A stretch of DNA of 63,618 nt, the filler included, from Collodictyon triciliatum (taxonomy: Eukaryota): the NCBI GenBank assembly GCA_043381765.1. It is 12 parts of 12 records of this genome, joined end to end, with 100 filler letters (N's around TTAATTAATTAA, not from the genome) between each part and the next. Parts side by side here need not be neighbours in the genome. Positions count along the whole stretch, not along the records: positions 14,938 to 19,811 come from JBHJMP010005686.1; 11 more parts are not named here. One strand, 5' to 3'. The position numbers were made by a program, and so were the translations under genes. Below the pieces are notes generated by a model. That model saw only the letters and a list, made by a program, of their open reading frames with translations, ran no database searches and was not told the origin of the DNA. This document shows, one piece after another, positions 1 through 63,618 of this stretch; positions within the stretch are counted from its first letter, which is position 1; each line of letters opens with the position of its first letter.

Positions 1-206
1 AATAGAAAGAAATAGAAAGAAAGAAAAGAAAGAAAAAGAAAGAAAAAGAAAGAAAAAGAAAGAAAAAGAAAGAAAAAGAAAGAAAAAGATAAAGAAAGAT
101 AAAGAAAGATAAAGAAAGATAAAGAAAGATAAAGAAAGAAAAAGATAAAGAAAGATAAAGAAAGATAAAGAAAGATAAAGAAAGATAAAGAAAGATAAAG
201 AAAGAA
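1..206. repeat. purine-rich microsatellite (AAAGAAAGAT / AAAAAGAAAG)n at contig start
   Basis: Tandem 10-mer units read directly. Confidence 0.95.
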
Positions 207-843
207 ATCTGGATACGGCTGTACTTTTCTTTAACCCAGAATATCGTTATGCGAGCTGTTGATAAACAACGAATGAAAAATGCTCCTTTTTTTTTTTAAA
301 AAAAAAAAAAAACTCCATGAAAGCTTTGGGATCGCTCTTATATGTTAGGAGCCAAGTGGTGAAACCTTCGAACCAGCAGTCGTAGTAGAACATGAGTGCA
401 GCTATGACGGCGCAACAAAGAAGGAGGGCCACAGTGACCCATTTGTAGATCGTCATTTTTATCTTGGGAGCTGGATCAGTAAAAAGTATTTGTGGCACAG
501 ACTCTTTCGGGGGCCTACGCCTATGACCAACAGCTGACTCATATGTTGTTTCTTTCACTGAAATTTATTGTAATTCCCTGGCCCAGGTTTTTTCCTGTCA
601 AAATTACTATGCCAGCAAATAAGCCCAGAATATTACCTACACTACAAACACTCGAATCTAGACATTCACCATGCATTTTCTGTCGGGGGACTGTCAACTC
701 AACTGATACATAAATCTTGTGGGAAACTAGGCGAATAGTCCATTTTCGCTACATTCTAAGCTTTAGACAGTTTAACTGGTTCATCACTACCTGGGAAATA
801 GGCCAAATAATCGTCTGTTTAATGAGTTCTTTAACACTTTTCA

Positions 844-960
<117 letters not shown>

Positions 961-2572
961 TCAGACTGCATGCCATTACTTGCAATCTTATGGACACAAC
1001 TGGCTCCTGAACTGACGGAACGCCTTTGACCGAATCATACATCCCAGCTCGGCGGGCTTTCCTAATTATCCTCTTGGCTGGATTTCTTCCCTTCCTCTTT
1101 TGCATCGTAGGCCAACGCGATTGCAACCCAGCAACGCACACCAAAAGAACCACTCGGCATGCCACAAACACAAACGCATTCTGCCCGCCGTTCATAAACT
1201 CGCAAACGCGTTTACTAAAAATAATTAGGTATTGAGAAACTGTGCAACAAGAGCACTTTGAAAGAAAAAAAAAAGAGCAAGAGCAAACCAAAAACCTGAT
1301 CCTTTTTTTAATCGTTTTGATCGCCCTATCACGACTGAATAATCGGAGCTCAACTTACAAATAACCCCTTTTTTTCTTCATGAATGCTCGAAGCGAACAA
1401 ATAAAAAGAATAAAGTATTGATCCACTCATCCCCCTTTCAAGGTTCTGAAACACAAACGACCCGTTTTTCACACTCTCCCTCCTTTCCCTCCTTCCATTC
1501 TTTCTACTTTCTTTTGACTATAATTGCCTTCTTCTTCGAAAGCACATAGTAGAATAAAAGACAGTACGATGTGCGCAGGTCCCTTTACTAACTTCTCTTC
1601 TGAAACAACGGCCATTTAGCGTATTTCAGGCTAGCGATGGAAGAGTTCCTCACGTTTGATCTCTTCCTTGACCCATACCACACGCGCACGATCACCACGC
1701 CCGACGCCCCTGTTTGCCAGATTCTTTCCAAGGCCCTTCTTGAGATCGACTTCACTTTGATCCCCATGAATCCAGTCCGCCCAAACCACGATCCCTCGCG
1801 TATGGATATCTCTCGCGCATATGTCCCACACCACCAAACAAAATAATCACTTTACACATGCCCAAAACAACCTCAACCGTGTTGGGAGCAAACGAAATAA
1901 TATCACTGTGGAAAAATCAACTCATACTATAGTAAAATCATGATTTATAGATATTGAATCTACTCAAAAGATCTACGATGCTAAATAGTCAAAATGTATA
2001 TTATATTGTCTTATTTAATAATAGATGATTGACTGAATTCTTGCTTTTCTTTCTTTCTTTTTTTATTCGCTGTCACCATGAAATGCGGTTGACATGTGGT
2101 TGCTTTAGTTGTCCCTCTTCAACATGAAAGAAAGCTCGTCGAACAGGGAATCTCGCCTTCCAACTGTGTTCTGGTACTCACCACTGTAACTCCTCTAAGG
2201 TCACAATATTTGACACCCATGGAATGCCAATACAACCTGAGGCTATACTATAGGGTAGTTTTTATTTCTATTTCATTCAAGTATTGTCAAAAATTTTTTT
2301 TTTACTAATTAAAAAAGGGAATAAGAAAGAACTCCAAAAAATGTGTTATGTGTGGTCATCATATTTCAGCATAATAATCCATACTTGCAAATCAAATAAT
2401 CTTTTCTCTAAAGTTGTTCATGTCTTTTCATAATGTAAAACTAATTTTTACGTCGGACTGTAAAAAAAACAAAAACTTCCTTCCCTTTAATCGAATTTAG
2501 GGGGAAATAATGCAAAAATAATTAAAACATAGTCAAAGTTTGCAACTAGCTAAACCCTTGCTCTCTCTACAG

Positions 2573-4063
2573 ATGCCTCAACTAAAAGGATATCTATTCA
2601 AAAGAGGAGAAAAAGGAATAGTAAAGAACTGGAAACGTAGATGGTTTGAGCTCGATGGAAACTCCTTGTATTACTCAAAATCACAGGGCGCATCCCATCA
2701 TATCAATAGTATATCGTTATTTAGAATAAAACAAGTGTCATACGATGCGAAAGATGCGGAAACTCCTAGGTGATTCTTTTCATTCAATACATATCCATTA
2801 AGCCCAACTCTTGACTTTATACGACCAAACCGTACTGAATATTTGATTCCTCTTCACTTCCTTTTTTTATTCCAACATCACAAGTATGCAAAGGGAGCCC
2901 TCACAATTTCCATTTCGCGTAACTACTCCAGAAAGAGTATATTCATTGATAGCAGAAACAGAAAACGAATGGGTATGATAATCCATACATTATTCATCCA
3001 CATTATATTATCTAATAAAAGGCCAGAACACGGAATGTCGTCCTTAAACACGCTTCTCACCTAGCATACCTTTTCCTTCATTTAAATTGGGGTTCTCTTT
3101 CTTGACTTTGATGATGCTTTTTCTTTTTCTTTTTCTTTTTCTTTTTCTTTTTCTTTTTCTTTTTCTTTTTCTTTTTCTTTTTCTTTTTCTTTTTCTTTTT
3201 CTTTTTCTTTTTCTTTTTCTTTTATTGTCAAAGGTGGAATGGGTCACAAAGCTGACCGAGATATGTCGTGTCTTGGAAAGTTTTGAACACACCGAAGAAA
3301 TGCAGACACCTGACCTCAGATTGTCGCACCAGGCATCATCGGCGTCGTCGGTGCATGATTTTTCGAGCCAGTCACTACATTTTTGGGGTAATTCAGAAGC
3401 ATCGCCCTCTCGTATTAGATATATATTCGCTCAGTGACCCATAATATCATAAAAAAATTTTTTTTTTTAACAACGACAAACAAATGATTACACAGGCTCA
3501 GAAACATCAACACTCAAGGGAGCAAGGCCTCGGACGGTAATCACATTATGACTTGGCTTTCTTTTCCTCAATTTACTTATTTATAAATATTTTAAAAATA
3601 GAGCGAAAACTTAAGAATCAACTCTGCAAGGAAATACCAAATGTAATTAAAATTCTATGTTTTTTTTCTTTTTTATTGTAACCAGCTATCCATTCGGCTC
3701 TGTGGGTATCTTTGGAAAAGAGGAGACATTGGGCTGTGGAAAACGTGGAAGCGAAGGTGGTTTGTGATGGAAGGAGTCGACCTTGCGTACTACTCATCAG
3801 AAGAGGACCTCCGGAAAATCGACTCCATCGACCTCCAAAACGCCGAGCAGATAGCCCCTTACGAGCGCAAAGATATTCTCCCACCCAACGACAAAGCTTT
3901 TTTGTTTTCGTTGAGAGTACCTGGCCGAGTGTATTACTTGGCAGCAGACACAGACTCCGAGCGCGGCCGTTGGCTCAACTTGATAGGGCTTGTCTTGCAC
4001 AAAGGAACGCGCATCACATCATGGTCGCATGCGCCCATATCTGCCCAGGCACTGGATTCATGA
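2573..4063 (+). CDS. tandem PH-domain protein (multi-exon; 5' end may extend to about 2124)
   Basis: PH1: KGYLFKRGEKGIVKNWKRRWFELDGNSLYYSK...RVYSLIAE...EWVTKL. PH2: LCGYLWKRGDIGLWKTWKRRWFVMEG...RVYYLAADTDSERGRWL. GT-AG introns; stop at 4063. Confidence 0.85.
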
Positions 4064-4600
4064 TTGGCACACTCGTGCAGTTTATGTTGCCCAGGCGTGT
4101 GGAAGTAAGAAGGAAAAAGAAACCTTGCACAAGCAGCCAATTTTTCTTTCTTCTACGCCCCTAGTATTTCAATGCTTCCGTTCTATTCTTTGCCTTGTCC
4201 CCTACTGATTCCCTCGCATTTCTTTATTCTCTGTCTTACTATGTGGATTACTGTTGTATAATGAAAAGAATTATTATATTACTAAGTGAAGAGGAGAATC
4301 GGAAATGATTATAGCCTTAACGGCTAGCTTTTTATCGTCTGCCCCGTTTGTGTTTACTACATAACAAGTGTAAGTCTGATATTCGGCGCTATCATCTTCG
4401 TTGGGCAGTCGACGCCTTGTTTAGTTTATGTCTTTTCCTTTTGGCTAATACTACTTTTTTTTTTCCAACAGAAAAAGAAAATAGTTTCTTTGATGATATG
4501 AACCATATCCAGCAAAAATAAATAAATATGGAACGAAAGCATTCGCTCTCAGTACACCCAACATGTCGCCGCAGAGTTTCCTGTTAATTTGGTGCTTGTT

Positions 4601-4792
4601 TTATGTCTGAGGTTTATATGTCACCTTGGATGTGTTTGTTTCATAAAGCGTGACATAATCTAGAAGGGGCAGTCTTGGCTGAAGTTGGTGATAAATCCAG
4701 GAGGCTATATACTCTGCTGTTGGCGAGTCTGTTTGGAGCGTATCATTCAGCCAGTGATGGTCGAGATGCGATTCCACAAGAGGCTTCACTAC
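4601..4792 (-). CDS. 6-pyruvoyl-tetrahydropterin synthase / QueD family (T-fold), last exon only
   Basis: LDHHWLND...PTAEYIASWIY...VTLYETNTS matches the PTPS/QueD C-terminal motifs LDH.xLN, PTxE and ET; preceded by an AG acceptor. Confidence 0.85.
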   Translation of the reverse strand, partial: VVKPLVESHLDHHWLNDTLQTDSPTAEYIASWIYHQLQPRLPLLDYVTLYETNTSKVTYKPQT

Positions 4793-4799
4793 CTAGAAA

Positions 4800-4882
<83 letters not shown>

Positions 4883-4982
4883 NNNNNNNNNNNNNNNNNN
4901 NNNNNNNNNNNNNNNNNNNNNNNNNNTTAATTAATTAANNNNNNNNNNNNNNNNNNNNNNNNNNNNNNNNNNNNNNNNNNNN
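4883..4982. other. artificial contig linker N44-TTAATTAATTAA-N44 (also at 9861, 14838, 19812, 24788, 29764, 34740, 43740, 48713, 53685, 58652)
   Basis: Identical 100-nt spacer with six-frame stops occurs 11 times. Confidence 0.98.
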
Positions 4983-7620
4983 GGGCGCTCTTTAGAAATA
5001 AATCGACATATGTTCGACTAGAGAAAGCTGAGTAAGTGCTGGCAAGTACCTTAAAATGAGCGGCAAAGTCTGCAATAATAGTCCGTCTAATTTCAGCAGA
5101 TAACGCATCAATCTTATGAGCAAAATCAAAGTCTGATAAGCCTCCTTCCAACAGTTCCTAACAATATAATATCTCTGTCATACTGTGGCATCTGTGCTAT
5201 TCTTTAGTCCCCTGTATTTCAAGGTATGTATCAGTTCTTTAGGTAGTGACTCAAATACGGCAAACTTGGATTATTGTGGCTGCTGGTGAATTTTCGTCTC
5301 TATGAGTCCTATACCCTGATGCGCTTATTGGTCGCTGGTTTTTGTAACTTTTTGCATCTAGTAAACTTATTTCGCACGAAGAATATTATTAAACTACCAA
5401 ACTGCTTGCTTTAAAAAATCGTAGGTAATATTCAAACGAGAGAATATGTGTTGATTGTCTAGACAAATGGAATTTTATTTAAAACTCACTTTCTTGTGCT
5501 TGGAACTTCTGTAGGGATCTGAATAAAAGAAAATAACATTTTGTGAATGATAAACTGACAGTAATTCAGGAGAAAATATCATGTTTACACCAACTAAATG
5601 AAGGTAATAGATTTACTAATTAAGTTCAAAAAAAAACCATCCATTGATTTTAATTTTTCAAATCACCGATGACTTCTTTGAAGAATTCTGGGGGGACGCA
5701 ATAAGATAGCCGCCATCAAATATACTGTCCTCCGGCTTCATGTATTTCCCATTTATCTCATCTTCAAAATCTTGTCAATCAGGAAGAAAGCAGTTGATTA
5801 AGATCAATGCAATTTCTTTTTATATTACTTCATTAAACATATAAAGGCATTTGAAGATTACCGAATCCCATCAATTTTGCTGAAGCAAATGATTGCATTC
5901 GCTCTCGATTCACTTTCTTATCATCCTTCGGGATATCTTTAAATCTTTGATCAAGAACAACCGCTCTTAATTGAGTGGGTACATGTACAGCAACATTGCT
6001 TCGAGGATAGTCCGACTGATGGAGTGCTGGGCTGCGACCTAAATTAATCTGCTGAATTAAGTATGTAAAATCTATACGAAAATTGTATTAAATAGAACTT
6101 ATAGCAGACGTTTCGATTGAGACTTGCGATACGTAAAATTTCGACCTTTTTCAGTGCTCAGACTTGTATTCAAAGCAACCTTTTGCTTCGGGTGTGGATT
6201 GATCACAGTTTCAATAGGGAAGTGGATAACATAAGCCGAATTTGAAGACATGAAACTATAAATATTTGCATAGCATAAATGAATGAGTATACCACAGCAG
6301 CTCCAGCAGAGCCAGGACGAGATGATGGAACCGATCTTATGCCAGTTACACTTGGAGTGAAACTATCCGCTGACCCACGTTTTGATTGTGGTTGAATTGC
6401 CATGGTGCCACTTGCATTGGTTCGCGATGATATTGACGATACCGTTTCCGGATTTGATGGCGAGCGCGGTAGGCCTGGATTTGCATAGCCCCACCCAGAC
6501 ACCATCATGGCAGACGAGTTCTTGTTGAATTCACGGTCAATATTGATTGTGCGTCATACCACAATCAAGTTTAAATATCCAAAAAAAAAGTGATTATTTT
6601 GCGATGATGTCATGACTCTTTTCTTGAAGTCAGATCAAATGAGAAAACGAAAGAAAGGCAGAAAGAAAACCTCAGTGATAAATCCCCGCGGGATGGTTTC
6701 GTACTTTTTACCGGCTCGCACTTGCATATTCCTCCTTGGACGGGATGGACTCTCTCCCAAGGACTTAAATAAAGATTTACAAAAAAGAAAAAGAAAAAAG
6801 ATTTATATTCACTCGCGATATTCGTCTATGCAGTAAGTTTTGTTGATTAAAAGACGTGGGAAGAGGGAGCGGAAGAAAGTGTCCCTGGATTTAGGAAATG
6901 AGCTCACATTCGCAGAGGCTCGAAAATCACCGTGAGACGAACTTCTGTAAAAATCTTCATCTCTGAATCGCCCTGCCTCTTCGCGGGTACCCTTCAAAAA
7001 GGTTCATTGTAGGCTTATTTAGATAATTTGTCTCTAAACTTCGAAGCGGTCTTATCTAATCTAAATGAATATAAAAACGTTCTGCGACGGGGTACAGCGT
7101 ACTTTTTTTCGATCTGGATGAATCGGAGGAGTCCGCTTTGATGTTTGGATGATAAGGTCTTCCGGGAACTGAATGTTGAATATGCTAATAGGTTCGACTA
7201 GACGAAGTTATTTCACAGATGGTGTTAAAGGTTCGATCCTGGAATACTCTTAATATAGAATCATTTAAGCTGGTAAGATAAATATAAAAAAAGAAGAAAA
7301 ACAGATATCAAAAATACCAAAAAAAAAACCAGAAATAAAGAAAAACAGAAAAAAAAGGAAAAAAGAAAAAAAAGAAATAAAGGGAAAACAGAAAGATGAA
7401 AGAAATGAAAAGGCCAGCTTACTGTTTGGAGGGAGATCCATCTTCAAAGCAGGCTACTGGGCGACTGCAACAGGAGAAGGAAAAGGGATCAGCGCTTTGT
7501 TCGGCGCGGAGTGAGTTTGCCTGGGGCGTGAGAAAGGTATAAGAAACGAAGGGAAAGCAGAAGTCCTTTGGGCAAGCTTTCGCTCTGGGCCACCCACCAT
7601 ACCCTGTCGGGCAGGCATTT
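4983..7620 (-). CDS. uncharacterised multi-exon protein, Ser/Pro/Arg-rich N-terminus, truncated by contig end
   Basis: Series of exon-like, splice-site-flanked segments (e.g. MMVSGWGYANPGLPRSPSNPETVSS..., VPTQLRAVVLDQRFKDIPKDDKKVNRERMQ..., GGLSDFDFAHKIDALSAEIRRTIIADFAAHFK); no family recognised. Confidence 0.55.
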
Positions 7621-8080
7621 CTCTTTGCGCTTGCCTGGTTGTCACGTACTCAGTTTTACGTCTTGGCCAACTCGCATCGTCGGCTGCTGCTGTGTAATGG
7701 AGAACGCCCGCCCAAACCTGAAGCTTCATCCATGCCTGATTTGGGCTTGGCGTTGAGGATCTATAGACATATTTGGATAAGATTGTTTTGTTTGGAAAAA
7801 TCCTATTCGGATAAAATGTAACGGATTGTAATTGACATTTCACCCATAACTGGCCTTTTTTTCTCTTTCCGGTATTTTGTTTAATGGCAAGGAAGAATTC
7901 AATGAAACATTCTATTTAAATTATTCCAACCGTTTCCACATAGAGAAGTTCTTTTAAAAATCAATTCTGGAATAATCAGCAGATGAATCAAATCTCACCA
8001 ATCAACAGGTTCTGTTTGCGATCAAAGCCCAACCCCACAAAGCGAGCGCAACTCAACACAACTAAGCTCCACTCAAGAGA

Positions 8081-8126
<46 letters not shown>

Positions 8127-8252
8127 AAGAATGATAACCAAATCCTGCCACAGCACACACCAAGGAGACCGATCTGCAAGAACTCTCCCATCAAGCAAAC
8201 AGGAAAAAAAAGCGAGCAGACCAACCGGGCCAACGCATCAACCGCCGCAGCC

Positions 8253-9860
8253 ATGGACGGCAAACCCGAGCGCAATCTCAACAAGGAGCTTTCGTCGCGC
8301 CTCTATCTCGCGCCCCAGCTCAAGCGTCCCACAGCGCTGCAGACCGGCCCAACTCCGCTTCCTAACCCGGGCAGCCACGGCCAGTCGCATCCCAGTCATC
8401 ATCACCTGCAGCCCATCGGCTCTTCGACAGGCACAAACGCGCCGCTGACGCCAAACTTTCCATCGCGCGGATTCGGGCCCCGCCTTCCTTCGCCCGTCCA
8501 CACGCATGGCACACAACACGCTTCGCCGCTGTCGCTGTCGCTGCCTCCGTCCAATGCGCTCACGCCAAACCACAATCTGGTTCCGCTGGCCTCGCCTGCT
8601 CTCCAGCCCACCAAGCGCGAAGTCACGGCCGTGGCCTCAAAGAAGGTCCCGCCAATCGCCCGCAATGCCAAAGTCACCAGCTTTGTGCAGCCGCCAAATG
8701 CGTCCCTGTCATCCCTGTCGCAGAACGCCAATGCAAGTCTGAACAATTTGGACCATCCGCTCTCTCCGCCTGCAAACAGGTCAGTTCTCAATCAGAATGG
8801 CTCACTGCTGTCCTCGAGTGTGGAGGGGCTGGATGAGCTGGAGGGGAGGAAGAGGACTCGACCCGATCGCCCATTGTCGGCCCAGAAAGCCGTGAATCCG
8901 CAGCCACCTGACCAGACCCAACCAGAGAACGGCAGGGCGCCCCGAAAGCGTCCTAATTCAGCTCAGAATCGCGCTCAGGTTCAGGCTGATGAGAAGAAAC
9001 CTGTGGACCCGTTCGAGTTTATAGGTACGTATCCAGCATTCTATACGCAGGATGGAATTTTTCACCAGATCGGAGACTGAAGTATCATACTTCACTCATG
9101 GATCATCTCTTTATTTTTTCTCTCGCTATTACCTATATTAATGCGCCGAAACAGCTTCTGTTAGGAAAGTCAAGGATTCGGTCGATTTTGTGTACATGGT
9201 TGCCCAAGATTCAGAGACGATGAACTCTAATCCGTACAACTTGCGAATTGTATCTCATGCAGAGGCAAACAAGTCTGATTTCTACACCGCCAGCTCTGCT
9301 GGAATTACCCACTTTGTTGATGGTGTTGCTGGTGAGTAAAATTTTTATATATTCTTCCTTTCAATTTGTGCAGTGTGAGTTGGTGAGAAACACAATTTTC
9401 TGTGTTGTCAATTAGCTTTTTTTTCTCTCCTGACGCAGTTGATAGTATCACTACCACATCATATTGCATTAACCGTCTTTAATCAAAATGCTACCAAACA
9501 AGTTACGCTGGTTGTTAGCCCATCGCACACCATGCGTAGCTATTGACATGTTGAATCCCATGACGAATTAACTTTCCTTTTCCTTTTCTTTTTCTTTTTC
9601 TTTTTCTTTTTCTTTTTCTTTTTCTTTTTCTTTTTCTTTTTCTTTTTCTTTTTCTTTTTCTTTTTCTTTTTCTTTTGTTTTTCTTTTGTTTTTCTTTTGT
9701 TTTTCTTTTGTTTTTCTTTCTAGATTTTACTCCTCTCGATCAATGGGAGCGGGAATATCTCCTTTTTAGAAAGATTCTGCAAATTCCTTTTTTCAAAAAG
9801 TTTCGTCTGTGGAGATGTTATGTTGCCTGGAAGAAATTCGTGCGGTCGAAGAAAATACAA
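8253..9860 (+). CDS. DNAH6: axonemal inner-arm dynein heavy chain, DNAH6-like, N-terminal exons (partial)
   Basis: Pro-rich leader, then NPYNLRIVSH...FYTASSAGITHFVDG / DFTPLDQWEREYLLFRKILQIPFFKKFRLWRCYVAWKKFVR, typical of the DNAH6-class tail. Confidence 0.75.
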
Positions 9861-10094
9861 NNNNNNNNNNNNNNNNNNNNNNNNNNNNNNNNNNNNNNNN
9901 NNNNTTAATTAATTAANNNNNNNNNNNNNNNNNNNNNNNNNNNNNNNNNNNNNNNNNNNNAAAGAGAAGAAAGAGAAGAAAGAGAAGAAAGAGAAGAAAG
10001 AGAAGAAAGAGAAGAAAGAGAAGAAAGAGAAGAAAGAGAAGAAAGAGAAGAAAGAGAAGAAAGTAGAGTCCCTCTGAATGACACACAAAAATAG

Positions 10095-13000
10095 ATGTCG
10101 AGCCTGCTCAAGAAAGCGGTTGGGCGCAAGTCTTACGTGGAGCCCGACGGTGTGTCGGACTCTATGATTGTGGACGCGATGAGCCCGTCGTTCAACGCGC
10201 GGATGAAGGACGTGCTGAAGCAGAACGGAAACTCGCAGACGGACCCGCTGCTGTCGCCTTCGCAACCGATCACGCTCAGCAGCGTCCCACGCAGCGTCCC
10301 GTTCATCCTCGCACAAGAGTGCTGCGAACGGTGGGTCCCAGTCCCCATTCTCCTGTTCTTTGTAAACAACTCTATTCCCCACTCTTCTATTCTTCTCTTT
10401 CTCTTTCTTTTTCCTCTTCCATTTTCCTCTTCCATTTTCCTTTCTGTTTTCATGTTGTCCACTTTACTCTTTATTTTTTCAGTTCTCTTTCACTCATTCC
10501 ATCCTTGTAGCTTCTCATTTTATGGCATGAAGACGGTTCTTTTCGTCTATCTGACCGACTACCACGAGTTCTCGGACAACACATCCACAGCCATCGTCCA
10601 TCTTTTCATCGCTTACGCTTACATGACCCCGCTAGTAAGTCCGCCACATACTGATACCTCCTCAGTCTGCGTGACGGCGCATACGGCCCACTGTGGTGTT
10701 CTATTCTCTCTCTCTCTCTCTCTGACTAAACTCTCTCTCTCTCGTAGATTGGTGGTATCATCTCTGACTCTTACTGGGGTATATCATCCTGCCACGCATC
10801 CCATGATATTGTTCAGTCCATTCACGATTTCTAGTCACATCGTTTTATTCCTCAGACCCTTCTCAAACACTGCGCCTTGTAGGAAAGTATAAAACCATCC
10901 TCTATCTGTCCGTCGTCTATGCGATGGGCTCCATCATCCTCGCCATCACAGCGAACGAGAGCATCACTGGTGGGAGCCCTCAGTTCTGGGGCTGCGCTCT
11001 TGGTCTTGTTCTTGTGGGCTTTGGAACTGGAGGAATCAAACCTTGTGTCTCATCCTTCATTGGCGACCAGTTTACAGCTGAGCAGGTGTACACAATACTC
11101 CCATATCCCTACCTTACGACTCCTTCCAACTCTATGATATTTTCTTACTTTGCTCCCTTGCAAACTCATCTTTTTCACTTGCTCACATTTCCATACGAAT
11201 TCTACTGACCCTATGCTCTGGACAGGCTACGATGCTCACGTCGGTCTTCGCCTGGTTCTACTTTGCAATCAACACTGGTTCTTTGGCATCCACTTTCCTC
11301 AGCCCTATTATTCGCGAGGAAGCTGGGTTTGAGTATGCCTTTGGTATCCCTGCCATTCTGCTCTTGCTTGCAACCCTTTTCTTCTATCTGGGAAAGAAGC
11401 ACTACCGCTTCGTAAGTTCATGACGCCAGTCAAAAAACTGACAACTAAGCGAGCCATACTATAGCATACTTAAGATAATGTTAAAAAAAATGCGGTGAAA
11501 ATGAACCTGATCTCCAACAAATCGCTAATCGCCACATCGTTCATTGTAGGCCCCTCTAACAGACAATGTGTTGGCCAAGTTCTACAGGGTTGTCAAGGTA
11601 TATACTCTCCTTGAAAAAATACACATCATTCTCTTCTAGTATGTATTTGGTGTCATAGTTTCGCATATATTTGCGCTATGTGTCTGTCATGAGCACTTTC
11701 ATTTATATGAATATTCCCCTCCTGAAAAGGTCTCTCTTGTGGACCGTTTCCAACGTGGCCTCTTGAATCCCTCTCGTGAGCTTGACCATTGGATGGACGG
11801 AGCAAAGAACTACTACGATAGCCAACTTGTTGATGATTGCAAAGCTGTGACCTCTGTTCTTCGCATTTTCTTGTAATTTAAAATCCTCTACTATTTTGAA
11901 TCAAGTACATGAAGAACGATGGAAGAAAGGGAAAAAGATTTTATTTCAGCTGCGAAAGCCATTATAATCTAACTTGTCAGTTTTTTTAATTTTTTTTATT
12001 ACTATGAATACCAAGGCCTATTCCAGTCTTTTGGATGCTTTACGACCAGGTCACCACACGCTGGACTATCCAGGCCGAAGAAATGGACCGAGACATGGGT
12101 TTTTACAAGATTCCTCAAGATCAAGTGTACAGTTTTACTAAATACCAATAAAATTTTGAGTTTAAATATCCTTAAACAAAATTGGACGATGGTACCATCA
12201 GAGTACATAACGAATGCAAAAAACAGGCGTGATTGTATAACGGTCCATCTCAAAAATGGGTATCAAACTCATCTTAACCACACTACATCTCTCTCTAGCC
12301 AAGTCCTGAACCCCCTGCTGATTTTGATCTTGATTCCCATCTTCGACCGTGGAATCTATCCCTTCCTCGACCGCGTGGGGGTATGTTTCTTTACCCCGTT
12401 ATTTTTCTCATCTCTTTCAGATAGTAGATCATCATACTACACCAATGCCCTTCGCTGACCCTCGCATGAATCCATATGCAATTGCAAAAGTAAACAAAAA
12501 GAGTGATTATTAATGACTTATATCTCATTGTGACGAATATTAGCTCAGAATGGGTATGCTCACAGTAAGTACTTAAACAACATATACACACATGTAAAGT
12601 TTGACATTCTTTCCCAATCCTTTGATTGACACTTACTTCCTTATGGAAAGTAATTTTTTTTTTTAAAAAAACTACGATTCTATCGTTTTCCTCTGACACT
12701 CGCAGCGTATGACTGTTGGAATGATCCTGACGGCTGCAACCTTTGTGATTGCTGCATTTGTCCAGCTTGCCATCGACTCTGCGGACCCCGAGACAGTCTC
12801 CGTTTGGTGGCAGGTGTGCGATAACGAACTGCTTCTTTATTGTGTCTCTTGTACTCTTAGATATCTTACTAGTCCACAAATCTTAAACCATGAGTGCTTT
12901 TCTTTCCCTTGACACAACTTTTCTATTTTTTCTATTTTTTTTTTTTTTTGGGAGGGGAGGGGGAACATGTCAGTTTTTCTAATCCATTTTTACTTTGATT

Positions 13001-13631
13001 TAAATCAGCTTCCCCAATACTTTGTCCTCAGCTGCTCCGAAATCATGGTGAGCACAATTATGTATTATACCTATTTAACTTCACAACCGACACAAATATG
13101 GTAATCTCGACTTTTGTTGGGCATCTAAAGTGTTCCTGCAAAGGTTGCAAATACACTGACGTCGTTATAACCTGTGGATAGGTTTCCATCACTGGTCTTG
13201 AGTTCGCCTATGCCAACGCCCCGACCAGCATGAAATCGATTGTCATGGCTTCGTGGCAACTCACTGTCGCCGTCGGAAACATTGTCGTGGCCATCATCGC
13301 CGAAGTCTCCTTCTTGGATCCGGTAATCTTCTTCATATATACTCTCGCACTTTTTCTTCTACCGATCCATAGCAGCTTAGGTAAACTGAATGCGAAACCG
13401 ATCTCCAACAAGACTCGTTCTTGCACATCCCTCTCTACCCACCCCTTGCGGCCGGAGCACCAATTCGCTTTTTGCTCTCCGCCACTACTCACCACTGGTC
13501 TCTCGTACATGCAGGCGGCCGAGTTCTTCTTCTTCGCCGGGCTGATGGGCCTCTTTGTGATTCTCTTCTTCTTTGTGGCCCGCAACTTCCGCCCGCCACC
13601 ACCATCAATCCCCAATACACCCAACCTTTAA
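10095..13631 (+). CDS. proton-dependent oligopeptide transporter (POT/PTR2, SLC15-like), multi-exon, complete
   Basis: ECCERFSFYGMK (ExxERFxYY motif), GTGGIKPCVSSFIGDQF, WFYFAINTGS, TGLEFAYANAPTSMKS. Confidence 0.93.
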
Positions 13632-13852
13632 AGAAGCTACACCGTTTGCCCACTAGGTGGTTGGCAGTCTTTGGAGGCTCGTTTCAGACCTCTGTCCTGT
13701 CACACGCCCTAATAAATCCATACACGCAGACACCACACGACCATAGGCACTTGCGTGGGGCTTACAAACCAACTTGTTTTATTCGGGCCGCTGCGCCTCG
13801 CTCAACGAGTTCCCTTTCAACGAGACCGACTGCGCGACAAGCGTTGGGAGAC

Positions 13853-14649
13853 TCACATTATTTGCTCCAGTTCTGTGCGGGCATCAGACCGCTTCGACGC
13901 AGCCAGCAACTGGGAGGCCTGTTCGGATGTCAGAGTGGCTCCCACCACGACTCCGTAGACGCTGAGCCAGGAGGTGAGGTAGCAGGCGATGTGGTGTCCT
14001 TCAGACGCGGTCGACGGGGATTCCGACTCTCGCAGGTGACTCATGACATTCGCCGTCTCGCATGGGTGAATGAAAAAGTATGGTCGTCCCAACGCCGGAT
14101 GTTCCTAGATTTTACAGTGCCCATAAGGGTTAGGCGCAGTTATGACTGCGGTTGCCGGATGCGGTTCATGCCAGTGTCGGTTTGAGGCGGCTTACGGCGT
14201 AGGAAAAGAAGATGTGCCGGGTGTTTGGATTCCTATGGTGTTGAGGCACCATCTCCCAGTGCTCTTCGTGGGTCAGGGTTCGGCCGTCTGATGGGGAAAT
14301 CATAGGGACATATGAGTGCAAAGGAGCCCGGAATAGCAGCAAGTTCCCTTGTTCAATCCTTCCTTTCCTTCCTTTCCTTCCTTTCCTTTTTGACACAACC
14401 CAAAGGCTGCGCAAGGATAAATGATATTCATGGGCCTATGTCGGTGGGGTCTACAAACCTCGGTCTTGCCCGTGGAAGTAGAGTACCGGAACTGCAAACA
14501 CCGTGGAGTATACAATGTGATATTCGTAGAAGAATTCAGTCGGTGCGGCGCTGGGCAGTGCTTGACTTTCGGATAGTCGAGCTGTCATTGTGGAAGGAAG
14601 TGCCAGCGCATCCTCTGCCTCCTGAACTCCACAGATGTTGAGCACAGCT
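13853..14649 (-). CDS. ATG10: ubiquitin-like conjugating enzyme ATG10 (3' exons, partial)
   Basis: YEYHIVYSTVFAVPVLYF, EHPALGRPYFFIHPCET (catalytic HPC), YLTSWLSVYG. Confidence 0.9.
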
Positions 14650-15706
14650 TCTCAAAAGCCAGAAAAAAAAAGAGGAAAAAAAAGAGGAAAAAAAAGAGGA
14701 AAAAAAGAGGAAAAAAAAAAGAGGAAAAAAAAAGAGGAAAAAAAAAGAGGAAAAAAAAGAGGAAAAAAAAGAGGAAAAAAAAGAGGAAAAAAAAGAGGAA
14801 AAAAAAGAGGAAAAAAAAGAGGAAAAAAAAGAGGAAANNNNNNNNNNNNNNNNNNNNNNNNNNNNNNNNNNNNNNNNNNNNTTAATTAATTAANNNNNNN
14901 NNNNNNNNNNNNNNNNNNNNNNNNNNNNNNNNNNNNNAAAAGAAAAGAAAAGAAAAGAAAAGAAAAGAAAAGAAAAGAAAAGAAAAGAAAAGAAAAGAAA
15001 AGAAAAGAAAAGAAAAGAAAAGAAAAGAAAAGAAAGAAAGAAGAAAAGAAAGAAAGAGTGAACATCTATCAGCAGTGCTTAGAATAAGTAGGAAACCAAG
15101 GAAAAGGAGAACAGGTCAAAGGAATATCGGACAGATCGCGCCTCGACACCAGACACCCTGCCATCGAAAGACAAGTGGCATCCAGGCGTCAATGCCGATG
15201 GTCTTTTCTTCTATGCGCAACTTGCGGCGTTGTGGATATCGGCCGTGTATCCGCAGTCTTTCCGGCAGAAGTGCAGAGGTGGGATCCAAAAGGTGGAATG
15301 AAATGAAACAGGACTAAAATAATGCTAAATAGAAGAGAGCCCGATGACTCCAGCGCTGTCAACACCCAACGAGAGACCGACGATCACAACACATCAAAGA
15401 GCATCGAAACTGCACACATTCATCGCACTAGGGTTGCAGTGCTGCAGAAACCCGCCTCTTCCGCGTAACCACACCAAAAAAGGTATGAATACCGGGGAAG
15501 CACCCAGAATTAGACATCCGTGCGGCCACACGCTTTATTTTTGTCTCGTTTTTCTTTCGTTTCTTTTTCTTTTTCTTTTTTTTTCTTCTTATTTTTCTGG
15601 TGATTGACAGCGATTGGAGAGACAAAAGGAGCGCTTCGAAAGGAAGTCATATTTACGGGTGTTACCCGCGTTTGTTTGGTCCGAGCAGATTTTGACAGGT
15701 GTAAGC

Positions 15707-17614
15707 TTACAACAAACCCATGGCCAGCGCGGATATGTGGCATTGAAGGAGGACATACGACTGGTCAGCAAGAAGGCGCCGATGCGCTTGGACAATCCAG
15801 GGCTGCATGCGCTCTTGAGTTAGGCGAGGAAGCTTCTCGAATTCCTGGACAGCTGCATGTAAGTTGTTTTCATGGAAAAGGAGGTACTCGGCAGATTGCA
15901 ATCGCTGGTGTGGGTGGAGTTTGCTGTCTGGTGTTGCCTCGACGATCATCTTGGCGTTGTCAATCGAAGGAATAATCAGAAAGTAGTTGGCAACGTGCGA
16001 AAACAAATGGGCGAACACACCACCCGATCCGTAGCCCAGCAGCATATTGTAAGTCCTGGTATGTTCACTGTCAACTGGGTTTGATGGGGAGCTTGACGGG
16101 GCTGGAGCATTTGGGACATCCGGGTGGATGGCGTAGCGGTATAAATCTTCCCGCATTTCTTTGTATGTAACCTGAAGAGATTTCAGATTCATAACACCGT
16201 CAGCCAAAGGCCTGAGCGATTCCACAGCGACGTCTACCAAGGTATCCTGTTCCTTTGATACAACAGACTTTGATATATCCAACATGACATCCAATTCGTG
16301 GTGGAATGGCGTAACATGGGGGTTGTGCAACGCGCGGTGAATGGAAAATAGAGCAACCCACAAGGAATGAACGCGAGTGATGTCTTGCGCAAATGAAATG
16401 CGCTGGTCAAGGAGGTGTCCTAATTGTTGCACGCGGTCTTCGATTCCTTTCTCTTTTTCCTGACGATTTGACGCCTCGGATGCGAATCGCTCCTGCACGT
16501 ACGAAATCTCTTGTTCAAGTCTGTTTTGCCAAACACGGGATAAGTTAGTTTCTTGCCATTGAAGCTTCTCTTGCACATAGTTTTTCCATTTCTCGTCCCG
16601 AGACTTTATGATCTTTTTCGCCTCTTCGTATTGCTCATCCATTTTTCCTTTGTACTCCGCCTCGATTCGAGCGATCTCTACTGAAAGACGATTGGAAAGC
16701 TCAGCCTCTACACGTTGGCGGAACTCACCATCTTCAACATCCGTCTTACTTTCTTTTTCAGCATCAAGTTCAACACTTTGTTGGATATCCTCAACAACAA
16801 TTTCGCCAGTAGCAGTCGCAGGAATGGCCTCGTCACCCAAGAGACTAATTCCTAACGCAAGCTCCATATCAGACGGGTTTTCCATGGGTGGATTTGTTTC
16901 TGCAGGTTGGATGACTGTTGAGGTTGATGGGGTGTAATCTTCCTTCTGGGTATCACTATGCTGATTTGCAACATCCTCAGCAACTGCAACATTAGACTCG
17001 ACGGGCTGAATTGTATTCTCTCTCTGTTCTTCCTGAACTTCTGGAACTGTTTCAATCACGGGTAATTCAGCAGAGTCAACTTGAACATATGATTCTAGCG
17101 AGACAGAGCCTGCTTCCCCACTCGAGTCACTGGTTGAGGACGGCTGCAGCTGGTTCTCTGTTTCTGTAACTACATCATTCTTTTCGTCATCAACACCGGG
17201 GCGAGCATCACTCACTGCAGGAACGTCAGAGTCCAGAAGTCTGCTCTGGGACTCTTTTGGCGGAGAAAGAGGCTCTGCTTGCTTGTGGATAATGCCCTGG
17301 AAGAGAAGCACTTTGTCCTGCAGCCAATCCACATATGCGGGCGGGACAGAGTTGTTCACTGTGGCCGAGAAAGCCGGGATATGTGCGTAGGCCGCAGCTC
17401 CGCCCAGCGGGACAACAATCCCCACGAAAGCAAGCGAGGCGATAAGTCGACCGAAGCCGCGGTTTGTTGGTTTCGGTGTTTCTGGCGGCGTTGCACCAGT
17501 CGTCAATAAGCGCAGAGTGAGTGGAGCAGGCTTTGCTCGGGCGATTTGTGGGAAGGCCGCCGCTGAGGCCGAGTGGGAAACTCGAGCCAAAGATGTTCGC
17601 AAGGCTGCGAGCAT
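15707..17614 (-). CDS. MIC60: MICOS subunit Mic60 / mitofilin, single exon
   Basis: Arg/Ser/Ala-rich mitochondrial presequence, one TM helix, acidic region, long coiled coil, and a C-terminal mitofilin domain (AEYLL...NLHAAVQEFEKL...WIVQAHRRLLADQ). Confidence 0.85.
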   Translation of the reverse strand: MLAALRTSLARVSHSASAAAFPQIARAKPAPLTLRLLTTGATPPETPKPTNRGFGRLIASLAFVGIVVPLGGAAAYAHIPAFSATVNNSVPPAYVDWLQDKVLLFQGIIHKQAEPLSPPKESQSRLLDSDVPAVSDARPGVDDEKNDVVTETENQLQPSSTSDSSGEAGSVSLESYVQVDSAELPVIETVPEVQEEQRENTIQPVESNVAVAEDVANQHSDTQKEDYTPSTSTVIQPAETNPPMENPSDMELALGISLLGDEAIPATATGEIVVEDIQQSVELDAEKESKTDVEDGEFRQRVEAELSNRLSVEIARIEAEYKGKMDEQYEEAKKIIKSRDEKWKNYVQEKLQWQETNLSRVWQNRLEQEISYVQERFASEASNRQEKEKGIEDRVQQLGHLLDQRISFAQDITRVHSLWVALFSIHRALHNPHVTPFHHELDVMLDISKSVVSKEQDTLVDVAVESLRPLADGVMNLKSLQVTYKEMREDLYRYAIHPDVPNAPAPSSSPSNPVDSEHTRTYNMLLGYGSGGVFAHLFSHVANYFLIIPSIDNAKMIVEATPDSKLHPHQRLQSAEYLLFHENNLHAAVQEFEKLPRLTQERMQPWIVQAHRRLLADQSYVLLQCHISALAMGLL

Positions 17615-17882
17615 CCTGCAAGGGAATGGTTGGGTCAAAACAGTTGGCCTCGTCTTCTACTGCTCATCTACCTTTGTATCTTTTCTTTTGTGTGCGTACA
17701 TATATTGTTTGTGTTTCTTTTATTTCGATATTTCCTCTTCCTCCTTCAATTGCCGCTTTTTTTCTTTCTTCTCGGGCTCAAAGAAGGCGCTGATCACGCG
17801 ATGCGGCGCTTTGTTGTGATTGCACCAGCACAGACGCACAGAAAGGAACCGATTCTGGAATTTACATTGATTATCAGCAATT

Positions 17883-18050
17883 CTGCCAATGCGCTTCTAA
17901 ATCACTCAATCACTGATATTTATTGCTTGACAAGAAGGGTTATGGCAGTCTCTCGATTGGTAAACCTGGTTCGCCAGTATCCAAGGTCTCACCACTTTTT
18001 TCACAAGTGTCGTGTAGTGGTGAAGGCTGCCAGGAAAGACCCGACAGCCT
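17883..18050 (-). ncRNA. putative Fanzor omega-RNA (guide RNA scaffold)
   Basis: Four consecutive stem-loops at the Fanzor 3' end; G-U wobble pairs form only on the minus (Fanzor-sense) strand. Confidence 0.55.
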
Positions 18051-18059
18051 ATTGTTTTT

Positions 18060-19811
18060 TAGAGGAAGTGTATGCATTCTTTGAAGGATAAAAAGAGCTT
18101 TGTTGAGTATATTATTAGCGCTGTTAAACTCCCTTATCATGAATACACTTTGTTTGCTTTCTTAGTGATTGCATTCTTTACATATGAGACATCTATACAA
18201 TTTTTTCGAGTTTCCTTTCAGTATTATATATTCCAGTTCTTTTTCGCAGTTAAAACACATCTCGAGGTTCTAATTTTATTTACGCTATCTGTTTCAAAAT
18301 TTTTGGATAGTATTTTTCGTTATCCTCTTCCGATTGTTGCCACAAAATGTTTTATCTGACATTTTCTGCTCCAGTCCCCATACGCCAGTACAACATCCTT
18401 GCCAAATGTCTTTTCGATTCGGTCCATAAACAATGGTTCACTTTTTTTCGTATGAACATACTGTCTCCATCTCGTCTTTCGAAAAGTTCGTTGTTCATAA
18501 AATCTGGAAAATTCTACTGGTATCTTGATTTTATAGATACATATTCTCGAAATTGTTCATAATCGACCGTGCATGAATTATGTTTGCTAAGTTCTGTCTC
18601 TAAATCGACTAAAGATACTCTTGATGTCTCAAACTGCTGATTCTCTTCAAAAGTCATGTGACAAAAAAAAAACATCACTTTGTAAACCTGTTGCCATGCA
18701 TATCCCTGAACAATTGTACTCTGCTTTTCTTTTTTTCTCGCGCAAGAGTATTTTGTGATTTTTAAGAGATTTGCTATCATGTCTTCTTTGGTGTGCCGTG
18801 TAACGTAATTTCTCATCTGTCCCATCCACCATGCAAACAAAATTAAACTTGCCTGCGTCCACTCCAACTATTTTTTTTTTGTCGCTAATAAAGATATCTG
18901 CTCTTCGGAAAGTTCATCCATATACATATTCTTGAGTTTTTTTTTATTATATTTGAATTTTGCATTTGAAATACGTTTCTTTTCAAACAATAATGACACC
19001 GCCAAGCCGTCTGTTTGTATCATGTATTTAAAACTGTAGTCTCTTTGATGAAAACCCTCTTCTTCATTTCAAAGAACTCATCCCACAGTGTCTCTTTGCA
19101 TCCTGATATATTCTTCAGTAATGATGTTTTTCTAGTTAATACTAACAGACAATCAAACATGCAGTATCTAGAGTAATATGACATGACATATTGTTAGTTC
19201 TTATAGAGATGGGTTGAAACAGTTTGGCTCCAATGTCCTCAAAAATGAGACTCATGTAAATCAGACATGGTATGTACTTCTTCGGATTGACTTTGACATC
19301 ATATTTGATACCATTTACAACATCGCTGGGAATGATATGATGCAAATGCGTTGTAGCCCATTCTTTATATTGTTCCGGTATGTGGAGTTTCTTGAAGATG
19401 GCTTTTTTTTTTCGTGACTCTGGCTTTTTAATAGCTCCCGTAATATTCTCATCTTTAGGAACTGTTTGATTTATAAAGCACAGGAACCTCTTAACAAAAT
19501 GTTCCTTAATATTTTTATGATAAGCTGCTAGCATTTGCTTCGCCAAGCACGGTAATACATGAGACAGTCTAACGACCGGAATGCGTTCTTCTCGGGACAA
19601 AAGGAATCGAAAATCATTGAGATAAAAAGTCATCATGCCATCTCTCATTTCTGGATTTTTAAACGTGTGGGTCTACCTTGTGAAACTACTCCGACTGTCT
19701 TTAAAGCATACAAAAAAAAACATTTCATCGGTTGTTGGGAGTTGTTGTGATTTCAATATGTAACATCTTGCAAACAGATAAGTGTCGGTAACCAAATTAT
19801 GACACAATAAA
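18060..19811 (-). pseudogene. Fanzor (TnpB-derived RuvC nuclease, Fanzor1-like), with frameshifts and stops; 5' end cut by the contig edge
   Basis: KYDVKVNP, KLFQPISIRTN..HITLDT, IQTDGLAVSLLF, IVGVDAGK (RuvC-I), LRYTAHQRR, AYGDWS, NKIRTS, ICKEC, IREFNSANNI (RuvC-III); no introns, AT-rich. Confidence 0.85.
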
Positions 19812-20009
19812 NNNNNNNNNNNNNNNNNNNNNNNNNNNNNNNNNNNNNNNNNNNNTTAATTAATTAANNNNNNNNNNNNNNNNNNNNNNNNNNNNNNNNN
19901 NNNNNNNNNNNAAAAAAAAAAAGGAAAAGGAAAAGAAAAAGAAAAAGAAAAAGAAAAAGAAAAAGAAAAAGAAAAAGAAAAAGAAAAAGAAAAAGAAAAA
20001 GAAAAAGAA

Positions 20010-23000
20010 AGGCTGACTGGTAGTTATTTCGCTCTCCTTGATGATTTTCAATAACGGTATAGGGTAAATTTTAACACAACAGATAATTAAGGTTGGCTCA
20101 AGAGACGAAAAACAAGGAGGAAGAGGTATATTACATCATTCACACGTTTCTTAAAGTCACTTTAAATAGTTTGATGGGTATGCCAATATACGAATGCTAC
20201 CTGCTGATGAATGGGCGTGAAGGTAAATTTGGCAGCAGCGTCAACAGCACCAAAGTTAGTACCAATGACAATTAGTTTTTGATCTTTAATTGCAGCTGAA
20301 GAAACTGTAGGAGCTGCAAATCATAAATTGAATTAATACGGTTTTCCTGTTTCCTTAGAAATAAATTGCTTAGATTCGCGTTTAAAACTTTGTATTGATT
20401 ATTCAGAAATGGATGTAGCCAGAGTAGTTGTTTTTACTGAGCTGATGGATCATTTCTTGATTATGCAATTTTTGCTGCGATATGTATTTCTCACCGTCAT
20501 AGTTGAAAACTGATGTCCCAAGTGAGCTCTCTCCAAGTTTAACCTCGACAGCAATGACCGGTTTTTGCTACATTTATTTGAATCATATTTATATCCGCCT
20601 TCCAACAGACGATATTTTGATATTTAAAATTGGTTACATAAAGAAATATACAAACCACAGCACGCAATAGAACGAATAGCTTTCCCAATTCACTTCCTGT
20701 TATATCTGCTGATTTTTCATTTAGCTCTACAGATATCCAGCTTCGTTTGTCCTTGGAAACAGGAGGGAAGTTTGCGATAGGTATTTCGATGACACTGATA
20801 TCAGTGGCTCCGTGAACGGGGATAGGAGGTTTAACAGACCAGCCCGCTAGAGTCAACTCGGGGTGAATGACACACGAATATGTAATAATAAAAAAAGTAC
20901 AAGCCACGATACCATAAGATGATTAGTAATGCCAAAAGAAAAGATGCAAGAGTCTTGTGTTTACAAAATGGTTTGATGTAAATTAAATGGGCAAATATAA
21001 TACATATCGTATCCATTCATTTATTTCAAATAAAGAAGGTAGAAATATTTACGTAGTTCAAAACGCTTTGATGCGAGACTTCCTTGAACAGCAATGATAG
21101 ATAAATCCCTTGCCATATCTCCCAGCTTTTCTTCACGAACCTCGCACACAAGCAAACCTTCAGACAGCCTTGATTGTCTCTTACTATGTCAAACAAATAT
21201 AAAACAAATTTTATGAACGTGAATTTGAAGTCCTTGGCCGAGGATTACGGAGGACTTGGATAAACATCCAAATCCGATAAAAATAAAAGAAATAAGCAAA
21301 AAGCAAGGCGTTATGGTATTTATCGAAAAAAAGAAGAAGCATGTATACTTCATAAAGCAATTTGCATATGGAAACAATATGCTTGGTTCCTTTTCAAAAT
21401 TAATTCCTCTGACTTCAAGAGTATCAATGTCCAAGAATCGAGCGGAGGTAATTTTTAGCTCCACGTCTAACATAAAATAAAATAAGGAAATAATCAGGGA
21501 GTATTTTCAAAGATGTGGAACAAATTCAAAATGTTCTTTTTCTTTCTAGGGATATGGTTCTCATGAAGAAATGAACCATCATAAGTGAACCATGATTCAA
21601 CTAGGGTATCGATGAGTTCAATGGCGAGTCTGCTTTTTCCAAGTCCTCGAGGCGCTGTGCAGACAATTTCCCCGCTGTGTTTCCATTCCACATCACGACA
21701 GGGATGCTCTCCAATCGTAATCGAAATGACATCTGATTCAGATGCACCGAGCATCGTGCCTTTGATCGTAACTGGATAGCCGCCGAGGGCACTTCCGTGG
21801 GCAGGTTCGACCGAGGTGATTTCACAAACTAAGCGAAGTTTATCGAATCAACACATGTAGACGAAGCACTAAGATAATCCTTATATATTTGGTGCAGAGT
21901 TATGATACATATACAATTATCAAGATATACCTCCAAAAAGCCAAATAGCAGGGGGGTTATTCTGCTGACCTCCCACAACGACAACTACGTTTGTAGTGCC
22001 AGTTTTTCCAGCAGGGGTCTCACACACAATTTCTGAATCACTGGTGCTTTTAACATCACAAAAACCAGTCGAGAATTTAACCTTTGATAATATTTGGAAT
22101 ATATATATAATTACAACCCACTTGAGGGTCATATCCGATTATTTGTGTATCAAATACATAGAAAATACGAGAAAAGAGGCTATAACAGAAAAAAAGAGAC
22201 AAAAATAGAAAAAATAGAAAAAATAGAAAAAATAGAAAAAAATAGAAAAAAGAGAGAAAAAGAGAGAAAAAGAGAGAAAAAGAGAGAAAAAGAGAGAAAA
22301 AGAGAGAAAAAGAGAGAAAAAGAGAGAAAAAGAGAGAAAAAGAGAGAAAAAGAGAGAAAGATAGTTAAATGGGAAAATATATATGAAATTGAACATAGTT
22401 GTATTAGGTTTAATCGGAAATGGTTGAGATTCTATGAATGAGAGCTAAATTAACATACTGTCGCATCGCCCATATGTCCGAAGTTCGAACCCATTATTGT
22501 GATAGCCGTTTTACCAGTGGGTGGCCCGCTCAATGGAGAAATTGAGCTTATAACAGGTTCTTTTTGAAGACATCATACTTAGATGAGCGAATAGATACGT
22601 TGGATAACTACTGATGCTTTTTATAATGAAGATATCACAACTCACCATCGTATGAAAATTTGATATCACTTGAGGAGCTTTGACCAGCAACAGTAACTTC
22701 TACTTTCCTTTCCTTACCGATGCCATAGGGCAACGCGCACTCCAAGAGATTTTCATTTTTCCAGCTTGTAAAAATACATGGTTTATCACCGATAGATGCT
22801 GCCGGGATGGAAAATCTCGGTCCAAAGTTGCCTCCTCGAATTGAAACCAAGACGCCTCCAGTAGTTGGCCCCGTTTCAGGCCGAATAGATGATATGTACG
22901 GGGCTAATGGAAGAAAGACAATTCCGTTCAAACGAGAAACCTATCGTCTTTTAAAGAAAACTACGTTCGAATGTAAATGGTAAATTATGAGTGAATTATC

Positions 23001-23655
23001 ATATGACTGATATATCTTAGTTTCAGACCATCGTAAGTGAAGATAACATTTTCTTGACTTTTCTGTCCTCCAACAACAACAGAAACGATATTATTTTTCC
23101 CTGCCCCTTTTGGAGTCATAATTTCCAATGCTGTCAGACTCAACCATTTAACTTGTGGGCTTATATGATCGCCGATGTACGCTGCCACATCAGCGCCTTT
23201 CGGACCAAAATTAATTCCAGTGATTGTGATGAGTTGTTTTCCGCTTGCCGAGCCAGACGACGCAGAGATCTGCTGAATGCTAGGAGCTATGATAGTACGA
23301 GGTTAGATTCATGCTTGATAAGATCGGATGGTGTGAATACCTGGATCAGTAATACATCTAAATCACATTACTGCGCATGTATTGGCAATAATTGGAGAGT
23401 TGATTACAACTTACGGTCATATGAGTAGTACAGGGGATTCGTACTGGCTGTTCCATCAACTGTTACAATCACTGTCAGGTCCTTCCCAACACCAGGTGGA
23501 GTGGAGCAAGTGATTTTTGTGCTGGATACAAGGACGACATTCTCGCAATAATATATTCCAATACTGACACGAATGACGGAATCTTTTGTTCCAAAATTCG
23601 TCCCTTCGATGAGTATGGAAGCCTTCCCGCTTGTCGGCGCAGCTCCTTGGGCTAG
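20010..23655 (-). CDS. IPT/TIG-repeat cell-surface protein (internal exons, partial at both ends)
   Basis: Repeated P.I.SI.P..GPT.GG..ITI.G.NFG...ITC.TPPGVG....V.V.V.GQ.S...FSYD modules, roughly one per exon. Confidence 0.88.
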
Positions 23656-23850
23656 TTGCATAATATGTTCAAAAAAATGCAAGTTTAGCTCTCTTGGCCA
23701 CACTAGAAAGCGAATCCTTCTTTTAGAAAAGTTTGTATTCCTTAAGGTATAAAATATAAAATAAAAAGCAAAAGACAGGAAACATAAGAAACGAAAACAA
23801 ATTGTCACACCCGCGAAGCAAAGGAATCCACACACTAGATGATGATGCTG

Positions 23851-23981
<131 letters not shown>

Positions 23982-24565
23982 GGGGAATAGTCAAGTAATA
24001 AGTTAGGGAGGAGAGGATGATAAAAGGGAACTCGAAGGATTGGATAAGTGTTCTTGCGGAAGAGGAAACTAACCTTTAACCAGATGATCGAGAACCGGCG
24101 ACGGACGTTGAAACTCAAAGTCTTTCAAGGAAGTCTCGTGGAAAAAGAACGGCAGAAGCTCATAACGGAAGTGGAAAAGGGCCAATAACACGAAGCCAAC
24201 AGCAGCAACGACGTACTTTCGGTGCAGCTCGGGCATCAAACCGTTGATCGATTGGAATCCTTACTGAACTTTGTTAAAACAACCTTGCAATAATGTGAAG
24301 AATGTCTTTGAACTTTCTTTTGTATCTGTATGTGTTTGCTCATAGTCTTTTTTTGTTTTTTGTTTTTTTTTTTGTTTTGTTGTTATTTTTTTGTTTTTTT
24401 CCTCCATTCGATTCAAAGCATTTTGTTATTTTGTTATTTTGTGTCTCGACAGCACATAGCGCCAAAGCATCACATCGCCAAATAGGGAGTATTGAAGGAT
24501 GTGTCCCAACACGAAAAGAAACTCCTGGGTTCTGAATTGGCAATATAATGACGCGCTAAAAACGT

Positions 24566-24787
24566 TTGGCAGAAGCTCACTCATTTCTTCTCCTTTATCT
24601 GACGCTCAATCCTCACTCCCTAGGAGCAACGTGCAGAAGACATACAAAAAGCGGCTTCACGTGGAGCAGAATCGACCGCTTCCTCTGTTCAAGGGACTTG
24701 CATGCGTGGTTCAAGAAACTTAAAACAGTCTATTCTGCGCTGTCCGACCACAGTGCTATCCTGGCTAACATCGATTCAGCCGGTGGC
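24566..24787 (+). mobile_element. non-LTR retrotransposon (L1/Tx1-like) AP-endonuclease fragment
   Basis: LNP...T...FTWSRIDRFLCS...SALSDHSAI carries the SRIDR and SDH motifs of LINE APE domains; runs into the contig end. Confidence 0.7.
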
Positions 24788-24887
24788 NNNNNNNNNNNNN
24801 NNNNNNNNNNNNNNNNNNNNNNNNNNNNNNNTTAATTAATTAANNNNNNNNNNNNNNNNNNNNNNNNNNNNNNNNNNNNNNNNNNNN

Positions 24888-24939
<52 letters not shown>

Positions 24940-25411
24940 ACTATAGTTGTTGTATTGCGCGGTTGTAAAGAAAAGGTGAGGAGACATCAAGAAACAGCGT
25001 CCTTTGGTTGCGTAATAGCGCCTGACCGTGAAAGCTGTTTGACAGGGGAGTCAGAAATCTGGGGGCGGTGTTCACTTCTGTGGGCAGTATTACGAGTTTA
25101 ATTGGAGGGGTTTGATCGGAGAGGATGGACAGATCAGCCAACCTCGCCCCTGCTGTGTGCGCCGTGTCTTTCTATCTATACCTTCATCAGCTTATTTTTT
25201 CATTTATAATTTTTTTGAAAGCTTTATTTTATTTTATTTTATTTTATTTTATTTTATTTTATTTTATTTTATTTTATTTTTCCCTTTCCACTCTTTTTAT
25301 TCATTTTTATTCTTGTCTTCCTCTTTTCTCTTTCCTATCCTTTTCCTATCTCTTCTCTATTGAGCTGCGCTATATAGAAAAGATTGACTATGAAGTTTTG
25401 CAGTTTGTGTC

Positions 25412-25837
25412 ATGGAGCAAAAAAAGACGGAATGTAAGAGAACTCTTAAAGCCAAAGAAGTCCCCACGCTGCGAAAACTGGCTTTGAGAATGATTGTTCG
25501 ATATATTCACGGTATTCATGATTCCTGTTTTGCAATGGTTTGCTGTTTGGTTCATGAAATGATATTATCATAAGGTTGTCATGGTTCAAATAGCCAACAT
25601 GTGATGCCTTTTTTTTTTTTTTCATTTTCTTTTTTTTAAGAAAAATTATAATGAAATTGCAGCGCTATCTGAGGTTGGAGATATACCGGATGTTATACTG
25701 GACGAAATACTCCCTTGGTGTTCTGTGGATGATCTAAAAAGAATTGAAGACACGAATCCAGTAATAAATATATTTATTTATTTTTATTATTTCCTTTATT
25801 CGATTCAACGTGATTATTATTATTTTTCCTTTATTCG

Positions 25838-25900
<63 letters not shown>

Positions 25901-27074
25901 GAAATCGGACATTTTTGTGACGAAATATTGGGGATTACGTAGTCCTAAACATATCTTATGGGATAAATCTAATTCATCCAAAAAGCTATCTTGGCTCTAG
26001 TCAGGCAATCTAAAGTAAATTCTGTAGAGTAGAAAGTTAAATACAAATGATATCTGGAAGAAGCATTACCTAAACACGTCCAAGTATGGCTTTTTTAAGG
26101 AACCTAAACATTCTGATGTCCAAAGCTGGAGAATTGCGTACGAGGTATACATTACTTATTAATTAATTCATAAAAGTCTCTGTCCTTTTCTTTAGAAATG
26201 CAATACTGAATATCTATGTAAATTTTTGCATTCTGAAGCATAATATGATGTGCCTATTATGATAAGTTAGTGTTGCCTATTTCTAGACCAAGGAAGAAGC
26301 CAAAATCAAGCATTTTGAAATGAGGAAAAAGTCTAGAAGCACCAAAGTCAACACCGAGAGTGAGTTTGTACATCATTTTTTCAATAATCTTACAGACACT
26401 TCCTGATGATTTTTTTTCTCGACAACCTTGAAGTCAAATATTGATTCTAAAATCTCTATAATGCCCAACTACTGCTTTTGTAAAATACCAACTATAATAT
26501 TATCATTACGAATATGTGAATTTAAGTTTGTATCTATTGTGCTTGTGAATGGTTAACAATCATTCATTAGAACCAGGAGCAATTCTGTGCAACACAAGAT
26601 ACGTCGCGAAGTCACCCTTTTCTAATTTGCTACAAAACCCTAAACTGATTCATACAGGTTTACACTCTTGGATGCAGTTACCTTAAATTTTAAATTTTCA
26701 GAATTCGAAAATCCTTTTATTACTATGAGAAACTTATTTATCGATATTTTAGCCCAAGGAAAGAAGGCTCTATGCAGCGGATACAACAAATCGTGGGTGA
26801 TTTCTTGCGCTCACTCACTATCTATATTCCTAATTATCAATCGATTTTTAATAGATATATTTAGATACACTCACCTGCTGTAGTATGCGACTTTACGTAC
26901 CAATTCCACCATTATGCATGAACTGAGGTGTTAAAATCTAACGAATATATGATGATACCACTAGGAGAATAACATATATTGAAGTATTAGAGATTCCGGA
27001 ATCAAAGCGGTCACGAACTGAAGGCAACGCAGGAATTCCGCTTATGTCCAATCGCTCCCTTGAAAAAAAAATAG
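25412..27074 (+). CDS. Elongin A-like protein (RNA polymerase II SIII subunit A domain), multi-exon; 3' end approximate
   Basis: Spliced translation VPTLRKLALRMIVRYIH / ALSEVGDIPDVILDEILPWCSVDDLKRIEDTNP / TNDIWKKHY...SWRIAYE; BC-box plus Elongin-A motif; not captured by the ORF track. Confidence 0.8.
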
Positions 27075-27993
27075 GAATCAAGAAATCAATTTTCTACGAC
27101 GCATATACGTATACTAAGTAACAAGTACCCTGCCATCCCGTCGTCTGAACGCAGAAGAAAAAAAAAACCCGAGTTTTTTGGTGTGATGAAAATAAAATGG
27201 CAAAAAAATATAATTTCTTGGATTTTATCGCTATTCGAGGCTAGAAATTAAGTTATTGTTTTTTTTGTTTGTTTGTTTGATTGATTATTCATTATTATTT
27301 TTTTTTTTAAAAAAAAAAGGAATAACACTTACACCTATTTGCATTAAGAAAATTGAGAAGAATCAAAATTGAGAAGAAAAAAACCAGTTGAGACTCGAAA
27401 AATGACTGGAAAGGGAAAAAATGACTGAACAGCTGAACAAAAAAAAGTTGCTTAGTGGGGTCTGAGTATTTATTGTGGGTTGCTGGCGCGCATATGTAAT
27501 GAAGAATTACGAATTACGCCGGGCGGTCAACCCTGGCAAAGCGAGCAGAGATAACGCGCTGGTGGGAGAAAACGCAACAGATTCAAGCACACAACTCACC
27601 GAATATAAAGTATGGTATTTTAATCGTACGCCAGTTTTTTTTGGGGTATCGGTTTTTCTCCTGATTTAATGGGTTTTTTCTCCTGACTTGATGTCTTTTG
27701 CCTTTGCGGCATTTGCGGGTTGGCAAAGATTGCTGCGTCATGATCCTTCTCGGTCCTCTGGAGAGACGCTCCCTCTTTCACATAAGCTTCGAGCAGCACT
27801 TGTTTCAGAAAAAAAAAAGAATTCTTTCTTTTCTCCTATTCCTCTTTTCTTTTCTTTCGTTTCCTTTCTTTAATCTCTTGGGCTTACGATCAGAAAGTGA
27901 GCAGACACTTTCGATCAGATATTAATTTGAAACTCTAAGACCTAAAAGGTACTATCCATCAAAGCTTAGGTTTCGTGCTTCTTGGAAGAAAAA

Positions 27994-29544
27994 ATGGACG
28001 ACCAGCTTAGACTTGATAGTGCACAGTGGGTATTTTACATGATTCACAGTATAACGAGATATGCATATCTTATCCATTCGCCCGCGTTTCGGTTTTTCTT
28101 GTTTGTCTTCAATATCACTGAATATTCTGTAAGGTTTTTCTTCTCTTTTGTCTAACTGTGACACTGTTTTGTTTTGTTTTGTTTTGTTTTGTTTTGTTTT
28201 GTTTTGTTTTGTTTTGTTTTGTTTTGTTTTGTTTTGTTTTGTTTTGTTTTGTTTTGTTTCGTTTTGTTTCGTTTTGTTTCGTTTTGTTTCGTTTTGTTTC
28301 GTTTTGTTTTGTTTTGTTTTGTTTTGTTTCGCTAGGGCGGAGTATGAGGTTTCCTTTGCACCTTTCGACGTTGCAGCTTTGAGGTCAAGAGCTTTGAGCG
28401 GTAAACTTGTAAACTCGTGTATTCGGAGTATATACTGGAAGGTGCTCACATCCTACGAGTTCATTTCACTAATCATTTTATCCAAATCGAGTTTATTAAT
28501 ATGAAGATGACAGTACTTGTCATTTAGTCATGAAAAAAGTCTTTCTTTTTTTTCTCCTTTTAGAATGTAACTGGAGCGGAAAAGACTTGAAAGAATGACG
28601 GATAACGTGAGTTCGTTAGTCTAACTACTTTTAATGCTCAGGTACTATTAGGAACTCTCTCGGACCAATCGAACGAAATGTGGGGTGTGGAGATGGCGAG
28701 CGACAGAAAAATATACGAAGGGCTGAAAGACTCATACATCGGTCCGGTATCATTGGAGAACAAGCTTCGTGAAGTGGATAGTCAAGAAAAGGATGAAGAT
28801 GATGTAGATTTTTCTAAATTACAACCTAGGAACTATAGTCAAATAATATGGCAAGAACATACTTGCCTCAACTGAATGGCAGAAAAAATCGAAATAAAAT
28901 GATGAATACATCATCGCCCATCCATCTATAATCTTTTAAAATAATCTTCTTTTTTTTTCGGGAAATAGTTCCAGAAAATCCCGACATCTCCAGATATTGA
29001 GCTCATCAGAGAAATTCGACAAGATATCGAAAGAACGTAATTTTACCCATTATTTTTTCTTACATGATGGTTAAGATGATAAACTTGGAGAGAATGTTGT
29101 CATCCTGATTTATATACCCTACTTCTTATATAAGGTATCCGGATGAATTATTTTTTGAAGATGAAAGGACCAGAAACGTCATGTGGAACGTCCTTTTCAT
29201 TTACTCGAAAGAAAACCAAGATGTATCTTACAAACAAGGAATGCATGAGCTGCTCGCGGTTATCATATATTTACTTGATCGAGAAAAGCTGAAAAGGACA
29301 GAGTAAGATTACCAGAATTTTTTTAAAAAAAATGAATAAATATCTTTGAAATAAATATGGTACTTTTATAATAAAACGAATTAAAAATGTGCTTGAACCA
29401 CACAGAACCATAGTGTCGGAGCTGCTAGATGAGGCATTCCTGGAGCATGATGCATACATAATTTTCGAAAGGCTTATGAGGAATTGCAAGGATTGGTTTA
29501 TATTTTCATCGTCTTTTGGCGGGTCATCTGCTTCGATCTCATTC
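27994..29544 (+). CDS. TBC1D5: Rab-GAP TBC domain protein, TBC1D5-like (5' part)
   Basis: IRSIYWKVLLG, IRQDIERTYP (arginine finger), YKQGMHELLA (glutamine finger), LEHDAYIIFERLM. Confidence 0.85.
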
Positions 29545-30152
29545 GTAAGTGCCGGCACTGTGACCAATCTCATATGGTATTCAATCCATACAATTATTAT
29601 TTGCAAGGTTTTCTACTTTCATGGGTTTAAAACACTTTATTATATCTCTACCAACAAAGCCATTTCATAATACATACATACATACATACATACATACATA
29701 CATACATACATACATACATACATACATACATACATACATACATACATACATACATACATACATNNNNNNNNNNNNNNNNNNNNNNNNNNNNNNNNNNNNN
29801 NNNNNNNTTAATTAATTAANNNNNNNNNNNNNNNNNNNNNNNNNNNNNNNNNNNNNNNNNNNNTCATTCATTTTCATTCATTTTCATTCATTTTCATTCA
29901 TTTTCATTCATTTTCATTCATTTTCATTCATTTTCATTCATTTTCATTCATTTTCATTCATTTTCATTCATTTTCATTCATTTTCATTTATTTTTTCACA
30001 CTTTTATTCGTATTTATTTATTTTTACACACTTTTATTCACTTTTATTCGTTTTTATTCATTTTTATACATTATTATTCGTTTTTATTCACTTTCATTCA
30101 TTTTTACTCATTTTTACTCATTTTTACTCATTTTCTGACCATCCCTTTCAAG

Positions 30153-32330
30153 GTCGGGCTACTGGACATAGACATATGCGGTCCCAGTGCACCAAAGATT
30201 CTTGGAGTTCAGGGCAGTGAAATCCAGCAATGTGCCGAAGGGTTTGTGCGCAACCCCATGTGGTAGTGGTGAAAAAGTCGCATATATATGAAAGTGATAA
30301 TACTGACATAAAAACAGCGGCAAATACTAGATTGAGAAGTCAATACTTGACCATGTTTTGTGAATTTCCAATATCCCTTTTTCTTATTAAAAAAAAAAAG
30401 GAAATTAACCAATTAATCTGTATCTTCGACATATTTTCTTTTTTTCTTTCGCAGAAATGCGTGTAAAGAATGCTTAGTGAGATATATAAGCCGAGTTGTA
30501 TGTTGTGGTAGACGAGAAGCACAATATGATACAATCATTTGATTCATTACTTTTACTTGAAGATGGGTTCCGATTCCTGTTGGTTCTGAACGCCAGCTTC
30601 AAGTCATGTCCATCGGTTTTCTTCTTGGGAACCAGAATGAGGCTGTTATTTGGAGAGGTCCGAAGAAAACTGGTACGTCGACTGTATTGTTTTTTCTCAG
30701 ATATTAGTTTTTTCAGACGGGTGATGCGACTTCCGTTCGGCTGGGCTCTATTTCTGGCGCGCCATTTATATTACCAACATTTACTCATTTGAAACATCCT
30801 ATAACTGTCATCTCATTAATAACTGGCATCAAAAGCGATGATTAAGCAATTTTTGACGGATGTTTACTGGGGTGCATTGGATTACCTGATAATCGACACA
30901 CCACCTGGTTTGTTGCCTTGTCGCTCTTTTGGGTGCAAAATGATTTCTTTTCTTTTCTTTTCTTTTGATATTATATTTATCTAACTATATAGATAAATAT
31001 AATATCATCTTTTCTTTTCTTTTCTTTTCTTTTTTTGCGAAATTCTTTTGTAAACACACATTTTGAACAAATATTCATAAGAATATTATTATCTCATAAA
31101 CTTTCCCTTTGAAAGGCACTTCGGACGAGCATATCTCAATTATGGAGAATCTTCAAGCACATAACCCAACAGGAGCAATTATCGTGACAACCCCACAAGT
31201 GAGTCTAATCTACTTCTTGAAGAAATAAATGAAATCAACTATTTCCTCCTTTGTTCTTCTTGCAAAGCCAAAAGGACGCTATTTTCTCACAGTTTATGGA
31301 GAATTTTTTATAAAAAAAAAACAAGCAAATAAACTATTCTCTACTCCGACTGCTTTCATACTTTTGACATTTTTTTTATTTCCAGGCCGTTTCCATCGCT
31401 GACGTGCGAAAAGAAATCTCATTTTGTCGCAAAATCGGGCTCCCTATTCTCGGTGTAGTCGAAAACATGAGCGGCTTTGTCTGTCCTCATTGCTCAGTAT
31501 GCCTTTAACCACTCTTTCTCGTAAATATCTGATGTTTCTTTTTAACCATACTTGCTCATGCCGCCATACCTTGCTTTTCTATGGAATGCCGCTTATTTGT
31601 GGCACCGCTGTTTTCGATTTGCGTGCAATTCCCATACTTTTGAGCTATCCAGCAGCTTAGAGGGCATGATTTGGGACATTCATTGCGATTCTTGCTAGAA
31701 TTCTTATTGTTATTCCTTTGAAGGAGTGCACAAATATATTCTCGACGGGTGGTGGTCAGCAAATGGCGCAGGATTTGGGGATTTCGTTTCTCGGTCGCAT
31801 CCCGATTGATCCGTCGCTGGCTCTATGCGAAGAGGTTTCTTGGCCCTCTATACTTTTCGTTCATTCATTCGTTCATTCATTCGTTCATTCATTCGTTCAT
31901 TCATTCGTTCATTCATTCGTCCATTCATTCGTTCATTCATTCGTTCATTCGTTCATTCGTTCATTCGTTCATTCGTTCATTCGTTCATTCGTTCATTCGT
32001 TCATTCGTTCATTCGTTCATTCGTTCATTCGTTCATTCGTTCATTCGTTCATTCATTCATTCATTCGTTCATTCGTTCATTCGTTCATTCGTTCATTCGT
32101 TCATTCGTTCATTCGTGTTTGATTACGCTATCGTCATGTTTCCACACATTTTTGTTATTTTATTTTATGCAAAAAAATAATAACTGTCCTTTGTGCATTC
32201 CCACAACCAGCAAGGTCAGTTTTACATAGAACGATTTCCAGAGTCGCAAACGAGTTCATCGTTCAAGTCCATCATCGAAAATATGCACAAGCAAATCCAG
32301 CCTGATGAGGCGACAGCATCATCAGCTTAG
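30153..32330 (+). CDS. NUBP2: cytosolic Fe-S cluster assembly factor CFD1/NUBP2 (5' end missing)
   Basis: [61 protein letters not shown] (CFD1-type). Confidence 0.88.
31857..32114. repeat. (TTCA/TTCG)n intronic microsatellite
   Basis: Direct tandem repeat. Confidence 0.95.
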
Positions 32331-32455
32331 ATGACAGACTAAATGTGTTTGGTGCGGAATAAAGAAATACCAAAGGATAGAAGAAATGCTTCACATACTG
32401 TCTGTCATAGCTATGAAGGCACACAAATGAATCAAGAGTATTATTTCGTTTCTGT

Positions 32456-34557
32456 TTATTGTGCGTTGGAGAACCATTCCAGTGCCACGGGTGTGAAGTA
32501 GGTGATGATAATGGTGGCTCCGGCGCGGCGGAAGCTCTTGAAAGATTCCATCACTGATGCCTAGGGAGGATATTCACAAATACATAATGAAAATATGGTT
32601 TTTCCTTTTCCTTTTCCTTTCCCTTTTTTTTTTTTTTATCAATCGTCGAAATCTCTACCTTTAAGTCGAAAGAGCCTGCAGCAGCAGCGTGATAAAGCAT
32701 GGCATATTCACCTACACACCAGGAAATTCATGGCACTTAAGAATTCATATCTTTGTAAAGGGATTTAGTGATGAATCCTTCTTTCATGAAAATGATATTT
32801 GCTTGCCCACAAAATATTACATTCTCGCTATCTCATATATCAGACGAATAAAACAGGTTTGCGTATATTTCTGGAGGATTGATACGTGCTTTCTCTCGTC
32901 ATCTTGCCGATACGCTAATCACAAACCTGACACTTGATAAACGGCAACAGGAAGACTCGTGCGTTCGGCAGCGTCGCGCACAAGGTCGAGATAGGGCAGT
33001 CCGGGCTTGACCATCACAATGTCCGCACCTTCTTGAACATCGCGCGTAAGCGCGCGCAGAGCTATTGATTTATAGGGGAATTAAAAGACGAGTGGTTTTT
33101 TTAAATCATGCGAGTCAGAAGCGTTTTGGTCTGATTCATTGCATATACCACATCAATTGTTTTATCAGACAACATAAGGCCTCAAAACTTCGCCTGAGTG
33201 TCTCTGTTTTTTTTTTTTTATCTTTATATTACACCCTTCATTTTCCTGCCAGCTTTTATTAGTTGATAAGGCAGTAATTTGCCGCGATACTTTGAAATAT
33301 GATGTAATCAAATCTACCAATTCCACGCGAACCGGGCGGCAGTTGATATGTTTTTCGGTCTCCAAAAGCGGGTGCACTCTTTGCACAATCATGTCACATC
33401 AAACATTAAAAATAGTCACAAATACATCAAATATGTTTTGAAAGAAAAAAACATTAAAGAATGGTCACTTTTGCTGCGTCTCTGAACGGACCGTAGAAGC
33501 ATGAGGCAAACTTGATTGCGTAGCTCATGACAGATATGTGAGCCATATTATTTGCCAACAGCCGGGATTTGATGGCGCTTTTGTTGTGGAGCGGAATTTT
33601 TTTTTAAAAAAGAAAGAAGAAAAAAAAAAGAAAACATGTCATTTGTAATGAGCAAGAAACTATAGCTGATTCATTTGACTGATTGACAACCTTATTTTAA
33701 AATAGAAAGGTTGTGTTTAATAAAAAAAAAAATATGATGATTTAGGTTTGATTGTGTCATGCAATCAAAAAGCAGGGGGAAATGCAAAAGGAATCATAAT
33801 ACCCAATCCTGCCATCCATCATGTCAGAGGGTGCAACCACCTAATTGACGCACAACTATCACAGTCTATTCGATCTGAAATATCCTACTTTTTCATCTTT
33901 TTCTTTTCTTCTTTACCAATAATTTCTTGTTTAGATATCTTTTGTTGAAAAAAAAAACGTAAGACATACATGGGCGCCAGCTTTTGCGTAAGAGTGGGCA
34001 ACTTCGGCAAGTCGGTCGATGGATTTTTGGTTGTCAATCTGAGGAATAAAGCATAGCATTCCAATTATAAAAATGCAATCACCTTAAGTAAATCACATGA
34101 GATACATTTAATCATATATGCGAACATGAACTGAGTGTTTTGTTAAAAGGGGTTTATTAGCCGTTTGCAAATGTAATAGTTTACTTGGTTTGCTTCGTCA
34201 AAGATGCAACAGTGGCCATGGGCTGTATATGCACACAAGCAGACATCACAAATCACCTGCATATTTTCGGAATATATGTGATAGATTATAAAGGATTAAG
34301 AAGAAAAAGACAAAGAGGGAGCAAAATTCAAATCACTAGATTTTTTTTTTCAGCAAAATTAACATGCACAAATCAGCTTTTTTATACTATCAGAAGTAAA
34401 AATAATAGTAATAATTATATCTCAAACCAGTATAGTTGGATAAGTTTTGCGGATGTGAGCGATGCCAAGGCAAACTGGCCCGTCTGGGTCATCCGCAGCC
34501 GTGCCGCGTTCGTCTTTTGTAGTGTTTTGCGGAACACCAAAGAGTAAGACTGACTGT
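32456..34557 (-). CDS. ALAD: delta-aminolevulinic acid dehydratase (porphobilinogen synthase), Zn-binding type (5' end missing)
   Basis: [65 protein letters not shown]. Confidence 0.95.
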
Positions 34558-34657
34558 AGGAAAAATAAAAATAGATAATGGGATAAGAGTTTAGAAAAAA
34601 ATAATGAAAGATATAAAAAAATTTGAGTTCATTAAGGTCTTGTTTACGATAATTACT

Positions 34658-34739
<82 letters not shown>

Positions 34740-35047
34740 NNNNNNNNNNNNNNNNNNNNNNNNNNNNNNNNNNNNNNNNNNNNTTAATTAATTAANNNNN
34801 NNNNNNNNNNNNNNNNNNNNNNNNNNNNNNNNNNNNNNNTTTTCTTTTTCTTTTTCTTTTTCTTTTTCTTTTTCTTTTTCTTTTTCTTTTTCTTTTTCTT
34901 TTTCTTTTTCTTTTTCTTTTTCTTTTTCTTTTTCTTTTTTCTTTTTCTTCCTCTTTCCTTCTTTTTTTCTATCCATGTTCGTGCTTTTTGTTTTTGTCCA
35001 GATGAAGCTGGTAAGAAACTTATTTCGCATAGAAAGCTGCAGCACTA

Positions 35048-38000
35048 ATGGGCAATCGTCACTCTGTCCTAAACTTGGAGCCCGCTGGTCCACTGGGAGG
35101 TCAGCGAATTCCACAAGTAATTCAAATTGAAGAGAATGGAAAGTGAGTATACTGGAACCTTTGTTTCTCTCAACTAATTTCTCTTTCCCTTTCTGCTAAG
35201 TTTTCTTATTATTATCCTTATTATTTTGCCATCGTTCTTTTTACCGTTCTTTTTCTTAACTCTTATTCTTATTTTTTTTATACAAAAACTTCTGCATGCT
35301 ATGAAAGTCATAATTTTCTTTGGCTAGTCTCACATTTCTCTTGGGAATGGTTCTATATTCTCTTCACCTTTCATTCGGTTCCCTCAGCTTCTACATCCCA
35401 ACCAAAGGGAGCTTTGAAGCATTAGAAGTGATACTGAATATCTTAATATATTAAGAGATATTCAATATCGCGAAGATTTATCTTTAAATCACTGAGCTGA
35501 ATTTTTTTTTCCTTTATTCGATTCAAAGAAATCACTGAGCTGAATTAATTTTATCATAGTCCTGTCGAGTCATCAAGCCAACCTTCGCGGAGCAATGTAT
35601 TCCTTGTTTCTACATTTTACGTGATATGAATAGGCCGAGGCCTTTTTTTTCAATCTATTTTGACGATTTACATCTATTATCCTTAGAATTTCAATCCATC
35701 ATCTCAAAGCTGGGTGTTTGAAGGTGAATCTAGCACATACTCCGGACCTTTGCCTGATATCGCCATTCTCCCTCAAATGGAAGACAAGGAATCGAATTTT
35801 CAGAAGCTTAGACTTCCAAAGTATGTTGTTTTAGCTTTTCTATCACCAAATCGGTTTGTCAGATCTCCATTCCCTTTTTTTTTATTTTGCATCATATTTA
35901 TTTTAATTACCTTTTCTTACTAAAATATTTGGGGGAACCACTGCAGGGATGAAGCTCTTGTTGCTTGTTGGCCATGTGTCGTCATTCAATTCATTCCAAT
36001 CATTGGACGATTATTCATTAGTCAGCGCTATATTGCATATTATGTAGTAGTATTCGGTATTGAGCTTGTCCGTATCATACATATGGGAGAAATTAACAAC
36101 GTCGACTACGACGTATGAGATTGATTCATAATTTCATCTTTGATTTTTTTATATAACTTAGCAATCTCGAATAACAACACAACAGCTAAGGCTATTGTGA
36201 ATAATAAGAACGCTAATGTTGATAATAAAAATAAAAATAAAATCTCCAGTAACAATTAGATGTACATGTGCTGTGAGTGTATTTTTCTTTATTATTATTG
36301 ACATTACGTGATTGAGTAGGAGTCTCAGCAGAGACTGACAGTGACATGCGAAGGAGGTATTCCTTTGACTCTCCATATTCTTCCAAAAGATGGACGCGAG
36401 GCCGAAACTATGATTAAAGAATCCAAAAAGTGAAACTTTATCTCACAGTCTTGCATCCTATTAAGCTAAACCATTCCCATCTCATTATTTTCAGCAAAAT
36501 AAAAAAATCGCACAGTCAATATATAAAAGCACCTAATCAACCTCTTGCAATTAACAAGTGCTTGTCGTGGATTGGTATTTCCTGAAGGATTGTATGATGG
36601 ACACACTTCGTCTTCCCTCAGTGTCCAAGATATGTTGCATATGTTGAGAAACACGCAGGTGCGTTCTTTGACCAGGAATACTGTAGTGCTTGAGGAAGGA
36701 AAGAGCTACGATAATCTATATCAGGTTCAGTGTTCAACCTATTTTTCTTCATCCAATATTTAAGCTCTGAGCTAATACACAATATTTTGTTTGTAAAAAA
36801 AAAAAAAAGTAGGACTTACATATGTTTTTTCAAAATGAAACAGACTAATTTGAAACATTATAAGGGGGAAGGAGAGGAAATGATTGTGATAATCAATTTC
36901 AAGTCACAGACAATCATTCTTCAAAATGTTAGGTTCTTCAAGGGCGTTTGGAAGTCCACATTGGTGATCCCAGTGATCTGACTGTACTCCGCGTTATGCA
37001 AGAAGGTGATATGTTTGGTGAAATGTCTTTCCTGGATGGAGGCCTTGCAAGTGCGTCTGTCGTTGCTGTGGTATGATTTAGTCTATTTTAACTACAGCAC
37101 GATTTGTTATATTTAATTTACTTTGAGTTGGATGGTGTGTAACCTACTTATTGTATCCTTTTCAAGGATGATACTGCTCTCGTGTGTGTATTAGACGGTA
37201 AATACTTGATTGGGTTGGTACACTCCAGAAAAGAGTTTGGAGTTCGACTTTACAAGCATCTGTCATTGGTAATTATTAATCACATTGTTTGATAAATGTA
37301 GAGTCATCTTATTTTTCAAACTGACGCACTCTTTTACCCTAGCATCATATAGAATACATCAAAAACGAAGTAGATGGAAAAAATAATGAAAATTGATGTC
37401 ATCACTAAAAAATAAATATGGTCGAGCAGATTTTGGCTAAAAGAGTAAAGACACTTTCTCGTCTTGTACCATCTGTAAACGTGGGAAAAGAAGCAGGTCG
37501 GCGTAGTATGCGCCGGAGGTACTTGATTTTTAAATATAAAAGAAATACATATTCATTTAATACACTATTTATTATTGTATCTGTTTTATTATGACATTTT
37601 AATATGTGCTATACGAAAAAAAATTCGACACGGCTGCACAAAATGAGAACCTTTAGCAGTAATTTGATAAAAAAAAATAAATAAAATAGAATGAGTATTC
37701 ACGAGGCATCCGCAAAGGTCGGCTCATGAAGATAACAAACACTATTTTCATGAATCGAATAAAGGGGCAAAAAACACTATATTCAATAGCCTGTTATAAT
37801 TTGGCAGAAGTTGATAAACCTGAACAATAATTTAATACTTCTTTTTTTTTTATTTATTTCTTGGTGCAGAATATCCTATCAACTCCAAACTATTACTTCG
37901 TTTACTCAGAGGTTGGAAAATCCCCAAGTGACCCCTTCAAGCAGAACCAGGTAATGAATGAATCATTACTATAACCGGTAGAAGTCACGATTTCTTTTTT

Positions 38001-38612
38001 ATATGGAAAAAAAGCAATAATATGTAATTTAGACATTTCATTAAATAATAAACACCCTGAATGCAAGCATAGCTTTTGGCTTCAAGATCACTTTTGTTGA
38101 TTCTGACACGAAACTGATTGCAGGATAACTATTGCGTGAACGAGTTGAATATTCGAGACCAAAAAGTACACTTTTTCGGTGTTTTCGACGGACATGGGGT
38201 TTCCGGTCATGACGTATCCAAGAAAGTTAAAGAAAAACTTGCCGACGAGATTTTTAAAGACCCGGAGGCGTTCTTGCGTGACCCCAAATCAGCCATTCAC
38301 AAGTAATTTCCTAATAATTTTCATTTCGTCATGATTGAGACAGAAACGCCCTTATTCTATCTCGATAAATCGCACCAATTACCGATAAGTTAGATTAGTG
38401 GTGGCTTAATAACGAGATGTTTTCCGGGACAGCCTACTTTATTCCTACTATCTATTAATACATCATTATTGCGTATATGGTGTTTTTAGAGGCTTTCTAT
38501 CAACAAATGGTATTGTTCTGCAGTCTGACTTTGATGGTGACATGAGTGGAACGACCGCAATCGTGGTGATTAAGGTTTTTGCTTCTTTTAAAATAATAAT
38601 CATAATTACATA

Positions 38613-38661
<49 letters not shown>

Positions 38662-40372
38662 NNNNNNNNNNNNNNNNNNNNNNNNNNNNNNNNNNNNNNN
38701 NNNNNNNNNNNNNNNNNNNNNNNNNNNNNNNNNNNNNNNNNNNNNNNNNNNNNNNNNNNNNNNNNNNNNNNNNNNNNNNNNNNNNNNNNNNNNNNNNNNN
38801 NNNNNNNNNNNNNNNNNNNNNNNNNNNNNNNNNNNNNNNNNNNNNNNNNNNNNNNNNNNNNNNNNNNNNNNNNNNNNNNNNNNNNNNNNNNNNNNNNNNN
38901 NNNNNNNNNNNNNNNNNNNNNNNNNNNNNNNNNNNNNNNNNNNNNNNNNNNNNNNNNNNNNNNNNNNNNNNNNNNNNNNNNNNNNNNNNNNNNNNNNNNN
39001 NNNNNNNNNNNNNNNNNNNNNNNNNNNNNNNNNNNNNNNNNNNNNNNNNNNNNNNNNNNNNNNNNNNNNNNNNNNNNNNNNNNNNNNNNNNNNNNNNNNN
39101 NNNNNNNNNNNNNNNNNNNNNNNNNNNNNNNNGCTAGTATGGTAGACCGCAGTCACGCATATGAAGTATATGCTCTACTTTATTCAATATCACACTCCAA
39201 AATACCAGCACCGCTCTCGCAGCAGACATCTTTTCCCTTCATTCGATTCAAAGAATCAAGCATGGTTCAATGTCATAAGACTTACATATCCAGCTAATCA
39301 AGGGGTTTGTATACGGATATGATAGGCAGTGGACTTGTCAAAAGACCAGAAGCCGGACGATAAATCAGAAATGACTCGCATCATGAGCATGGGTGGTCAT
39401 GTCGAAAGGTCATACGACGAAAATGGCAAACCAGATGGACCTTATCGTGTTTGTATTTTTCATTACATTGGCCAGATGTGCTGTGATGTTATTGAAGAAA
39501 CTAGTCAATTTTTTTTTCATATTTTAGAGTTTGCACATTAAAAGAGAATATAAATCTCTGTCAACCAAACAGGTTTATGTCTCTGGTGAAGGATACCCAG
39601 GGCTTGCGATAGCTCGTTCTGTTGGCGACCGAGTAGGGAAAACGTGTGGAGTTATATGCGACCCAGTCATCACAGAACACAACGTCGAGCCCGAGCGTGA
39701 TAAATTTCTCGTTCTTGCTAGCGACGGAGTGTGGGAGTTTTTGTCCAGTCAAAGAGTAAGATTGTTTTAACCCTGTTCATTTTCAAAAAAAAATAAAATA
39801 AAATGGTGCGATTGTTATCTATTTTCTTGAGTCATACATCAGTCATATTCATTGCTGGGCCGTCTATTATCTTGTATTCACTCTATTCTATCTCGTGTAT
39901 GCGTTATAGATACTCCTTTTGTAACTTACAGGGCATTTGTAGCATCACTGACCTTCTGTATTTATCAACATAAGGTTGTCACTATCGTTGGTGGGATGAC
40001 AAGCGCAGAAAGTTCTTGTCGTCAACTGGTCTTTGATGCCAAACAGGAATGGGACAAGTGAGACCTTTCATCCAATAAATTATTTCCCTTTAAAAAAAAA
40101 TGATAATAACAGGTGCACACAGCAAAATTTTCAAGTAACACCTCTTTTTCTTAAAAAAAAAAAAAATGAAAAGTGTAAACATATGATAAATGAAATTACT
40201 GGCTGACGGCCGATTTCTTTTGCTTCGCGCACAATTACACTTAATTTACTCATATGGATAAGAATCAAGTTCACTCTTATTGCGGTTCTGTAGGCGTGCT
40301 CTGGAAGAAGGAGGCTATCGCGATGATGTGACATCTCTTGTTGTATATCTGAACCAAATGAACGCTACATAA
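35048..40372 (+). CDS. GRAM + cyclic-nucleotide-binding-like + PP2C phosphatase fusion protein (multi-exon, spans a sequence gap)
   Basis: MGNRHS start; GRAM (EALVACWPC...GRLFISQRYIAYY); CNB (EEGKSYDNLYQVLQG...GDMFGEMSFLDGG.ASASVVA); PP2C (NQD, FFGVFDGHG, SGTTA, LAIARSVGD, LVLASDGVWE, DDVT). Confidence 0.85.
35486..35546 (-). mobile_element. 25-bp poly(A)-tailed retro-insert with 18-bp target-site duplication
   Basis: AAATCACTGAGCTGAATT at 35486-35503 and 35529-35546 flanks TTTTTTTCCTTTATTCGATTCAAAG. Confidence 0.75.
37737..37785 (+). mobile_element. 21-bp retro-insert with 14-bp TSD (1 mismatch)
   Basis: AAACACTATTTTCA and AAACACTATATTCA flank TGAATCGAATAAAGGGGCAAA. Confidence 0.6.
38662..39132. 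other. scaffold gap (471 N, no linker) inside the PP2C gene
   Basis: N-run without TTAATTAATTAA; PP2C exons are collinear on both sides. Confidence 0.9.
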
Positions 40373-41254
40373 GGCATCACCAACTCACACCAAACACCCT
40401 TCACACACCCGGGCCAAATCTGCCGCACTCCTTGCGCCAAAATATCAAACGCTAAACCAAACAAGCACCAAACACGCCCACACCGCGAGCTGCCTGTTGA
40501 TCCGCAATGATCCCTGTTGATCCGTGCTGATCCGAACTGGCCACAGCTCCGTCGCCCGCTTTCGTCATTCGTCAGGCTGCTGCGTCACCGTCCATATTTG
40601 GTAGAGAGATTCTGCACCGGGAAAGGCTGTGATTTCCATTCGGTGAAGGCAGATTACCCCATTCTGGACAGCGGGCGAGCAGGACTCCCTTTTGTGGAGG
40701 AAGCGAAGGCAAAAGCCCCGCTTCAAGGCAGCAGCTGCGCAGCCTCTTTCCAGAAAAGGGAACAGCAACATGCCAAGAAAGAAAGAGAGAAAAATAACGC
40801 GTGAGCCGCGTAAATGTGCTTTGGAAAGGGCAGTCCAGATCACCACGCGAGAGAGTGGCCTCGGAATCGAAGGCGGCTTCTTTGCGTCTGCCTTTGTTTC
40901 TGGCCACAGTATTGCGCAGAAGCCTGCAAGTGCGGGATCGAAGCCTTCCACAGGCCGGCCAAGCTATAAGTACCGTATCGGGCCCGGTTTCCAGGGAAAA
41001 GCCGCAAGGCAGGCAAGTGAATCATAAGCATAGTCGACCTGGCTGCAGAGGACACAAGCACAGGCCATAAGTGCGTGGCTGCCGCCCTGACCCCATTGGA
41101 CGGACCGGAAGGGCTATTGGTTGCGCAGAGAGAGAGAGAGGGTGTGAGGGAGAGGGAGAGAAAGCGCGGCTGCTGGGCAGTCTGAGAAAAGAGAGCCTGT
41201 CTGAGTGCGGAAGGAGGATTGAGCACCCGATATTAACAATGCACCAGCCATAGG

Positions 41255-43639
41255 ATGACTTGGAAGGAGCAGTTTGCGGCGCTTGTGCGCAAAAACTACA
41301 TTTTGCAGGTTTGTCTTGAGGAGTCGCCTGAGTGACTGACTGACTTAAGCTACAGCTAATTATGAAACAAAACAAGAAAAATACGGGGCTTTATCTCTTT
41401 CTTCAAAAGAGCTCCCCTTCCTGTCCCCTTTTTCTCTTTTCTTTTTCTCTTTTCTTTTTCTCTTTTCTTTTTCAATTAAGGCTAGTGTGACTTTCAGCTT
41501 TGTTGAAAGAGGTGGAGTTCTTACGCGTGTAATCTCCTTTAGAAACGCAAGCCTTGGGGCGTTGTTGTTCAGCTCGTTCTGCCAGCGCTTTTCTACATCG
41601 CCTTTGGCATCATCCGAGCAACTCTTTTGCCACCCGAGACTGGTGAACCAAGTGCGTGTCTCCTTGTCTCAACCTTTTCGGTCTTGTTTTTTTTTTTTTA
41701 TCCCTAAAGAGGGCCATATATTTTATCATTCTCTTTCAGTTCATTATCTGTTGCTGTTGGTTGGTTTGTATTATTAGTTTTGTTGAAATTGGCCCTGAAC
41801 ATGGAACATGAAAGGTGCACACTCCGACTGAATCGTTCCTTCTCTTTGTACATATAGTCCCAGTCAATCCCATCTATCCGGTAGTAACGATGGGCTACTA
41901 TGTGCGCAATTTCAAGTACGCGTATTACCCTGACTCCCAGGACGGTACGTGACCCACAGCGTCCCCTCTACTAGTACATGGAAGCTGCCAACACACTAGC
42001 ACTGAAGCCTTCTGGCTCTGGCTGTCTTTCTGCAGCCAATTCTATATCATACCAATTTTCGTCAACTCTAAAAAGCTGGACACTGCTTACCACTACTGAT
42101 TAACAAGTCATAGTGTATTATCCTTTTACTTAAACACTATAACCTCATCTAGTTCTGGACATTATGACAAAGACTCTGGAATTTACTTGCGAGCGGGAAA
42201 ACCCTAGTAACCCAAGTGGTTATGACACCTGTCTGGTTGAGTTGAAGGCGCAGCTTCTCCCTTTTAGTAACGCAGACCAATTGGAAGACTACCTCAAAGA
42301 CAACGAGGATTCTGTCTGGGCTGGTACGCCTCTACATCCAAACAGTTATGATAATAAGATATTCTTCGAGTGTTAACTAGTACAAACATGTATATTAATG
42401 TGAAATCATGAGCATATGTCAATTATTTTGTTGCACGGAACTCTCGCAGCGGTTGGGTTCGTTGACAGCAGAGGAAAGGAATTTGGTGGTCCTTTCACCA
42501 ATCGGATAGACTACAGACTTCGCCTGGACGGCACAGAGCTCCCTTTCAACACCGAAAAGTTTCAAGAGGTTGAAATAGGACCGACAAACTCTGGGGAACA
42601 GTACTTATATTCAGGCTTTGTCTCACTTCAGCTTGCCATGGACGTCGCAATTGGTATTCTCACACAGAAAAGACGAACAAAACCATTCAATTCAACTATA
42701 CCCCTTAAACTGATGAATGCCACCACCGCCACCCTTTTTTTTTTAAGATAATAATAATATTACAACTAGGCTTTATAAGCGACATTTCTGTAATACTAAA
42801 CTGATGCCATATTCCAGCAAGATACAAGACTGGGGATAATTCATTCATCATAGACCTGTCCTCCCAGGAATACCCGTACCCCGAATACACTACAAACGAG
42901 TTTTACAGTATAATTTTTACAAATTCGCATCCATTTTCGGATTCTCCTGAAAAAAAAATTAATAACATTAATCATAATGCCTCATAGTTTTGCTCAATAC
43001 ACGCTTTCAAGCTTTGAGCACCTGCCAATAATTATTTTTTTCATTTGCAATATAGCCGCGGTAAGCGAGTCTATCGCTTTCTACACCTGCCTGAGCTTCG
43101 TCTACTTTGTGATTCGCCTGGTCAATCAGATTGTGACCGAGAAGGAGACCAAGATCAAAGAGGCCATGAAAATTATGGGATTGAGCGTAAGATTTGCCTC
43201 TTGATATCTACAATCGAAATATTTCATTGTGCGATATAAAAATAAAAAGAATTCGTAACTTTTAATTATCAAGACGACGATAATAATAAAACTAGTGTGA
43301 GAGAAAGAAAGGCAAACAACATACTCTAATTATAGGACCTTGTTTACTGGTCAACCTGGTACTTCTCATCGTTCTCTATTATGATAACCGCCATGCTTCT
43401 GCTGTCCATTTCCGCCAAGATATCTACAGTCTATGAGAAGAGCGATTTCATCCTCATATTCATCTTTTATGGTGTCTGGGGCCTGTCCCTCATATCCTTC
43501 TGCTTCGTATGTATCTACATAATTTATAATTTTCATATGGATTTATCTCAACACCTATATTAAGATTTCCACTAATATGATGTCATCGTCACATCCTAAA
43601 AGCTCATCAGCGTGTTCTTTAACAAATCCAAAGTTGCAA
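41255..43639 (+). CDS. ABC transporter subfamily A (5' part)
   Basis: MTWKEQFAALVRKNYILQKRKPW N-terminus, YLYSGFVSLQLAMD, IVTEKETKIKEAMKIMGL, YWSTWY. Confidence 0.9.
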
Positions 43640-43839
43640 GTGAGACCTGACCTCATATCATACATTATTTTAGAGGGTTTATTCATGATTGCTTTCATAT
43701 ATGTATCTTTTTTTTTTTTTTTTTTGTTAGCCTTGATAANNNNNNNNNNNNNNNNNNNNNNNNNNNNNNNNNNNNNNNNNNNNTTAATTAATTAANNNNN
43801 NNNNNNNNNNNNNNNNNNNNNNNNNNNNNNNNNNNNNNN

Positions 43840-43879
<40 letters not shown>

Positions 43880-44015
43880 TGGCAAGAAAACGAGGGCAAA
43901 CTTTTATAATCATGCTTTTCATAGTAGGAAGCTTAAGAGTTGGTCAAAAAAACAAACAAAAAAACAAACAAAAAAACAAACAAAAACAAACAAACAAAAC
44001 ATCAACAACGATAAC

Positions 44016-46674
<2,659 letters not shown>

Positions 46675-46830
46675 ACACTTTGCAAGCATACGGCTTCCTT
46701 TCAATATAACGCGCTGCTCACAATTGAATGACAAGCAACATGCAAAAATCAGTTCTTGCCCTCTTCATTACGTATGAATTAATAAAAATGATAAATGGTG
46801 CATGAGTTGGGTTTATGAATGCACAAGCTA

Positions 46831-48312
46831 CTAAAAGCAAGGCGCTGTCCCATCAAGTTGGCTATTTGCATGCAAGTCATGGGGTAGGTTCAGGGTTTGT
46901 GACTGCACCAAATATTTATGTGAAGTTGATACGGAGTTTTGGGTGGATAGATTCAGCACGATTTCGCATAGAACTGGCAGGTTTCCGCAAGTAACAAATA
47001 ATTGCACTTGGTTACTGGTCCCAACTGGATTGGGGTGGCAGAAAGTAACGCCACGGCAGCCAACCACAACACGCTTGAAAATCAAAAGATTTTTCACAAA
47101 GTCAAATACATGAATCGTTGATGTCGAGGCAGAAACAGAGGCGAGAAAGTGACCGCATTTGGATACATCGACTGATGTGATGGGGTGCTCCTTTTCGATA
47201 AGTAGTTGACCACAACACTTTTGCTTGTCAATATCGATAAAGAAGACAGTGTTAGCTTTTTGAAAAACAACGGCGAGCATTGTAATATTTCCAGAAGCAA
47301 AGAGGCAAGCATGACTATAAATTGTGCCTTGATACGTTGGAACTATGTTTTCCATGGGAAGTTCGATGATGTGAGACCTCAAAGGGTCTTTGTCATTTAA
47401 ATTATAGAGAATAATATGACCTTGTCCATTGTAATGCAAATTCACAACAAGTCTTGCTGATTTCGAGATTGATATGTTCATGCACTTCCAAGATGATAAT
47501 AAGTTTCCTCTCTCTAAATTTGGAACTACTAATGGGAGGGTGGCTTTTTTTTGAGACTTGGCGTACAGAACAATCCTAGAATGGCTTTCTGATACGCCCC
47601 TGATTGATACTGGGCTACAAAGCATAGCAAACATCTCACCATCTTCAGTCGATGCAGTCATTCTGCAATCAGACTCTACAAAGATATCACTGTCAATAAG
47701 TTGAACACCATTTCCATGTAATGAGGTGTTCATTGAGTCGGTGCCGAATTCGACAACACAGCAATCGGTCTGGTCAACACCAAGCAGCTTCCAGGTGTTT
47801 TTTTCTTCAGCTAAATTTGTGGAGATAACTTCACATACGCCATAAAGTGAAAAGTGAAGTTTCTCATTATGATATATCTCATGTTTCTTGAAATCATGGT
47901 CATCAAGGGTATGCTGTAAAGCGGTTGAAATTTGAAATGAAGAAAGATGGTTCGAATCGTATTCGTTGGGGGTTGGCCTCATATTCATATCATCAAGGAA
48001 AGACTGTATATTTAACATAATTTTTTCATTCCTGAATATCATATGTTCTAGTTTTGCATTTGTATTTGACAATATAAATGTATTTGAAAAAGGTATTTCT
48101 CTGTCATTTTGCGGTAGTGTTTTAGGGATAATCAAACTGTTTTTGTGCATTTGGCTGAAAAACAACAGGACTGGATGAACTTTATCAACCAAACCATCTT
48201 CTTTGTGTAACTTTTCAGCAAAACACCATATTTTTTTCAGAAATAGCCAATAATTTAGCCTTGATTGATGGTAGGCGATACTTTTATGAATCGAAGAATT
48301 AAACTGTCCCAA
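46831..48312 (-). CDS. uncharacterised protein, long terminal exon, C-terminal beta-propeller/WD40-like region
   Basis: 493-codon open frame in AT-rich DNA; HPITSVDVSKCGHFLASVSASTSTIHVFDF resembles a WD repeat. Confidence 0.6.
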   Translation of the reverse strand: MGQFNSSIHKSIAYHQSRLNYWLFLKKIWCFAEKLHKEDGLVDKVHPVLLFFSQMHKNSLIIPKTLPQNDREIPFSNTFILSNTNAKLEHMIFRNEKIMLNIQSFLDDMNMRPTPNEYDSNHLSSFQISTALQHTLDDHDFKKHEIYHNEKLHFSLYGVCEVISTNLAEEKNTWKLLGVDQTDCCVVEFGTDSMNTSLHGNGVQLIDSDIFVESDCRMTASTEDGEMFAMLCSPVSIRGVSESHSRIVLYAKSQKKATLPLVVPNLERGNLLSSWKCMNISISKSARLVVNLHYNGQGHIILYNLNDKDPLRSHIIELPMENIVPTYQGTIYSHACLFASGNITMLAVVFQKANTVFFIDIDKQKCCGQLLIEKEHPITSVDVSKCGHFLASVSASTSTIHVFDFVKNLLIFKRVVVGCRGVTFCHPNPVGTSNQVQLFVTCGNLPVLCEIVLNLSTQNSVSTSHKYLVQSQTLNLPHDLHANSQLDGTAPCF

Positions 48313-48461
48313 TGTATAGTTAATTCACTATATCAGTATATTTCAAATATATGACATATTTCAACCAAACGAATTAGTTCATAATACCAAACAACAAACA
48401 ACAGCAAAAAACAAAAACAAAAACAAAAACAAAAACAAAAACAAAAACAAAAACAAAAACA

Positions 48462-48494
<33 letters not shown>

Positions 48495-49315
48495 ACTAGA
48501 ATAAACATGCTATTACTTAGCAATTTGTAGGCGCTATTATTTCAAAAAGAAGCTTGATGATATACATGTAAAATTGACCTTTTCTATTTGAAGGCGACCT
48601 TGGCTTTCTGCCTCATTTATCTTGCTCTCATAATATTCCTCGGTCTTCTTGGCCAAGTCAGTCATCTATATGGTTTTTGAACAAACAAAACAAAACAAAA
48701 AAAAAAGCAAAANNNNNNNNNNNNNNNNNNNNNNNNNNNNNNNNNNNNNNNNNNNNTTAATTAATTAANNNNNNNNNNNNNNNNNNNNNNNNNNNNNNNN
48801 NNNNNNNNNNNNATGGACTTTAATCAGCGGTCGTATTATTTGCGATTGTCATAAACACAGTAGAAAACATGGTGACGGCGCCCAGTGATTAATTACTCAT
48901 CTAATGTAAATTCTTCCTAACCCATCTTTATTTAATGGTTTCTTTGTTGTTCATATATAGCTCGTTTCATCATCGCATCCATCTCCTATTAGTTTTATTT
49001 TCTCATTCAATATTGTGCCTATTTGCTGTGGGCTCATCACCCGATTCTCGATTGTTTTAAGTATAGTATCCTACTCTCGCCAATTTCGATTAAATGGTAG
49101 AAAAAAAAACCCCCCAAGAAAACAACCTTGCGCTCGTTTCGAATCTGACAGAAAACGAAGCAAGAATACTGAGTGAGGTCGAGAATGAAAAAAACAAGAC
49201 GAAGGAATGAGGTTGCTTTGCAGTACTGTTTGGCAGCTGCTGGCACAACCAGCGGAGGTTTCGGTCAGACAAACTCACTTCGAAAAGCAGGGAGAGCTTA
49301 TCACGCGAAGTCGCT

Positions 49316-51820
49316 ATGGCCACCGCAACAAATACGACGACGATCGGCCGTCAGCAGAGCCACAACCAAAGCCTTCGCCCGTCAAATACAGCGTCTGCGT
49401 CTCGCTTCTCGTCCCTGCGCTATGTGGACGACAATCCAGCATACCTCGTGTTAAAACCTGATCTCCGCACGGTTATTTCTCCGTTTCGTCGAGTCCTGAT
49501 ACCTGAAACACCAGTCTCTGAGTTTTTCCTGGAGCTGATCGAAGTGCATCAAGACCAAGTATTTGTCTTTTCTTTTTCTTTTTCTTTTTCTTTTTCTTTT
49601 TCTTTTTCTTTTTCTTTTTCTTTTTTTTCTTTTCTTTTCTTTTCTTTTCTTTTCTTTTCTTTTCTTTTCTTTTCTTTTCTTTTCTTTTCTTCTCTTTTCT
49701 TCTCTTTTCTTCTCTTTTCTTCTCTTTTCATCTTGGTATATTCATATGCGCATGGCCAATTCCTCCTCTCTTAATTTCATTATTCACACTGTTTATTTTG
49801 TGTTTCTTTTTTTAACAACATACTATCTATTCAACTTATTGACCAAGAGTGAATATATCTATTGTACTCCAAATGTATGGTTGGTTTTACTTCAGGCATC
49901 GCATAGCGCCACTTTGTCTCTCCCCTATCTCCCTATTTATATCTCTTTATTTTATTCCCTGTGGATCTGTTCAAAAAACAGCTTACCAAATTAACAAATT
50001 ATCACTAGTATTGGATTTAATAATTAGAATTAGTAAAGAAAAAAAACAACAGCACAAAGGAAATCTCTTTTCACCTCACCCTCCCTTCCAGCTTGCCATT
50101 GTTGACGCCTCTACAGGACACAAAGTCACATATGCCCAACTCGCAGGCGGAATTCGACGGGTCGCTGCATCGCTGTTTTGCCGCTATCTGCGCCATGGCG
50201 ATGTTGTAGCCATCCTGGCCCCAAACATCCCGGAATATGCCGTAGTCTTCCACGCAACATCCCTCTACGGTGGCGTCGTCACCACGCTGAATCCTGAATG
50301 GTCTGATAGCGAATTACTTGCTCAACTCAGTGCACTCCAAGTTCGCCACATATTCACAGACCCTGCTCAAGCCGCCCGCGTCTCGGCCTTGTGGACTAAG
50401 CTGACGCAGCTGGACTCTTCCACGCCTGCACGAGACCCATCCAACATATTTGTCTTTGGGAAACCCGAGAGCGGCTCCAACCACACGGCTTTTGCGGACC
50501 TGCTCCATCCCGACTCTCTATTCCCCGACCAAAACATCAACCCTCATGAGCAAGTCGCTGCAGTCTTTTACATGCGTGATGCTGCGACTGGCGAGCTGGT
50601 CGGCCTTGAATTTACTCACTACAATCTCACGGCAGCGCTTGTCCAGGGTCTGGCCTATGATGATATGGTTCCCCAAGACCGCGTTCTCGCCTGCGCTCCC
50701 TTCCACACTCCCTATGGCCTTTGCTTCCAGATGAATGTGGCTCTGGCTCGCGGAGTCAATGTGGTTGTCCACTCGAGCCCTGCCCCAATCATCGATCTAC
50801 TTGCCGAGTACACTGTCTCTCGCCTCTGCACTGATAATGCAAGGACACTATCAACTCTAAATGACTCGGTCCAGTCTGCAAAGGCCATCATCGCATCGCT
50901 CCAGTGTATTGTGTATGGAGGCCCCGATGCGGCAGCCATCTCGTCGGATTCGTCTCTGATTTCGGTTGTTCAGGCTCTGGAACAAGGTCTCTCGTTACCT
51001 GTTCGCATTCTGTACGGTATTCATGAATCTATTGCGACTCATGGTGTTTTGAAGGGCAGCTCCATCGACTCGGTTGCTGGGTCTGGGGCTCCACCAGGCT
51101 CTGTCGGTCAGCTTTTGCCAAACGTCGAGTGTGTAGTGATTGAGCCGCGCTCTGGCGTATTACTGCCAGCTAATTATGTTGGTGGTAAGTATTGTAATAT
51201 AAAGCTACAAGTGTCAAGACATTCTTGAAGATATATCTACACAGTGAACTTTGTGTCTGACAAGAATATTAGCTTAATCCATGATGTTAACATTTGTATC
51301 TCAGCTATTTAAGTGTACAGAATGTATATAGTAATGATTAATTATCTACATTTTCTACGCCACATTCATTATAGAAATACACATCCGAGCTCCTCAATGC
51401 TTTTCTGGTTCATTTATTTTGCTCATCCTTCATACTCTTTCGCATCTTTTTTTTTGTACGACTGATTTTGAATATATATGTATGTATGCGATTTGTTTTG
51501 TAGTATTACTCTCTTTTTCATTTGCGTATTAATTCATTCTTTTTTTTCTCATAGGCTATGTCGACCACACTCGAAATGCTTCGATGAATGCTGATGGGTG
51601 GATTCGTACTGGTTTCATCGGTATGTCTCTCAAATATTCTTGTCGTAGTTAGGATGAATACAATCGTAATACCGCTCCAAGATTTCGGATGTTATCATCA
51701 CTTCTTCCCTAATTCAAGAGCTCGAGAAAAATTGTAATCTTTTACTTAAAGTGTTATTCTTCTGCTCGATATATAGGTCATTACGACCGGAAGGGTTACT
51801 TTTACGTTCGAAAGGCTTAG
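49316..51820 (+). CDS. 4-coumarate-CoA ligase/luciferase-like adenylate-forming family protein with degenerate catalytic motifs
   Basis: AIVDASTG..VTY, GDVVAILAPNIPEYAVVF, PFHTPYG, GSVGQLLPNVEC, GWIRTG; four GT-AG introns; stop at 51820. Confidence 0.8.
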
Positions 51821-52091
51821 AATTCCAATCATATAAGACCTTCGGGAATCATTTCTTCTTTCTTTTTTCTTTTTTTTTCTACACAGATGGAGGTAGAAAT
51901 CCAATTCACATATTCCCACTTTCCGACCCTTGGACTTAAGTGAAGAACATGGAAACCTTTAATCTCTATCTCTCTATAAACAAACAAACAAAAAATTTGG
52001 ATACTGCCGCGCTTTTTTGGGGTTTATTAAGAAATTGTATATCTTGTTTTGCCGAGAGTTTTGAGTTTCACTGCGAGCTGGTGATTTTTCA

Positions 52092-53210
52092 GGAGCTATC
52101 CTTTTCGTGTTGAGCGCGTCTCATTTCATGAATTTTCTTTTTCAAGGCCAACTTTCTTTCCTCCGCTGTCATCTGAAGCAACTATGGTAATGTATACCCC
52201 TGAGCATTTTCTCAACAACCATATGAACATCAAATCATATTGTATATGAAAAAGCGCTCCATATGCGATTGGTGATTAGATGCGCACTGTCTGTCAACTT
52301 ACGCTCTCATTTACAACTTCTTTGGCATCGACCTCGTGCACTAAACACAAACAATAAGATGCCATTAGTTTGCCATGATAATGTAGGCAAGAATTAACAT
52401 AGACGAAAGAGACAAAGAGGCACCCCGCCATTTTATCTCTCCCTTAAACAACAAACCAACTCGGACTTTTACTTCAAGAAAAGGCGTTGAGAGACATCAT
52501 GGAGGGATACTTGCCTGCTTCTTGTTGTTTGGGTGCAGAATTCTCCGGCTGTATGACCGCGTGTTCAGCACCGGAGGATTTCCCAAACATGGCCAGCGCG
52601 TGAGAGACATCCGACTTAGTTGGCCCGTGATGCTCTGAGGGCAAAAGTAATTTCGTTTATTTGCTGTTATTTTTGTTTTTGTTTTGAAGAGGCAATGAGT
52701 GTCGATAGTATCTTGTAAAGATGTCATATTGGGGTTTACATCATGGATTGTTTTGATTAAGATAGATTAGATTGTTCAAGTAGAAATATAGAAATATACA
52801 CTCACTTCAGTAGCGAGTTTTGAAGTTCATATATAGCATTTTTTTATATAAAAAAAGCAATAGAACATATTGTGGCTGTTATGCATACCTTTGGCAACTT
52901 CGGATAGATTAGTCACTTCCTCATCATCTATGTATTTCTAAAAGAAAAAAATTGTCAAGAGAAAAATTACATCAATACTTTGCTATGCAATACCCATTGT
53001 GAAATGTATTCGTGACTAGCCATTTAAAAATGCTAGATGTCTGTGCTAATACAAGCGGAAGTTCGGTATACATAACTATTAAATCATTGAAGTATTTTGT
53101 CTCACTTGCAGGTCTTTTCTGTAGCCAGAATCCATCTGGTAAACATTATCATCCAGGCTCTGGAATTCTAGGGCTCCGCTGGGGTTGATATCGTCCCTTT
53201 CCCATCTCTA
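52092..53210 (-). CDS. uncharacterised protein, 3' exons
   Basis: In-phase spliced exons FQSLDDNVYQMDSGYRKDLQ / KYIDDEEVTNLSEVAK / EHHGPTK...QQEA / VHEVDAKEVVNES / MTAEERKLALKKKIHEMRRAQHEKDSS*. Confidence 0.6.
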
Positions 53211-53573
53211 CGGATGATAGAATATAAAGACCGGTCAAAGGAACATGTTTTGACGTAAAGATAGATTTTTTGATATGAAATTGAATAGAACTAAGGTGTT
53301 ACTTTAGATGTATCCTTGCCGTCTGATTCATGAACAGGTAGGTGAATATTAGAACTCAAATAGTTGGTAAAGAAAATTTTGAACCAGATGTTTTTTATAT
53401 AAATAAGTGGAAAATTCCAGTTGGATAGGTGCTTAAATGTAACCCTACCACGAGAATCATGACGCCTAGTCTTTTGTTTTGAGACAGGTTTTGATAAATG
53501 AAAACAAAAATTGGAAGCGCTCAATGTTACATTTGTATTTAAAAAATAAAAGACAGAATAAAAAGTGGAGATC

Positions 53574-53684
<111 letters not shown>

Positions 53685-53784
53685 NNNNNNNNNNNNNNNN
53701 NNNNNNNNNNNNNNNNNNNNNNNNNNNNTTAATTAATTAANNNNNNNNNNNNNNNNNNNNNNNNNNNNNNNNNNNNNNNNNNNN

Positions 53785-63618: not shown

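What the first reader, a model, noticed from the sequence alone, without database searches (positions are those of the whole stretch)
17883..18050. Four stacked stem-loops at the Fanzor 3' end: candidate omega-RNA scaffold
Seen, on the minus strand 5'->3': (a) AGGCUGUCGGG-UCUUU-CCUGGCAGCCU, an 11-bp stem at 18050-18024 with two G-U pairs that form only on this strand; (b) UCACCACU...AGUGGUGA, a perfect 8-bp stem (18023-18016 with 17996-17989) enclosing CACGA-CAC-UUGUG; (c) GACCUUGG...CCAGGUU at about 17988-17963; (d) CUGCCA..CUUCU...AGAAG..UGGCAG at 17948-17883. This block is more GC-rich than the decayed ORF upstream. Known: TnpB/Fanzor omega-RNAs derive from the 3' end of the ORF and the element's right end, and the guide comes from the adjacent flank. 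Inference: this is the guide-RNA scaffold of this Fanzor family; the guide would lie just below about 17880, towards the MIC60 promoter.
Basis: partly seen in the sequence, partly recalled or inferred. Interest (0 to 1): 0.8.

Follow-up and report, generated by a model that had tools for sequence, protein, structure and literature searches.

The report
Fanzor guide-RNA fused to Helitron end
This folded stretch is the tail of a broken, many-copy rolling-circle jumping gene that carried a eukaryotic RNA-guided DNA cutter (Fanzor1); its first two hairpins match those behind related cutters in viral and environmental DNA and likely formed the cutter's guide-RNA scaffold, while the fourth hairpin is mostly host DNA and not part of it.

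Summary
The four stems are in the sequence and fold on the minus strand (z -4.2), but only part belongs to the system. The block is the 3' end of a decayed Fanzor1 on a Helitron-type repeat (at least 108 copies). Copies end sharply at CTAG|T, window 17931, not about 17880. Helix (d) pairs mutated element bases with single-copy host flank; it is not a family feature. A covariance model built only from viral and metagenomic Fanzor1 relatives ranks 18057-17961 first in the window (E about 5e-4; 0.034 and nearly tied with a broader model), pairing stems (a) and (b) with different letters. The 3' half shows no homology to the relatives, which are TIR/TA elements; it is a Helitron hairpin plus CTAG. 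Within the genome there is no covariation, and the scaffold is no more conserved than the ORF: all copies decay neutrally. The guide would most likely start at about 17929; this boundary is inferred, and no omega-RNA was observed. Fanzor on Helitrons is known (Chlamydomonas CRe-1/2/3, Helitron2); the CTAG carrier and rebuilt 3' half make a variant. The scan reported this twice before on other copies in this genome.

The parts
18001..19810 (-). Decayed Fanzor1 ORF (frameshifts and stops; RuvC-I GVDAG kept, catalytic E read as K, RD read as RE in this copy); its start lies beyond the assembly gap upstream of 19810
   Evidence: 18 stops in the one-frame match; 65-69% identity of copy fragments to intact P0001; P0001 matches GtFz1, PpFz1, SpuFz1 at E 2e-28 to 4e-23
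18024..18050 (-). Stem (a), predicted SL1 of the omega-RNA; overlaps the last codons of the ORF
   Evidence: 59 of 73 copies
17989..18023 (-). Stem (b), predicted SL2: nested stem with A-rich 3' bulge; holds the ORF stop codon (18003-18001)
   Evidence: 54 of 73 copies
17963..17988 (-).
   Evidence: 16 of 73; closing helix p 0.77 on the majority line
17938..17966 (-). Helitron-type terminal hairpin (family core CCAATC-GAAA-GATTGG), broken in this copy; loop inverted to TTTC in 10 of 45 copies
17931..17934 (-). Element 3' end, CTAG in the family (CTTG here); followed by T at 17930
   Evidence: T in 45 of 49; 25 of 27; depth falls to zero below about 17900 in 3 runs
17915..17929 (-). Host flank; predicted guide of this copy if the standard rule holds (inferred, not shown)
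   Evidence: boundary; rule from PMC10711439 and PMC13565253 passages
17883..17930 (-). Single-copy host flank carrying the 3' arm of helix (d): not part of the element
15707..17614 (-). Neighbouring host gene, MIC60-like; trans-splice acceptor AG at 17617-17616
   Evidence: (Mitofilin clusters, score 0.93; Pfam scans did not detect it)

Best explanation
The block 18050-17931 is the right end of a broken, non-autonomous Helitron-type transposon carrying a Fanzor1 gene, and it likely encoded that nuclease's omega-RNA scaffold. Shown: the Fanzor1 ORF, the copy family, the end at CTAG|T, the RepHel 5' remnant in some copies, and the match of stems a and b to relatives' covarying helices. Inferred mechanism: a Fanzor1 cassette from a TIR/TA-duplicating element, of the kind seen in giant-virus and metagenome contigs, was captured by a Helitron. 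It kept SL1 and SL2 inside the ORF end and replaced the TIR-derived 3' half with the Helitron terminus. That terminus served as the DNA end signal for RepHel acting in trans and, in the transcript, as the third stem. A read-through transcript would be trimmed to about 120 nt of scaffold, with the invariant T absorbed, plus about 15 nt of flank as guide. The RNP would cut empty sites and favour copying back of the element. All copies seen are dead, so today the block is a fossil.
For: Fanzor1 identity. The majority line of the last 165 codons is open with FRTS and RDxNSA motifs, so the source element was coding. 84 right ends: 49 CTAG, 26 near, 6 none, 3 unplaced. RepHel 5' sequence at about 70% in L111, L118 and L021. 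Seven Fanzor-less Helitron ends (hairpin, TACC, CTAG|T) share the same T...ATAA flank bias (ATAA in 18 of 27 near, 4 of 26 further out). The relatives' scaffold has 22 of 35 pairs with compensatory changes. Model R2, built from relatives only, ranks 18057-17961 first in the window (20.9 bits against 14.4) and hits the scaffold in 30 of 38 protein-selected copies at E<=1, 16 at E<=0.01. Helices 1-3 stay 90-97% paired in the joint, model-fitted alignment. Per-copy fold z has median -2.4 against 0.17 for ORF controls (40 each). The majority line folds into three domains closing at CTAG+T, as described for Fanzor1 reRNAs (PMC10711439 passages).
Against: No compensatory pair among 73 own copies. 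The scaffold diverges more (10.7%) than the ORF (7.5%) in 45 protein-selected copies. The sequence-only model R1 misses the block. The broader model R3 gives E 0.034, nearly tied with an unrelated AT-rich hit at 30370-30499, and matches only a+b. A linker/SL3 profile lands on region (c) in 0 of 45 copies. Model end points scatter over 78-165 nt, so the guide boundary is not fixed by homology. No intact copy among 88 matches. No small-RNA data; the only stranded RNA sign is antisense. The 5' ends are fuzzy and a clean TC start was not shown for Fanzor-bearing copies.
Confidence: 0.75

Rival explanations
1. The hairpins are only DNA-level Helitron end signals plus leftover sequence; after capture the scaffold was truncated and the Fanzor travelled as a passive passenger with no working guide RNA.
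For: No covariation or extra conservation within the genome. The 3' half has no homology to relatives. Loop inversions point to DNA-level hairpin events. Region (c) of this copy resembles the Fanzor-less Helitron end (11 of 2000 shuffles; majority line 225 of 2000, weak). CrFNuc on Helitron2 gave no cleavage (PMC10530073 passage).
Against: Stems a and b keep pairing with wholly different letters from the relatives, which needs selection on the RNA fold in this lineage. The source ORF was open. The intact homologue P0001 has the same C-terminal reading through stem a.
Confidence: 0.13
2. The scaffold ends at GGTTTA (17961), the counterpart of the relatives' GGTG|TA end, so the guide is fixed: the Helitron's own last 30 nt. 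The nuclease would then target the element's own terminus behind a TTTA motif.
For: Model R2 ended at 17961 in the window and near there in 3 other copies. Relatives' left flanks mostly read WTTA, the motif that precedes 17960. The last 30 nt diverge about 20%, more than any 14-nt ORF window (maximum 14%), around where Fanzor1 enzymes cut (14-21 nt from the TAM, PMC10432273 passage).
Against: That alignment skips 71 model positions, and end points vary between copies and models. The TIR weight matrix finds no remnant: best 3 bits upstream and -8 near the end, against a median of 38. No Fanzor-less target: all 11 exact matches and the one H-prefixed match are Fanzor copies. Hairpin template switching explains the variability more simply.
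Confidence: 0.1
3. One reading: four stems including (d) form the scaffold and the guide starts below about 17880.
For: (d) is in the MFE and folds well alone.
Against: All copies diverge right after 17931. The flank is single-copy among held loci. The 5' arm of (d) is private to this copy.
Confidence: 0.02

Closest known systems
CRe-1/2/3 (CrFNuc) Fanzor1 elements of Chlamydomonas reinhardtii (PMC3627910, section 3 parts 1-4 read; PMC10530073, passages)
   Same: Non-autonomous Helitron carrying Fanzor1, over 100 copies, intact 3' ends with truncated or deleted 5' parts, structured RNA region at the 3' end.
   Different: CRe elements are Helitron2 (ATIRs, insertion after TTTT, frequent 7-19 bp TSDs). 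This family ends in hairpin+CTAG|T like Helitron1, and TSD-like matches of 13-14 nt occur in only 2 of 33 copies, probably because the Helitron 5' end resembles its target. All copies seen here are broken.
omega-RNAs of SpuFz1, GtFz1 and PpFz1 (PMC10432273, PMC11423790, passages; PDB 8GKH, 9CER, 9CF0)
   Same: Homologous protein; stem-loops at the ORF end and right end; 120 nt lies within their 75-150 nt range.
   Different: Those end in an inverted repeat plus TSD; here the end is a rolling-circle terminus. SL1 is 11 bp predicted against 7 bp in the structures. The RNA sequences were not compared with them.
TIR/TA Fanzor1 elements in giant-virus and metagenome contigs (L137-L290)
   Same: 27-49% identity to P0001; SL1 stacked directly on SL2 with an A-rich bulge, overlapping the ORF end.
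   Different: They have about 22-bp TIRs (CACC...GGTG) between TA, a conserved linker and SL3/SL4; none of these is detectable here.
Helitron1 3' terminus (hairpin, CTRR, insertion before T; PMC3627910)
   Same: Hairpin with a GAA(A) loop, CTAG, T next; RepHel remnants; Fanzor-less relatives in the same genome with the same flank bias.
   Different: The terminal sequence differs from that of the Fanzor-less Helitrons, is hypervariable and shows loop inversions.

Membership tests
Fanzor1 nuclease | Homology to Fanzor1 over the N-terminal and RuvC parts | tested here: met
   through the intact homologue P0001; Pfam scans of fragments gave only a weak TNB hit
Fanzor1 nuclease | D...E-x-x-TS-zinc finger...RD motif | tested here: met
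   complete in P0001; FRTS and RDxNSA in the majority line; E and RD are broken in this copy
Fanzor1 nuclease | Intact, active copy in this genome | tested here: not met
   no long match without stops among 88 (68 of 1130 candidates scored); singleton N/S ratio 1.08
omega-RNA (reRNA) | Lies at the ORF 3' end and runs to the element's right end, same strand | tested here: met
omega-RNA (reRNA) | Stable fold beyond shuffles | tested here: met
omega-RNA (reRNA) | Covariation of stems a and b against diverged Fanzor1 loci | tested here: met
   weaker with R3; alignment fitted to the model
omega-RNA (reRNA) | Covariation or extra conservation among copies in this genome | tested here: not met
   expected to fail in neutrally decaying copies
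omega-RNA (reRNA) | Guide from variable flank directly after the scaffold | tested here: inconclusive
   flank is variable after 17930, but the scaffold end is not fixed by the models
omega-RNA (reRNA) | Discrete small RNA bound by the protein; TAM- and guide-dependent cutting | not testable with these tools
   only assembled contigs of long-RNA runs were available
Helitron1 | 3' hairpin followed by CTRR | tested here: met
Helitron1 | Insertion before T, no TIR | tested here: met
   T in 45 of 49 and 25 of 27; no TIR remnant
Helitron1 | 5' TC start after A, no TSD | tested here: inconclusive
   TC start seen for Fanzor-less copies; Fanzor copies have fuzzy left ends
Helitron1 | Link to a RepHel gene | tested here: met
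   PF14214 and PF05970 hits in the genome; their 5' DNA is shared with Fanzor copies L111, L118, L021
Helitron2 (CRe type) | Insertion after TTTT with frequent variable TSDs; ATIRs | tested here: not met
   TSD-like matches rare; CTAG end; ATIRs were not searched for specifically
TIR/TA (Mariner-like) Fanzor element | Terminal inverted repeats and TA duplication | tested here: not met

The most novel reading that the evidence does not exclude
After capture by a Helitron the scaffold stops at 17961 and the Helitron's own terminal hairpin became a fixed, element-encoded guide. The Fanzor then cut its carrier's 3' ends behind a TTTA motif, and the hypervariable last 30 nt are repair scars: a self-targeting OMEGA system with a non-flank guide.
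Probability: 0.1. Interest if true: 0.8.

Novelty: new variant of a known kind. Interest (0 to 1): 0.42.

Why it matters
It catches a Fanzor1 cassette after a change of carrier: the nearest relatives sit between TIRs in viral and metagenome contigs, this one on a CTAG-ending Helitron. The first two stems were kept by compensatory change and the 3' half was replaced. That fits the structural claim that SL1 is the constrained part (PMC11423790), and it gives a natural test of how a guide boundary is reset on a rolling-circle end. It also bears on the open question of what Fanzor does for Helitrons, whose donor sites are thought not to be emptied (PMC13565253). The limits: all copies are dead, Helitron-borne Fanzors are already described, and the boundary is not shown.

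Tried and rejected
Rfam: two chance hits far below gathering. Pfam on ORF fragments: nothing usable. P0001's own DNA was not found in metagenome or viral contigs, nor by a degenerate DNA pattern, so the closest intact locus could not be tested; that its C-terminal codons could keep stem a is back-translation only. Model R1 came out without structure and missed the block. TSD model: 2 good and 2 weaker matches in 33 copies; dropped after the Helitron 5' end proved to resemble the target bias. TIR remnants: none. Linker/SL3 homology looked plausible by eye but failed (0 of 45). Fanzor-less targets for a fixed guide: none. Region (c) as an old Helitron end: 11 of 2000 shuffles for this copy, 225 of 2000 for the majority line; left open. 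Frequent C/T and G/A variants in stems a and b keep pairing but sit at CpG sites, so they were not counted as selection. Run search: no RNA holder on record; no RNA contig covers 17688-17948, which is no evidence either way. The pattern-selected copies are biased, so conservation was measured on 45 of 48 protein-selected copies (3 too short), and 38 of the 40 newly fetched ones went to the models. Paper searches listed no description of a CTAG-ending Fanzor Helitron omega-RNA. Bao and Jurka's element table gave 3 Helitron rows, of which the 2 shown are CRe-1 and CRe-2 (2 of 14 files not searched). The Jiang table S1 rows were not seen, and Repbase is not covered, so prior description is not excluded.

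Full report
Observation. Rfam has no real match.

The gene. Upstream lies a frameshifted ORF. An open 222-residue piece from another copy found one relative, P0001, 648 aa and 65% identical, which matches GtFz1, PpFz1 and SpuFz1 in the PDB. It is a Fanzor1. This copy has lost the catalytic E and has RE for RD. No long stop-free match appeared among 88 in the genome (68 of 1130 candidates scored). In 45 protein-selected copies the majority line of the last 165 codons is open and stops 47 nt after the start of stem a (18003-18001). Singleton variants have an N/S ratio of 1.08 and the tree is star-like. So a coding source element spread, and its copies then decayed neutrally.

The boundary. A DNA search gave 339 candidates; all 40 scored matched. 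A 22-letter pattern gave 108 matches. Aligned ends stop at ...CTAG|T, window 17931/17930. Of 84 distinct ends, 49 have CTAG, 26 a near form, 6 none and 3 were unplaced; T follows in 45 of 49, and in 25 of 27 in the protein-selected set. Contigs from three public runs also drop to zero below about 17900. Helix (d) therefore joins this copy's mutated terminal bases to host flank found in no other held locus. It folds well (z -3.07) but is not a family feature, and the guide cannot lie below 17880.

The carrier. A hairpin, CTAG and a following T are the Helitron1 end (PMC3627910, section 3 parts 1-4 read). The genome has RepHel and PIF1 hits, and copies L111, L118 and L021 share about 70% identity with the 5' part of those loci. 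Seven Fanzor-less Helitron ends were found, with a different hairpin, the same CTAG|T and the same T...ATAA flank bias. Left ends are fuzzy; the longest copies are 3.4-3.7 kb and start near a (GTTT)n tract. TSD-like matches are rare (2 good of 33) and probably reflect the likeness of the Helitron 5' end to its target. The family is a non-autonomous Helitron derivative; a clean TC start was not shown.

Is it an omega-RNA scaffold? Within the genome the test fails: RNAalifold on 73 copies gives 6 pairs and no compensatory change, and the scaffold diverges 10.7% against 7.5% for the ORF. Dead copies cannot show selection, so I used relatives. An alignment of 30 homologues fetched 154 viral and metagenome loci. 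Of 99 with the RD motif, 85 have a common end motif, and 41 showed a matching left TIR, mostly between TA. Ten of the closest fold into four helices with 22 of 35 pairs compensated. Model R2, built from these alone, ranks 18057-17961 on the minus strand first in the window (20.9 bits, E about 5e-4, next 14.4). It hits the scaffold in 30 of 38 protein-selected copies at E<=1 and 16 at E<=0.01. Stems a and b fill its first three helices with different letters (the alignment is fitted to the model). Against this, the sequence-only model misses the block. The broader model R3 gives E 0.034, nearly tied with an unrelated hit, and hits the scaffold in 24 of 38 copies, 8 at E<=0.01, nearly always over a+b only. 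Any strong hairpin plus nested stem earns some score; the added weight comes from the position just behind the RD motif, on the same strand. The 3' half has no detectable homology: no TIR remnant, and the linker profile lands there in 0 of 45 copies.

The 3' half. The majority line closes a third domain by pairing an internal CTAG with the terminal CTAG and the flanking T (p 0.77 and 0.61; 20 of 73 copies). That would match the three-stem shape and the absorption of invariant flank bases described for Fanzor1 reRNAs (PMC10711439, passages), but CTAG is self-complementary and no covariation supports it. The last 30 nt diverge about 20%, more than any 14-nt ORF window. The hairpin loop reads TTTC instead of GAAA in 10 of 45 copies, unclustered on a poorly resolved tree (8 changes, shuffled mean 9), which suggests repeated DNA-level inversion.

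Mechanism (inferred). A Fanzor1 cassette from a TIR element was captured by a Helitron and moved by RepHel in trans. Its transcript ran through the end and yielded about 120 nt of scaffold plus about 15 nt of flank (17929-17915 here) as guide, to cut empty sites, as in restorative homing (PMC13565253, passages). The main rival is a passenger with a truncated RNA. The bolder rival is a fixed guide from 17960. It has R2's end point in the window, the preceding TTTA and the hypervariable zone in its favour. Against it are unstable end points, no TIR remnant and no Fanzor-less target.

Expression. Two runs of one study carry a leader of about 22-25 nt on the MIC60 contig at the AG at 17617. The leader has 39 genomic matches, and one of four inspected is followed by a GT donor, so these runs look like RNA with trans-splicing. 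Many of their contigs cover the family. One contig per run joins the leader to the plus strand at 18010, which indicates an antisense transcript of some copy. Contigs cannot show a small RNA, so there is no evidence for or against an omega-RNA.

Known or new. Fanzor1 omega-RNAs (PMC10432273, PMC11423790, passages) and Helitron-borne Fanzors (CRe-1/2/3; CrFNuc in PMC10530073, passages; discussed in PMC10288648, passages) are described. The CTAG-type carrier and the rebuilt 3' half were not seen in three searches, which do not cover Repbase or all supplements. Two earlier notes of this scan, on other pieces of this genome, reached the same reading; I saw them after my own model test (note). Verdict: new variant of a known kind, fossil, interest 0.42.

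Noticed in passing
window 17617-17614 (minus); runs X3, X6: The MIC60-like contig starts with a non-local leader of about 22-25 nt joined at an AG three bases before the ATG, which points to spliced-leader trans-splicing in this host. The leader has 39 genomic matches; L359 has a GT donor after it.
   Followed up: partly
L357, L358, L360, L313: Most inspected leader copies are followed not by a donor but by (AG)n and a shared repeat; possibly a retroelement tied to spliced-leader genes (idea recalled from SL-targeting elements, untested). One lies about 50 nt downstream of a Fanzor-Helitron end (L313).
   Followed up: no
window 18010, plus strand: A leader-bearing contig in each of two runs starts antisense within stem b, after a pyrimidine tract and AG: a cryptic trans-splice acceptor on the antisense strand of some family copy.
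   Followed up: partly
family ends, e.g. L129, L307, L312, L319: The terminal hairpin loop is inverted (GAAA to TTTC) in 10 of 45 copies, apparently more than once.
   Followed up: yes
L301, L303, L304: Fanzor-less Helitron 3' ends are joined directly to the Helitron 5' end (head-to-tail). The 5' end resembles the T...ATAA insertion bias of all these Helitrons. L301 and L303 carry a 13-bp minisatellite.
   Followed up: partly
L032, L044, L090, L108, L126, L295, L296, L298: A 430-520 bp repeat, by eye like a LINE zinc-finger fragment (recalled, not tested), recurs inside or beside Helitron sequences.
   Followed up: no
L137-L290: A large set of giant-virus and metagenome Fanzor1 elements with about 22-bp TIRs, TA flanks, mostly WTTA left flanks and a strongly covarying scaffold of about 155 nt. 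They have long ORF matches and would be better material for experiments than this genome's copies.
   Followed up: partly
window 30370-30499 (minus): Second hit of models R2 and R3 (14.4 and 19.7 bits); AT-rich with a composition bias, probably chance; not examined.
   Followed up: no

What the first reader, a model, noticed from the sequence alone, without database searches (positions are those of the whole stretch)
18060..19811. Decayed Fanzor (eukaryotic RNA-guided TnpB-family nuclease) of apparent giant-virus type, upstream of MIC60
Seen: joining minus-strand frames gives ...HFVKRFLCFINQT...KYDVKVNP...KLFQPISIRTN..HITLDT...IQTDGLAVSLLF...IVGVDAGK...LRYTAHQRR...ETELSKHNS.TVDYEQF...FRKTRWRQYVHTKKSE...AYGDWS...NKIRTS...CKEC...IREFNSANNI. 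The RuvC-I Asp is intact (18857-18859). The expected RuvC-II Glu reads Lys (AAA, one change from GAA) and the RuvC-III Asp reads Glu. There are in-frame stops (e.g. TAA at 18320-18322) and frameshifts. The region is intronless and AT-rich in an otherwise intron-dense genome. Known: this motif order is that of Fanzor1 proteins carried by eukaryotic transposons and large DNA viruses. Inference: from memory it most resembles Nucleocytoviricota-encoded Fanzors, suggesting virus-mediated transfer into this protist, and intact programmable copies may exist elsewhere in the genome.
Basis: partly seen in the sequence, partly recalled or inferred. Interest (0 to 1): 0.8.

Follow-up and report, generated by a model that had tools for sequence, protein, structure and literature searches.

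The report
Dead Fanzor1 nuclease gene copy
This stretch is a broken, non-working copy of a jumping-gene nuclease (Fanzor1) that belongs to a many-copy family in its host and whose nearest traceable relatives sit in giant-virus genomes; it is a real but ordinary relic.

Summary
Window 19810-18007 (minus strand) is collinear with residues 44-643 of an intact 648-aa metagenomic protein: 589 codons aligned, 61% identical. It is interrupted by 9 frameshifts and 3 in-frame stops. A profile of 12 intact relatives hits only solved Fanzor1 structures (E 1.8e-55 to 1.6e-42).

The RuvC-I Asp is kept. The Fanzor-specific relocated RuvC-II Glu reads Lys, and the RuvC-III Asp reads Glu. All 30 intact controls read D/E/D.

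The 5' end is not a biological truncation. The window is a chain of unrelated ~4.9-kb contigs joined by artificial linkers, and the gene runs off its contig.

Public read contigs show that this is one decayed member of a many-copy, diverged family. Other copies carry Leu at the stop, Asp at RuvC-III and no indel at several of the window's frameshift sites.

In trees the copy groups with two unlabelled proteins. That group is sister (SH-aLRT 98) to a clade on giant-virus contigs, where Fanzor1 rides in TIR-bounded Tc1/mariner-IS630-type transposons.

"Giant-virus type" is therefore supported as kinship. The direction of transfer is not shown. This is a new member of a known kind, of low interest.

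The parts
18007..19810 (-). Body of the Fanzor1 pseudogene, corresponding to residues 44-643 of intact relative P0001. It has 9 frameshifts and 3 in-frame stops. The first ~43 codons run off the contig.
   Evidence: tblastn E 9e-135; frame-aware alignment with 361 of 589 codons identical; 11 collinear HMM hits
18857..18859 (-). RuvC-I catalytic Asp codon (GAC), kept. The adjacent invariant Pro of the D-P-G signature reads Ala (18854-18856).
18275..18277 (-). Position of the relocated RuvC-II Glu (E555 of P0001, invariant in 12 of 12 relatives); here it reads AAA = Lys.
   Evidence: all 30 intact controls have Glu
18129..18131 (-). RuvC-III position of the 'RD' motif; here it reads GAG = Glu instead of Asp. 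Nine contigs of run X2 read GAC = Asp.
18320..18322 (-). In-frame TAA at the invariant Leu540 position. All covering contigs of runs X1, X2 and X7 read TTA = Leu.
18162..18164 (-). Second in-frame TAA (Ser593 position of P0001), between the zinc ribbon and RuvC-III.
18165..18262 (-). T-S motif and the four Cys codons of the C4 zinc ribbon. The codons are kept, but a frameshift at 18252/3 lies between the first two Cys.
19812..19911 (.). Artificial linker (N44 + TTAATTAATTAA + N44) that marks the end of the 4,874-bp contig 14938-19811. Sequence beyond it is an unrelated contig.
17618..17907 (.). Spacer between the repeat family's last covered bin and the neighbour's transcript end. Bins 17632-17907 have no cover in any of the 4 runs laid. 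The right end of the element lies somewhere near 17908-18007 and is not defined.
15707..17656 (-). Neighbouring 649-codon open frame (ATG at 17612-17614), GC 0.50, MIC60-like by language-model features only. It is covered by a single contig in each of runs X1 and X2 and serves as a single-copy control.

Best explanation
Window 18007-19810 (minus strand) is a pseudogene. It is one decayed copy of a Fanzor1 gene, the eukaryotic and viral TnpB-type RNA-guided DNA endonuclease carried by DNA transposons.

This copy cannot make a working enzyme. Its frame is broken 9 times, it has 3 in-frame stops, and two of the three RuvC catalytic residues are replaced. It therefore does nothing itself, apart from being raw DNA about 350 bp upstream of a cellular gene.

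Shown: it belongs to a many-copy, diverged repeat family in its host and close relatives, and other copies of that family keep the residues that this copy has lost.

Inferred: when intact, the protein would bind a guide RNA transcribed from the 3' end of its own transposon and cut matching DNA next to a short motif. This is what has been shown for other Fanzor1 proteins.

Kinship: this lineage is sister to Fanzor1 genes that sit in TIR-bounded Tc1/mariner-IS630-type transposons inside giant-virus genomes. Host and giant viruses have therefore exchanged this transposon family at some point. I put virus-to-host as the direction at about 50%.
For: Homology
- tblastn of intact P0001 against the window gives E 9e-135.
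- 361 of 589 aligned codons are identical.
- The HMM of relatives hits 11 collinear pieces and nothing else in the window.
- The profile of 12 relatives hits PDB Fanzor1 chains only: 9cf0 1.8e-55, 8gkh 4.8e-53, 9cer 1.6e-42.
- Window pieces on their own hit only Fanzor1 chains: GtFz1 0.0029 and SpuFz1 0.049.

Decay
- 9 frameshifts and 3 stops.
- The catalytic positions read D/K/E, against D/E/D in all 30 intact controls that were not used to define the invariant columns.
- Only 76 of 97 invariant columns are kept at 59% identity to P0001. Relatives at 48-49% identity keep 88-91.

Many copies
- Runs X1, X2 and X7 lay 283, 295 and 97 contigs in all on the 4.1-kb stretch.
- The neighbouring ORF takes one long contig each in X1 and X2, at depth 22 and 18.
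- The Fanzor part takes the many short contigs, mostly 90-95% alike, with summed depth 67-305.

Other copies lack the lesions
- Of the 29 displayed sites where they differ from the window, 13 move to the P0001 residue. These include stop to Leu, Glu to Asp at RuvC-III, and 5 invariant columns.
- 1 moves away, 9 are synonymous and 6 are other changes.
- Indel variants sit at 5 of the window's frameshift sites (table 4).

Viral kinship
- 249 of 365 candidate stretches in IMG/VR encode a relative. 80 were kept, and 79 of those 80 hold an open frame of 575-640 aa.
- The nearest atlas clusters are 92-100% Viruses, mostly Nucleocytoviricota.
- In the tree, window+P0001+P0002 has support 100, joins P0081 at 94, and is sister to P0048/L082/L083/L084 at SH-aLRT 98. 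FastTree gives 99.
- L082-L085 are 80-88% identical to P0048 and lie on 57-254-kb viral contigs.
- Both records that could be searched (those of L084 and L051) carry the NCLDV capsid domain above the cut-off.

Mechanism of the family (papers)
- RNA-guided cleavage by Fanzor1: Saito 2023, PMC10432273, passages.
- The relocated Glu is essential; E467A abolishes cleavage: Jiang 2023, PMC10530073, section 11 passages.
Against: - Three of the 9 frameshifts lie in homopolymers of 9-10 bases, in a very fragmented draft assembly. Some indels could be assembly errors.
- The Pfam copy at hand finds nothing in any single piece.
- No guide-RNA counterpart was found. The covariance model from viral relatives has no hit at 17880-18070; its best hit in the window is E 0.19, elsewhere.
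- No viral-type TIR was found, and the element ends are undefined.
- The runs laid are contigs of other samples with coded organism names. They are 98-99% identical in the neighbouring gene, so 'other copies' may be in sister strains or species, not in this assembly.
- Only 40 of 328 difference rows were displayed, and they are the best-supported ones. The 13:1 count is therefore a selected sample, and the Lys codon 18275-18277 was not among the rows shown.
- The two closest proteins (P0001, P0002) and P0081 have no known origin. The transfer direction is open.
Confidence: 0.9

Rival explanations
1. The gene is really intact, and the breaks are sequencing or assembly errors in a poor draft.
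For: - Frameshifts at 19723 (T9), 18878/9 (A10) and 18661 (T10) sit in long homopolymers.
- The assembly consists of ~4.9-kb contigs that mostly end in microsatellites.
- Some contigs of other runs lack one base at 18664 and 18881.
Against: - Three in-frame stops and both catalytic replacements are base substitutions, not indels.
- 21 of 97 invariant columns are changed.
- 6 of the 9 frameshifts are not in long homopolymers.
- The adjacent 649-codon frame on the same contig is open and matches RNA-type contigs at 98-99%.
Confidence: 0.03
2. The stretch is part of an integrated giant-virus genome fragment, or viral contamination, and not a transposon copy in host DNA.
For: - The nearest traceable relatives are all on giant-virus contigs.
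- Bao & Jurka 2013 describe Fanzor elements inside integrated virus fragments in a brown alga (PMC3627910, passages).
Against: - It lies about 350 bp from a GC-rich, MIC60-like cellular-type gene on the same contig.
- It is one of very many diverged copies, unlike the uninterrupted ORFs found at 79 of 80 viral loci.
- No other viral-type gene is in the 4.9-kb contig. The contig is too short to exclude a larger insert on the far side.
Confidence: 0.05
3. On origin only: the family is an old resident of this host lineage or its relatives, and giant viruses picked it up from such hosts. This is host-to-virus transfer, or transfer by the transposon itself without a viral vector.
For: - The window clade has its own deep branch (0.6 substitutions per site) and only 38-49% identity to viral proteins.
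- Direct scans of IMG/VR with P0001 and with P0081 found no viral relative.
- The family is high-copy and diverged in the host, which suggests long residence.
- Tc1/mariner-type elements move horizontally without viruses (general knowledge).
Against: - Viral sequences occur in three of the four subclades around it.
- Atlas clusters are 92-100% viral.
- No member of the wider clade could be traced to a cell.
- Most members are unlabelled, so this is weak evidence.
Confidence: 0.4

Closest known systems
Fanzor1 RNA-guided endonucleases with solved structures: Spizellomyces punctatus SpuFz1 (8GKH, 9CEU-9CEZ), Parasitella parasitica Fz1 (9CF0-9CF3), Guillardia theta GtFz1 (9CER-9CET)
   Same: The domain order matches over the full length. 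The family profile aligns positions 5-608 to SpuFz1. Shared features are the RuvC-I Asp, Gly in place of the canonical RuvC-II Glu in the G-D/N-W-S motif, the downstream Glu before T-S, the C4 zinc ribbon and the R-D motif.
   Different: The relationship is distant and visible only at profile level. Single window pieces reach only E 0.003-0.05. The window copy is broken and lacks the Glu and the last Asp.
Giant-virus Fanzor1 elements of Tc1/mariner type (PGv-1 of Phaeocystis globosa virus, PUl-1/PUl-4; Bao & Jurka 2013, PMC3627910); Pfam 38.1 DUF8286 (PF26935)
   Same: - The relatives found by search carry PF26935 (named).
- The sister viral clade (L082, L084) sits in a 3.3-kb element with 32-33-nt TIRs and a DDE_3 + HTH transposase.
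- Another viral family is a 2.4-kb transposase-less element with the same kind of TIR.
- This matches the paper's description of Fanzor1 with, or without, a Mariner transposase between shared TIRs.
   Different: - I could not compare with PGv-1 itself, because no sequence was at hand. The link is by description only.
- The window copy is in cellular-type DNA.
- It is 38-49% identical to the viral proteins.
- No TIR, transposase or guide RNA was recognised.
Prokaryotic TnpB with relocated RuvC-II Glu ('TnpB2' of Jiang et al. 2023; IS607 TnpBs of Yoon et al. 2023 preprint)
   Same: The catalytic arrangement is the same: canonical Glu lost, alternative Glu downstream. The zinc ribbon is also shared (PF07282 hit in relatives P0013 at 1.9e-7 and P0011 at 8.5e-4).
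   Different: The Fanzor1-type N-terminal half is much longer. The context is eukaryotic or viral. There is no TnpA.

Membership tests
Fanzor1 | Full-length sequence homology to established Fanzor1 proteins | tested here: met
   The profile of 12 relatives hits only Fanzor1 chains in PDB (E 1.8e-55 to 1.6e-42). The window is collinear with that profile in 11 pieces. Window pieces alone hit only Fanzor1 chains.
Fanzor1 | RuvC-I Asp (D-P-G signature) | tested here: met
   GAC at 18857-18859. The Pro next to it reads Ala.
Fanzor1 | Canonical RuvC-II Glu replaced by Gly/Pro, plus a conserved alternative Glu downstream (Jiang 2023; 'G500 and E536' of Bao & Jurka 2013) | tested here: not met
   Gly is kept (A-Y-G-D-W-S). 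The alternative Glu reads Lys (AAA, 18275-18277). It is Glu in 12 of 12 aligned relatives and in 30 of 30 controls.
Fanzor1 | [TS][TS]-x-x-C4 zinc finger | tested here: inconclusive
   T-S and all four Cys codons are present. A frameshift at 18252/3 splits the first Cys pair, and a TAA follows the second pair.
Fanzor1 | RuvC-III 'RD' motif | tested here: not met
   It reads R-E (GAG, 18129-18131). It is Asp in 30 of 30 controls and in 9 contigs of run X2.
Fanzor1 | Open reading frame of about 600-650 aa | tested here: not met
   9 frameshifts and 3 stops. The N-terminal ~43 codons are off the contig.
Fanzor1 | Guide RNA (omegaRNA / reRNA) encoded at the 3' end and reaching the transposon's right end | tested here: inconclusive
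   Viral relatives have covarying stems there: 43 double-change cells against 8.8 +/- 2.5 in shuffles, 0 of 500. The model built from them finds nothing at 17880-18070. That model is dominated by one viral family only 38-42% identical in protein.
Fanzor1 | Carried inside a DNA transposon (TIR/TSD, transposase in cis or trans) | not testable with these tools
   The left end is beyond the contig end. No whole genome is held. The viral TIR motif has 0 matches at up to 3 mismatches. No TIR was found in 17650-19811.
Giant-virus-borne Fanzor1 (DUF8286 clade) | Phylogenetic placement with virus-encoded members | tested here: met
   It is sister to the P0048/L082-L084 clade, SH-aLRT 98 and FastTree 99. 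The root is not inferred, and most rows are unlabelled.
Giant-virus-borne Fanzor1 (DUF8286 clade) | Located in a giant-virus genome | tested here: not met
   It is on a contig with a GC-rich, MIC60-like cellular-type ORF and is one of many diverged copies.

The most novel reading that the evidence does not exclude
The host, a freshwater eukaryote judging by near-identical pieces in lake and freshwater runs, carries a large Fanzor1 family. The family may be transcribed and still active. Its other copies keep the catalytic residues, and its sister group rides in Tc1/mariner-type transposons of uncultured giant viruses. If so, the family records host-virus transposon traffic that could tie a clade of giant-virus MAGs to a host lineage. 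It would also offer untested compact RNA-guided nucleases.
Probability: 0.2. Interest if true: 0.5.

Novelty: new member of a known kind. Interest (0 to 1): 0.22.

Why it matters
By itself it matters little. Dead transposon genes are common, Fanzor1 in protists and giant viruses has been in print since 2013, and so has the idea that viruses spread it.

It has modest value as a pointer. The host and its relatives hold many copies of this family, some with the catalytic residues in place, and the sister clade lies in giant-virus transposons with clear ends and a structured 3' RNA. Anyone mining Fanzor nucleases or tracing giant-virus hosts could follow that lead.

The contig-chain structure of the window also matters for every other finding made on it. 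Neighbours across a linker are not neighbours in the genome.

Tried and rejected
- Pfam on the eight separate frame pieces found nothing relevant. The family's Pfam model (PF26935, Pfam 38.1) is not in the copy at hand, and intact P0001 also scored nothing.
- The own-genome search failed because no genome is held.
- Close-relative scans of IMG/VR with the 176-aa window piece, with P0001 and with P0081 found no relative.
- The single JGI metagenome scan with P0001 gave only a 21% relative, L081. I therefore could not get DNA of the closest intact relative and could make no dN/dS estimate.
- The covariance model R1 was built from 49 of the 65 distinct viral 3' ends. I left out 16 by hand: two (L005, L023) before the first alignment, and 14 close to rows already included before the second. 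It has 37 hits with E <= 10 in the window. The best is 0.19 at 40128-40212, and none lies at the expected place. The RNAalifold structure used for it held only 10 pairs, so it was mostly a sequence model.
- By-eye similarity between window 17880-18010 and the viral 3' end or TIR was not confirmed by the motif search or by MAFFT, so I dropped it.
- I looked for a DDE_3 transposase or the viral small ORF in the window by local tblastn. Nothing scored below E 1.
- Earlier notes of this scan hold nothing for this genome or this sequence.
- Bins 17632-17907 had no cover in the four runs. I treat this only as a rough guide to where the repeat ends.
- I did not try to name the host organism.
Full report
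**What is there**

The longest piece is 176 aa (19142-19672). Searched against the large protein collection, it found 13 longer proteins (E 1.4e-56 to 2.8e-7). The best is an intact 648-aa protein, P0001, at 58% identity.

tblastn of P0001 on the window gives E 9e-135. A frame-aware protein-to-DNA alignment that I scripted covers P0001 residues 44-643 and window 19810-18007. It aligns 589 codons, 361 of them identical (61.3%). It contains:
- 9 frameshifts, near 19723, 19655/6, 19149/50, 19048/9, 18878/9, 18661, 18515/6, 18252/3 and 18064/5;
- 3 in-frame stops: TAA 18320-18322, TAA 18162-18164 and TAG 18049-18051.

No insert that could be an intron is needed.

A local HMM of 12 relatives, run against all 2,471 six-frame pieces of the window, hits 11 collinear minus-strand pieces (E 7.8e-52 to 0.12). 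The next best hit anywhere else has E 0.21.

**The window is a chain of contigs**

The string N44-TTAATTAATTAA-N44 occurs 11 times. It cuts the window into pieces of 4882, 4878, 4877, 4874, 4876, 4876, 4876, 8900, 4873, 4872, 4867 and 4867 bases. These lengths fall almost steadily, and most pieces end in microsatellites.

The pieces are therefore separate contigs of a fragmented assembly, sorted by length and joined with a six-frame stop linker. They are not neighbours in the genome.

The finding's contig is 14938-19811. The gene runs off its end at 19811, so the missing ~43 N-terminal codons are an assembly limit, not a deletion. What lies beyond 19911 is unrelated. Unlike most contig ends here, this one is not a microsatellite, which fits an assembly break inside a repeat (inference).

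**Which family**

Pfam, in the copy at hand, sees nothing in the single pieces, nor in intact P0001. The collection's precomputed label for all 13 hits is PF26935, which the atlas output names DUF8286 (Pfam 38.1).

An alignment of 12 intact relatives (A1), used as a profile against all PDB sequences, hits three sequences only, all Fanzor1:
- Parasitella parasitica Fz1, 1.8e-55;
- Spizellomyces punctatus Fz1, 4.8e-53, aligned over profile positions 5-608;
- Guillardia theta Fz1, 1.6e-42.

Window pieces on their own also hit Fanzor1 chains. All three hits of the 176-aa piece are Fanzor1 chains: GtFz1 0.0029, PpFz1 0.01 and SpuFz1 0.026. The 78-aa piece hits SpuFz1 at 0.049, and its only other hit is an unrelated protein at E 0.84.

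The same profile finds 6,560 representatives at E <= 0.001 and 1,318 at E <= 1e-30 among 1.84 billion. It is a large family.

**Catalytic residues**

Jiang et al. 2023 (PMC10530073; section 6 and passages of section 11 read) report three things about Fanzors:
- they have lost the canonical RuvC-II Glu, which is replaced by Pro or Gly;
- they use a conserved Glu about 45 residues downstream;
- mutating that Glu (E467A in the mimivirus enzyme) abolishes cleavage.

Bao & Jurka 2013 (PMC3627910, passages) define the family by D-x(125-275)-[TS][TS]-x-x-C4 finger-x(5-50)-RD. They note an extra conserved Gly and Glu in Fanzor1.

In A1, D364, G521 and E555 are invariant and D604 is at least 90% conserved. 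The window reads as follows:

| Position | Window reading |
|---|---|
| RuvC-I Asp | GAC, 18857-18859 |
| Conserved Gly | kept |
| Relocated Glu | Lys (AAA, 18275-18277) |
| RD motif | Glu (GAG, 18129-18131) |

As a control I aligned 30 intact proteins that were not in A1 (23 representatives and 7 viral ORFs). All 30 read D/E/D.

The window keeps 76 of the 97 invariant columns although it is 59% identical to P0001. Relatives that are only 48-49% identical (P0048, L082, L083) keep 88-91. Conserved positions have therefore been lost out of proportion, as expected for a copy no longer under selection.

**One decayed copy of a many-copy family**

No whole genome is held, so I used public runs. Fourteen listed runs hold part of 15700-19811. 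The best two (X1, X2; coded organisms A and B) hold 0.38 of the sampled words.

Four runs were laid at 88% likeness or more. They behave differently on the two parts of the stretch:
- **Neighbouring ORF (15700-17617).** X1 covers it with one contig of 2,129 nt (32 differences). X2 covers it with one contig of 2,061 nt (23 differences). Depths are 22 and 18.
- **Fanzor part (17908-19811).** It takes almost all of the 283 (X1), 295 (X2) and 97 (X7, a freshwater metagenome) contigs laid. Most are 120-280 nt long and 90-95% alike. Summed depth is 67-305.

That is the picture of a diverged, high-copy repeat.

At the window's lesions the other copies read differently:
- 18321 reads A in every covering contig (102/102, 205/205 and 82.5/82.5 by depth). 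This makes the stop codon TTA = Leu, the invariant residue.
- 18129 reads G in all 9 covering contigs of X2, which gives GAC = Asp.
- Indel variants sit at 18516, 18664, 18881, 19053 and 19149. These are five of the window's frameshift sites.

I worked out the coding effect of all 29 displayed differences in the Fanzor part:

| Effect relative to P0001 | Sites |
|---|---|
| Move to the P0001 residue (5 in invariant columns) | 13 |
| Move away | 1 |
| Synonymous | 9 |
| Other | 6 |

There are four caveats:
- These are contigs, not reads.
- Only 40 of 328 difference rows were displayed, and they are the best-supported ones.
- The Lys codon was not among them.
- The organisms are coded and differ from the window by 1-2% in the neighbouring gene. 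The copies may therefore belong to sister strains or species.

**Kinship with giant-virus genes**

A scan of IMG/VR with A1 found 365 candidate stretches. Of these, 249 encode a relative and the best 80 were kept. Many lie on contigs named GVMAG, and they are 37-40% identical to P0001. In 79 of the 80 the frame is open over 575-640 aa.

The atlas clusters nearest to P0001 are 92-100% Viruses, mostly Nucleocytoviricota (a lead, not an alignment).

I built two trees.
- **FastTree, 133 rows.** The rows were the window read-through with X at each break, P0001-P0013, 11 of the 79 viral ORFs, and the 108 representatives of 560-720 aa among the 150 listed.
- **IQ-TREE quick, LG+C20, 45 rows picked from the clades of the first tree.**

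Both trees agree. Window+P0001+P0002 form a clade (100). P0081 joins it (94 in the second tree). The group is sister to P0048 (99 and 98).

P0048 itself has relatives at 80-88% identity on viral contigs of 57-254 kb (L082-L085). P0013 has one at 70% (L087).

Of five viral records asked for, two were held (those of L084 and L051). Both carry the NCLDV major capsid domain above Pfam's cut-off.

The copy's nearest traceable relatives are therefore giant-virus genes, and viral members lie in three of the four surrounding subclades.

Several points remain open:
- P0001, P0002 and P0081 have no known source.
- Direct scans with P0001 and P0081 found nothing viral.
- The trees are unrooted, and most rows are unlabelled.

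Kinship is supported. The direction of transfer is not.

**Anatomy of the viral relatives, and what the window lacks**

- **Right end.** Among 78 viral loci, similarity stops about 85-100 nt after the stop codon.
- **Left side.** In 34 of 58 loci with 4 kb of upstream DNA, similarity extends 387-471 nt upstream. That stretch holds a 96-99-aa ORF with no Pfam match.
- **Short element.** L051 shows 33-nt terminal inverted repeats bounding a 2.4-kb transposase-less element.
- **Sister clade.** L082 and L084 form a 3.3-kb element with 32-33-nt TIRs of the same kind. It carries a divergently oriented DDE_3 + HTH transposase (PF13358, 1.5e-15 and 1.3e-13). That is the Tc1/mariner-IS630 type that Bao & Jurka describe for PGv-1 and PUl-1.
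- **3' RNA.** The last part of the viral ORF plus its tail shows stems with compensatory changes. I chose 12 pairs by eye. 43 cells have changes on both sides, against 8.8 +/- 2.5 in shuffles (0 of 500) and 2-4 when the partner is slid. This is as expected for a guide-RNA scaffold.

The window shows none of this. The covariance model from 49 viral 3' ends has no hit near 17880-18070. The viral TIR motif has no match at up to 3 mismatches. No inverted repeat bounds the locus. No DDE_3 relative is in the window.

Given 38-49% protein identity, these negatives say little.

**Surroundings**

About 350 bp downstream on the same strand lies a 649-codon open frame (15707-17656, GC 0.50 against 0.35 for the pseudogene). 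Pfam and PDB searches give nothing for it. The atlas places it with MIC60/Mitofilin clusters in 30 of 30 hits at 0.93.

'MIC60' is therefore a reasonable lead, not a tested result. Whatever it is, it behaves as a single-copy, expressed-looking cellular gene.

**Verdict**

This is a dead Fanzor1 gene copy. It belongs to a many-copy transposon family of the host and is related to giant-virus-borne Fanzor1 transposons.

Fanzor1 in protists and giant viruses has been in print since 2013, and so has the proposal that viruses spread it. RNA-guided cleavage by Fanzor1 and the relocated Glu have been in print since 2023.

It is a new member of a known kind and of low interest. The one lead worth following is the apparently better-preserved sister copies.

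Noticed in passing
window 4883-4982, 9861-9960, 14838-14937, 19812-19911, 24788-24887, 29764-29863, 34740-34839, 43740-43839, 48713-48812, 53685-53784, 58652-58751: Eleven identical artificial linkers (N44 + TTAATTAATTAA + N44) split the window into contigs of 4882 down to 4867 bases, in nearly falling order of length. Most contigs end in microsatellites. Pieces on either side of a linker are not genomic neighbours, which affects any finding that spans one.
   Followed up: yes
window 17612-17617 and the 5' ends of laid contigs: Contigs of three runs (X1, X2 and RNA library X3) covering the MIC60-like ORF all stop at 17617, 3 nt before the ATG. The X1 and X2 contigs carry about 22-23 further letters that do not lie on the window. 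This could be a spliced leader or an upstream 5' exon.
   Followed up: no
L051:7549-9946; L007:7598-7891; L060:7642-7932: A giant-virus Fanzor1 family forms a 2.4-kb element with 33-nt TIRs. It holds a conserved 96-99-aa ORF with no Pfam match just upstream of the nuclease gene. Relatives of that small ORF occur in 49 of the 81 loci held at the time.
   Followed up: partly
L082:4637-7952; L084:4630-7952: A 3.3-kb giant-virus transposon with 32-33-nt TIRs carries a DDE_3 + HTH transposase and Fanzor1 on opposite strands. Its TIR shares the core G-C-G-T-T-T-T-A-A-A-T-G...G-G-T-G-T-A with the transposase-less family, so the short elements could be moved by this transposase.
   Followed up: partly
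alignment A5 (49 viral 3' ends), columns 43-49/69-78 and 95-118/143-147: Stems in the 3' end of the viral Fanzor1 ORF and its tail show compensatory changes. One pair reads CG 22, UA 13 and AU 9. This is consistent with a guide-RNA scaffold that overlaps the coding end.
   Followed up: yes
window 57399-58166 (-), 49843-51228 (+), 23404-24075 (-): Other contigs in the window hold a thymidylate synthase exon (Pfam 1.8e-54, preceded by 85 in-frame residues), an AMP-binding enzyme ORF (1.8e-33) and a TIG-domain ORF (1.1e-14).
   Followed up: no
window 15700-17617, in runs X3 and X7: Pieces of the MIC60-like gene with 0-6 differences in 151-282 nt occur in a freshwater metatranscriptome, and one 162-nt piece with no difference occurs in a freshwater metagenome. 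The organism or a very close relative lives in fresh water.
   Followed up: partly
window 38662-39132: A run of 471 N lies inside the one 8,900-base piece. It is a scaffold gap of a different kind from the linkers.
   Followed up: no
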